DNA from: Mobula hypostoma
Lineage: Eukaryota
Direction: 5' to 3'
Assembly (NCBI RefSeq): GCF_963921235.1
Contig: NC_086104.1
Coordinates: 75,144,001 to 75,208,000 of the forward strand
Length of the DNA: 64,000 nt
Below are positions 1 through 64,000 of the stretch, one piece after another. The stretch's first letter is position 1. Every line of letters starts with the position of its first letter. The notes below the pieces were generated by a model. It searched no databases. It was given only the letters and a program-made list of their open reading frames with translations, and had not been told where the DNA came from. The position numbers and the translations under genes were made by a program.

Positions 1-3000
1 AAAACTACATATTCCTAATTAGTATCCCTGATTATTTACTTCTCTGAGGCAATAATTTCATTGTAGAGTTTAATCTTTCATGGAAATGATTTAATTATAA
101 TGCAGTGTCTGTATTCTTCCAATAAATGTACGGAAAGACGAGTGTTCTCACCCACATCACAGAATTATTTCCACTGTTGAGTGGTGTCTATATACAAAGC
201 ACAAAAAGCTGTGTATTGAGGTGGGAAGATGCATGGATTACAATGAAGAAACTTGTCACGGGAAAGAAGACTAGAGACAATTTAGGGGTAAAAAACTGAT
301 GTCCTTAAACAACTATTGGCGTTGTGCTAAACACATTACTAATAGTAAGTGATATAACAAAACAAGTGCCTCGAGCAACTCAGCAGAAATGAAACAGGGA
401 ATTAAAAAGGGAATGCTCTCAGAAATCTTTAGATAAAGCACAACAAATGAAAAAGGATTACTGCTATGTCATTCATGATCATGCATCTTTTGCATCTGTA
501 CTGGAGCACATCGAGAGTGCAGTGTGCATTAATTATTTAAGCAAATTAGTTTCCTTTGTGCTTTGTTTTAATGTTTTGTTCTTTATTTGTTGCATCCCTG
601 TATAAAAAGGGACACTTTCGCTTGATGTCTCTGGACTAAACCGAATGCCTGCTTATTGGCTTACTCTGAAAGAAAATCTAAATAATCAAGATGACTGTTC
701 TTTTGAATGAAACAAGAACTTCCTACATCCTTGTGCCTTTCAATTCTACTTGGCATTTGCCATTAGACCAGTAATAATTAACAGCTTTCCTTTTAAAAAC
801 AACTCACCCTATACTGTCCACCTGGCATGACTTTTAGGGACCAGGCAATACAGTCTGCACAAAGAGGGTTTATTTAATTTTGTACCACTGGCTAAGCCAT
901 TACAATTCAGTAGCAGTGAATAGTGAGCGACAGCTTCGGAGTAGGGCAGCAGGATTCCCCACGTCTATTTGGTTAGGATCACTGTAGCTTTTGATATGCA
1001 AAGCTTTGCTGTTATCAGCATTGACGTGAATGGCAAGGCAAGGGCAGTAAGCACATATAATTGGAGAAGCTAAGCTAAGGGGAGCTTTATGAAAATCACA
1101 ACTGCTCCAACTAATTCGTAATCAGAAGCAGTGTCCACTTTCAAAGAGTTGTTATACCTTTTGTCCTGCCACAATTTGGAGGGTAGCGAAGAAAAGAACT
1201 AAGTCCTATGGTACACAAAAACTAATGAGTTTCAGTACTTTCACCAAAACAGACTGCTTTTGCCACTGGAACAACACTACTACTGTCAGTGGGGGCTTTG
1301 CATGCCAAACAAGGTTTACAAACTAGTTCTCTTAAAACTGTAAAAAATATATTAAATACCTTTAGATATTTGGTGTTTGCAGAATTGTAACTATACTGCA
1401 GTTAACTATATGTGGTCATCCCAGTACACCGCTCCTCACTTATTTCTCAGATGGTTTTGGCATAATTTTAAAAGATCACCTCACCAAGTAACTTCAGCTC
1501 ACGTGCATAAATGGATATTGAAGTTGTATCAAGACATCCCTAGAGTGCATTAATTGCCATTTAAAGCCTTTCCTCATATATCAAATAAATTGATTCCTCC
1601 TCCTCCCCCCCCCCCAGTTTAATATTGTTCTGCTCTGCAAAATAAGAAAACACTGCAGCAGAAGATGCAAGCTTACTATCCAAGAACAGGGCAAATCTTG
1701 CAGCTATTATGAAATTACTGACAAATAAACAATAGTTTGATGTAATCCTCTATTGAAGACAATCTTTTTGTTTATTTACGAAAGCTCTGTTGGAAGCTGG
1801 AAAAGACCAGCTATCAAATTAATTCAAAATCTGATTTTGAATGTTTTACAAATTTAATGATCAAATAAAGTGGCTTTAATCTTCACATACTTTTTATTTT
1901 ACCTCATTCAGCTGTGAAAATCCCTAAAACAGACCAATTAGAAATACCAGATATACCTATACCTTAACCACTTGGCCAAAGTACTTTGAAATCTTAATCT
2001 TAATCTACTTTGTAGATGTTGACATCAGAGACACTTTAGGTTTTAGGCACAATTACGAATAACTTCTTGCTGTCTCAATACACAAAACCTGTGTGTTTTA
2101 AAAAAAGTAATTTCAGTTATTCATATGATATGAAACTACACTGAAAATAATGAAGGCAGGTTTATTTATAAATAAACAGAGTTGGACAAGATAAAAAAAA
2201 TGGCCAAAACTCTGCAAAAGTAAAATTTAGATCTGTTGTTATTCAGAGCGTCTCCTCCATAGGCAATGTCCCTCTAAATCAGAATGTTTAAATATATTCA
2301 AATCTGCTCCTGTGTGAGATTAACATGAGTCAAAGTTCTGAAATGGTTCTGAATCTACCTTACAGCAGCCAGTGGCAATTCCAATGTGCCAGATTCACTG
2401 AGGCCTGTATGCCAGAAATTTGCATGCAGCCCAAGAAATGCAGCCAATGTGACTCGGCAGTGCCCTGCGACAGAGGGTAGCCGCACACTGGAGGCTGTGT
2501 CATGAAATCACATCTAACAGGTGACAGAATAGCAAAGCAGCAGATACAAAAACAGGATTAGCGTTCCACTATCTCAACCTTTCACCAACCTCACTGTATA
2601 ATTTTCCAATTCATGCATAAAGAAGCATTTCCTTTGTCTTATATAATCTCCAACAGAACTTTAACATAAAATTTTAGACATTGTACACATACCAAGCATT
2701 AAACATGAATTATTTCTTATATGCTAGAGCCTCATTTGGCTCAATCTGTGTTGCAAGGCTCCAGTTAAAATGCGAATTTGCTTGTCTAAAAGTCGACAAA
2801 AGTCACAGATCTGGTGTATTACTGCTCCTTGAATACAGGCCATGATCGATGTAATGGTTCTTGGTGCTGAGATATGAAAGACAAATTGCAATTGAGCCAG
2901 TCCATCTCACTTTAAACTGAAGTATCATTTGCAACCTGAAGTCCACTCAATAGAGGAGGTAGGGGTAGAAAATGCTCAGTTTTCTCTCCACCAAGCCTTA

Positions 3001-3469
3001 CAGTTTGCTCAGGGTTGAAGAGCAGAGGAATGGGATTGCTGGGAATTACTAAGTAATTCAATTGATAACAGCATAGAAGCAATGGACTGAAAAACCACTT
3101 AATGTGCAAGACAATTTTATTATTTTATTTCTAAAACATGACAGTAATTTATAATTCACCAAATATTGAAATTAAAGAATACTGAAAGATACACAAAGCT
3201 CCAAGCATCCATAGGAAACTAGAGTAGCTCATCTCAAAACCCTTATCAAAAGCATTAAGCTTAATTCTCCACACACAAGTTGATGAACAGATGTGTATGT
3301 TTTTGATATTGGTCTTTCCTCTAAAATTTAGGCATTACAAGAATTCAAGAGTAGAATAAAATCAAATGCACAGGAAAATATACATTTATTCTTTTATATA
3401 TCACCCATTTTCAAACCAAAAAAACTTGGAGAGTAGAAATGGGTGAGAGAAGAATACAGAGCACAAGTC

Positions 3470-3598
3470 ATGCATATATTGTACAGTTTTAATTACAAAT
3501 GACTATAAAATGCACATTGCACATTTAGACGGAGACGTAATGTAAAGATTTTTACTCTTCATGCATATGAAGGAAGTAAGTAATAAAGTCAATTCAAT
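3470..3598 (+). mobile_element. Solo 3' tail of a Rex1/Babar LINE
   Basis: gcacatttagacggagacgtaatgtaaagatttttactc...aataaagtcaattcaat matches the 3' end at 31630-31727 and the reverse-complement copy at 63573-63680. Confidence 0.75.
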
Positions 3599-3814
3599 AA
3601 TTCAGACTTTGGATGGCACTTCACTTAATTATAAGTCAAAAATGACATTGAATGAAAGGAGAAATTTCGAGAGGTTGCAAAATATTTAAAAATTCTTTGA
3701 ATTAAAAGGCATATTCCAGCCATGATGACTAGACATCAGGGTTTCACACATCTCCAAATGAAAGCTATTGTTTTTCTCCCACTTAAGAGACTCGAAACAG
3801 TAATGAAGAGGGGT

Positions 3815-4115
3815 TAGAACCTTTGGGAGATGTTAAAGCAACACTCTATTTGTACTTTATGGATCTAAAAGATTCCATGGTACTGTTTTAAAAAAAAGGT
3901 GCAGAGGATTTATCTCAATATTATGGAAAATGCACAAATCTCACCAGAAGAAAATTTCTAGCCATTGTCACATTGGTGATGAAGGTGCTTAGTCACAGTT
4001 GCTGAGTGTAGTAACTTGCGCTCAGAAACTGGCTAAGCTGCAAAAGTACTTCATTAGCAATGAGGGTGCTTCATTGTATCCTGATATCATCAACGATGCT
4101 CTCCAAATGTGAGTC
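3815..4115 (+). mobile_element. Degenerate Deu-domain SINE (SacSINE1/AmnSINE-like)
   Basis: tggatctaaaagattccatggtactgttt...aaaagtacttcattagc resembles the recalled Deu-SINE consensus (gtaaaagatcccatggcactatt...aaaagtacttcattggctgtaaagcgc). Confidence 0.6.
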
Positions 4116-6932
4116 TTGATTTCTTCAAGTTCTTCAGTTTTAATGCCTCACTTTGACACAAGATCTCTACCAGCATATACATAACATCAGACTGATCGTT
4201 CCACCAATGCTCCAGAATACCAGTTATCGTCAGCTCTTACACAAAATTACTGGATAGCATATCAATACATTTACATGAGATAAGAAAAATTAACCAACTA
4301 ATACCAAATGCAAAATGCATTTGAAGCAAATCTGATGAGGTTTTCCTGTAGCCTTGTAAACTGAACAGAATGGGTGAGTGAATGGCACATTAAAAAGTAC
4401 TAGCTACAGAATGTTGTGGCTTTTTAAAAAAAGATCCTTTAAATCCCATTCACCACCTCCTGATTCAGAGTGCATGCTTGATGTAGTTTTTCATCTGAAG
4501 ATCTGGAGCTTTCACGCTTGGAATTACATCTAGTTACAGATGGAGGTAGAGAAGTTGACTGACCCTGATTGCACTAATGCCTCCCATGATAAAGAATGGT
4601 CAGCACCAAGATACTAAGTTCTTGGTGAAATACAAAAAGAATGCAGCACTGTTGAGGTGATTCAATACTGAAAATCAGGCTGCTCTTTTGCTTGCATGTA
4701 CAGAACCGCATGGCACAAATTCAAGAGCAAGGGAGCTCTCCCCAATGGCCTGCCAGCATGTATCCTGTAATGAATTTCACAAGCAACACAGACATGCGGC
4801 TGTTGTTATTTGTGGCACAATGCTGCATAGAAAATGGCTGTTATTTCTCCTCCATTAAAACAGCAGCACTTCCTTTGCAGTAAGGATTTTCATGAATGCT
4901 GGGCTGTGAAAGGTGCTAATATATATTTTAAAAAATTAAAAAATAGTCCTCACAATACCAGAAATGGTTTCAGAAATTACACAAGTATAATATTGATGCT
5001 TTGGGGTAAAATGATTTTTTGTTTGTGAGAAGTGCTATTTTGCATCCCTAATAAGACCACATTTGGTTGTTGAATGGTTTCTATACACATTCTAATCACC
5101 CATTTCCTAACATGGATTTCAGTTCCAGTATTCTGCGCTGTTGGTTGGCCTGTATATCACTTCCAGCCCTCGAGAAGAGAGTCAAAATTGGCAATTTTAT
5201 GCTCAGGCACTTCAATTTTAGACCAATATCATCCAATACCACTGCAATGGCCCAGGCTAAAAGGAACTGGAGAAATGCAATGAAAGAGGACAATATGGAT
5301 TTTCACAGATCCAACCACCATTATTAAGTGTAAAGAGTACAATTCTATCTATTTTGGAGAAAAAAACTATCATAATTTCAATTTTTGCTGCAGCAGGCAC
5401 AGAGTAATATTTTATTTTCTTAAAGGTCTTTCATTATTTTCTCTTCACCATGAAAGCAGCTTCTGTACTTTCAAGGAAGAATCACAAAACAGCACTTACA
5501 AGCATCCATATTGGCTGTTGGACTCCAGTGCTATTTAGAAAATAGTTGAGGCAGGTGTTGTCAAGTATGAAGACATTTTCCCCTCAAACCTCTGATTTTT
5601 GACTTCAACACCTATTTTGTTAATCTACCATCACAATATACAGAATCTAAGAAAAAAATCTGCCAAGTAATCGCCAAAGGTGATTTCTTGCTATGAGCAG
5701 CTGCCCACACTGAAGCATATTGGTAAGATAGATACATTCATTATGTAGTAGTCAGGCTGTTTCATTCAGCGGCTGACACTATCAGAATTGAATGCCAGGA
5801 GTAATTGATGCCTGAAGTACAGCTTTCAGCTTTAATTATGTCAGCTGAAACTCTATCAAAATTGTGTTTTCAGTCTGCAACCCATTGCCTTTTTGAATTC
5901 TGTTCACAGGTCCAAGTTTAGCAGAAGGAATATTCTCTTGAAAATTCGCCAACAACAGAGGAGAAATACCTGATGCAGTATTTTGTTTGAAAGCAAAATA
6001 TTTCCAGGTTGGAGGTATAAGGAGCTGACAAAATTCCACTCATCTCCATCCTCAGTGACCAGGAATACAGATTTGCCTTAAAGGAACTGGAAGATTTCCA
6101 AAATAGAGGAAGAAATAAAACAAACATCATCCCTTAGGACACTGACCCTCTGAGGATTGTACATATGGTGCACAACTTGAGACCAACCATAGATTTGCAG
6201 TCTCTGTGCAACTGTATGATTGAAAACATAATTAGTTAAGGTTCAAAACGTGAATGGTTCTTTTGACATAGGCATAAGTTATTACCGTTCTCCATCATAC
6301 TACAGAGAAGAGCTTTCCAAATGCCCAGAAAAGCTAATTCAAGTCACATCTGTGGAAAACAACAAGAGATCTAAATGTGTCAGCTCTTTCATATAAAGAG
6401 TAAAGTTAAAGGAAGCAAAGCACAACTTCGCCAAGAGTGGTTGAAAGAATGTTTCTTTAAGCGAAAATAATTTTCTTCAAATGCTGATCTAGCAATTGTA
6501 AATTTTTTTGGCATGTTCACGGAAAGATTGGGGACAAGTCAGGTGGTCTGGAATGTAAATCAGAATCGGCTGTGTAAACATCACGACAAAAGAAAATAGC
6601 CACTGAACTGGAGGGAGTTAAATTGGAGCACCGTGCAGGAGGAAAGGAAATTCAACCTGGAAATGTTAAATCTATGTTCCAAGATTATTTTAGCAAGCAC
6701 AAGATTTTCTGGGATGCACTAAATGTGGTAAGGTTGCTTTCCTTTAATGCTACCATGGATAAATGTAAGCAGTCACACAATACTGCAACTCTGCGATAAA
6801 ATTATGTTGACTGTGTTTTGTTGAGGCTATGGTTATTTCACCTTGGAGTTTCAACTATGACAACATTCTGGATGCTGGAATGAATCATGATGAAGTAAAT
6901 AATTTATCCTGCCATAAATAACATGTCAATAT

Positions 6933-7013
6933 TTAATTAAACAATTAACTAATTTAACAATTAACTTATTGACAATAAACAATTAACTAATTAGCAATTT
7001 AGCAAATTAAACA
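6933..7013. repeat. Degenerate AT-rich tandem repeat, unit like acaattaactaattt
   Basis: aaacaattaactaatttaacaattaacttattgacaataaacaattaactaattagc is directly visible. Confidence 0.7.
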
Positions 7014-7406
7014 GGCCATGTTCTCTTCTTGCTGCTGCCATCAGGAAGGAGGTACAGTAGCCTTAAGTCCCATATCACCAGATTCAGGAACAGTTATTAC
7101 CCCTTAACCATCAGGATCTTGAACCAGTGGGGATAACCACTTAACTTCTCTTGCCCCGTTACTGAACTGTTCCCACAACCTCTAGATTCACTTTCAAGCA
7201 TTCTTAAACTCGTTCTTGATAATAATTGCTTAATAATTTTTTTTTGTATTTGCATAGTTTGTTGTCCTTTGCACATTGGTTGTTTATGTCTTTGCTGAGT
7301 ATGTTTTTTGCATTGATTCTTTTGTGTTTCTTTGTATTTATTGTGAATCCCTGCAAGAAAATGAATCTCAGGGCAGTATATGCTGACATGCGTACTTTGA
7401 ACTTTG
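7013..7406 (+). mobile_element. Rex1/Babar LINE 3' fragment
   Basis: ctgccatcaggaaggaggtacag...ttcaggaacagttattaccc (LPSGRRY...FRNSY-type ORF end) plus 3' UTR ending actttgaactttg; sister copy at 30040-30466. Confidence 0.8.
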
Positions 7407-7654
7407 GAAAATGGTGTAGGATGCTTTGATAATATTGTCATTTCTGACTTGCTTAATGATGCTCTGAATCAGAAGATTATATGTTTAAATCAAATTGAGC
7501 GTATTTTGGTCCATGGAAAGCATGGACGGGTGGGGAAGGAAGGCCTGTTCAGTGCTCTTTAATCTTATGGTTCTTCTGAGGAAATATTACTTTCTTAAAG
7601 GTACAGTCTTTTTACCCCTTGAAGAAATGGTGCAAACCTCATCCCAAGGGCCCG

Positions 7655-7797
7655 ATGATCTGGTCATTCTCAGATTGCTCTTTATGGGAACTTGTTGTGT
7701 GCAAACTCATTGCTGTATTTTTTATGTGACAATAAGTATTTAATTATCTTTCAGTGTTTTGGAATACTGTGAGGAGCTGCAGAAATGCAAGCTTTCT
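7655..7797 (+). mobile_element. Deu-domain SINE fragment
   Basis: gatgatctggtcattctcagattgctctttatgggaacttgttgtgtgcaaa resembles the recalled Deu core gattatctggtcattatcacattgctgtttgtgggagcttgctgtgcgcaaa. Confidence 0.65.
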
Positions 7798-8319
7798 TTT
7801 CATATTGCGATATACAGTACTTTACATCTAATGAAGCCAAATTCTATGCTGAGCTAACATTAATTGACTTGATTGAATGGTGTTTTCATTCAACAGTTAT
7901 GAATGTCTTGTATGAACAAGTCTCATCTCAAATCTTCCTCAGTTTTACCAAGTACACACTCAGTTTTGAGAGCATTAGCACAAAACAAACAATAAACCCA
8001 GATGACCAGGACGCTCAGCCTTAGAGCATTGAAAGGGAAGCTTGTCATTCAAACAACTGGGCAGCTGTTTTTGGAAACCAACACAAACTACAAAATGATT
8101 CAGAGCTTCATCTGCTGATGTGAAGAGGGGAGAGAATATTTCAGTTAGAAAAATTTAATTCCAAAGAACTGACTGAGTGTAAGTCTCTTTCTAATATTTT
8201 CAAAGCACAATAAGTAAGTTTTTTCTTCTGCAGTAGCTAGAATTTTTAAAGGCTGTTAATTCAACGCTGATTTCTGAACTGCTTATGTTATTGTTCTGCA
8301 GCTTGGCTTATACTCAAAA

Positions 8320-8342
8320 TTTATCTATCCTCTGCCTTTTAG
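8320..8342 (+). promoter_or_regulatory. Splice acceptor of the FLRT3 coding exon
   Basis: Pyrimidine tract tctatcctctgcctttt followed by AG (8341-8342), 15 nt before the first ATG; FLRT genes have non-coding upstream exons. Confidence 0.75.
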
Positions 8343-8357
8343 GTTTTAAGACATTGA

Positions 8358-10346
8358 ATGCCCTGCCAATCAAAAATTTCCTTAAGCATGACCTGCACAG
8401 CCTGGAGGTTGTTTGTGTGGGCTAGCATAGGATTATTTCTGGGACTGATGACGCAGTCAGTCACTGTGGGATCGTGTCCCTCAGTATGTCGGTGCGATCG
8501 AGGATTTGTGTACTGCAATGACAGAGGGCTGACATCCATACCAACCGGAATTCCTGCGGACTCCACAACACTTTTCCTACAGAACAATCAAATTAAAAAT
8601 GCTGGGATTCCAAGAGAACTCCTGAACTTAGTCAAGGTGGAAACTATTTACTTGTACAGAAATAGTCTGGACGAATTTCCCACCAATATACCAAAATACA
8701 TCAAGGAACTCCATTTGCAGGAAAACAATATAAGGGCAATCTCTTTGGATTCACTTTCTAAAATACCCTATTTGGAAAGACTGCATTTGGATGATAATTC
8801 AGTATCTGCTGTAAGTATTGAAGAAGGCGCCTTTCGAGATAGTAAATATCTCAGATTAATTTTTTTGTCGAGGAATCACCTGAGCAGTATACCCATTGGA
8901 CTCCCCAGCACTATTGAAGAGCTAAGACTGGATGACAATCGTATTGCTACTATTTCAGAGGATGCCCTTAGACACCTCAAGGGCCTGAAACGCCTGGTAT
9001 TAGATGGGAACTTGCTAAGCAATCAAGGACTCCAAGGTAAGGTCTTCAACAACCTTGTGAACCTCACAGAATTATCGCTTGTGCGCAATGTACTTACTTC
9101 TCCCCCAGTTCTACCCATTTCAAGCTTACAGAAGCTCCACCTTCAAGAAAATCATATCAATTTGATCCCCACCAATGCCTTTTCCTATCTTAGACAATTA
9201 CACCGATTGGACTTGTCGAATAATAATTTAACCCACTTGCCTCAGGGAATCTTTGATAATCTGAATAACCTGACCCAGTTGTTGCTCCGTAACAACCCCT
9301 GGTATTGTGGCTGCAAAATGAGGTGGGTTCGGGACTGGCTTCGATCGCTTCCAACTGGGGTCAATGCCCGTGGACTAATGTGCCAATCACCTGAAAAGGT
9401 TAGGGGCATGGCTGTCAAGGACCTGGCTGTCACGATGTTTGGCTGTAGAGATCTCACCTCAGAAACTGTCCTCAACCCCACACTGCGCACTCCTGCAACC
9501 TCAGCTGAGTTACCGGCCATTCAGGAACAATGGCCTTCATTCGTGACAAAGCAGCCAAGTGGGAAGAAAACAGACCGCAGTAATGATTACCGGCTCACAA
9601 ACGTTCCTGGGAGCACAGCCGTCCAGCTCAGTGTGAAATCTGTGAGTGTAGATACAATTCACATAACCTGGAAGACATCCCTGCCTATGACAGCACTCAG
9701 GCTCAGCTGGCTTAAGATGGGACATAATCCTGCATTGGGATCTATTACTGAAACCATTGTCCATAACGAGAGAAGTGAATACTTGCTTACAGCTCTTGAA
9801 CCAGAGTCATTCTATCGTATATGTATGGTTCCCATGGAAACTAGCAATGTGTATCTATTAGATGAGACCCCAGTCTGCACTGAAACAGAGACTGCATCTC
9901 TGAAGACGCACAACCCTACGACCACCCTTAACCGGGAGCAGGAGAAGGAACTTTACAGAAACACAAGCCTGACTTTAGCAGGTATCATAGGGGGTGCAGT
10001 GGCAGTCGTGGCAATTGCTCTACTTGCACTAGTCTGCTGTTACTTGCGCAGAACTGGAACACCTTTCTCAAAAAATTGTGTGTATAACAGAGGACGGAGA
10101 AGGAAGGATGACGATTATGCAGAGGCTGGAACCAAGAAGGATAACTCAATTTTAGAAATTAGAGAAACTGCATTTCAGATGATTCCAATGAACAGTGAGC
10201 AAGCAGCGAAAGAAGAGTTTGTAATACACACTATATTTCCACCTAATGGGATGAGTTTATACAAAAACAACCACAGTGAAAGTAGCAGTAGCAACAGAAG
10301 CTACAGGGACAGTGGAATACCAGATTCAGATCACTCACATTCTTGA
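8358..10346 (+). CDS. FLRT3: Fibronectin leucine-rich transmembrane protein 3, single coding exon; probable true start ATG 8388
   Basis: 662-aa ORF with signal peptide, LRRNT ([16 protein letters not shown]), LRRs, LRRCT ([16 protein letters not shown]...CQSPEKVRG), FN3 domain and TM helix ([22 protein letters not shown]). The cytoplasmic tail [25 protein letters not shown]...[15 protein letters not shown] matches FLRT3 rather than FLRT1/2 as I recall them. Confidence 0.96.
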
Positions 10347-11170
10347 TAATTGCAGAACTGCTCATTGAACGTGACTACAGAAATGGCTGTATTACTTGGA
10401 AACACTGGATTTGTGAATACTGTTGGAAACGTGACTGCACATTTGTCATATAATTTATATTTAATGAACTTTGTATTAATAAAGTTGCAGAATCCAGGTG
10501 ATTATTGCTGAATTGTGCAGTATGGATACCTGACCACCAATTGTAATTCTATATTTTAGTAACTTCTAGTAATTTGTATTTTTTCTTTCATAATCTTAAG
10601 AGATTTAAGAGAATTTAAATTTCGTGTCTATTGATGGAAGATTGCTTGTCAGCTGTGAAGGTGGTTTTCTTACAAGTGCTGAACATTCAAAGACCTTTTT
10701 AAAGTGTATTTGAGAACATTGTAGTGTAAGCACAGGTCCTTTTACTAGCTACCAAGGGTAGGTGTCCTGCAGATGAATCGTACACTTGAAGACAACTTTC
10801 ATTCAGGATTTAAGGGGAAACTATGTACGTTGTTCATGCCTGAGTATGTTGCACAGAAATAACTCAATACCAGAAATATGATAGTGGTTGTAACACATCA
10901 TTCCAGCTTACGGTATACGTTATTTGCTATTACTTTTAGACTTGGAGTCACAAACAACTTTATTGCCACAAGAAAAGGTACTTTTTAAAAATAAAATTAA
11001 ACCAAAGTGCATTGTTAGCCCTTTGGCCAGTCTTGTATGTGCCTTGACCAAATGTTAATTGTATTCAGCATTTTAAAATAAGGGTTACTTTTTTTTCTCT
11101 TTCTCCATACTTGTCAATGAAAAAAAAGTGGTCTTTCTGCAGAATAAAACTGAACAAAATTTAACTGCTG
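10347..11170 (+). other. FLRT3 3' UTR with candidate poly(A) signals
   Basis: Repeat-free AU-rich sequence after the stop, with AATAAA at 10478, ~10989 and 11143. The true end is unknown and could lie further downstream. Confidence 0.55.
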
Positions 11171-12239
11171 AGTTATTGGTCTGATGACATAAAGACTGCT
11201 TGCATTAAATAAGTATTTTAAATTCTAGCTTTTCAAAGTGGCCTTTGGAGACAGAAGCATCTTCTACGAGGATTGCAACTAATCAGTACAAATCAAAATA
11301 CTCATATAATGATTCCTTACAAGATACTGCAGTAGCTCAGCACAGTATGGTCCTACTCTAATAAAGAAACAGCATAAAATCATGACCTTTACTACTAGTA
11401 AAACACTGATAATTAAACAATAATCCAGTGACTGTAAGAGAGTTATTTCATTATTTAAGGTTTTGCATCCCTCACAAATATTTGAAACTGAAATCTTGGC
11501 AAAAGAAAAGTCTCATGGATCACATTATTATTCATATTTCTTCAGGGCCAAAAAGGGGATGTCTTTGTACTCAAGGAATACAACATACAAAATAAACCTT
11601 TGCTGCTAATCTTTGGGGAAAATTAAAGATGGCAAATACAACTTAGTTTTCAGAAAGTGTTCAGATATTATATTTTTCCTAGTAAGGAATCAATTTGCTT
11701 CAGTTTCACATTTTAGAACATTAGAGGGCTGATGAATAAAATTCTAGTTGATCCAAGCATCAATAAATTAATCAGAACAAATCAAATCAATGATATACTG
11801 AGGTCTCTACGCATGTAAAATGCCAACAGCATCCTACACCAGCATCAAGAAAGAGTTTTGAAAAATAACTTGTCTTTTAGTTCTATCTTAGCCACTGTAG
11901 TAAAGACATTTTGATCTTGGTATATGAGGTACAGACTTGGCCTTTGTTGGTCCAGATGCAAAAAAGAAACAAATTTCTCAAAAATGAATGTTCATATTAA
12001 TACAGCAGTTAGTTGTGTCCTCGGGGAAACAAACAGTTGACAATCAATAAGTTCTGAATATGACTCACTCTTAGTAGGCAAACATGGTTGTCAATCCAGA
12101 GAGCTAATGGATTTACAGATAAAAGTCCCAACTATACAAAATTACATACCACTAAATAGTAAATATTTGGGGCCCCATTTTCAAACCTACACTTAATGTT
12201 CTAGAATGATTAAAATATAATTTGTGGGGTAGGGTAACA

Positions 12240-12430
12240 ACATCAACAACAGCTTGTCTTTTAAGACATTTTCAGTATTGTACAGCATAGCAAAAGGACT
12301 TTACAGGACTCAAAATTTTGACACCAAGTGACATAAGAAGATAATAGAATGGGCAAACATCCTATTTTAAAGAGAAAGCTCTATTAAGGGAATTCCAGAG
12401 CTTGGCAGCTAGACTGCTGACAAAAATTGG
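12240..12430 (-). mobile_element. Ancient L2-type LINE 3' end; related remnants at ~28020-28245 and ~36840-37035
   Basis: caacaacagcttgtc...aattttgacaccaagtgacataagaagata...gggaattccagagctt; the three sites share motifs such as tttgacac and gtcttaaaag. Confidence 0.5.
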
Positions 12431-15249
12431 GAGGGACAGATTTCATGAAGAGAGGAAGGGAGACATCAGATCATTGTTTACTTCCAAAGTAAGCCTTCCG
12501 GCAAGGTAAAAAATTTCACAGCTTATTTCTACCTGATTTTCCTGCTTGCTCGCTTGCTTTACAGTTCCTTGCCACCCAAACCAGATCATATGCACAAGAC
12601 TGAGATTCTGAGGTTTGTGGACTTCACTTATAAACCTGCAACCATCACTGAATTACCTCAGATCAAATACAAATTCAGGTATCTTCCCAACTCTTGCTTT
12701 GCTCCTCCCCTCCCCCCCCCCCAACCTACCATTTAATTTCATCACTAACTGGCTCGCTGTGAACAACACTCTCTAGGATCTAGATAATTTTGAAGGAAGT
12801 GTGTTGGCCTCTCTGGATTTCTCTCAGCCATTTCTAATTATCAGGTTATAATTAGCTAGAATGGACATAATAAAGATTTATGATCTTTGAAAGTCATTGC
12901 CCCTCTGCTGGTGGTAATTTCCTCTTACTTAGTCTCTAAACCTCACGTTATTCAATACTTGTAAATCACTCCTTAGCCTTCTCTGCTCAAGGGAGAACAA
13001 CCTTAGCTTCACCAGTTCCTGATGGCATTACATTCCTGCCATATCTCCAGTGTAGCTTTTCCAAGGATTGATCATCTTTCTAAAGCTTGCTGCGCTCAGA
13101 ATTGGATGCAAAACAGCTGCAATATTACAACATTAGATTCAGGCTTCTGCCTACTGCTGTTGGTACTTGTACTTCCATCTCATTTCCAACCCAAGCGTTT
13201 ATGGTATTAATCAGCACAGCTACATTTAAGGTACTTCAAGGATTGAAAATATCAAAATGGAGATTACTTAATTAGCTCCTTGAATACTCACGGTAATAAA
13301 ACACAAACTGCTGACTACAAATTAGACTTGTATCCACTTGTACTGTCATCTGGAGGCTCATCATGATGCAGAAGATATGAAAGGAAAATGCTCAAAATAC
13401 TTCATCATGCTTCCCAAAAGAAAGACTATTTCAAGGTTATTTTCAATTATGTAGGCAAGAATACAGGAATTCAGATAAAAACTATTTCTTATTCACCAGT
13501 TTCTATTTTCACAGTAAATTCAAGGCATATTTAAGCATGTGGACAAAACCAAGGCAGATACCACTCAAGGTCCATCCCCTTAGCCAATTTTTTTTGTATC
13601 AGCTTTGATTTCATAGTGTTTAGTGTTACTACGGATTAAGCTGCTGACTTCATGAATCAGATTCAGTTTATCACTTCTGCCAATTGTAATGAAGGCAAAA
13701 TAAATGTTTGCCTACCTGGTCCAAGTACAGTCAATCTTTGGCAGTGACTGAATCTGTTAAATTGGACCCAAAAGGATGCGAGTGATTGAAATGAGATTAC
13801 GATTATTTCAGATTTTAAAAAACAATTTCATGATTCACCAGGTACATCTATCTTGCATGAAGAGATATTTGAGAGAAATCTGACATTCTTGCATTATTTG
13901 GCACCGCACAATAGATAATTCACTGGTACTACAAGCTATCTAAATACTAATACATGAAGCCATTTAGGAGCTTAAGCAATATCAAATACTTTATATTTAG
14001 TTATTAAATGGAGAACATTCACTCTCACTGGGACGAGATAGGGAAAATCAAATCTTCTCCAAGCTCATTTTTAAACTTAACAATAACCTTAATAATAATT
14101 GATGAATCATTGCTGCTATGATTACCACAGATTCAGCTTTCAATTGGAAATGAGCTTTGGAATATTTGGAAGAACAAGATGAATATTAAATATCTCATTC
14201 CTTTCTCTGGGCTAAAAACAAATTCAGTCCTGTCACAAAATCTGCCACAATACAAGTAATTAAAATCAAAGACATTTACCTCCCCTGGCTGCTTTCTGAA
14301 TTAATATCTCATACCAAGCAGTTAGCAATTTAAAAAAGCAACAAAACACGGGTCATTACCAAGTCATTTTAAACTCCTGTTGGAATTGCTAGGCTTAATT
14401 ATCAAACCTGTTGTATCAGCAACAAGGCAGGTCTTCCTGTATTACATAAACCATGTGTTTAATAAAACTGTTGATTTACACACTAACTTCATACTTTATT
14501 CTGACTAATAAAGTCAGAAATACCTTTTGGATATAATAATTATAGTTCAAAAGAAAGCACTTTTGTTTATACATAAATAAAATAGGAGATAGCAGGTGGT
14601 AGGTGGGGTGCTGAGATGGTTGAAGGGAAGTAATTTTATCTGTCTGCACTGAGTGTTTTCACGCAGATGCAGGCAACGTTCAGTTTACAGCTATCAAATT
14701 ATTTCTCCTGGAGAAAAGAGAAACAATGGACAAGCACCAGGTGCTCAAACGGGACCAAGTTGCTGATAAAATGAATACAAACTCATTGTTCAGATGGAAA
14801 GGTTAAAGACAGAATTGGAAAATTTCACACACACGATAAAAAATATTTTGTCCCTAAATTGTGCCACACTGGAAAATACTTAAATGAAAGACAAGAATCA
14901 CCTTGGTTATAAGCGTATTCCTTTAATAACAGCTGGACAGATAGCACTGCAATACACAAGGCAAATAATAAAGCTCAAAAAATAAAAATGCAAAAGGGAT
15001 GTGACAATCTAATTTTGTCTGGAATATGATACTGTGTTTGAATTTGAAGTTTGTCTTTGTTAGGGAAAAATGGCAAATTGGCATTGTATTTTTTAATGTT
15101 TGATTGCCTGCAGGCAACATCACAGCCTTCGTCCAAACAAACCAAATAACTAAACTCTAAATGCAAGATAAAAATGATTGCCCTTCACATCAAGGCAGTT
15201 TTGATTGAGGGTGCTGTCAAAGAGTTGTACAAAACTGAAGTCAAAGGGA

Positions 15250-15890
15250 AAATTGCCTACCTCACACAAAGGAAGATATGTCCTTGATGAAGATCCATCA
15301 TCCCATCTCCAGAACATCACTGCAGGAATTGTACACAAGTGTCCCAAACCCAATCACATTTAGCTGCTTCATCAGTGAACTTCTCACAAGCTCAGAGTGG
15401 AAAAATGTGCTAATTATTACACAATTGCATCCCTGATATCTGAAAACAGGAATCACAGCCTCGAACTAAAGGGGCAGGAATTCAGGACAGAGATGAGGAG
15501 AAATTTCTTCACCCAGAGAGGAGAGGATCTCTTGAAATTAAAAGTAGAAAATGCTGAAATATTCAGTAGGACAGGATGCATCTAAGAGGAGAAACAGAGG
15601 TATTGTCTCAGGTAGAACCAGAATTTTTGCTCTCTTTCACATAGATGCGGTCTGACCTGATTTTCAGTTTTTACTTCAGATTTCCAGTACCTACTTGAAT
15701 CTTATGTCAAGAGAGTTCTGGACACACAGTAACCAAGAAGGAAATCAATAGATTTTTAAACACTAAGGATCCCATGTGACATGGTGCTGGCAAAAAGATC
15801 ATATTGAGGTAAAAGATCAACCATAATATTTTAATGTGTCAGAGCAGGCAAGAGGGACCAAATAACCTCTTTCCACTTCAAGCTCTTAAA
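15250..15890 (+). mobile_element. Old CR1 3' fragment interrupted by a short inverted pair of PLE tails (15541-15692)
   Basis: cacagcctcgaactaaaggggcaggaattcaggacagagatgaggagaaatttcttcacccagag (GHSL...FRTEMRRNFFTQR motif). Confidence 0.65.
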
Positions 15891-17479
15891 CTCATCTGTT
15901 GTCATCATGGCTAATGAATCTTTTAAACTTAAAAATACAAATTCAACATGGTTTTGAACATCCTCTTTAAATGAACAGCTGAATAACATTCCCAAGCAAA
16001 ATTTTGCAGACCAATTAATCCCGTTAATTTACTCCAAATTTCCAATCAAAGAAAGATGCAACACAGAATACCATTCCTCTTCTTACACCTTTGCCCTTTT
16101 GTGCAAACTTATCTATTTATTCTCCATTGCTCTGCAACAGTTTTTCTTTGGTGCTTATCCAATTCCCTTTTGAAAGCTACTGTTGCATCTGTCTCAAACA
16201 TCCTTAGCTCTGATGTGCAAATAATTAATGCTACACTACAGTTATCTTGGGAAAATTCCTTCATTTTCAAACCAAGTAATGTATTTAAATTGAGCAATGC
16301 TCACACTGAAAATCCATGCATTTTTGTTTACTATTTTGGACATAGAACACTGATCCTCTGGTTCACTTGCAAAGCCATTCCATTAACAACGGTTCAGGTA
16401 AATTTCATGCCATGGGATCCGCCATTTTATCACAAGACCTGAAGAACTATGGGGATTTCAAACACTTTAACATTTAGTAGGGGTAGCAACCTAATGCATC
16501 AAAGCAGCAATAACAAATAAAGGGCTGCTTTGAAGCAAATACTTTCCTGACCTTGCAGTGGAATGCCTTAATTTTTGTAACAGTATTTTATCTATTGATG
16601 AGTCTCTGTGAATCCAGGAATGCACACTCAGGAATAAATCAACTCACATTTTAAACTTAAGTGCACGTTAACATTGATTGCTTCTTGTGAAAAGGGCCAG
16701 TAATTAGATTGCCAAGCTTACGTTTCAAAGTTATTCCCAACACTTGTGAAATGCTATTCATCTGCTGTGTCTTCCCAAGAGAAATTAAACTCACAGCCAC
16801 TGTTCCTATAAAAACTAAGTGTGTTACAACAACACCAAGTACTCAATTGCTTTCTGATCCACTGGGCTGCATACATCATGAAAAACGGTTATTTGCATTT
16901 AAAGTAAAATGCTTTACCATCAAAATTTTAAAGTACAGCCAATAGAGGAGAGAGGGACTGGCATCCAATGAAACGCACATCAAATGCCCTTAATTCATTA
17001 ATTATTAATTTTCCTTCTCCTATCGGATATAAAGTAGGTCCAAGTCAGAATACAAATGCAAACTGCTTACTTCTAAATGTGATTCTGTGTGACATATCAG
17101 GTGAAGGAGCTGTTAAAATTGAACACAGAAGTTAAAAGTTGCTATGTGTTAGTGCTGACCAGGCAGTAGAAATAAATAACTGGCTTTATCCTTACACATG
17201 TTAAAGCTACTGTCAGTAGTTACTCAAGCACAGCGAATTGTTTCTCTGCAACAAAGGAGCAAGACCTCCCACCAAAGAAAACATCCTGAAGGCAGCAGTT
17301 TTAGTTAAAACACAACGAGGCTTGTGGCTAAACATTCAACAAGAATCTCTGGCAATTTATGAAAACAAAATAATACCAAGGAATATCTGGAGACTCATAC
17401 AGAATCACAAAATGATCCATTCATCCTTAGGTCCCTGTAGCAGCTCTTTGCAAAGGTCATCCAACCAATTCCTCTCATT

Positions 17480-20400
17480 GAATATACAAGAGTATAGCAC
17501 AGGAACAGGCCCCGCAGCCCACAATCTAATCAAATTAGTAATCAAATTGGCAACCTTCCCGATCACATCTGCCTACACAACGACCATATCCTTCCATTTT
17601 CCTCCCATTCATGTCCCTATGTAAATGTCTCTTAAAAGTTTCTCATGTTTTTGCCTCCATCAACACTCCAGGCACCCAGCACTCGCTGTGTGAAAGAAAA
17701 TCTTGCCCCTCACATCTCCTTTGAAATTACCCCCTCTCACCTTAAATGTTCTCTGGTATTATACATTTCAATCTTGGGAAAAAGATACTGTCTGTTTGCT
17801 CTATCTTTGCCTCCCATAACCCTATAAACCTCTGTCAGATCTCCCCCTTGGCCTCTGCTGCTCCAGAGAAAACCTAAGTTTGTCCAGCATCCTATTATAA
17901 CACATGTCCTCTAATGCCTTCTGCACCCTCTGATATGCTCTTCTGCACCCTTTCCAAAGCCTCAACATACTTCCCATGGTGAGGCAACCAGAACTGTATG
18001 CAATACTCCAGTTGCTGACTAATAAAGCAGCAACATAACTTCTAGACTTTTGAATTCAATGCCTCTATTAATAAAGGCAAACATTACACATGCCTTCTTA
18101 AGCACCTGTGTCACCATTTTCAGGGAGATGTGAATTTCGTCTCCAAGATCCCTCTACTCATCTACACTGCCAAGGGTCTTCCCCTTAACAGTGACCTGCC
18201 TCTTTACATTTGACCTACCAAGGTGCAACACTTCACACCTGGCCAGGTGAAACTCCATCTGCCATTTCTCTGCCCATGTCTGCAACTGATCTATATCCGA
18301 TTATATTCTTTTGCCAGTCTTCTATGCTATCCACAACACCACCAAGCTTTATATCATCTGCAAACACATTTTCATCCAGGTCATTTATATACATCACAAA
18401 CAATACAGGTCTCAGTACAGATCCCAGTGGAACACCACTAGTGACAGACCTCCTGCTAGAATCAGTCCCGCTGTCTTCTATGGGCAAGCCAGTTGGCCAA
18501 TTCACCATGAGCAACTTATAGATGAGCCTCCTATGAGAGACCTTGTCAAATGCCTTACTAAAATCCATGTAAAGGACATCCACAGCTCTACTTTTATCAC
18601 TCTTGTCATCTCATCAAAAACCCCAATCAAGTTAGTAAGACATTACCTGCCCCAGGATGGCTCTCACTAATTAGGCCATGGTTTTCCAAATGCTCATAAA
18701 TCCTATCCCTAATAATCCTCCCCAATAACTTCCCTACCACTTGAGTAATCGTCTCCAGGATTAACTCTGGTTCCCTTTTTGAATAATGGAACAACATTAG
18801 CTACTCCCAGGACCTCACCTGTGGCTAGAGAGGACACAAGGATATTGGTCAAGGCCCTAGCAATCTCTTCTCTTACCTCTCTCAATAACCAAGGGTATAT
18901 CTCATCAGACCCCTGGGGATTTAGCCACCTTAATGCTCTTGAAGAGACCCAACAGAACCTCCTCCTTTACTTCGAAATACCCAAGCATATGAATACACTC
19001 AGCATTGATTCTCAAGGACTCTGTTTGATTCTACCTTCCTAAGCTTTACATAATTTTCCCTTTTTCTTCTCCACTAAATTCATCACTTCTCTCAACATCC
19101 AGAGTCATAGAGAAGTACAGCACAGAAACAGGCCTTTCAGCCCATCTAGTCCGTGCTGAAACCATTTAAACTACCTACTTCCATTGGCCTGCACCAGGAT
19201 CATAGCCTCTATACCCCAATCATTCATGTACCGATTCAGACTTCTCTTAAACCTTGAGATTAAGCTCACATACATGACTTGTGCTGGCAGCTCATTATAC
19301 ACTCTCAAAACCCTCTGACTGAGAAGTTTCCCTTCATGTTCCACTTAAACTTTTCACCTTTCACCCTTAACCCAAGACCTCTGGTTCCAATCTCACCCCA
19401 ACCTCAGTGGAAAATACCTACTTGCATTAACCCTATCTATACCCCTGCATTTCATATACTTCTATCAAATATCCTCTCAATCTTCTACGTTCTAAGGACT
19501 ACAGTCCTAACCTACTCAGTCTTTCCTTACAACTCAGGTCTTCCAGACCCAGCAACACCCTCACAAATTTTCTCTGAACTTCTTCAAACTTGTTTATATC
19601 TTTCGCTTACATAGATGACAAAAACTGCATACAATACTCCAAGTTAGGCCAAGTTCCAAGGTTGTCTTATCTTGCTGTTCTTGTCCTCCATTCTGACTGG
19701 AAAATCCCTGTCCTGTACTCTTTGTGGTTGATCTTTAAACTTCCTCCTCGTGTTGAATGTGGACTTGCCCAAAAACAGCTGCTCCCAGTTAATTCTCCTT
19801 AGTTTCTACCTAATGTTCTCCAATTTAACACATTCCTGTAAACTCCATACTTAATCCTTATCTATAGCTATCTTAGTATTTAATGAGTTGTGGTCACTGT
19901 TCTCAAACTACTCTCACTCCCTCACTGAAAGCTCATTCACCTGTTAGGCCCATTCCCCAATACCAGATCAACAGTACAGCCCATTCACTTGCTGGACAAT
20001 CTACATATTGATTTAAAAATCCCTCCTGGATGCACCTAACAAATTTTGCCCCACCTAAACCATTTACACCAAGAAGGCCACTGTTAAAATAGGCAAGTTG
20101 AAATCCCTCATGACAACAATCTTATTAATTTTACAACCTTCCTTAATTTGCCTGCATATCTGTTCCTCAATGTCCCGCTGGGTACTGGGGGTGTTTGTAG
20201 TACAGTCCCATCAGAGTGATTGTACTCTTCCTATTTTTGAATTCTATCTATATAGACTCAGTGGACGAGCTCTCCACTATGTCCCTTTTGAGTGCAGCTG
20301 TGATATTGTCCCTGATTAGTAGTTCAACTCCACCTTCCCCTTTACCTTCCTCTCTTATCTTTTCTAAAGCATCAAAACCCTGCAATATTTAGTACCCATT

Positions 20401-22330
20401 CTTGTCCCTCTTTCAACTGAGCCTCTGTAACAGCCACATCATAGCTCCGTGCACTGATCCATGCTCTAAGTTAATCACCTTTACCCATAATACTCTTAGC
20501 ATTAAAGTACACATCTGTCCTATTGTATCTATTTCTTTGCTCCTGTCTGGTTTTACTGGCCCTGACATCTACCTTCCTCTCCATCCCTGCACTTTCTGAC
20601 CTGGTGCTCTGGTTCCCAATCCCTGCCAAACTAGTTTAAACCCTCCTGAATAGCACTAGCAAACTTCCTGGCCAGGATATTTGTCCCCCTCCACCTCAGG
20701 TACAACTGGTTCTTCTTATACAGGTCACCCTTGCCCAAAAGAGATTCCAATGATCCAACAACCTGAAACCATGCCCCCCGGCATCTCAACGTCAGTAAGA
20801 CAAAAGACCTGTCTGTGGACTTCAGGAAGGGTAAGACGAAGAAGCACATACCAATCCTCATAGAGAGATTCAAGTACCTCGGTGTCAAGATTTCTGAGGA
20901 TCTAACCTGGTCCCAGCATATGGATGTAGTTATAAAGAAAGCAAGACAGTGGCTATACTTTATTAGGAGTTTGAAGGGATTTGGCATGTCAACAAATACA
21001 CTCAAAAACTTCTATAGTTGTACGGTGGAGAACATTCTGACAGGCTGCATCACTCTCTGGTATGGAGGAGCTACTGCACAGGACCGAAAGAAGCTGCAGA
21101 AGGTTGTAAATCTAGTCAGCTCCATCTTGGGCACTAGCCTACAAAGTACCCAGGACATCTTTAGGAAGTGGTGTCTCAGAAAGGCAGTGTCCATTTTTCA
21201 GGACCTCCAGCACCCAGGGCATGATCTTTTCTCATGGTTACCATCAGGTAGGAGGTACAGAAGCCTGAAGGCACACACTCAGCGATTCAGGAACAGCTTC
21301 TTCCCCTCTGCTATCCGATTCCTAAATAGACGCTGAAGCTTTGGACAACACTTCACTTTTTTTAATATACAGTATTTCCACTTCTGCACATTTTAAAAAA
21401 TCTATTCAATACACGTAATTGATTTACTTTTTTATTTATTGTTATGCTTTTTTTTTTCTTCCTCTCTGCTAGATTATGTATTGTATTGCTGCTGCTAAGT
21501 TAACAAATTTCATGTCACATGCCAGTGATAATAAACCTGATTCTGATTCACCAGTTCCTCAGCAACTTATTCATCTATACTATCAATCTATTCCTGCCCT
21601 GACTAGCACATGGCACTGCGAGTAATCCAGAGATTACAACCTTGGAGGTTCTGATCTTCAGCTTCTTTTCAAACTCCCGGATTCGCTGCGAAGGGCCCCT
21701 CCCCCACTTTTTACCTTTGTCATTGGTGCCAATGTGCACCACGACGTCTGACTGCTCACCCTTCCCCTTCAGAATATTCTGCAGCCACTCGGAGACATCT
21801 GTGTCCTAGCACGTGGGAGGCAACACACTATCATGGCTTCTCTGTCATGGCCACAGAATCTCCTGTTCATTCTCCTATCGAGTCTTTGATCACTTAAACT
21901 GCCCAACTTTACCCTTCCTCGCTGAGCCCCAGAACTGGCTACAGTGCTGGCCTGGTGGCTGCTGCTGCTTTCTCCTGATAGACCATCCTCCCCCACCCCA
22001 CCTCTCCCTCCCCCCAGCAGTATCCACTTGTTGCTGAGGGGAATGGCCACGGGAGAACTCTGCACTGACTGCTTAATCCCCTGTCTTCTCCTGATGGCTA
22101 CCCGTCTATTATCTGAAGCCTGCACTCTGGGTGTGGCCACTTCAGTGGAAGTTTTATCTATGAGGTTTTCAGCTTTCTGGATAGTTTTAAGTACATCCAG
22201 TTCCAGTTCCTTGACCTTGTCAGTCATGAACTGAAGTTGGGCACACTTCCTGCAGATGTGGTCATCAGGGGACCATTAGGTATCCTGAAATCTGACATCT
22301 CACTGGAAGAGCATTCCAGCACCCTGACTA
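17480..22330 (-). mobile_element. Near full-length degenerate CR1 LINE (ORF1 with esterase-like domain, then EN and RT), with nested insertions
   Basis: RT motifs in ORF 18233-18583 ([24 protein letters not shown]). ORF1 remnant at 21769-22227 (VKELEL...PVAIPLSNK). A second CR1 3' end is nested at ~19101-19650 and a Rex element at 20784-21550. Confidence 0.85.
20784..21550 (+). mobile_element. Rex1/Babar LINE, 5'-truncated, nested in CR1
   Basis: ORF 20815-21336 FKYLGVKISEDLTWS...KARQWLYFIRSL...LPSGRRYRS...FRNSFFPSAIR; tail aataaacctgattctgatt. Confidence 0.9.
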
Positions 22331-23439
22331 CTCCCCTATCTACACCGAATTCAGGACTAGAGACTTACTGACAACAAAAAAAAATGTTCACCTGCTCTTA
22401 CCTGTGCCTCCTCTCTGAAACCTTTAAGTTTTGCATTCATCTAGGTCACTTACTCAGCTTCTTTCACCAAGCTCTTTATACCTCTGGCTCTAACTTCTCA
22501 AGCCTAAGTTCCAAATCAAAACTAAATGATAACAAATGACTCAGAAGCATCCCTAGCCTCCATCTGTTCTCGCCAAACCCTCCCACTCTAACGCTGGTCC
22601 ACTGCAACAATGTCTGCTCCACTTACATCTCCCTTCTTTTTATTGGCTCAATTGTTCTTTTCAAATGGCTCCTGTCCGTCAACGATGTCGCTCTCTCACT
22701 CACTACTTCAAATTACATTTGGCTTTTTGTAGATTCTGTTGTATTTCATTTTTTTTCCTGTAAATGCCTTGTATTTTTGTACATTGTTTTTTATTTATGT
22801 ATGGCTTTTCAAAGGTATTACTGTATTTCTTTATTTTTCCCTGCAAATGCCACACTGTTTAAAGAACAACATTCACAGACTTTGATCACTTGGTCTCGAT
22901 TCTCCACTGCTTCAGTCAACTGCTTTCTCTGCTGAACAGCCATAAACACATTCCCAGTTTTGTTCTAAATAACTCTCCCCATATTTTTATTCCAAATTGC
23001 CCTTCCAAAAATTGAACACACACGATTATGAAACTCAATATTTATGCCTGTGACGTTTGAGCTTTTGAGACTGGAACAATTAAGTGTAAGGAATAATCTC
23101 GCAGAGATACAAGAATTATAAAGTGGTGCAGGAGAAGCTAAATCTATGATCTTACTTTAAGACTTGGTGACACAACTCTGGACCAGCAATACTTACTGGT
23201 ACGTAGGGTTATTACTTATATACCACAGTGTTTTCATAATCACAGAAAGCAAAGCGTACTTGAACTTAATAGGTATTTATTACTGTCACTCATTAAATGG
23301 AGTGAGACATTCAGAAGAATGTGAAGTGACCACATAAAAACATAAGAAGTTCTGAGAGAGATTGACAGGAAAAATATGAAGTTATTCCCAGGAGGAATAT
23401 TATTAGGTTAGTTATTTTCTTTCAATTTTATATAGCGTA

Positions 23440-23700
23440 AAAACAAGTCTGTGCTGATCAACGAGCATGTGTTTACACTAACCCCCTAGACTAATCACAT
23501 TTTATTCTTCCCACATTCCCATCAATTCAAACATTTACCCCTCAGACTCAGAGCAATTCACAACAGCTAATTAAACTACCAACCAATGTCTTTTGAACAT
23601 AGGAGGAAACTGGAACATCTTGGCAGAAACCCATGCAGTCACAGGGAAAATGTGCAAGCACCATGCCAGAGGTCAGTATCAAATTGAGCCACCTTCCAAG
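23440..23700 (-). mobile_element. V-SINE (HE1-like) remnant
   Basis: aggaggaaactggaac...gaaacccatgcagtcacagggaaaatgtgcaa is the reverse complement of the V-domain core. Confidence 0.7.
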
Positions 23701-24723
23701 TGTTAAAAGTCTTTCAAATTCCTTACTAAAATGGGTGTGACTGTGCAATTGTTGTGTATATTAAAGAGTGAAGAATAGATTTTTGAGCACAAATGCATCA
23801 AAGGCGGCAAAATTCAGGCAGGAAACTACACTTTATCATAATCTTGCTGAATGGTTCCAGAGGATGTAAAGTCCACTCTAATTTGTTATTTTTATGTTAT
23901 CGTGGAAAACACTATCTTAATACAATTTGCTGTTTAGCATTCTGGTTGCAGAATATCACTGAAGATATAACTGCACTGATTACACCGGTAGAGATTATTG
24001 TTTCATAGTGCTGGAGCAATCCAATATTTCAAAAGATATATCCCTATTGCAATCTCAAGGGATTACTGGTGGGACTAAGACAACACAAGGAATAAGGATT
24101 GCATGTGTCTGCAGTTAATGGTTCAGTTTATTCATTATACATTTGTAAAACATTCACTAAAGTAAGTAATAAATTAAGACCTGAACATAATGTAGACTAC
24201 ATTATCCAAAATTAAATTCATTGAGTGCTTAAGACTACAGGGATAAAAGTTTAAAAGGAGTGAGACTATACATAGCTCTTTCTTGCATTTGTTCATAAAG
24301 ATAAATAAGTCTACTTAAATTAATAGAAAATTAAAACATTGATTTTTAATTAATCAAATGTCTGAATATAGAAAGGTGCCAGAAAAAGGCCAGCAATATC
24401 AAGAAAAATCTCACCCACCCTGCTTATGGACTGTTTAAGACCATTAGGAGCAGAATTAGGCCACAGTCTATCATATCTGCTCTGCCATTTCATCATGGTG
24501 AATCCAATTTTCCTCCAATCTCCTGCCTTCTCGCAGTATCCCTTCAGGTTTGTCTCACTCCCATCAGGGAAGAGGCAATGCAGCACCCCTGCCAGAACCA
24601 CCAGACTCAAAAACTGGTACTTTCCCCAAGCTGTCAGGCAGGACACCACCTCCACACATTAACCCACCCCACAAACCCTACCACCAACACATACTCATCA
24701 CCTCGGATCACTTTATGTATAGA

Positions 24724-26033
24724 TCTCTCATTCTCTATCTCTGGAGACAGACTGTCCACTGACATCTACTACAAGCCCACTGACTCTCATAACTACCTCA
24801 ACTATACCTCTTCCCACCCCGCCACATGCAAAAATGCCATTCCCTATTCCCAGTTCCTCCGTCTCCACCGCATCTGCTCCGAGGATGAGATTTTCTGTTC
24901 CAGGACATCTCAAATGTTCTCTTTCTTTAAGGATCGTGGTTTCCCATCTGCTGTCATCAATGATGCCCTCACCCGCATCTCCTCCATTTCCCGCACTTCG
25001 GCTCTCACCCCATCTTCCCGCCACCACAACAGGGACAGTGTTCTCCTTGTCCTCACCCACCACCCCACTAGCCTCCGGATCCAGCACATTATCCTCAGCA
25101 ACTTCCGCCACCTTCAACAGGACCCCACCACTAAGCACATGTTTCCCTCTCCACCCCTCTCTGCTTTCCGCAGGGATCGGTCCCTCCGCGACTCCCTTAT
25201 CCACATGTCCCTCCCCATGGATCTCTCACCCGGCACTTATCCCTGTAAGCACAAGTCCTACACCTGTCCCTACACCTCCTCTCTTGCCACCATTCAGGGC
25301 CCCAAATAGTACTTCCAAGTAAGGCAACACTTCACTTGTGAGTCTATTGGGGTCATCTATTGCATCTGGTGCTCCCGGTGCGGCCTCCTCTACATTAGTG
25401 AAACCCGACGCAGATTGGGGGACCGCTTCGTCAAGCACCTCCACTCCGTCCGCCAAAACAGACAGGATCTCCCAGTAGCCTCTTCAACTCTGCTTCCCAC
25501 TCCGATTCGGATATGTCCATACATGGCCTCCTCTACTGCCATGATGAGGCTAAACTCAGGTTGGAGGAGCAATGCCTCATATACTGTCTAGGTAGTCTCC
25601 AGCCCCTTGGTATGAACATAGAATTCTCCAACTTCCGGTAACTCCCTCCCCCTCCCTTCCCCTATCCCTATTTCACTCTGCCCCCTCCCCCAGCTGCCTA
25701 TCACCTCCCTCATGGTTCCGCCTCCTTCTACTACCCATTGTGTTTTCCCCTATTCCTTCTTCACCTTTCCTGCCTATCACCGCCCTGCCTCCCCTCCCAC
25801 ACCCCTTTATCTTTCCCCTTACTGGTTTTTCACCTGGAACCTACCAGCCTTCTCCTTCCAACCCTCCTCCCACCTTCTTTATAGGGCCTCTGCCCCTTCC
25901 CCCTACAGTCCTGACGAAGGGTTCCGGCCCGAAACGTCAACCGATCTTTTCCACAGATGCTGCCCGACCTGCTGAATTCCTCCAGCGTGTTGTGAGTGTT
26001 GCTTTGACCCCAGCATCTGCAGATTATTTTGTG
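24724..26033 (+). mobile_element. Penelope-like element (Neptune type), 5'-truncated
   Basis: TDIYYKPTD...SSHP...IPYSQFLRLHRICS, followed by GIY-YIG coding remnants and a pyrimidine-rich 3' UTR with an HHR. 12-bp TSD tttatgtataga at 24712-24723 and 26034-26045. Confidence 0.92.
25907..25942 (+). ncRNA. Minimal type I hammerhead ribozyme motif with damaged stem I
   Basis: AGTC-CTGACGA-AGGG-TTCCGG-CCC-GAAA-CG-TC-AACC: the catalytic core is intact but the 3' strand of stem I is mismatched. Confidence 0.7.
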
Positions 26034-26216
26034 TTTATGTATAGACTGTTACTTATACATTGTATTTTATAAGATTGATTTAGTATTTATATTTGTTGTG
26101 TTTTTATTGTGTTCTTTACTATACTGTGTTTTTATGCTGCATCGGATCCTTAGTTTCAACCCAATCATTTCATTCTCCTTTACAATTGTGTACTGAAGAA
26201 TGACAATAAACAATCT

Positions 26217-26700
26217 CAGACATCCCACCCTGCAAAACTCATTTCAGTGAGGTAGCACCATCAATTTGTGGGAGACTCTCGGAACTTCCAGGAGAGGTGG
26301 GATGTCTGCAATAGAGTAGTTCCTTAGCAGCTAGCCAGCTAGTTTAAATAATGTTAGCTATGCTAATGAACGAATGACAACTGTTAAACTCATCTCAACA
26401 TGTCTTTTACAGTCTTAACCCACCATGGGCAATAGAAAAATCACGGTTGCAAACAGAGCAGCGAGCAACACTGTCATTATTTTTGACCCCTTTAGGCAGG
26501 GGTACACTTTAGGGTAGTCTGGGGTGACGTACATTTTATTTTTTTTGGAACACTCCCTTGGGGGTGGGTGGGTGGGTGGAGGTCTCTTTCTCTCTCAAAA
26601 AAATTGATTTCCGGGATATTGTATATAATTTGCGGGCATCAGGGAGCCACTATTAATATGCAGGAGACTCCCAGAACTACTGGGAGAGGTGGGATGTCTG
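26217..26700. mobile_element. Non-autonomous DNA transposon (MITE) with a duplicated right end
   Basis: TIR cagacatcccacc (26217-26229), with its reverse complement at 26296-26308 and 26688-26700; caatct flanks both outer ends. Confidence 0.75.
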
Positions 26701-26969
26701 CAATCTTTATTCTTAAAAATCTTGTTACCTTCACTCTTCCAGAACTGACTATCCACTTACTCCTTTAAATCTTTGACTCTCTCTTCCCAAATCTCTTCGT
26801 CACATCAGCAGGAAGGAACCATCGTTTTTACAGAGCCTCGTCTAGCTGTGAGATTCTTTACATTGTTGTTAGGCACGCAAGTTTGTAAAATAGGCTCATC
26901 AATGCATGTTCACATTATATAAATACAGAAAATTGGAAAGGAAGCAAGAAGGCTAGACAGATGGATGAA

Positions 26970-27315
26970 CAGATTTACATTTTTGGATGCCCTTTACTAT
27001 AATCACCATTGCATCGCAAAGTCTGCACAGCAGAGTCCTGTAAATAATATGAAGACCACCAGGAAAAACTTTTTTAATGATACTAACTGAAAGCTAAACA
27101 TAGGCCAAGAAAGAGGCCAGTTCTTCAGAACGTTATCAGGCAATCACATGTATCCACCTTCAAATGCAGAAGGTTTCAGGTCAATGATTCATCCAAAAAC
27201 ACCACTGACAGTGCAGCACTCAATACACGCCTAACGTTCAATTTTACAGTTTTACGCTAAAATCTTTGTGATGGGATTGCAACACCGAAACCTGTGTCTC
27301 AGAAGCAAGAAAGTC
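26970..27315 (-). mobile_element. Ancient Deu-family-like tRNA-derived SINE
   Basis: tcatccaaaaacaccactgacagtgcagcactc...gggattgcaacaccgaaacctgtgtctcagaagcaagaaagt resembles the reverse complement of this SINE's head region. Confidence 0.5.
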
Positions 27316-29724
27316 TAGTTTTACAGTTGGTTGCCATGAATCAGATGGCACAGAAATCCATGTACTATAATAGCTGAATTTTTTTCCCAGTGAGTTCTGG
27401 ATGGTGCAGAACATGAAAATAAAAATCCCACATGTACTGATCTTAAATGCAGATAAATCCCCTTTGCTTGTCGATAGAGCCTTCTATCATTTATTTAACA
27501 GCATACTGTTTGCATTATTCAAGTAACTGTAAGTGTCCATAGAAACCAGTTAAATCTCCTGTTGGAGTTCCCAGCAGCAGATTGTGGGACGGCAAAAAGA
27601 GGCAGTTAGCTGAAAAAGGCAAGATTCAGTGAACTGGTTAAATTCCTATTCTGTCAACAATGTACATTTTATGGGAAGAAAAGAAAGAAGTAAAACTGAG
27701 TTCTCAAAAAGAGATTCGAATGTCAAGATAGTTTGTTGTGTCAAATAGCTCTTATTCCTGTGTGAGATCTTAAAAAATTGCAAGCTTTGTACAAACATGC
27801 ATAATTTATCATTTCCAAGTCTTAGATCTGCATTGCATGTCATGTTTTTAAGCAAGCCATGTTTTCAAAAAGCTGCAGCTTTGCTAATGATTAAAAAGGA
27901 AACACTATCCCATAAGCAAAGGATGGATTCTATATTGACGTTTTTCATGTTACAGGTTCTTTCCCTATTCAGCTGAAGTGCCGTAATAACAGATGACAAA
28001 AATACAATACATTTATTGAATCCCTTCTCAATGTTACTTCAGAAAAACGCCATGCAGGACATCACAAAGCCAACAGAAAGCACAAAGCTGGGCTAAAGTG
28101 GAAAGGGTTACCAGTGCTAACCAAGAACTCAGAAAGAAGTTGGATTCTTGGAAAGGGTCTTAAAAGAGATAAGGTTTTGGAAGAGTTTTAAAGAGAATTC
28201 TGGAAAGTGGAATCCAGGCAGCTAAAGGCCCAGCTGTCAATTGTACAGTGAGCTACAATGTTCTCTGTTCAACGTTGTCAAAGATTACACAGATAGTGCA
28301 GTAGGCCATGTAGCAGCAGCATAAATGCAAAATTGGAGCAAAAGGATTTCAATGGCCGAGGTCATCCACTCTGAGCCCAAGCAGAGTGTTCGCTACAGAC
28401 AGGCTTTGGAGTCCATGTTATCAATCATCACAGGTAAGTCCAGAAAATATTCAAAAAACTCTACATTTACAAGACGAGACTATCAAGCATAACACAGGTT
28501 GACAAAACCTTGCTTCTTAATAAAATAGACCACAGTTTACGTAGAGTTGGATTAAGAAAATCACATTAATTTCACTGTGAACACAGCAAAGAATTCAAAA
28601 GGTTAAATTATCAAAAGATATTATCCAAACTAGGTTTATAGTTCATGGAATTAAGAAGCTCAAGTGTTAATTAAATCAAGCAGGATAGTCAGGGTGTGAA
28701 TATTCCTGCTAGTTAGAGACATGCAGAGAACTCTTTCAAGAATGAAATTCCAAGGTGCATCTTTACACAGAAATTAGGAGAGATTTAGGACCTGTACCCC
28801 CACACATCTGTTTATCCTGTGTATATTGCTAATTTTTAAAAGCTATTTATCCATCAAAATTGCAAATGTATATTGGACAAAAATTGGAATATTAAGGAGT
28901 TATGTCACAATGAACTCATTGAATGTTGACGCAGACGAGACAGAATTGACAGTCTTAAAGGCAATTTATTTCCTAAAAAAAGAAAAACTTACTGAAGAAT
29001 TTGTGTTGACTCATTACTTTGCATTGTTACAATATCTCACAAAATCCTATTTTAAGATGTCTATCAAAAATTTAGATATAATATTACACTTTCTTTATTG
29101 CTAATTTACCATACTTATGTGAAAAGTACTTCACAGATTGTTGTATAAACACATGTAAGCATATAAATCAGATGAGTCCTAACTATCAAATCCTGACAGC
29201 AAAATCAGATAAACCAGTTTGAAAGAGTTATAATGCTCCAAGAATTCTGGTTTCAGGGGAAGTAACAGATGAGGGTGAAAAAAAGCACAATCATTGTCAC
29301 AGCCTGACTGGATGACTCATGCCAAGTGTTGTTAGCACACCACTTCACACGCACGGCTCGGCTCAGTAACACCTTTCATCCCATTTTGTCAACCATATCC
29401 TTAATGCTTGCTACTTCAGCAGAAATGAAAAAAGTTGTTTACAACTTCAATTTGAAAAGGGCAAAGAAACAAAGTCCTGCTTGAAGCTTCAATTTTATGG
29501 CATGTAAATATTTAAATTTCAAAAGGAAAAGAATACCACAGACTATGTTGGAGCTCGACAAGAAGCATGTGAAATTTAACACTATCTTCTCAAATGACTA
29601 AAGTTAAAGTATGAACAACACATAGAAGATTCTTTCAAAAAACAAAATAAACCCAATAAGTAGTCTACGGAGGATTCAAAGCTCAGAGATCATAAAGACA
29701 AAGAGGACTACCGATGTTAGAATT

Positions 29725-29812
29725 TAAAACAAAAAAAACAGAATGCTGTTAGAACTCGGGGAGTCAAGCAGCATTTGTGGAAGCAAAGGGTGCAAGTCAA
29801 TATTTTTGGGAC
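29725..29812 (-). mobile_element. Solo PLE 3' tail
   Basis: gaatgctgttagaactcggggagtcaagcagcatttgtggaag...agtcaatatttttggg is a degenerate reverse complement of the tails at 25930-26033 and 46480-46592. Confidence 0.65.
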
Positions 29813-30039
29813 CTAGCAATAAATATAAGACAGACAGCAATATGACCCAGGCAAACCTCTTTACCACAGGTATGATATAAACGGTAAGCTTACTCTCATG
29901 GAGCAGTGAAGATACATTTAGAGCAACGCAAGTGATGGTACATAGAACAGAAAGAGACTGAAGGATACGCTGACAAAGATGGGTGTAGAATGGGTAGCAG
30001 TTCAAGTGAAACATAAACATTGGCACAACTAGTTAGCCT

Positions 30040-30466
30040 AATGCACCCTTCATCAAGGACCCCATCGTTCAGGTCATGCTCTCTTCTCACTGCTGCCATC
30101 ACAGGAAGGAAGTAGAGGAGCCTCAGGACCCATGCTGCTAGCTTAGGAACAGTTATTACCCCTCAGCCATCAGGCTCTTGAACCCGAGGGGATAACTTCA
30201 CTCACCCCAACACTGAATTGTTCCCACAGCCTACTGTTCTCACTTTCAACTACTCTTCTACTGTTCTTGATGTGTATTGTTTGTTTATTTATTTATTATT
30301 AGCACTGTTATTACATTGGTTGTTTGGCCATCCTGTGTGCAGTTTTTCATTGATTCTATTGTGTTTCTTTGTATTCACTGTGAATTGCCCGCGAAAAAAA
30401 AAGAATCTCAGGGTAGTATATAGTGACATATATGTACTTTGATAATAAATTTACTTTGAACTTTGA
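30040..30466 (+). mobile_element. Rex1/Babar 3' fragment
   Basis: catcaaggacccc...ctgccatc...ggaacagttattaccc...aataaatttactttgaactttg. Confidence 0.8.
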
Positions 30467-30728
30467 TGGGTCTGTTCCTCATGACAAATTAAGTAGTTCC
30501 AATTCTTTTTTTAATATAAATAATCGCAAAATTGAAGCAAAAAGTATAACATGCAGTTCATCACTTAACAAAATGGAGCAACAGTCCTCATTCAAATCCA
30601 CTGTCATAAGGATCATTACAGAAAATCTTTCCTCCCAAATGTAATAAGCATTTGCAACAGTTCATCTCTGTGCAACAGGTGAACACACATCATAGAAAAA
30701 AAGTCTCTGCCTTATTATTTAGTACATT

Positions 30729-31727
30729 ATGGCAGCTTATGGCAAGGTTTGCACACCATCGCAGACTTCAAAGCTAGGTGCAATGGTGCTGACAACATCG
30801 CTGCGTCTCTCCCAGATGAGTTAAATCTTTTTTACGCTTGGTTCGATGTCACCAACACTGAGCCCCTGAGGAGAGTCGCTGAAGCGGCCTGTACCTTAGT
30901 CATCTCTGAAGCTGAAGTACACAGGTGTTTCCAACGAGTGGACAGTCGGAAGGCTGTTGCAAAGTTGGCACAATGGTGTCAAGAAAACAACCTCTCCCTC
31001 AATGTTGCAAAAACAAAGGAGCTGGTTGTGGACTACAGGACGAATGGAGACAGGCTAACCCCTATTGACATCAATGGATCTGGGATAGAGAGGGTGAACA
31101 GTTTTAAATTCCTCAGCATGCACATCATCGAGGATCTTACGTGGTCTGTACATACCGGTTCTGTGGTGAAAAAAGCACAACGGTGCCTCTTTCAACTCAG
31201 ACGGTTGAAGAAGTTTGGCATGAATCCCCCGATCCTAAGCACTTTTTAAGGGGGCACAAATGAGAGCATCCTGACTGGCTGCATCACTGCCTGGTACGGG
31301 AACTGTACTTCCCTTAATTGTAGGACTCTGCAAAGAGTGGTGTGGACAGCCCAGCACATCTGTAGATGGGAACTTCCCACTATTCAGGATATTTAGAGAG
31401 AAAGGTGCATAAAAAGGGCCCAAAAGATCACTGGGGACCCGAGATACCCCATTGACAAACTGTTTCAGCTGCTACCATCTGGGAAACGGTACCATAGTAT
31501 AAAAACCAGGACCAACAGGCTCTGGGACAGCTTCTTCCTCGAGACCATCAGACTGATTAATTCATGCTGATACAATTGTTTTTCTATGCTATATTGACTG
31601 TCTTGTTGTACATACTATTTATTACAAGTTACCATAAGTAGCACACTGTGCATTTAGACAGAGACGTAACGTAAAGTTTTTACTCCTCGTGTATGTGAAG
31701 GACAAGTAAGAAAGTCAATTCAATTCA
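30729..31727 (+). mobile_element. Rex1/Babar LINE with an internal deletion of the RT core
   Basis: ORF 30749-31249 LPDELNLFYAWFD...VDSRKA joins directly to LAQWCQENNLSLNVAKTKELVVD...FKFL; tail (caatt)n. Confidence 0.85.
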
Positions 31728-31891
31728 CTGTTATTGCACATTGGTACATTATTATTGTGTATTATTTTATTCTGTACTTTATTACAGTATTAGTTAAGTC
31801 TGCAAACTGCTAAGTATGTTTTTAAATGTTATTGCTGTAATGAAAGAATTTCCCACTTGGGATCAATAAAGTAATTATTAGCATTATTATT

Positions 31892-33525
31892 GACTCTAAA
31901 ATTTCTTCATTTATTTGGCAAAATAAAAACCCGAGACTGGGTAAAATACATTTACAGAAAGCTAAGAGAGATGGAGGCTTAGCATTACCTAATTTTAGAT
32001 TTTATTATTGGGCAATTAATATTCGACATATGAAATTCTGGTTACTTGACCAGGATATACTATCCATTCCTAAATGGGTAGCATTGGAATTACAATCTGT
32101 TCAGGGTTATATACTTGGCTCTATTTTAGGTTCCTCTCTTCCTTTTGATTTGAAACGCCTTAAACAGGTGTCTAACCCGATAGTTAAATATACCTTACGT
32201 ATTTGGTTTCAATTCAGAAAATTTTTTGACCTTAATCAATTTGGGTTAGCGATTCCTATTTTAGGTAACATATTTTTTCCTCCCTCTTTTACGGATCGTG
32301 CTTTTCAAATTTGGAAGACTAAGGGTATTTCACGGTTTTTGGATTTATTTTTAGATGGTTCCCTTATGTCTTTTGAACAATTATCTAATAAATATAACTT
32401 ATCAAGAATACATTTTTTTAGATATCTACAAGTTAGAAATTTCCTAAGTACTATACTTTCTTCCTTTCCAATGCTTCCTCCTACATACATTTTAGATACT
32501 ATAATTAACCTTAATCCATGTCAGAAAGGTGCATCGGCTATGATTTATAATATTATTATGAAACTTAGGAAAGCTCCATTTGATAAGATTAGGGTAGATT
32601 GGGAACAGGAATTGGGGTTTATCATTTCCGTGGATGACTGGGGGCAGATTTTACAATTAGTCAATACTTCCTCTATTTGTGCTAAACATTCCCTAATTCA
32701 ATTTAAAGTTGTTCATAGAGCACATATGTCCAAAGATAAGTTAGCGCGCTTTTATTCTCATATTAATCCTTTTTGTGATAGATGTCCGGGGCAGATAGCC
32801 TCTTTAACTCATATGTTTTGGTCTTGCCCTACTCTGGAAACTTTTTGGAGAGACATTTTTAATATTATCTCCAAGGTATTGAATATAGATATCTCTCCTC
32901 ACCCTATTACTGCTATCTTTGGACTACCTAAAATTTCCAGTAATCTTTCCCCTTCAGCCCGTAGAATGATTGCATTTCTTACTTTAATGGCGAAAAGATG
33001 TATCTTACAACATTGGAAAGAGCTTAATGCTCCAACTACCTTTTTTTGGTTTTCTCAGACGATATTATGCTTGAATTTGGAGAAAATTAGAAGTAATCTT
33101 TATGACTCCTCATTTAAATTTGAACAGACCTGGAGATCTTTTATTCAATATTTTCATTTAATGTAATATATACCCTTCTTGTTTTTTTTTACTGTTTTTA
33201 ATGGAGGCCGGGATTGAGGACGTGATTTTAAGTTTTTTAACTCTGTTTGGTTTCAAGTTAGCCCATTGCTTTGCTTTGCTTTTAGTTAGTTGCACGGTGG
33301 GTTTTTTTTGGGTTTTTTTTTTCCTTTTCTCTATTGATATATATATAAAAATTAGTATACTATTATGTTACCTTGGTACGTTATGTTTAAATTACATTGT
33401 TTGTAGTATTTTTTTTGTATTAATATCTTCTGTAATTTTATTATATTCTAACAGTGTATTAGTGCCTATATGGCTTACCTTTTTGTATACTTATTCAATA
33501 AAAAGATTTAAAAAGTAAGAAAGAA
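31892..33525 (+). mobile_element. L1-clade LINE, 5'-truncated (ORF2 C-terminus and 3' UTR)
   Basis: GGLALPNF motif; open 378-aa ORF with CCHC knuckle CDRC...HMFWSC; AATAAA plus A/AAAG tail; 12-bp TSD agcattattatt at 31880-31891 and 33526-33537. Confidence 0.92.
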
Positions 33526-33538
33526 AGCATTATTATTA

Positions 33539-33656
33539 AACACAAAAACATACTGCAGGACACAAACATAACGCCGGAGGAACTCAGCAAGTCAGTCATA
33601 ATCTATGAAGGGGAATAAACAATCAACACTTTGGGTCAAGACCCTTCACTGGGACC
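33539..33656 (-). mobile_element. Solo PLE 3' tail with a mutated HHR
   Basis: ggaggaactcagcaagtcag...aatcaacactttgggtcaagacccttcactgggac; the HHR core is altered (CCAGTGA, AAAG). Confidence 0.7.
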
Positions 33657-33664
33657 TTCACCAG

Positions 33665-33885
33665 TACAGCCTTCCTCTGCCTTCACTGCCATTGTGATGT
33701 GTCATCATCTTCCACCAGTCCACCACTGAGGTCTTGGTTGGACCACTCTTTGTCTGGAACCTCCTCCCTTGGCCTTACTACCATGGGTGACCCTACCAGA
33801 TGGCTAAGCACCCTTTGGCATTGCTCTTGGGATCTCAGGAACTCACAAACCCCTCCACCATGACAAGGTGATGATCCTCAGAGAA
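33665..33885 (+). mobile_element. RTE/Expander-like 5' UTR or derived SINE fragment
   Basis: catgggtgaccctacca...cacaaacccctccaccatgacaaggtg motif, recognised from memory. Confidence 0.45.
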
Positions 33886-33989
33886 AACCACAATAATACA
33901 GGCATGCTAAACAATAAAAACAACATGCAGGAGTCAGAGCAAATTAATCACAAACCATCTGATCAGACTGACTTCTGCAGTTTCACCAT

Positions 33990-34990
33990 ATCTAATCCTG
34001 GTGGAAAACTAAATTGCTAATAGGAGACAGCTCTAAAAATATCATCCTCTTCAATGACAGCAAGGTCCACCATGTGAATAGGGAAGGTTGAAGCATTTAC
34101 AACCACATTCAGCAAAAAGTGCTGAATAGATTCTACAACTTGGTTTCTTCCACAGATCTTCGCTATCACTGCAGCCAGTCTTCAATAAGTTCAATTCAAT
34201 CCCCATGATATCAAGAGCTAGCTGAGCGTATTGGTTACAGCAAAGACAGTACCAGTCAACATCCCAGCCCTAACACTGAACCAGCTGTGCCTCCAGTCAA
34301 AGTGAAAAATCACCCTGATATGTGCTATTCACAAAAGCAAGACAAATTCAATCCAACTAATTGCTATTTAATTGATTGCCTTGCAGTCATCAAAGTGATG
34401 GAAGCTGCTGTCAACAGTGCAACTCAGCAATCACCCACCCACCATTGTTCAATTTTGCTTCAGCCAGGACTACTCACTTCACCTCATCGTTGTGAATGAT
34501 TACACAAAAGTACAATTCCATTCACAGCTCCTGATCAAACCCCCCAGCCCTAATATATTGGGTGTGACCACCAACAAAAACTCCTGCATCAGCCACATCA
34601 ATACCCTGGTAACAAAAGAAGGTTTGAAGTTTGGTATCTTGGAGCACATGACTAGTTTTTGAGTCCCAAAAGCCATTCACTATCAGGAGCATGATTAAAT
34701 ACTCCACATTTCTGACATTTCCTACCATTTACCCTATCTATGCCATTCATATTCACAAGGGCAACAAAGAAAAAATGCTGGATCATCGATATCACCCAAT
34801 TTCCCCAAATGAGTTTAAAAAACACAGCTGCTTTGAGTAGAAACACATTCAGAAAGTGACAAATAGGTTTTATTGACATACTGACTCTCTGGTATCTCAC
34901 TATATTGAAGAATCACAAAATGGACAAGCCAATCTTATTAACCTCTGCTTTAACAGGAGTTAAGTACCTCAACCATCACAGCTCAGGGCA
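33990..34990 (+). mobile_element. Highly degenerate non-LTR retrotransposon, clade uncertain
   Basis: tggtggaaaact...gaagcatttacaaccacattcagcaaaaagtgc...catgatatcaaga...aatatattgggtgtgacc (ILGVT thumb-like motif). Confidence 0.45.
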
Positions 34991-37388
34991 AATATGGATT
35001 AAAATCACATGTCAGTAGAATGAAATATCAGGATATTTCAAGGAGGCTTTGAATTTATACAAATGAAAAGACTAAGGGCAAATTAATATGGTTGTTCATC
35101 ACTTACAATTAGAAATTTGGAATGATAGCAGCATGGAAGGTTACATCATTTCATAATTACATCACATCTGTGACCGTTCAATGTAAGAGCAATCCAGCTG
35201 GACACACTTATGTACTCTCTTCATTTAGCACTGAAAAATGCTTTTGTTTTAGATGCTTGTCCAGTTCTTTTTTGCATGCTCCAATCGAATATGCCTCTTC
35301 ATGTTATACTGTTAGAAACTACACATACAATCCGACATTACCAGCCAAATATCAAAGAACCTCTTCTAATTGTAATGATACCTCAAAAAAGGCAAAGGGT
35401 ATCTTAAAAGTGGTAATAGTATGACAGATACATGACCAAAAATTCAAGTGGCAGTGTAAGTTGCCGTTACTGAGTTATGTAAGTAGTTTTCATAAAATGC
35501 TGACATATAACATAAAAACATCCAAGGTATACAGCATCAGGACATATAGTATATGGTCACTGTACAAATATTACCATATTTAATTTGTGCCTATTGAAAA
35601 TCATGCTTCTAAAATAGTTTTTCTCCAAATCCAGTATTTCTTTCATTTCCATTGTTTGTGTAAGGCACTTAAAATCTCCTGCTTCTAATACAAAAATGAG
35701 CCAAGATGCTTTCATCCGGAAACAGAACAATGCTGTCTTGCTCTCAAAACAGAGTTGTTAAGCTGACCAAGTACAAATTTGCTCTACCTTGTCAAATAAA
35801 AAAAATGCAAGAAACATATTGCAAAGTCTATTTTATTTCAAATGAATGTGTAACAAAGTGCAATGTCATATGTTTAAAACTAGTTCTCTGCTCTCCAATG
35901 TACTTATGGTCTGCTCCAAAATCTAGGTTTAAATGAAATATCTCATTACTAATGAGCAAATGAACTTCTAAATGGGATCATCTGAGTTAATGGTTTTACT
36001 TAAGGATGTGGACACTTTGACCATTACTAATTGCCCATCTACATCATATACTCTTATTTCTTAAGGCAAAGGCAGCACCACATTGTGTTACATTGGGTGA
36101 GAAGTTTCTGGAATTAGACACAGTGATGATGAAGGAATTTCCAAGTCTAGATGGTGTGGAAGTTGTGTTGTTCCTATTGGGTGTATATTTGTTGAATGAA
36201 GTAAGACTTTAAATGATGACTTGATTTTGCCCAAGTCAGGAAAAAAAGTTAACATTTAAAATGTTACAGAGTTCACCTGGTCCTTTTCTGGCATGTATAA
36301 ATGTGAATACACACAAAATATTTTGTAAGATGTGCAGCATCAAAAACAAAATTGGGTTGGCTGTAAGCAAACAGATGTTTTTTTCCAAAAAACAAAAAAA
36401 TTAACTTTACAAAGTGGGAACTTTCTAAACTTTGGAACTAATTCTTTCCAGGCAATTTTATAGTTCATGCCAGTCACTAATTAGTTGCTCCAAAATGCAC
36501 TCCATTTAGAATATGTGGCTCCAGGCTTTAACAGCAGCTGCAAAATAAAATAAATTGCTGAGAAACGCAATACATTTCCAAATTTTACATCCCACGAGAA
36601 TGTGATTGCACGTTACAATCACAAAAGGCAGCAAAGTAAAAGCGAAGTCAATTTACAGCAATAAGGCTAAATGATATTAAATGAACAAGAAATTTTGATA
36701 CCAAAATGATCAGAATACATCAAATGAAATATAGATATTATTGGACAGGCTCACTTTGAGACTTCTCCCATGACTGAGTGACTAACAATATGCGCTAGTA
36801 TTTAAATAGGATGGATTCCCAAGAACAATTCTCCTGCAAAATTTGACACTGAGTCATGCAAACAGATTTAAGCAAGCAAAAGCTTGCTCAAAGAGCTTAG
36901 TTTTAAAGAGGGTCTTAAAAGAAGGATTGAGAGATAGAGGCTGAGGTATTAGAGAGTGAATACCAAAGCAATGAGTCTGATGCAGAGAAGTGCCTACTGA
37001 TGATGGAATGGAGAATACTGGGGATGCACAGAGGCTCATTTTTCAATCTCCTGATCACATATATATCAAGCAGTACAATCTCTGTCATCCTAGGTTTGTG
37101 TGACTTGCACTAACCGCAGCAGATACAGTAGCTCAAACTTCTAAATAATTACAACCAATGACATTTCTGCAAAATGCCCCCTGATCTATAGTTAAATACT
37201 GACCATTGCAGAATACTATCCACTGTGGATATCACTGTGGAAGATCAATTATTTACTAATCAATTATTAATTATTTTATGCTACTTTTGACATTAAACCA
37301 CTTTTTAATCCAGCTACTTCCCTATTTGCGACATCAAGTTTTCTTAACCTTTTTTTTGTGTGATGGTATTTTGTCAACTGTGCCACTT

Positions 37389-38462
37389 AACATAGAACAT
37401 AGAATAGTACAGCACAGTAGAGGTCCTTCGGCCCACAATGTTGTGCCGACCCTCAAACCCTGCATCCCATATAAGCCCCCACCTTAATTTCCTCCATATA
37501 CCTGTCTAGTAGTCTCTTAAACTTCACTAGTGTATCTGCCTCCACCACTGACTCAGGCAGTGCATTCCAAGCACCAACCACTCTCTGAGTAAAAAACCTT
37601 CCTCTAATATCCCCCTTGAACTTCCCACCCCTTACCTTAAAGCCATGTCCTCTCGTATTGAGCAGTGGTGCCCTGGGGAAGAGGCGCTGGCTATCCACTC
37701 TATCTATTCCTCTTATTATCTTGTACACTTCTATCATGTCTCCTCTCATCCTCCTTCTCTCCAAAGAGTAAAGCCCTAGCTCCCTTAATCTCTGATCAAT
37801 ATGCATACTTTCTAAACCAGACAGCATCCTGGTAAATCTCCTCTGTACCCTTTCCAATGCTTCCACATCCTTCCTATAGTGAGGCGACCAGAACCGGACA
37901 CAGTACTCCAAGCGTGGCCTAACCAGAGTTTTATAAAGCTGCATCATTACCTCGCGACTCTTAAACTCTATCCCTCGACTTATGAAAGCTAACACCCCAT
38001 AAGCTTTCTTAACTACCCTATCTACCTGTGAGGCAACTTTCAGGGATCTGTAGACATGTACCTCCAGATCCCTCTGCCCCTCCACACTACCAAGTATCCT
38101 GCCATTTACTTTGTACTCTGCCTTGGAGTTTGTCCTTCCAAAGTGTACCATCTCACACTTGTCCGGGTTGAACTCCATCTGCCATTTCTCAGCCCACTTC
38201 TGCATCCTATCAATGTCTCTCTGCAATCTTCGACAATCCTCTACACTATCTGCAATACCACCAACCTTTGTGTCGTCTGAAAACTTGCCAACCCACCCTT
38301 CTACCCCCACATCCAGGTCGTTAACAAAAATCACAAGTAGAGGTTCCAGAACAGATCCTTATGGGACACCACTAGTCACAACCCTCCAATCCGAATGTAC
38401 TCCCTCCACCACGAGCCTCTGTCTTCTGCAGGCAAGCCAATTCTGAATCCCCCTGGCCAAAC
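37389..38462 (-). mobile_element. Young CR1 LINE, 5'-truncated
   Basis: Open 293-aa ORF KFSDDTK...EFNPDKC...LVRPRLEYC...RGHGFK...FFTQRVVGAWNALP; tail is the reverse complement of catagaacatagaa. Confidence 0.93.
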
Positions 38463-39244
38463 TTTTCTCAATCTTCCTCATCACAATGCTAATTCTCACT
38501 CCAAGCTCATTTCCCACTTGAGTGGAACAAATATCAAGGACTAATGTGAAACTATTCAATCTACACAGACAGCATTTAGGAATAAAAAAGGGAGGTCATT
38601 TTGATGCAGGCCCCCTTACAGTCAACAGGTAATAGAAGATACAAAGGTAGACTGTGAAAATATGTAAAAGCAACAGGGTAGTATCAGAAGGGGATTTTAT
38701 CTTTACTGGTATCAACTCAGATTACCTCAGAACATGGGATTTAGATGAGGAAGAATTCACAAAATGTATTCAAAAGTGTTTTCAGCAGCAGTATGTAGAG
38801 TCCTACTTGCCCTTACTTCAGGGTTGATATGTCTGTGGAAGAACCCTTTGGGACAGTGATCACAGTTCGGTAAGATAGTCATGGGTAAATGATCAAGTCC
38901 ATCCATGAGTTAGAGATTAGACACTAGTCAAGAAAGTTAAGGCATAAAGGATCAGAGGTGTTGGCAAACAGGATCCAAAATTGGCTGAGTGATCAGAGGC
39001 AGAGGGCAGTAGTGAATGGGTGTTTTTGAATGGAAATCTGTAATACACTCTATACCATAGGGAATCAGTACTGGGATCTGTGTTAATATATATTTTTCAT
39101 ATGAGAATGTATGAGGTATGATTCACAAGTTTACAGATGATGGAATAATTGAAGGAGTCCTAGATAGTGAAGAATAGGGACATAAATCAGCTAGAAAGTT
39201 GGGCAGAGCTGTTACAGGTAGAATCCAGATAAGTGTAACGTAAT

Positions 39245-39350
39245 CACAAACAACAGAAAATCTGCAGATGCTAGAAATCCAAGCAACACACACAAAATGC
39301 TGCAGGAACTCAGCAAGCCAGACAGCATCTTTGGAAAAGAGTGCAGTCGA
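39245..39350 (-). mobile_element. Solo PLE 3' tail fused to the HMGB2 retrocopy
   Basis: acaaacaacagaaaatctgcagatgct...aagcaacacacacaaaatgctgcaggaactcagc...gtgcagtcga is the reverse complement of the PLE tail at 46488-46592. Confidence 0.9.
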
Positions 39351-39396
39351 TAGTCTATTGTCGCCTCGTGTAGTGTGAGCCTAATACAAACCAATC

Positions 39397-39981
39397 ATGG
39401 TTAGAAAAGATCCAAATAAGTCTCAGGGCAAAATGTCCTTGTATGCCTATTTTATGCAGACTTGTCGTGAGGAACACAAGAAGAAACATCCGGAAGCCAG
39501 TGTGAACTTTGCAGAGTTTTCAAAGAAATGTTCTGAAAGATGGAAGATCATGTCAAGCAAAAAGAAGGCAAAGTTTGAAGACCTGGTCAAGAATGACAGG
39601 GCCCGTTATGATTGGGAGATGAAGAACTATGTTCCTCAAGAGGGGGACAAGAAGAAGAAGAAGGATCCAAGTGCTCCCAAGAGACCACTGTCAGCATTTT
39701 TCATTTTCTGCTCTGACAAACGTCCAAAGGTAAAGAGTGAATCCCCTGGAATGTCCATTGGTGACATTGCAAAGAAACTGGGAGAGATGTGGTCCACAGT
39801 GCAAACCAAGGATAAGCAAACATACCAGCAAAAGGCATCCAAATTAAAGGAGAAGAATGAAAAGGAAATTGCAGCATATCGTGCCAAACGCAAGAATGAT
39901 GCTAGGAAGAAACCTGCTGCCAAACCAGCTCAGGCTGCGAAGGAGGAGGAGGAGGAGGAACAGGAGGAGGACAATGAAGAA

Positions 39982-40013
<32 letters not shown>

Positions 40014-40044
40014 GGAAGAAGATGATGATGAGGATGATGATTAA
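39397..40044 (+). pseudogene. HMGB2: Processed HMGB2-like retrocopy with an open 215-aa ORF; ~46-nt 5' UTR from 39351 and partial 3' UTR to ~40238
   Basis: Two HMG boxes ([27 protein letters not shown]; APKRP.SAFF.FC...KKLGEMW) and an acidic tail, with no introns. DPNK and YVP..GDKK are HMGB2-like. 3' UTR motifs aatgtgaattca and aaactgtaca..tgtatag resemble the HMGB2 UTR as I recall it. Confidence 0.88.
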
Positions 40045-42184
40045 ATAGCAACAGATGTAAAAAAGTTCTTTGTCTAAGCTTGATCTATTTTTCTTTGCGA
40101 GGACAGGAAATGTGAATTCATTTGTATCTTGGATCAATTGCTTAGGTGTAAAGAAACTGTACAAAACTGTGTATAGTTAGTGTTGTATTTTTGCACTGTG
40201 TAGCCAGGCCCTGTATTGTTTTAGTTGTAAGTAGCTGATTTTTTGGGAGGTCAGATTCTGATACACAGTATAGAGGGCATACAGAGTAAATAGCAGGACC
40301 TTAGGAGCCCTGATATACAGTATCATCTTGAGGTACAAATCCATTGATCTCTGAATGTGTGACACAGGTAGACAGAGTAGTGGAAAAGCCATTTGGTGTG
40401 CTGCTGTTAGAGGCCATTATGTTGACTTTAAAGACTAGGACACATTTTGCAGTTGTGTAAAACATTAGGTAACCATAGATACTACAGCACAGAAACAGGC
40501 CTTTTGGCCCTTCTTGGCTGTGCCGAACCATTTTCTGCCTAGTCCCACTGACCTGCACACGGACCATATCCCTCCATACACCCTCCATCCATGTATCTGT
40601 CCAATTTATTCTTAAACGTTAAAAAAGAACCCGCATTTACCACCTCGTCTGGCAGCTCATTCCGTACTCCCACCACCCTCTGTGTGAAGAAGCCCCCCCC
40701 CAATGTTCCCTTTAAACTTTTCCCCCCTCACCCTTAACCCATGTCCTCTGGTTTTTTTCTCCCCTTGCCTCAGTGGAAAAGGCCTGCTTGCATTCACTCT
40801 ATCTATACCCATCATAATTTTATATACCTCTAATCAAATTTCCCCTCATTCTTCTACGCTCCAGGGAATAAAGTCCTAACCTATTCAACCTTTCTCTGTA
40901 ACTGAGTTTCTCAAGTCCCGGCAACATCCTTGTAAACCTTCTCTGCACTCTTTCAACTTTATTTATATCCTTCCTGTAATTTGGTGACCAAAACTGAACA
41001 CAATACTCCAGATTCGGCCTCACCAATGCCTTATACAACCTCATCATAACATTCCAGCTCTTATACTCAATACTTTGATTAATAAAGGCCAATGTACCAA
41101 AAGCTCTCTTTACGACCCTATCTACCTGTGACGCTACTATTAGGGAATTTTGTATCTGTATTCCCAGATCCCTCTGTTCCACTGCACTCCTCAGTGCCTT
41201 ACCATTAACCCTGTAGGTTCTACCTTGGTTTGTCCTTCCAACGTGCAATACCTCACACTTGTCAGTATTAAACTCCATCTGCCATTTTTCAGCCCATTTT
41301 TCCAGCTGGTCCAAGTCCCTCTGCAGGCTCTGAAAACCTTCCTCACTGTCTACTACAGCTCCAATCTTTGTATCATCAGCAAATTTGCTGATCCAGTTTA
41401 CCACATTATCATCCAGATCATTGATATAGATGACAAATAACAATGGACCCAGCACTGATTCCTGTGGCACACCACTAGTCACAGGCCTCCACTCGGAGAA
41501 GCAATTCTCTACTACCACTCTTTGGCTTCTTCCATTGAGCCAATGTCTAATCCAATTTACCACCTCTGCATGTATACCTAGCGACTGAATTTTCCTAACT
41601 AACCTCCCATGCGGGACCTTGTCAAAGGCCTTACTGAAGTCCACGTAGACAATATCCACTGCCTTCCCTACATCCACTTTCCTGGTAACCTCCTCGAAAA
41701 ACTCCAACAGATTGGTCAAGCATGACCTACCACACACAAAGCCATGTTGATTCTCCCTAATAAGTCCCTGTCTATCCAAATGCTTGTAGATTCTGTCTCT
41801 TAGTACTCCCTCCAATAACTTACCTACTGCCGACGTTAAATTTACCAGCCTATAATTTCCCGGATTACTTTTCGATCCTTTTTTAAACAACGGAACAACA
41901 TGAGCCACTCTCCAATACTCCGGCACCTCACCTGTAGACAGTGACATTTTAAATATTTCTGCCAGGGCCCCTGCAATCTCAACACTGGTCTCCTTCAAGG
42001 TCCGAGGGAACACCCTGTCAGGTCCCGAGGATTTATCCACTTTAATTTTCCTCAAGACAGCAAGGACCTCCTCCTTTTCGATCTGTACAGTTTCCATGAT
42101 CTCACTACTTGTTTCCCTTAATTCCATAGACTTCATGCCAGTTTCCTTAGTAAATACAGACGCAAAAAACCTATTTAAGATCTC

Positions 42185-44988
42185 AAGCAACACACATCAA
42201 AGTTGCTGGTGAACGCAGCAGGCCAGGCAGCATCTGTAGGAAGAGGTGCAGTCGACGTTTCAGGCCGAGACCCTTCGTCAGGACTAACTGAAGGAAGAGT
42301 GAGTAAGGGATTTGAAAGTTGGAGGGGGAGGGGGAGATCCAAAATGATAGGAGAAGACAGGAGGGGGAGGGATAGAGCCAAGAGCTGGACAGGTGATAGG
42401 CAAAAGGGGATACGAGAGGATCATGGGACAGGAGGTCTGGGAAGAAAGACAAGAGGGTGGGGGGACCCAGAGGATGGGCAAGAGGTATATTCAGAGGGAC
42501 AGAGGGAAAAAACGGATAGTGAGAGAAAGAATGTGTGCATAAAAATAAGTAACAGATGGGGTATGAGGGGGAGGTGGGGCCTTAGCGGAAGTTAGAGAAG
42601 TCAATGTTCATGCCATCAGGTTGGAGGCTACCCAGACGGAATATAAGGTGTTGTTCCTCCAACCTGAGTGTGGCTCCATCTTTACAGTAGTGGAGGCCGT
42701 GGACAGACATGTCAGAATGGGAATGGGATGTGGAATTAAAATGTGTGGCCACTGGGAGATCCTGCTTTCTCTGGTGGACAGAGCGTAGATGTTCAGCAAA
42801 GCGGTCTCCCAGTCTGCGTCGGGTCTCGCCAATATATAAAAGGCCACATCGGGAGCACCGGACGCAGTATATCACCCCAGTCGACTCACAGGTGAAGTGT
42901 TGCCTCACCTGGAAGGACTGTTTGGGGCCCTGAATGGTGGTAAGGGAGGAAGTGTAAGGGCATGTGTAGCATTTGTTCCGCTTACACGGATAAGTGCCAG
43001 GAGGGAGATCAGTGGGGAGGGATGGGGGGGACGAATGGACAAGGGAGTTGCGTAAGGAGCGATCCCTGCAGAATGCAGAGAGAGGGGGGAGGGAAAGATG
43101 TGCTTAGTGGTGGGATCCCGTTGGAGGTGGTGGAAGTTACGGAGAATAATATGTTGGACCCAGAGGCTGGTGTGGTGGTAGGTGAGGACCAGGGGAACCC
43201 TGTTCCTAGTGGGGTGGTGGGAGGATGGAGTGAGAGCAGATGTCCATGAAATGGGGGAGATGCGTTTAAGAGCAGAGTTGATAGTGGAGGAAGGGAAGCC
43301 CCTTTCTTTAAAAAAGGAAGACATCTCCCTCATCCTGGAATGAAAAGCCTCATCCTGAGAGCAGATGCGGTGGAGACGGAGGAATTGCGAGAAGGGGATG
43401 GCGTTTTTGCAAGAGACAGGGTGAGAAGAGGAATAGTCCAGATAGCTGTGAGAGTCAGTAGGCTTATAGTAGACATCAGTGGATAAGCTGTCTCCAGAGA
43501 CAGAGACAGAAAGATCTAGAAAGGGGACAGAGGTGTCGGAAATGGACCAGGTAAACTTGAGGGCAGGGTGAAAGTTGGAGGCAAAGTTAGTAAAGTCAAC
43601 GAGTTCTGCATGCGTGCAGGAAGCAGCGCCAATGCAGTCGTCGATGTAGCGAAGGAAAAGTGGGGGACAGATACCAGAATAGCCACGGAACATAGATTGT
43701 TCCACAAACCCAACAAAAAGGTAGGCATAGCTCGGACCCATACGGGTGCCCATAGCTACACCTTTAGTTTGGAGGAAGTGGGAGGAGCCAAAGGAGAAAT
43801 TATTAAGAGTAAGGACTAATTCCGCTAGAGGGAGCAGAGTGGTGGTAGAGGGGAACTGATTAGGTCTGGAATCCAAAAAGAAGCAGAGAGCTTTGAGACC
43901 TTCCTGATGGGGGATGGAAGTAGATAAGGACTGGACATCCATGGTGAAAATAAAGCGGTGGGGGCCAGGGAACTTAAAATCATCGAAAAGTTTAAGAGCG
44001 TGAGAAGTGTCACGAACATAGGTCGGAAGTGATTGAACAAGGGGTGATAAAACCATGTCGAGGTATGCAGAAACGAGTTCGGTGGGGCAGGAGCAAGCTG
44101 AGACAATAGGTCGGCCAGGACAGGCAGGTTTGTGGATCTTGGGTAGGAGGTAGAAACGGGAAGTGCGGGGTGTGGGAACTATAAGGTTGGTAGCAGTGGA
44201 TGGGAGATCCCCTGAGCGGATAAAGTCGGTGATGGTGTGGGAGACAATGGCCTGGTGCTCCTTAGTGGGGTCACGATCGAGGGGTAAATAAGAGGAGGTA
44301 TCCGCGAGTTGTCGCTGTGCCTCGGCAACGTAGAGGTCAGTACGCCAGACTACAACAGCACCCCCCTTATCGACGGGTTTAATAATGTTAGGATTAGTGC
44401 GGAGGGAGTGGAGAGCAGAGCGTTCCGAAGGAGTGAGGTTGGAATGGGGACAAGGTACGGTGAAGTCGAGACGGTTGATATTCCGTCGGCAATTAGCGAT
44501 AAAGAGATCCAGAGCAGGCAGAAGGCCAGAGCGGGGTGTCCATGAAGAAGAGGAGGCTTGAAGACGGGAGAAGGGGTCATCGGTGGGGGTGGAAGAGTCC
44601 TTGCCGAAGAAGTAGGCTCGGAGATGGAGACGGCGGAAGAAAAGTTCCGCATCATGGCGAACACGGAACTCGCTGAGGTGTGGGCGAAGGGGGACAAAGG
44701 TGAGGCCCTTACTGAGGACAGAGCGTTCTGCCTCCGACAGTTGAAGGTCGGAGGGGATGGTAAAGACCCGGCACAGATGAGAGCTGGGATCAGAGGGGGG
44801 AGGGGGGAGGCTGGGGGTGTCAATGGAGAGGGGAGGGTTGGGGTGAGAGGAAGATGGAGCCTCTGAGGGCCCAGGAGTTGACGGTGGGATCTGAGGAAGA
44901 CGGGGCTGCGGAGTGGTGGTGGGGGAAGGGGAGACGGGAGTCACAACAGCAGCACATAAAGACCCGGCCTGGAGCTCAAGGCACCCAT
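42185..44988 (-). mobile_element. Neptune-type PLE, long arm: RT plus GIY-YIG endonuclease (frameshifted)
   Basis: ORF 42905-44944: LLPKIHK, RPIVS, FTMDVQSL, QTKGVAMGTRMGP, RYIDD. ORF 42582-42908: VIYCVRCSRCGLLYIGET...EH...HF...E. The Cys-rich RT-EN linker is typical of Neptune. Confidence 0.95.
42250..42285 (-). ncRNA. Intact minimal type I hammerhead ribozyme motif
   Basis: Minus strand reads AGTC-CTGACGA-AGG-GTCTCGG-CCT-GAAA-CG-TC-GACT. Confidence 0.85.
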
Positions 44989-46592
44989 GCTATGGGCACC
45001 CGTATGGGTCCTAGCTATGCCTGCCTTTTTGTTGGGTTTGTGGAACAATCTATGTTCCGTGCCTATTCTGGTATCTGTCCCCCGCTTTTCCTTCACTACA
45101 TCGACGACTGCATTGGCGCTGCTTCCTGCACGCATGCAGAACTCGTTGACTTTACTAACTTTGCCTCCAAATTTCACCCTGACCTCAAGTTTACCTGGTC
45201 CATTTCCGACACCTCCCTCCCCTTTCTGGATCTTTCTATCTCTGTCTCTGGAGACAGCTTATCCACTGATGTCTACTATAAGCCTTCTGACTCTCACAGC
45301 TATCTGGACTATTCCTCTTCTCACCCTGTCTCTTGCAAAAACGCCATCCCCTTCTCGCAATTCCTCCGTCTCCACCGCATCTGCTCTCAGGATGAGGCTT
45401 TTCATTCTAGAATGAGGGAGATGTCTTCCTTTTTTAAAGAAAGGGGCTTCCCTTCCTCCACTATCAACTCTGCTCTTAAACGCATCTCCTCCATTTCACG
45501 TACATCTGCTCTCACTCCATCCTCCCACCACCCCACTAGGAACAGGGTTCCCCTGGTCCTCACCTACCACCCCACCAGCCTCCGGGTCCAACATATTATT
45601 CTCCGTAACTCCCGCCACCTCCAACGGGATCCCATCACTAAGCACATCTTTCCCTCCCCCCCCCTCTGCATTCCGCAGGGATCACTCCCTACACAACTCC
45701 CTTGTCCATTCGTCCCCCCCATCCCTCCCCACTGATCTCCCTCCTGGCACTTATCCGTGTAAGCGGAACAAGTGCTATACATGCCCTTACACTTCCTCCC
45801 TTACCACCATTCAGGGCCCCAAACAGTCCTTCCAGGTGAGGCAACACTTTACCTGTGAGTCGACTGGGGTGATATACTGCGTCCGGTGCTCCCGATGTGG
45901 CCTTTTATATATTGGCGAGACCTGACGCAGACTGGGAGATCGCTTTGCTGAACATCTACGCTCTGTCCACCAGAGAAAGCAGGATCTCCCAGTGGCCACA
46001 CATTTTCATTCCACATCCCATTCCCATTCTGACATGTCTATCCACGGCCTCCTCTACTGTAAAGATGAAGCCACACTCAGGTTGGAGGAACAACACCTTA
46101 TATTCCGTCTGGGTAGCCTCCAACCTGATGGCATGAACATCGACTTCTCCAACTTCCGCTAAGGTCCCACCTCCCCCTCGTACCCCATCTGTTACTTATT
46201 TTTATGCACACATTCTTTCTCTCACTCTCCTTTTTCTCCCTCTGTTCCTCTGAATATACCTCTTGCCCATCCTCTGGGTCCCCCCCCCCCCTTGTCTTTC
46301 TTCCCGGACCTCCTGTCCCATGATCCTCTCATATCCCCTTTGCCAATCACCTGTCCAGCTCTTGGCTCCATCCCTCCCCCTCCTGTCTTCTCCTATCATT
46401 TTGCATCTCCCCCTCCCCCTCCAGCTTTCAAATCCCTTACTCACTCTTCCTTCAGTTAGTCCTGACGAAGGGTCTCGGCCTGAAACGTCGACTGCACCTC
46501 CTCCTACAGATGCTGCCTTGCCTGCTGCGTTCACCAGCAACTTTGATGTGTGTTGCTTGAATTTCCAGCATCTGCAGAATTCCTGTTGTTTG
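44989..46592 (+). mobile_element. Neptune-type PLE, short inverted arm
   Basis: Inverted copy of 43757-42185 starting at gctatgggcacccg (AMGTRMG), with ~34 extra terminal nt. The whole 42185-46592 insert is flanked by the 13-bp TSD tatttaagatctc (42172-42184, 46593-46605). Confidence 0.95.
46458..46493 (+). ncRNA. Intact minimal type I hammerhead ribozyme motif; predicted cleavage between 46489 and 46490
   Basis: Stem I AGTC/GACT, core CTGACGA, stem II AGG/CCT, GAAA, palindromic ACGT in place of stem III, and a GTC cleavage triplet. Confidence 0.85.
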
Positions 46593-47329
46593 TATTTAAG
46601 ATCTCCCCCATTTCCTTTGGTTCCGCACATAGCTGACCACTCTGAACTTCAAGAGGACCAATTTTATCCCTTACAATCCTTTTGCTCTTAATATACCTGT
46701 AAAAGCTCTTTGGATTATCCTTCACTTTGACTGCCAAGGCAACCTCATGTCTTCTTTTAGCCCTCCTGATTTCTTTCTTAAGTATTTTCTTGCACTTCTT
46801 ATACTCCTCAAGCACCTTATTTACTCCCTGCTTCCTAGACCACACTTGGCATATGGTGTATAGTTTAGTGGTTGCCACGCTACAGTAAAGGTGTGGTAGC
46901 AATAGACAGTGCAGAAGAGATTGACCAGTACATTGCCTGGACCGGGCAGCTTTGGTTTTTGGAAGAGATTGGATGAAGTGAAGTGGGTTTATTCTCACTG
47001 GAGTGTTGGAGACTGAGGTATAATCTTATGGAGGTTTATAAAATTACGAGGAAAATAATATACAGTACTGTGCAAATATGATCATTACAGAATGTCCCTC
47101 TGGTGCTTCCCACTCCCTTCCTTCTTCCTTCTCCTTTTCCCAACCATGATTCCCCCCTCCCTGTACCTTTTCTCTCTCAGTCCATAGTAGAGACCCCATA
47201 TCGCAATCAGGTTTATCATCACTCACATATGTCATGAAATTTGTTTTTTTTTGCAGCAGTACAATCCAATACATAGAATTACCACAGTTCTATGCAAAAG
47301 CCTCAGGCACCCAAGCTCTATATCAATGG

Positions 47330-48202
47330 AACTCTAAAATTAAACGGGACGAGAATACACATAAAATTAAGATGTTTGCTGGCCTGGGCTAGCATCAGTG
47401 GCATCAGCAGTTGGTCTGCCACCTGCCCTCAGGGGAAGGAGAGATAAGGAACAATGGAGCAGCGTCTGGAGATGTGTAATGAAGGGATGTGGGAGGGAGA
47501 GCTGTCTGGAGCAGCTCCCCCTTTGAACCCTGAACTGTTTGAAGTGATGGACAGGCGATACCCCAGCAGGGGGATAAAAAGGGACAGGTTCGCTAAGGCA
47601 GGACACACGCCACCCGAGGTAACGAGACCCTGGAAGCGGTACGCCTCTCACGAGTGGGTGAGAAGTACCAGACAACGACCAGGGTGGAAAGGTACGATCA
47701 GCGGGAACCGGTGTGTGTCCACCCTTGCCTGGGTGCCGGGTTCACTGCAGAGGATCGACCGCATCTGGAGGAGGGATCACAGTCGGTGACCTCAGGTGAC
47801 ATCACCAAGGACCCGCCCAAAAGCTGCTTGTGAGCCATCTCGCCGGTCTGTGAGTGAAGCTGTGCTGAATGATCAGTTGTTCCTGTTCTCTGTGTCTCTC
47901 TTCCCCCACGTTGTCCATCCATGGCAACGATTACTGCGAACTGAACTACTAAACTGGACTGAACTTTGAGTCACTTTTAAATTTGGTCATTTACCCCTAG
48001 ACAACGATAGAGCTTGATTGATGCTGTTATCTTAATTCTGTGCACATGTGTGTTTATCATTGCTGAACTGTTGCATTTATTATCCTTTCGATTACTGTGT
48101 TGCTTGTATCTTTAATAAAACTTTCTTAGTTCTAGTAATCCAGACTCCAACTGAGTGATCCATTTCTGCTGGTTTGGCAACCCAGTTACGGGGTACGTAA
48201 CA
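47330..48202 (+). mobile_element. Solo LTR, probably Gypsy-type; 5' end not seen
   Basis: GC/CpG-rich block with a TATA-like ggataaaaa (~47572), AATAAA at 48114 and terminal ...gggtacgtaaCA; no PBS or internal ORF follows. Confidence 0.65.
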
Positions 48203-50333
48203 AAGGAAAGAGAGTGAAAAATTTTAAAGGAGGTCTGTGGGCAAGTTGTTGACACAGAGTGATGTCAAAGACAAATCCAAGTCAAAAATCACATGTTGTC
48301 AGGTTAATTTCTTTTAAAACTATACCCATAATTTTCTTTCAAATTCCAAGTATCGCATACACACTGGTGAGGAGCTTCTGAACGATGAAGAAAATCAGAT
48401 AAACAAAAATATCAAGCAGTCTTTTGCCTCAAGCCTTATTATCATTCCCTGCAGCCTGCAGTACCTTTCCAAAGCATGAATAACATGCTACATCCTACAT
48501 CCAGAAATAATAGCTATTAATCTTAATATGCTTATTTGCTATTGCTTATCAAGAAAGTAAACCTCAAGAGATACATTAACCATTCACCAAGGCAAGTAGT
48601 TGACAACATCAGAAGTAAACAACTGCTGGTAACCAACAAAATATACTTCCCATCTATGAAACATACCTTCTGCTTCGATCCAAAAACAGTCTAATGAATG
48701 CTCTAATTTTTCCTGCCATCAACCTTTATTCTCCACACCCTTTCCACCCCTCACCCCCATTTCCAGCCCCACTCTCAATGAGCTATTATCCGAATCTGGA
48801 TTTTAGGCAGCCAAGTTAGATTCATGGATGCCAATTAAGTTAGATACACTGATGCAATTGATCATAGACTATAGAGATTACTCTCAAGGTATAACTGGCA
48901 TAACAAAATGTTAAAGGCTTGTTTATTTTACAGCATTATTCAGACTATTTATTATTCATTTGGTAGACCACAGCCAATTTGAATCTTAAATCCACATGTA
49001 ATTTATTCTGGGCACAGATATGGAACTGAGTGTTTGATTTTAAAGTCATCCGTTTAATTTTACTCACAAATCATTCTTTTCATTCAAATAAACCACATAA
49101 ATGATCTCCTGTAGGGATATTGAAAAGAAGCTTAGAGATTTTTTTCTCAGCAAGGATCCATAGTTTGCTAAGCTATTATCCAAGAGAGCTCATGACATCC
49201 AATCTCTTGCCACATCAAAATGAGCTCGCAAAGTCACTGGTGCATTATCAAAAACCCTTCAGGAATCCATTCGGCCCAGTGTGTTGCACTGAGACAGTGT
49301 GCACAGTGAATCCATGGAGAGAAATGCACAGAAACTTGTATTTTCCTGTGGTTAACACAAATCATTTCCAGTGTAAATCAAACACACTAATTCTCATACT
49401 CTGAATGCTACAGGATGGGACAAGCTTGCTGCTTAGAAGCTGGCCATTCATCTCTGAATTCTGCCATGTACAGAATCTGATGCATCCAAAACATTTTAGA
49501 GGACAAGCAATGATTTGTTTCTTTACATGGCTAGGATCCATATGAGATTTCATTATGTTGTTTTATCAACTAATCATCACGTGAGACAAACAGTTCATTC
49601 TGTTCCAGAACCTCAGAGAGTGATACACTTTTAAAAATAACTCATAGCTGTAAAGCTGAAATTGCTTTGAAAGAATTTTGCTGAGTGAACTCTGGGAGCT
49701 GATGGCAGAACTAAGGATCAAACACAAAATCTGACTGCATGAAAGATGTGTTCTGAAGATCTTCATCTAATGTCTCTGCTCTTGGGTATGAAATTAAATA
49801 TGAAATTAAGAATTTCATTGATTTTACAGCTTAAAGATTGGCCATTTGACTTGATTGATCCATGTATGCTTTGTACACCTCCTCATATCCTTAATCACTT
49901 TATCCTATCAACACTTTATCCTTCTTTTCTTTTTTCCTGCCAGTTTATCTTATATTATCCTAATTTCAACTTTGTGCCTTCAATCACCAGAGCTCCAGAA
50001 TTTTTGGTCACTAAGTCCTTGCAACACAGTTATCAAAAGCTTCATTATTTGGCCCATGACATTTCAAAGTACATTTATTATCAAAGTCGGTATACTTTAT
50101 ACAACCTTGAGATTTGTTTCCTTACAGGCAGCCACAAAACGAAGAACAGTAATAGAACTCATTAAAAACAAAAGAAGACCATTCAGACTCCCAGTGTGCG
50201 GAAAGAGAAAGTTAAAAAAACATGCAAACAATAAACGCAAGCAAACAGCATCAAGAACTGAAGTTCACAGTGCCAGGCATCACTGCAGTCGATCCAGAGC
50301 CACGGTTTTAATGTCACAGTAGTTCTCACAATT

Positions 50334-51175
50334 ACAAACACAAGAGATTGTCAGATGCTGAAAACCTTGAGTAACACAAATCTGGAGGAACTCAGCAAGT
50401 CAGTTAGCTTCTATAGAGCAGAATAAACGATGACATTTGAAGGCCAGTGATGTGGACATTGCTGCACCTCTCTGCGCTCTAAGTCCAGTGACATGGACGA
50501 ATGACAAAGGACCTCTGGAGTCCAGAGATCTGCTCCAGAATTGAACGTCAGCAATATGTACATGGAGACCAAAGATATCCAGAGACCAAGCATGCCTCCA
50601 CTCTAAGCCTGAAAGTCAGTGACATGGACAGGTGACAAAGGACATTCGTAAATTTTGTACTGTCCCAGGTCTGTCAGTCCCCTGTATCGGATGTCTGTCC
50701 AAGCAGAAGGCACAAGAAGGTCAAAGAGCCAGACAGTTGGCAAACCTGGAGTTCGAAGAGGAGCTTGGGGTCCCATCATCAGTTAGCCCGAGGAGTGGGG
50801 AGTCGATGCCAAGTATTACGGCCCAAAGGTCACTAAGAAGTCCAGAGGTTGAAGCCCAATAGCTGAAGCTAGAGACTGGAAGCCTGCCCTGGAGTTGGAG
50901 GTGTGTGAGTGTGTGAGTGCGTGGGTGTTGTAAAAGGGCTTCTTTCGCTGTTTTTGCCGTTGTTTTGATGCTGGTTGTGTTCTGTGTTGTTCTGCCAAGC
51001 GTTGTAGGCATGCTATGTTGGCGGTGGAATGTGTGGTGATAATGCAGGCTGCTCCCAGCACAACCTTAGGTGTTTTGGTTGTTAACACAAAAGATGCATT
51101 TCACTGTATGTTGATATATATATGTGATAAATAAATCTGAATCTCACGTTTCGAGATGAGACCCTTCATCAAGAT
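50334..51175 (-). mobile_element. Solo PLE tail split within its HHR by a ~700-bp plus-strand non-autonomous element (~50439-51145)
   Basis: The tail runs to aataaacgatgacattt and resumes acgtttcgagatgagacccttcatcaaga. The insert ends aaataaatctgaatct and has internal agtgacatggac..tgacaaaggac repeats. Confidence 0.7.
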
Positions 51176-51552
51176 ACAAGTTCTCACAATCTCAAAAGTC
51201 AATAAAGAGATCATAATTAACAGTCTAAGCTTATTTCAGGCAGACAAGTTAAATGTATTCCATGCGTACCCTTGGATCTAATTTATACCTAGACTCAATG
51301 CTGCCATTGGCAATGTTAAGTGTTTAACAATGGCAGCTGTTGTCAAGATTTGACAACAGTGGTAGTGTTAGAAAGCAGTACAACTGATCACATATGTGCC
51401 AATAAAGCTACTTACTAAGTGCTGTTACCCTGCAGCCAGCCTGGGAAACACAAACTTAATACAGGCAGAAATGTATTTTAAATCAGCCACATTAAATTCC
51501 AATCAGTTCAATTCAATTCTCACAAACTATCTTTAAGATGAGCTTTCTAAAT

Positions 51553-52320
51553 AGTTCAAGTTCAAGTTTAATTGTCATTCAATCTTACATGAATACTCAC
51601 AAATACAGCCAAATGAAACAGCGTTACTCTGGAGCAAGGTGGAAAACACAGTATCAAAAGTTGTACACAGCAAAAGGTACATATAGCACATATAGGATAG
51701 CAGTGAAATAGTCACACAGGTAAAAAATAATAGTCCAAGTCCCCGAGTCCATGAAAGTTGCTGCAGTCTGCAGTCGAACACAATACAGCTCGTCTTCTGC
51801 TGAGTGAAAATTGGAGGGCAGCATAGACACAGCGCCATGCTGCCTCAGGCACTCTGGTGGAGTGCCCGACTCCGATGCCACCCAAGGGGCATCAGCACCA
51901 CGGCTTGAGGCTTAATCCTCACTATGACCGAGGCCATGCACCTCCCCCACTGTCCACCCTCACTATTCACCAATAAACCAATGAATTGGACTTGCAACAT
52001 TCCACACTGCCAGTGTCCAACAGGGTCTTACCATCACAAGAAAAGCAACTGAGATGATCACTCGCTGTTCAGACTGCACACTTCCTTCATGCACTGACGC
52101 CTCTCTGTCTCAGGCAGCATCACGGTCCACACTAGGTCCAGCTCCTTCTGTTCTCCATCAACGAGCAACTCACTGCTGGAGTAAACCTGTAGTACTTTTA
52201 AATTCTTAATGTCTAACAGGGTCTTGTGATCGTAAAAAAATACATTAAAAAAAGACAATAGCATTCTTGGTTGACCTCACAGAAGCTGCTGTGTCTGTGT
52301 GCACTGGCATCTTACCAGAT
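51553..52320 (-). mobile_element. Non-autonomous retroelement with a (ttgaac)n LINE-type tail
   Basis: agttcaagttcaagtttaattgtcattc is a reversed LINE-like 3' end; no ORF. Confidence 0.5.
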
Positions 52321-53444
52321 GCAAGACAGATAAGTCACATGCTTCAGCAATTTAATTATACCAAGGAAGTTCATATGATACTGCACTTTGCTTCAAAACA
52401 TCTTCATGGGACATCAAGAAAACAGAATGACAAACATGCTTTAGATTCAGAATTATATAGCATGAAAACAGACCATTCAGCCTAACACATAAGCGCTGAT
52501 TAAGGTGACTGCCTGAGCCAATCCCATTTGACTGCATTGGGCCCATGTCCCTTGAAACCTTTTTTTTAATCCATGTACCTGTCTGAATATCTTTTAAATA
52601 TTATAATTTACAGCTTCCTCTGGCAGCTCATTATATTACCCACCACCCTCTTTGTGGAAAGTTTGCCCCTCAGGTATGCCGTATATCTTTTCCCTCTCAC
52701 CAGTTTTATATGCCGCCAACTCTTAGAATTGCACTGTCAACTACCTGCCCAAATAAATACACATGAATAGACGTATGTCTTTGCTCAGAGGATCAGCAAA
52801 GGGAAATGAATGATTTACTACTAATGTAGCTGATGACAGTTCAGCCTTGTACCTCTGAAATGAGGGGAATAACCATTGAATGACTTGGAATTTATCAATG
52901 GACTTTCGACAGTAAAACACAAAGTAAATTTTGGAAACTGTAACTATGGAGATCTTAATCCAAATCTCCATAGTTACAGCTCAAAACTCACAATTATTGA
53001 CAGAAATGAAAACAAAAATGAGCAGCACAGCAAGTGGTCTCGGGTGTTCTGTTCCAGAATCACACGTTATGGATTCATATCACATATCTCTAGGAGACAT
53101 ATTACCAATGAGACACCAAATCATGCACTTCTGCATAAGTCAAGGGTAACATCCTGGGCTATTCTTCCTGAAATCAATTTGCATATCAAAAATGTGTATT
53201 CAATACTGTAGAGAAAGAATGCATTCTTCTGAAGGCTGTTGATTAAAGCAACAAATAATTAAGGCTTGGCCTTAACTGATAAATAATTACCTGTAAATTT
53301 GTTTCTTTTCCCATTGATTAACACTGTATTGGCAGTAAAATGTCAACCAAAAATACTATACATTTTTTTAAATCTCACTCCAACAATGACATGTGAATTT
53401 CAAAATGTTCATATTTTTGATTGACCAATATTCTTGTGGGAGTA

Positions 53445-53486
53445 AAACACAAAATGTTGGAGGAGCTCAGCAGGTCAGGCAGCATC
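53445..53486 (-). mobile_element. Short solo PLE tail fragment
   Basis: aaacacaaaatgttggaggagctcagcaggtcaggcagcatc. Confidence 0.65.
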
Positions 53487-55169
53487 TTGTGGGATGCGGT
53501 CAGTGGTGTGATGGTAGTGAGAAAGGGAAACAGAGTAAAAGCAGAGGCAGAAATGGGGTGAAAGGCTAAAGGTGTTCGTGATTAAATAAAAGACATTGAA
53601 GATTTTGCAAAATAAATCGTTAATTGAAAGATTGGCCTAGATTAGAATTGTGAAGGCCATTCATTAATTTTGGCTTAAATCTAAATGTAGAAACCAAACA
53701 TTAGAGAAGTACTTTGCTAAAGTATAGCCATTTTACAAAGCATTATTAAAAGAAAATCACAAATCCACTCCTGACGAAGGAACATAACCCTTGACCGGGC
53801 TTGGAAACTTTCAATACATTTTATTTCATAATTTGCAAACAAAATTTTCGAAACATTGAGGTGGGATGACCGCAGATTCCCATAATTGCAGCATAAAATA
53901 CACTGATGCAAAAACTAAAATTAGGCCCTACACATAATTCATTGAGATACTAATCATTATTAAAATTGCCCCTACCTTAATTAGCCCAAAAAGTAATTAA
54001 GGTTTGTGATTTGGTTTGTGATTTGATTTGTGCTTGTGTCTAATGACCCCTCCCAAACCACACTACCATCATGGTAATGAAATTGCTATTCCTGCAAGAC
54101 CAAGAGGAATTTCACTGTGAAGTGCCAATACAGGTACTTATGCACCCAAGAATGAATAGCCATTATTTCCTGTTATTAGTGTGGGAGAACAGACAATCTG
54201 CATTCATCTACTATTTATAATTCCTAACATCCTAAACTTTTCTGTGCATATTCTGTGCCATGTAAATTTTTACTAATCCATCATCCTTTAATCAAGTTGG
54301 CAGTGCTGGCTCCCAATTCTCCAAAGCATCTCATTAGGTATTCTTGGATTCATCTCCAAATCTCTCATTGATAATACCCTACTAGAAGCTACATTTTCTA
54401 AAATTCTACATCTATTTTTGCAAGTCCTTAATCACTCAATACACTCATGTCAGTAAACAACACTTATTAACTACCTGCTCAAACCTTTTCTCATATTGTG
54501 CTCCATCATTTCACAGTGCATTAGTCACCTCTTCTATCCTAATCTTTCCTCTTGGTAACATCTTGATCTTATGAAATTATCTGGGAGATTTCTTATATTA
54601 GAAGTTTAAAAAAAAGTAGCAGTCTGATTGACTTGCAGCTTCAGTGCATGGAATTGGACATCTGGGGTGTTGGTCCAGAGGGAAACTAAATAAAGTGCCC
54701 TGAGAAAAAAGTAATAATATGGAGAGGACCAAATAAATGGAAATTCATTACATGAAATCAGGCTTTTGAGAAAGTTAGGCAGCTGGCAATACAACTAAAT
54801 AGCTGAACGAACTGCTTCCAGTAATGCATAGTAGCCCAATTCCATTAATTAAATAAATAAAGTTTTGCTTAATAAAATCAATACTCTTATTACTTCATTC
54901 TGTACTACTCTGATGATTCCATATTCTTAGCAGATCCTTTCTCCCCTTTCTCACATCCTTCTTTCTACTGGATTCTTGTTTTCCCAACTTCCCTGAAACA
55001 AAAGCCTGAAGCTGCATTCTGTTTTCACCCTGAAAAGCAACACTCCACAAATGTTTTTGTCTGTGAACAACATGTACATCCATTAATCTATACTTTACAT
55101 CTCATTAAGCACTAGGAACAGTGAGAGTAGACAGTTAAAATGTTTTTCCCAGGGTAGAAATGTCAAATG

Positions 55170-55350
55170 CAGGTTGAGTACCCCTTACCCAAAATTCCAA
55201 AATCCAAGAACTTCTGAAAATTTTTTGAGTGCTGACATGACATCTTAAGTAGAAAATTCCACAAGGCACTGGGAAGGTTCCCAGGCGATGTGCAGATCTC
55301 TGCACACCACAGACAGTTCTGAGAAGTGACCTCTCATATGTACTGCACAG
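55170..55350 (+). mobile_element. Tigger/pogo (Tigger4/Zombi-like) MITE end
   Basis: caggttgagtaccccttacccaaaattccaaaatcc...ttttgagtgctgacatgac resembles the recalled Tigger4 TIR; only one end is visible. Confidence 0.6.
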
Positions 55351-55718
55351 AAGTCTCTTCTGAAGTCCAAGCCTGTAGCATTCAAATCAAGTGAACTTGA
55401 CCTTTGTAAGTGCAATCAGAAATGCTAAGAGGCCGTGCTTGTCCAGACTTGAGTGTCACTCCAGCTGTCGGCTGTAGCAGGGCTTGCATACCATATATAG
55501 CGGTAGAGTCAGTCTGTATTGCCGACAATAGCACATCCCTTCCCCAATGTGCTTAGCACACTCTATGCATGAACAAAAGGGAACAGGTATGTTACCACCT
55601 ACCCTAGGAGTTCCTGTGCAGTCACTGTAACAGATGCAAGATCAGTTTTCTGGAGGGTGAACCCATGAAAAACATCAGACACTGACGATGTCCCTGGCCC
55701 TTAGATCCTGTCTAGGTC

Positions 55719-56802
55719 TACATTTCTTTAGATATCTACAAGTTAGAAATTTCCTAAGTACTATACTTTCTTCCTTTCCAATGCTTCCTCCTACATATAT
55801 TTTAGATACTATAATTAACTTTAATCCATGTCAGAAAGGTGCATCGGCTATGATTTATAATATTATTATGAAACTTAGGAAAGCTCCATTTGATAAGATT
55901 AGGGCAGATTGGGAACAGGAATTGGGTTCTATCATTTCCGTGGATGACTGGGGGCAGATTTTACAATTAGTCAATACTTCCTCTATCTGTGCTAAACATT
56001 CCCTAATTCAATTTAAAGTTGTTCATAGAGCACATATGTCCAAAGATAAATTAGCTCGTTTTTATTCTCATATTAATCCTTTTTGTGATAGATGTCCGGG
56101 GCAGATAGCCTCTTTAACTTATATGTTTTGGTCTTGAATATAGATATCTCTCCTCACCCTATTACTGCTATCTTTGGATTACCCAAAATTTCCAGTAATC
56201 CTTCTCCTTCAGCCCGTAGAATGATTGCATTTCTTACTTTAATGGCGAAAAGATGTATTTTACAACATTGGAAAGGGCTTAATGCTCCAACTACCTTTTT
56301 TTGGTTTTCTCAGACGATATTATGCTTGAATTTGGAGAAAATTAGAAGCAATCTTTATGATTCCTCACTTAAATTTGAACAGACCTGGAGATCTTTTATT
56401 CAATATTTTCATTTAATGTAATTTTTTTTCTCTTTTTTTGCTCCATATTTATATTCCCTTCTTGTTTTTTTTTACTGTTTTTAATGGAGGTCGGGTTTGA
56501 GGACGTGATTTTAAGTTCTTTAACTCTACTTGGTTCCAAGTTAGCCTATTGCTTTGCTTTGCTTTTAGTTTAGTTGCACGGTGGGTATTTTTTTGGGTTT
56601 TTTTTTTCTTTTCTCTATTGATATATATATAAATTAGTATACTATTATGTTACCTTATTATGTTACGTTTAAATTACATTGTTTGTATCATTTTTTTTCT
56701 GTATTAATATCTCCTGTAATTTTATTATATTCTAACAGTGTATTAGTGCCTATATGGCTTACCTTTTTTGTATATTTATTCAATAAAAAGATTTAAAAAG
56801 AA
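55719..56802 (+). mobile_element. L1-clade LINE, second copy of the family at 31892
   Basis: Near-identical to ~32409-33525 apart from a ~55-bp deletion. 16-bp TSD agatcctgt(c/t)taggtc at 55703-55718 and 56803-56818. Confidence 0.93.
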
Positions 56803-58240
56803 AGATCCTGTTTAGGTCATCTAGCAAGGGTATGTGCAGACAATTTTAACTTCTTCCTGCTTCAGAATGTGGTTCCCTCCTGCTTTAAGAAAGCCACTAT
56901 CATCTGAGTACCCAAGAACAACAAGATAATGTGTCTTAAAGACAACCACCCAGTGGCTCTACCATCTATATCATGAAGTGCTTCGAAAGGCTGGTCATGA
57001 CACACATCAGCTCCAGCTTTCCAGATAACCTCGACACACTGCTATTTGCCTACCTCCAAAAAGGCAGTAGGCAAAAAGACAAAAGGCAGAAGATGGTAGT
57101 TCCTGGCCCCACACTAGTCTCTGAAGCATTTCAACAGTAAAGAGACCTACATAAGACTATTGTGCACTGTCTACAGTTCTGCCTTCAATACTAGTGTTCC
57201 AAGCAAACTCATCACCTAATTCCAGACTCTGGGAGTTAACGTCTTTCTGCAACTGGATCCTTGATTTTCTGACTAACAGATTACAATCAGTAAAGATAGG
57301 CAGAAACACCTTCATCACAATTATTCTAAATACTGGTGCTCCACACAGTTGTATCCTCAGCCGCTTACTCTAAACCCTATACACTGATAACTGTGTGGCT
57401 AGCCTCTGCTCTAATTCCAACTACAAGTTTGTAATGATAACACTGTCGTGGGGCACGTCTCAAATACTGATGAGTTGGAGTACAGGAAGAAGAAAGAAAG
57501 CTCAGTGACATGGTACCATGACAACAAACTTCCCCTCAAATGTCAATAAAACAAAAGACTTGATTAATTACTTCAAAAGGCAGGGGTGGTGCACAAGCTT
57601 CTGTTTACATCAGTGGTGCTGAGGTTGAGAGGGTTGACAGCTTCAAGTTCCGAGATGTGAACATCATCAATAGCCTGTCCCAGTCCAATCACATTGATAC
57701 CATGGCCTCAAGAGCTCAACAACGCCTCAACTTCCTCAGGAAGCTAAAGAAATTCGACATGTCCCCATTGACTCCTACCAATTTTTATCGATGCACTATA
57801 AAAGCATTCTGTCAGTATTGCAGCTGCACATAACCGCAAGAAACAGCAAAGAATTGTTGGCGCAGCTCAGCACATCATGGGAACCAGCCTGCCCGGTCTG
57901 GACTCTGTCTATACTTCTCGCTACCTCAGTAAAAATGGCCAGACCTCACCACCCTGGGCATTCTCCCTTCTCCCCTCGCCCAACAGGCAGAAGATACAAA
58001 AGCCTGAAAGCACATATCACCAGGCTCAAGGACAGCTTCTATCCCACATTTATCACACTCCTGAATGGAGCTCTTGCATAATAAGGTGGATGACAATTTA
58101 ACTTGTTACAATCTTGCAATTCATCATTTACCTGCACCGTACTTTGTCAGTAGCTTTTACACTTTATTCTGCATTCCTTTTGTTTTATTTTATTCTAGCT
58201 CAATGCATTTGATCTGTACAAACAGTAGGCAAGCTAAGGT

Positions 58241-58364
58241 AAACAACAGGAATTCTGCAGATGCTGGAAATTCAAGCAACATACATCAAAGTTGCTGGTG
58301 AACGCAGCAGGCCAAGCAGCATCTCTAGGAACAGGTGCAGTCGACGTTTCAGGCCGAGACCCTT
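58241..58364 (-). mobile_element. Solo PLE tail of the same young subfamily as 42185-46592, truncated inside HHR stem II; an older tail follows at ~58440-58510
   Basis: aaacaacaggaattctgcagatgctggaaattcaagcaac...gtgcagtcgacgtttcaggccgagaccctt. Confidence 0.9.
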
Positions 58365-58508
58365 GTGTTCATCGTACCTTGGTACATGTGACAACAATAA
58401 ACCAATACCAATATCAATACCTTAATTAGTTCTGAGGATACAAAAAAATCTGCTGGAAGAACTCAGGAAGGAAAGGAATTGTTGACATTTTGGCTCAAAC
58501 CCCTGCAT

Positions 58509-59133
58509 CATAGAACATAGAAATCTACAGCACATTACAGGCCCTTCGGCCCACAATGTTGTGCCAACCATGTAACCTACTCTAGAAACTGCTTAGAATT
58601 TCCCTACCGCATGGCCCTCTACTTTTCTAAGCTCCATGTACCTATCTAAGAGACTCTTAAAAGACCCGACTGTATCCGCTTCCACTGCTGCCACCGGTAC
58701 TGCATTCCACGCACCCACAATACCATGTGAAGAACCTACCCGTGACATCCCCTTGGTACCCATTTCCAAGCACCTTAAAACTATGGCCCCTTGTATTAGC
58801 AATTTCAGCCCTGGGAAAAAGCCCCTGGCTATCCACACGATCAATGCCCCTCATCATCTTATACACCTCTATCAGGTCACCTCTCATCCTCTGTCGCTCC
58901 CAGAAGAAAAGGCCAAGTTCACTCAACCGACTCTCATAACGTACGCCCTCCAATCCAAGTAACATCCTTGTAAATCTCCTTTGCACTCTTTCTGCAATGT
59001 TAGCATTAATTTCGAGAGGAGTAGAATATGAAAGGATGTAATGTTCAGGGTTTATTAACGGCACTAGTGAGGCCTCATTTGGAGAATTGTGAGGTGGTTT
59101 AGGCCTCTCATCTAAGAAAGGATGTACTTACAT
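58509..59133 (-). mobile_element. CR1 3' end with an apparent 5' inversion
   Basis: The minus part 58509-~58996 encodes ERVQRRFTRML onward; the plus part ~58997-59133 encodes the immediately preceding segment. Confidence 0.8.
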
Positions 59134-60069
59134 TATTCAAATGAGGTAAACAATAATGTATCAGTTCTGAGTTTAGTCAATTTGTCTTGAGAACCTGAAA
59201 TTTTAGTTCTCCATGTCAAACAATTTATGTTTCCATTTAATGATTAAAGGCTCCAAAAGTTCCCTGATCACAGATGTCATCAACTAGCTTGTAATTACCC
59301 AAATGAGCATAGTCTTCCTCATTAAAAATTAACCCATATTGTCTACTCTTTAGTCCACTGGCATACAATCACTGAGTTGAAGTCAAATAATATTTCAATG
59401 ACCTCTGCATTTTTCACTCAAATCCTAAAATCCTTATTATTAAGAACCAAGCAATCCATCTTCCTTTGGTTTACTTAACCTATGTAAATTTTCCCTTTAA
59501 TCTATCCGTTTACTTTCTTCATTGCCAACCACCCCAGCATGCAAAGCCTCGCTAGCTCAGTCTCTGTTGAAAGGAATAATATCAAAGCACTTCATGTACA
59601 TTTCCACTAATGTTTCAATCTAATTATCAACACTTTTTGTTTCAGGGACTCTGTGTCATTACTAAAAAAATCTTTCTTCACCAAAATTCTGTTTCTGCAA
59701 GGATAGAGTTCCTCACTTTCTCTTTATTAATTTTTTTTACTAGCACAAATTATTTTGTCTTTTCTTTGAAATACATTTCAATAAATTTCATTTCTCTTAT
59801 TACCTAAATTTCTCTTCAACAAGCTTGAATTTAACTGTGTTATTTACATATTTTCCAAAACAATAGCATTTTGCATACCTTCTCCAATATCACTCAGTAT
59901 CTAGTTCCTTTTACTACCTCAAGTTCTGTCACCTGTCAGGAAATATTAATAACCACAATGATCAATAATGCATCAATAAATAATTATAATTTCAAATTTG
60001 CATTAAGTTGTGGTTCTGTTACTGGCGGATTCCATGGCTCTGAAGCAATTGCCTGAATTGAGGAAATTC

Positions 60070-60400
60070 GGAGTTCTGCTCTGGAAATGCAAAGGTAAAA
60101 TCTCAGTTAATGTTCCAATACAGCACAGAAGAGTGCGGAATTGCCAATGATGCCGTCTTCTCACATGATGTGTAAAATAAAGTGCAGCATGCCCATCCAG
60201 ATTTGTTTCATGGAAAAGAAGGAAACTTAGTCCTGGTGCATCGCCAACATTTAACCATTAATCAGTAGAGAGTACCTGGTCATTCATTTATGAGTTTCTT
60301 GCACTACAGGAACTGGCCATCATATTCCCTGCAAAATCTCATATGCATTTCATTAGCCGTAAAATACTTTGTGATGCTCTGAACGCATGAAAGCTGATAA
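60070..60400 (+). mobile_element. Deu-domain SINE, degenerate
   Basis: tacagcacagaagagtgc...gatgccgtctt...ctggtcattcattt...ttcattagccgtaaaatactttgtgatgctctga. Confidence 0.6.
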
Positions 60401-61072
60401 AGAGAGACAGGAAAGCCTTTAATGTGACTGATATGAGGAGTCCATATTTTGCAATTTCCATGATGCATTAGCATTTTAATTTTATAGAACAGGTTACTCC
60501 AAGTGCATCTGTGATTTTAATTACATCTGGATTAGTTCCATCCGCACAGTGGTCTCTTGCTTCCCCACCCATTTAAGCATTCATATGGAAATTAGCAATA
60601 TATTCCATAAACACAGGTAGAAATATGGGAATCTTCAATTATCCAGGAAGCCAATGACCTGAAACTTCCATTGTCTACATTTGTGATCAATTGGCCATTA
60701 AACCACTCTTGCTTAGCTCTTTTAAGGCATTCCAACACCAGTCTGATAAGCAAGGCCCATCACAGCACACAACTTTTCAATCACTACTTACAAATCTTAC
60801 CAAAGAAGTTAATATATCAGTCAGTTAGAACATACCAGGACACAAACAAGTACTTCACAAATATTCAGGATCAATCAAAAACTATTAACATTCAGCATAT
60901 TTTAAACATTTAAAAAATCACTGTTCATTAGCTTTTTCCAAGTTAATTAAATTAAAACTGTAGAATGCCAAATAGAGCTTTAACCAGCGACCAATCCAGA
61001 TATCGGAAGGAAGGGATTTCACTCAGGTCAACTGCCTGAGAGCAGAAAAGGGGGCATCAGGTCGCTGCAGCG

Positions 61073-62028
61073 AAATAAGAACATAAGAAATAGGAGCAGG
61101 AGTAGACCATCTGGCCTATCAGATCTGCTCCACCATTGAATAAGATCATGGCTAATCTGGTCATGGACTCACCTCTACCTACCTGCCTTTTCCCACAACC
61201 CTTAATTCCCCTACAATGCAAAAATCTATTCAATCCTGTTTTCAATATATTTTCTGAGATAGCCTCCACTGCTTCATTGGGCAGAGAATTCCACAAATTC
61301 AGCACTCTCTGGGAAAAGCAGTTCCTCCTCCTCTCCGTCCTAAATCTACTCCCCCAAATCTTGAGACTATGTCCCCTAGTTCTTGTCTCACCTACCAGTG
61401 GAAACAACTTTCCTGGCTCTTACCTATCCCCTTCATAATTCTATGTTTCTATAAGATCTCCTTTCATCTTCTAAATTCCAGCAAGTACAGTCCCAGGCAC
61501 CTCAATCTCTCCTCATAGTCTAATCCCCTCATTCTCTGGAATTAACATAGTGAACCTCCTCTGCACCACCTCCAAAGCCAGTATATCCTTCCTCAAAATA
61601 AGGAGAACAGAATTGCACACAGTATTCCAGCTGTAGCCTCACCAGTACCCTGTACAGTTGCAGCATAATCTCTCTGCTCTTAAATTCAATCCCTCAAGCA
61701 ATGAAGGCCAACAATTCCATTTGCCTTCTTGATAGCCTGCTGCACCTGCAAACAAACCTTATGTGATTCATGAACAAGTACTCCTATCCCTCTGCACAGC
61801 AGCATGCTGAAATTTTTTTAGCATTTAAATAATAATCTGCTCTTTCATTTTCCCTTCCGAAATGTATGACCTCGCATTTACCAACATTGTACTCCATCCA
61901 CCAGACCACTTAACCTATCCACATCCCTCTACAGACTCTCCATATCTTCTGCACAATTTGCTTTTCCGCTCAGTTTAGTGTCATCAGCAAACTGAGATAC
62001 ACTACACTCGGTTCCCTCTTCCAGATCG
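61073..62028 (-). mobile_element. CR1 LINE 3' fragment
   Basis: MFPLVGETRTRGHSLKI..RFRTERRRNCFSQRVLNLWNSLP; tail is the reverse complement of aaataagaacataagaaatagg; FADD remnant near 61985. Confidence 0.9.
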
Positions 62029-62029
62029 T

Positions 62030-63572
62030 AAATAGAGCTTTGTCCAGCAACCAATCTGTGTTTTGGATTAAAGGAAATTAAAGGAAGGCTGAGGCAAACG
62101 CAGCGACCATTATCGCTGTAGCCATCGTCTGAGTGGACAGAGTCAGAGTGGTGATCTTGAGGCTTTAGCTCTTCGAGGCTTCAGCAAAGAGAAGCTTCAG
62201 TCAGAGAAGGCAAGAAAACAAAAGCTTAAGTTTTTTTTCTCCTTCCCTTCTTTATATCGGCTCAGCTAGGGGAGTAGAGATGCCAGGCAGGACAGTGGAA
62301 TGCTCCTCTTGCAGGATGTGGGAAGGCAGGGAGACCTTGAGTGCCCCTGATGACTAGACTTGTGAGAAGTGCATCTAGATGCAGCTTCTACCACTCTGCG
62401 TTAAGGAGTTGCAGCTAGAACTGGATGGACTCCGGAACTTCGGAGACTGAAGGAGTGATAGATACGACATATACAGAGAGCCAGTTACACCCAAAGTCCA
62501 GGACGCAGGAAAATGGGTGACAGTCAGGAGGAGAAAACGGGTTAAGAAGCCAGTGCAGCGTGCCCCTGTGGCCATCCCCCTCAACAACAGCTATATCACT
62601 TTGGATACTACTGGGGCGGGGGGGGGGCAGGGGTTTGACCTAACAGAGGAAAATCACAGTGGTCAGGTCTCTGGCACTACGGATGGCTCTGTGACTCAGA
62701 AGAGAAGGGGGTAGAAAAGGCAAGTTGTGGTGATGGGGGATTTGTTAGTTAGAGGAAACTACAGGTGGTGCGGTGGCCAAGAACAGGATTTCCGGATGGT
62801 ATATTGCCTCCTGCGTATCAGGGCCCAGGACATCCTGGATCGAGTCCTCAGCATTCTTAAGTGGGAGAGTGAACAGCCAGAGGTCGTGGTCCATGTAGGT
62901 ACCAATGTCATGGGTAGGACAAGTGATAAGGTTCTACATAGGGAATTCAGGGAGTTAGGTGCTAAGTTAAAGGGCAGGACCTCCAGGGTTGTGATCTCAG
63001 GATTGCTACATGTGCCATGTGCTAGTGAGGCCAGAACTCGGAAGATTATACAGTTTAATACGTGGTGTTAGTGAGCTAGTGTAGGATGGAGGGCATAAGA
63101 TTTTTAGATTATTCAGGGAAGGTGGGACCCATACAGAAAGGACTGTTTGCACCTGAACTGGAGAGAGACTAATATCCTAGAGTGAAGGTTTGCTAGTGCC
63201 ACACAGTGGGGGTTGAACTAGAGTTCCAGTGGGATAGGAACCAGAGTGCCAGAACAGTTAGTGGAGAGGCTCTGGAGGCATATGTTGGTAAGACCCCAGA
63301 CAAAGTTAGAAATCAAACGGTTGAGCATAGCGCAACTAGTGTGCTGAGTTGCATATATTTCAATGCAAGAACTATTGTAGGAAATGCAGATGAAGATGAG
63401 GTAGCTGGTTTATAAACAAAGGCAATGTGTAGTGAGGAGAGGCTGATGATAGGGCAAAATTGCAGTCAAAAAGATGACTTCCAACATAAAAAGCAGACAA
63501 AATCGAAAAGGGTGAATGCAGCACTAAAGGTGTTATATTTGAATGTGCGCAGTTTACAGAATAAGGTAGATG
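62030..63572 (+). mobile_element. CR1 5' part: 5' UTR, disrupted ORF1 (Cys motif, coiled coil, SGNH esterase-like) and start of the ORF2 endonuclease
   Basis: ATG 62280 MPGRTVECSSCRMW...CEKC; PVAIPLNN; VMGDLLVRG...VHVGTN; CIYFNART. Confidence 0.85.
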
Positions 63573-64000
63573 AATTGAATTGAGTTGAATTGACTTTATT
63601 TCTTACATCCTTCACATACATGAGTAAAAATCTCTATGTTACGTCTGTCTAAATGTGCAATGTACAATTATAGTAATTTATGATAATTTATAATAAATAG
63701 AACAGTCAATGTAACATAGAAATACACTCCAATCAATGTGAGTTAATCAGTCTGATGGTCTGGTGGAAGAAGCTGCCCCGGAGCCTGTTGGTCCTGGCTT
63801 TTATGCTGCAGTACCGTTTCCCGGATGGTAGCAACTGGAATAGATTGTGGTTCGGGTGACTCGGATGATGATCCTTTGGACACTTTTATCCACACCTGTC
63901 TTTGTAAATGTCCTGAATCACGGTAAGTTCACAACTACAAATGCACTGGGCTGTCCACACCACTCTCTGCAGAATCCTGCGATTAAGGGAGGTACAGTTC
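63573..64000 (-). mobile_element. Rex1/Babar LINE 3' end, running off the window
   Basis: (ttgaa)n reversed tail, same 3' UTR family as 31630-31727; taccgtttcccggatggtag encodes LPSGKRY on the minus strand. Confidence 0.88.

What the first reader, a model, noticed from the sequence alone, without database searches (positions are those of the whole stretch)
39245..40245. HMGB2 retrocopy fused to a Penelope tail at the hammerhead cleavage site: candidate PLE-driven capture of a host mRNA
Seen: an old CR1 is interrupted at one point by a ~1-kb insert with two parts joined with no spacer. The first is a complete ~105-nt PLE 3' tail on the minus strand. The second is an intronless HMGB2 cDNA on the plus strand (5' UTR, full ORF, ~200 nt of 3' UTR) with no poly(A) and no clean TSD. 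On the minus strand the PLE part begins TC|GACTGCAC, and the intact HHR at 46458-46493 is predicted to cut GTC|GACTGCAC, so the PLE sequence stops within 2 nt of the predicted RNA 5' end. Established: PLEs carry minimal HHRs and make inverted insertions, whereas L1-made retrocopies normally have poly(A) and a TSD (both L1 copies here do). Inference: PLE RT primed at one target strand copied the tail to the cleaved RNA end, while the other target strand primed internally on HMGB2 mRNA, and the two cDNAs were joined. This is the same geometry as the inverted PLE at 42185-46592, with a host mRNA replacing the second arm. It would be a poly(A)-independent route to retrogenes.
Basis: partly seen in the sequence, partly recalled or inferred. 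Interest (0 to 1): 0.9.

Follow-up and report, generated by a model that had tools for sequence, protein, structure and literature searches.

The report
Ray HMGB2 retrocopy joined to Penelope tail
A decaying, intron-free copy of the devil-ray HMGB2 gene sits head-to-head against a 104-base Penelope retrotransposon tail at one break in an old LINE, which looks like one unusual insertion event, but it is a single case and the enzyme responsible is inferred, not shown.

Summary
Window 39247-39350 (-) is a Penelope-like element (PLE) 3' tail. It abuts, with no spacer, a spliced HMGB2 cDNA at 39351-40244 (+). The pair interrupts one CR1-type RT reading frame at a single point, with no target-site duplication or deletion (within about 2 nt).

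The cDNA lacks all four parental introns. It also lacks at least 34 nt of 5' UTR and at least 540 nt of 3' UTR, and it has no poly(A). It ends in a T-run that shares 3-4 nt with the target.

The PLE part keeps its normal 3' terminus. It stops 2 nt upstream of the predicted hammerhead cut, close but not exact.

The tail is not part of the parental 5' UTR in four other elasmobranchs. A relative with about 98% identical flanks carries all three junctions. A more distant one carries at least the left junction.

The ORF is intact but evolves like a pseudogene.

Best reading (about 0.5): one compound event in which both ends of a break primed reverse transcription, one on a PLE tail and the other on HMGB2 mRNA by microhomology. 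This is the PLE counterpart of L1 twin-priming chimeras. Published in vitro work shows a PLE protein extending both strands.

It remains one locus, it lacks the family's usual 13-bp duplication, and break repair using another RT is not excluded. No earlier scan note on this genome (by title) reports another PLE-host mRNA chimera.

The parts
38960..39246 (+). Left part of an old CR1/L2-type LINE RT reading frame (the target). It ends ...PDKCNV(I), nucleotides ...GTAACGTAATCA.
   Evidence: Reading. tblastn to the LINE ORF at 40820-42193. Nucleotide alignment with four related copies.
39247..39350 (-). PLE 3' tail, 104 nt. On the minus strand it runs from TC|GACTGCAC (2 nt upstream of the predicted hammerhead cut) to the normal 3' terminus CTGTTGTTTG. 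It belongs to an older subfamily than the neighbouring 4.4-kb PLE.
39351..39396 (+). HMGB2 5' UTR fragment. It holds the last 33 nt of parental exon 1 spliced to the first 13 nt of exon 2. At least 34 nt of upstream 5' UTR seen in other elasmobranch mRNAs are missing.
39397..40044 (+). Intact 215-aa HMGB2-like ORF with two HMG boxes and an acidic tail. Introns 2-4 are absent. NCBI annotates it as HMGB2-like isoform X6 of Mobula hypostoma. Its substitution pattern is that of a pseudogene.
40045..40244 (+). First ~200 nt of the HMGB2 3' UTR, ending GCTGATTTTTT. Parental mRNAs continue for at least 540 nt more. There is no poly(A). The last 3-6 T residues could equally belong to the target.
   Evidence: record 12, which runs on for 640 nt unlike the window.
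40241..40455 (+). Right part of the same CR1/L2-type RT reading frame. It resumes (T)TTTGGGAGGTCAGAT, coding (H)FGRSD.
46455..46489 (+). Reference minimal hammerhead of the neighbouring PLE. It has helix I AGTC/GACT, core CTGACGA ... GAAA, a 1-bp helix III with a palindromic ACGT, and a predicted cut after 46489.
   Evidence: Motif description in PMC4209133. No Rfam match.
42184..46593 (.). Head-to-head inverted PLE used as the geometric comparison. The minus-strand arm is 42184-44988 and the plus-strand arm is 44989-46593, with 3' ends pointing outward. The arms are 96-97% complementary. A TSD of about 11-13 bp flanks it. The left arm lacks the last 38 nt of the tail.

Best explanation
The ~1-kb insert was made in one event at one break in an old CR1-type LINE. 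Two first-strand cDNAs were primed from the two DNA ends and joined head to head.

The plus-strand 3' end (...GTAATCA) primed on the normal initiation site at the 3' end of a Penelope-like element RNA. The cDNA ran about 104 nt, to within 2 nt of the 5' end that hammerhead self-cleavage would create.

The minus-strand 3' end (...CCCAAAA) annealed by 3-4 nt to an internal U-run in the 3' UTR of HMGB2 mRNA. It primed a cDNA that ran through the spliced coding region and stopped 33 nt into exon 1. The two cDNA 3' ends were then joined without microhomology.

The enzyme was most likely the PLE reverse transcriptase/endonuclease. It is known to leave head-to-head inverted copies, and in vitro it extends both strands.

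The product is a poly(A)-less, TSD-less HMGB2 retrocopy. Its ORF happens to be still open, but it is decaying neutrally.

Shown: the anatomy, the junctions, intron loss, both truncations, the intact target, presence in relatives, and relaxed constraint.

Inferred: that it was a single event, which strand primed on what, which RT acted, and the role of hammerhead cleavage.
For: - The PLE tail keeps its exact 3' terminus at the target junction and stops at TC|GACTGCAC.
- The HMGB2 part aligns to parental mRNAs exactly over 39351-40244. All four introns are missing and both UTRs are truncated.
- The right junction overlaps the parental GCTGATTTTTTT and the target (C)ATTTTGGG by 3-4 T.
- The target frame is continuous once the insert is removed, so both parts entered at the same nucleotide. 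Neither has its own TSD.
- Parental 5' UTRs read GCTTTG|TAGTC where the window reads GTCGA|TAGTC. The tail is therefore not parental sequence.
- The junction is present in contigs of the species and of a relative with about 98% identical flanks. That relative also spans both outer junctions.
- The same window holds a PLE with the same head-to-head geometry.
- Frangieh et al. 2024 report that a purified PLE protein cleaves and extends both top and bottom strands, unlike R2 and L1.
- Craig et al. 2021 describe adjacent inverted 5'-truncated copies as typical of PLE insertions.
- Opposite orientation rules out RNA ligation or a simple RNA-to-RNA template switch. Antisense of a spliced mRNA can only be cDNA (inference).
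Against: - This is one locus. My look-ups over 3279 scan notes on this genome returned no title describing a second PLE-mRNA chimera.
- There is no TSD, whereas the neighbouring PLE of this kind has one of about 13 bp. The break may therefore not have been made by the PLE endonuclease.
- The PLE end is 2 nt upstream of the cut site, not at it.
- In vitro HHR cleavage was not needed for PLE insertion, and no RNA-seq reads ended at the cut site in Anolis.
- Of five tails in this window, only this one ends near the cut.
- No experiment shows that a PLE RT can use a non-PLE RNA.
- For the more distant relative, only the left junction was visible, so 'PLE tail alone' there is not excluded.
Confidence: 0.5

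Rival explanations
1. Break repair with borrowed cDNA. A spontaneous double-strand break in the CR1 was patched by endonuclease-independent, microhomology-primed reverse transcription or by capture of free cDNA fragments. The RT came from any active element (LINE, LTR or PLE). The PLE tail and the HMGB2 cDNA are two passengers of one repair event, and the PLE machinery did not 'capture' the mRNA.
For: The locus has no TSD, no poly(A), a 3'-truncated mRNA copy, a 3-4 nt microhomology at the right junction and a blunt join in the middle. These are the hallmarks known for endonuclease-independent L1 insertions (my own knowledge of Morrish et al. 2002, not read here). Unchecked scan notes suggest that this genome also holds LTR- and LINE-linked mRNA chimeras, so other RT sources were active.
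Against: The PLE part begins exactly at the element's normal RT initiation terminus, as in bona fide PLE insertions. That points to the PLE's own RNP at that end. There is no target deletion, which is common in such repair events. The head-to-head geometry is the PLE signature.
Confidence: 0.27
2. Two independent insertions. A short PLE tail and an atypical HMGB2 retrocopy landed one after the other at the same nucleotide of the CR1.
For: Both parts predate the split from the closest relative, so their order cannot be resolved. For the more distant relative only the CR1/PLE junction was seen. The region is a nest of transposon insertions.
Against: It needs two separate TSD-less events with a zero-nucleotide gap and no loss of target sequence. 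A normal PLE mini-insertion of this kind would carry a TSD of about 13 bp. A normal L1-made retrocopy would carry poly(A) and a TSD.
Confidence: 0.13
3. Retrocopy of a chimeric transcript. An RNA that began in an antisense PLE tail and was spliced or read through into HMGB2 was reverse transcribed as one molecule.
For: NCBI models this locus with several isoforms. The RNA contig of the species diverges from the window upstream of 39384, so alternative 5' exons exist or intron 1 is retained.
Against: Four elasmobranch HMGB2a 5' UTRs continue GCTTTG upstream of TAGTC with no PLE sequence. The contig of the distant relative that matches exon 1 stops aligning at 39351. The 5' end of the supposed transcript would have to coincide exactly with the PLE 3' terminus. 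The 3' end would still be an unexplained internal priming.
Confidence: 0.05

Closest known systems
L1 twin-priming chimeras with antisense-oriented cellular RNAs (Ostertag and Kazazian 2001 model; catalogue in Cell Genomics 2026, PMC13174262)
   Same: Two reverse transcriptions start from the two ends of one target break and are joined. This gives a retroelement 3' end and a second RNA copy in opposite orientations. The second RNA is primed internally by microhomology.
   Different: Here the element is a Penelope-like element, not L1. There is no poly(A) and no TSD. The element arm is only 104 nt and ends next to a ribozyme cut site. In the cited catalogue the antisense mRNA chimeras did not include a first exon, whereas this copy does.
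Canonical head-to-head inverted PLE insertions (Craig et al. 2021, PMC8557442; Frangieh et al. 2024, PMC11167929); example in this window at 42184-46593
   Same: A PLE 3' end lies at the outer boundary, and a second arm in the opposite orientation meets it head to head. In vitro the PLE protein nicks and extends both strands.
   Different: The second arm is a host mRNA copy instead of a PLE copy. It was primed at an internal U-run rather than at the PLE initiation site. There is no TSD, whereas the neighbouring PLE has one of about 13 bp.
LTR-mediated retroposition (Tan et al. 2016, PMC5131818)
   Same: Retrocopies form without poly(A), chimeric with retroelement sequence, with short similarities at the fusion points.
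   Different: Those retrocopies lie inside LTR elements, in the same orientation as a rule, and arise by template switching inside the particle. Here there is no LTR element, the orientation is opposite, and the join to the element has no microhomology.
Endonuclease-independent L1 insertion at DNA breaks (Morrish et al. 2002; recalled, not read here)
   Same: No TSD, 3'-truncated copies without poly(A), and microhomology at the junction.
   Different: No target deletion is seen. One arm starts at the exact PLE initiation terminus.
Ordinary L1-type processed pseudogenes of HMGB genes
   Same: A spliced, intronless copy of an abundant HMGB mRNA that decays neutrally.
   Different: It lacks poly(A) and a TSD, is truncated inside the 3' UTR, and is fused to an inverted PLE tail.

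Membership tests
Processed (RNA-derived) retrocopy | All parental introns are absent at positions where the parental gene has them. | tested here: met
   The Pristis HMGB2a gene has introns at window-equivalent positions 39383/4, 39546/7, 39689/90 and 39864/5. The window is continuous across all four.
Processed (RNA-derived) retrocopy | A separate intron-bearing or expressed parental gene exists in the same species. | tested here: met
   RNA contigs of the same species align at about 94-95% with 13 and 10 differences. One of them continues upstream with sequence unlike the window (records 20 and 21).
L1-type processed pseudogene | A 3' poly(A) tail at the end of the full 3' UTR. | tested here: not met
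   The copy ends inside the 3' UTR, at least 540 nt before the end of parental mRNA contigs, with no A-run.
L1-type processed pseudogene | A target-site duplication flanks the insert. | tested here: not met
   The left flank ends GTAATCA and the right resumes (T)TTTGGGAGG. Related LINE copies show the target is continuous within about 2 nt.
Penelope-like element (reference copy 42184-46593) | A single ORF with an RT followed by a GIY-YIG endonuclease. | tested here: inconclusive
   Motifs can be read in the ORFs: RYIDDCIG and KPxxPGRPIVS in the 679-aa ORF, and GVIYCV...LYIGET in the next ORF. Pfam gave no family at E<=0.01.
Penelope-like element | A minimal hammerhead motif lies in the terminal repeat just upstream of the 3' tail. 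| tested here: met
   CTGACGA-helix II-GAAACGTC|GACT, with a 4-bp helix I and a palindromic ACGT, is present in three or four copies. This matches the min-HHR description in PMC4209133.
Penelope-like element | Inverted head-to-head copies occur, with an optional 30-40 nt tail at one end only. | tested here: met
   The arms are 96-97% complementary. The left arm ends 38 nt before the right arm's terminus. This is as described.
Hammerhead ribozyme (Rfam families) | A match to a curated covariance model. | tested here: not met
   There was no hit at gathering threshold in the window. There was no hammerhead hit at E<=10 in 46380-46620. That is expected for 1-bp helix III minimal forms, and cleavage activity cannot be tested here.
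Hammerhead-defined 5' end | The element copy begins exactly at the nucleotide 3' of the cut (G of GACTGCAC). | tested here: not met
   Homology extends 2 nt further (TC). These two bases could be templated or untemplated additions that match by chance (1 in 16).
Twin-priming chimera | Two arms lie in opposite orientation, each with its priming end at the outer target junction. | tested here: met
   The PLE 3' terminus is at 39247. The HMGB2 3' side is at 40244, with T/A microhomology to the target.
Twin-priming chimera | A TSD from staggered nicks. | tested here: not met
   No duplication is present.
Functional retrogene | Purifying selection on the ORF. | tested here: not met
   The window branch has 22 non-synonymous and 12 synonymous changes (dN/dS 0.45), against 0.08-0.09 in the parental lineages (Fisher p 0.001). 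Against the species' own parental RNA, codons 1-90 show 9 non-synonymous and 4 synonymous differences. All 9 are replacements in the window copy at otherwise invariant residues.

The most novel reading that the evidence does not exclude
Penelope-like element RNPs, which nick and extend both target strands, occasionally let the second strand prime on a bystander host mRNA through a few bases of terminal complementarity. This would give PLE-rich genomes (cartilaginous and bony fishes, amphibians, reptiles, many invertebrates) a PLE-driven, poly(A)-independent route to retrocopies. Such copies would be marked by an inverted PLE tail that ends at the hammerhead cut site.
Probability: 0.35. Interest if true: 0.7.

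Novelty: new variant of a known kind. Interest (0 to 1): 0.5.

Why it matters
Which retroelements make retrocopies outside mammals is still largely open. L1 and LTR elements are the documented sources. Three full-text searches of the held library found no report linking Penelope-like elements to host mRNA retroposition.

If this locus reflects PLE activity, it gives natural, in vivo support to the recent in vitro finding that PLE proteins extend both strands. It would also give a concrete signature for genome-wide searches: an inverted PLE tail ending at the ribozyme site next to a spliced, poly(A)-less cDNA.

As it stands it is a well-documented single case. The retrocopy itself is an ordinary decaying pseudogene, although NCBI annotates it as a multi-isoform HMGB2-like gene.

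Tried and rejected
- **Rfam.** A search of the whole window at gathering threshold and of the HHR region at E<=10 found no hammerhead family. The motif had to be read by eye against the published min-HHR description.
- **Pfam.** A search of the PLE ORFs returned nothing. Identity rests on motifs read.
- **The Mobula parental HMGB2 protein or gene.** It was not among the protein search hits or cluster members. The exact look-up of the annotated isoform found no contig. The parental structure therefore comes from Pristis and three unnamed elasmobranch RNA contigs, plus the partial RNA contigs of the species.
- **Read laying (one call allowed).** The repeats swamped the tables, and only a few records per run were shown. 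The presence of the HMGB2 part in the more distant relative, and the nature of a second junction-bearing sequence in the source species, could not be settled. Missing contigs mean nothing there, because conserved sequence is filtered out.
- **RNA-ligation model (RtcB joining the 5'-OH ribozyme product to another RNA).** Rejected, because the two parts are in opposite orientation and antisense of a spliced mRNA cannot be an RNA.
- **AGTC microhomology.** Annealing of the two cDNA ends through the shared AGTC was rejected as the joining step, because both copies of AGTC are kept in the product.
- **Assembly artefact.** Rejected, because independent contigs span the junction.
- **Census within the window.** Only five tails are present, too few for any statistic on 5' ends.
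Full report
**What is there**

On the plus strand the region reads as four consecutive blocks. The first is an old CR1/L2-type LINE reading frame, up to 39246. The second is the reverse complement of a Penelope-like element (PLE) 3' tail, 39247-39350. The third is a sense HMGB2 cDNA, 39351-40244. The fourth is the same LINE frame resuming, from about 40241.

The tail aligns at 82% to the tail of the full PLE at 46488-46593. It aligns to three other tails in the window. On its own strand it starts TCGACTGCAC and ends at the usual terminus CTGTTGTTTG.

In the intact copies the sequence just upstream is a minimal hammerhead. It has helix I AGTC/GACT, core CTGACGA, a short helix II, and GAAACGTC with a palindromic ACGT. 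This fits the min-HHR of PLEs described by Cervera and de la Pena (PMC4209133). Its predicted cut is GTC|GACTGCAC. The PLE part of the insert therefore stops 2 nt upstream of that cut: near it, not on it.

Rfam does not recognise these minimal forms.

**The HMGB2 part**

The ORF 39397-40044 encodes 215 aa with two HMG boxes. It is 86% identical to Pristis pectinata HMGB2a.

The best database hit is XP_062911164.1, 'HMGB2-like isoform X6' of Mobula hypostoma. It matches the window ORF residue for residue except for a modelled splice in the acidic tail. The window is therefore from that devil ray or a very close relative.

Against the Pristis HMGB2a gene, the window aligns in five blocks that correspond to five exons. 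The window is continuous across all four intron positions, which fall after 39383, 39546, 39689 and 39864.

Three elasmobranch HMGB2a mRNA contigs each align from exactly 39351 to exactly 40244. Upstream of the start they carry up to 34 more nucleotides of 5' UTR, ending GCTTTG|TAGTC, as does the Pristis gene. The window has GTCGA|TAGTC. There is thus no microhomology at the PLE/HMGB2 join, and the PLE tail is not parental 5' UTR.

Downstream, the mRNAs continue GCTGATTTTTTTAAGGCAC for at least 540 nt more. The window turns into GCTGATTTTTTGGGAGG. The copy is therefore spliced, truncated at both ends, and without poly(A).

**The target**

A younger LINE in the window (ORF 40820-42193, minus strand) served as a guide. 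With the insert removed, one tblastn match runs through the break in one frame, from ...WAELLQVE... to ...HFGRSD...VTQVDRVVEKPFGVL (E 1.8e-5).

Nucleotide alignment with four related copies gives GT..T.CAC(T/G)TTGGAAGG across the site. The left flank ends GTAAT-CA and the right resumes (T)TTTGGGAGG.

The target is intact to within about 2 nt. Nothing is duplicated and nothing is lost. Three or four of the six T residues at 40239-40244 can be assigned either to the target or to the mRNA. That is the footprint expected if the minus-strand end ...CCCAAAA-3' annealed to the U-run and primed reverse transcription (inference).

**Relatives and reads (the single laying allowed)**

- Contigs of the source species span the PLE/HMGB2 junction exactly (record 4, 39328-39534, no differences).
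- A related species has flanks about 98% identical. It has contigs across the left junction (38694-39267), the middle junction (39286-39465) and the right junction (40194-40498). The whole insert therefore predates that split.
- A more distant species, with flanks about 96% identical, has a contig across the left junction (38461-39284). It also has a separate contig that matches 40048-40244 and then runs on for 640 nt unlike the window, which is the parental 3' UTR. Whether its locus also holds the HMGB2 part could not be seen. The tool filters conserved sequence, so absence means nothing.
- RNA contigs of the source species match the copy at about 94-95%. One departs from the window upstream of 39384, the exon 1/2 border. 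These are the parental transcripts, and nothing shows that the retrocopy itself is expressed.

**State of the gene**

On the window branch there are 22 non-synonymous and 12 synonymous changes in codons 1-181. That gives dN/dS 0.45, against 0.08-0.09 on the two parental lineages (Fisher p 0.001).

Against the species' own parental RNA, codons 1-90 differ at 9 non-synonymous and 4 synonymous sites (one search read). All nine replacements are in the window copy, at residues invariant in nine elasmobranch sequences. Many are CpG transitions.

It is a pseudogene whose frame is still open by chance. The multi-isoform gene model is probably an annotation artefact.

**Mechanism**

The two parts are in opposite orientation. 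Each has its priming end facing the target. The antisense strand of a spliced mRNA can only be cDNA. RNA ligation and a simple RNA-to-RNA template jump are therefore excluded (inference).

What fits is two first-strand syntheses from the two ends of one break, joined head to head. This is the twin-priming geometry proposed for L1 inversions. It has recently been proposed for antisense-oriented tRNA, 5S and mRNA chimeras with L1 (PMC13174262).

For PLEs the same geometry is the norm. Inverted 5'-truncated copies adjacent to the main copy are typical (PMC8557442). The window itself holds one: arms 42184-44988 and 44989-46593, 96-97% complementary, with a TSD of about 11-13 bp and one arm lacking the last 38 nt of tail. 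A purified anole PLE protein cleaves and extends both strands in vitro, unlike R2 and L1 (PMC11167929).

Its own quick refutation tests did not refute it.

**What weakens it**

- There is no TSD, so the break may not be the PLE endonuclease's usual staggered cut. A spontaneous break patched by microhomology-primed reverse transcription from any RT source gives the same picture.
- The PLE end is 2 nt off the cut. The in vitro study found HHR cleavage unnecessary for insertion, and it found no RNA-seq ends at the cut site. In this window only one of five tails ends there.
- Other first-stage notes on this genome report PLE mini-insertions and hairpins that start or fold back at the cut site. These are unchecked leads, not evidence.
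- It is one locus. My look-ups among the scan's notes on this genome returned no title describing another PLE-host mRNA chimera.
- Poly(A)-independent retrocopy formation is already known for LTR elements (PMC5131818).

**Verdict**

A single compound insertion is the most economical reading; I put 'one event' at about 0.8 in total across the first two explanations. PLE-driven two-ended priming is the leading but unproven version, at about 0.5.

It is a new variant of a known kind, a twin-priming type chimera with a PLE in place of L1. Its interest is moderate until a genome-wide census shows whether it recurs.

Noticed in passing
window 39328-39487 (reads of the source species, record 5; related species record 30): A second sequence in reads of the source species carries the same PLE/HMGB2 junction but differs at 11 of 160 positions. 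It keeps the parental base at 39361, 39367, 39383, 39425 and 39454 and resembles the related species' copy. It could be an allele or a duplicated locus; this is unresolved. The read set also differs from the window by about 1% in the flank, so it is not the assembled haplotype.
   Followed up: partly
window 39351-39363 versus 46454-46466: The parental HMGB2 5' UTR at the junction (TAGTCCATTGACG) resembles the 5' half of the PLE hammerhead (TAGTCCTGACGA). Its UAGUC could pair with the first bases (GACUG) of a cleaved PLE tail, as helix I does. No joining model I tried uses this, and it may be chance (roughly 1 in a few hundred for 5-6 nt at a fixed place).
   Followed up: partly
window 39397-40044: NCBI annotates this retrocopy as 'HMGB2-like isoform X6' with an intron modelled inside the acidic-tail repeat. 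The substitution pattern says it is a pseudogene, and no RNA contig identical to it was seen.
   Followed up: partly
window 42184-42222 versus 46556-46593: In the 4.4-kb inverted PLE, the left arm ends 38 nt short of the right arm's terminus. This matches the two RT initiation sites and the optional 30-40 nt 'tail' reported for PLEs. The flanking direct repeat TATTTAAGATC(+) is visible on both sides.
   Followed up: partly
window 58241-58364 (-): Another PLE tail, 95% identical to the young family. It is 5'-truncated inside helix II of the hammerhead, 22 nt upstream of the cut. It abuts a different repeat (...ttattgttgtcacatgtaccaaggtac...).
   Followed up: no
window 25907-26039 (+): An older PLE copy whose hammerhead has GGCCCGAAAC, giving a G10.1-C11.1 pair. 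The young family has GGCCTGAAAC, a G-U wobble at that pair. The tail in the chimera belongs to the older type.
   Followed up: no
window 40460-42193 (-): A younger CR1/L2-type LINE with a 457-aa open RT frame. Its 3' part lies 200 nt from the insert, and the PLE at 42184 is inserted into or abuts its 5' side. Its copy number in reads is very high (depth about 10^5-10^6 summed).
   Followed up: no
window 42582-44944 (-): Pfam hmmscan finds no RT or GIY-YIG family in a PLE ORF that visibly carries RYIDDC and GIY...YIG motifs. Automated annotation will therefore miss this element type.
   Followed up: no
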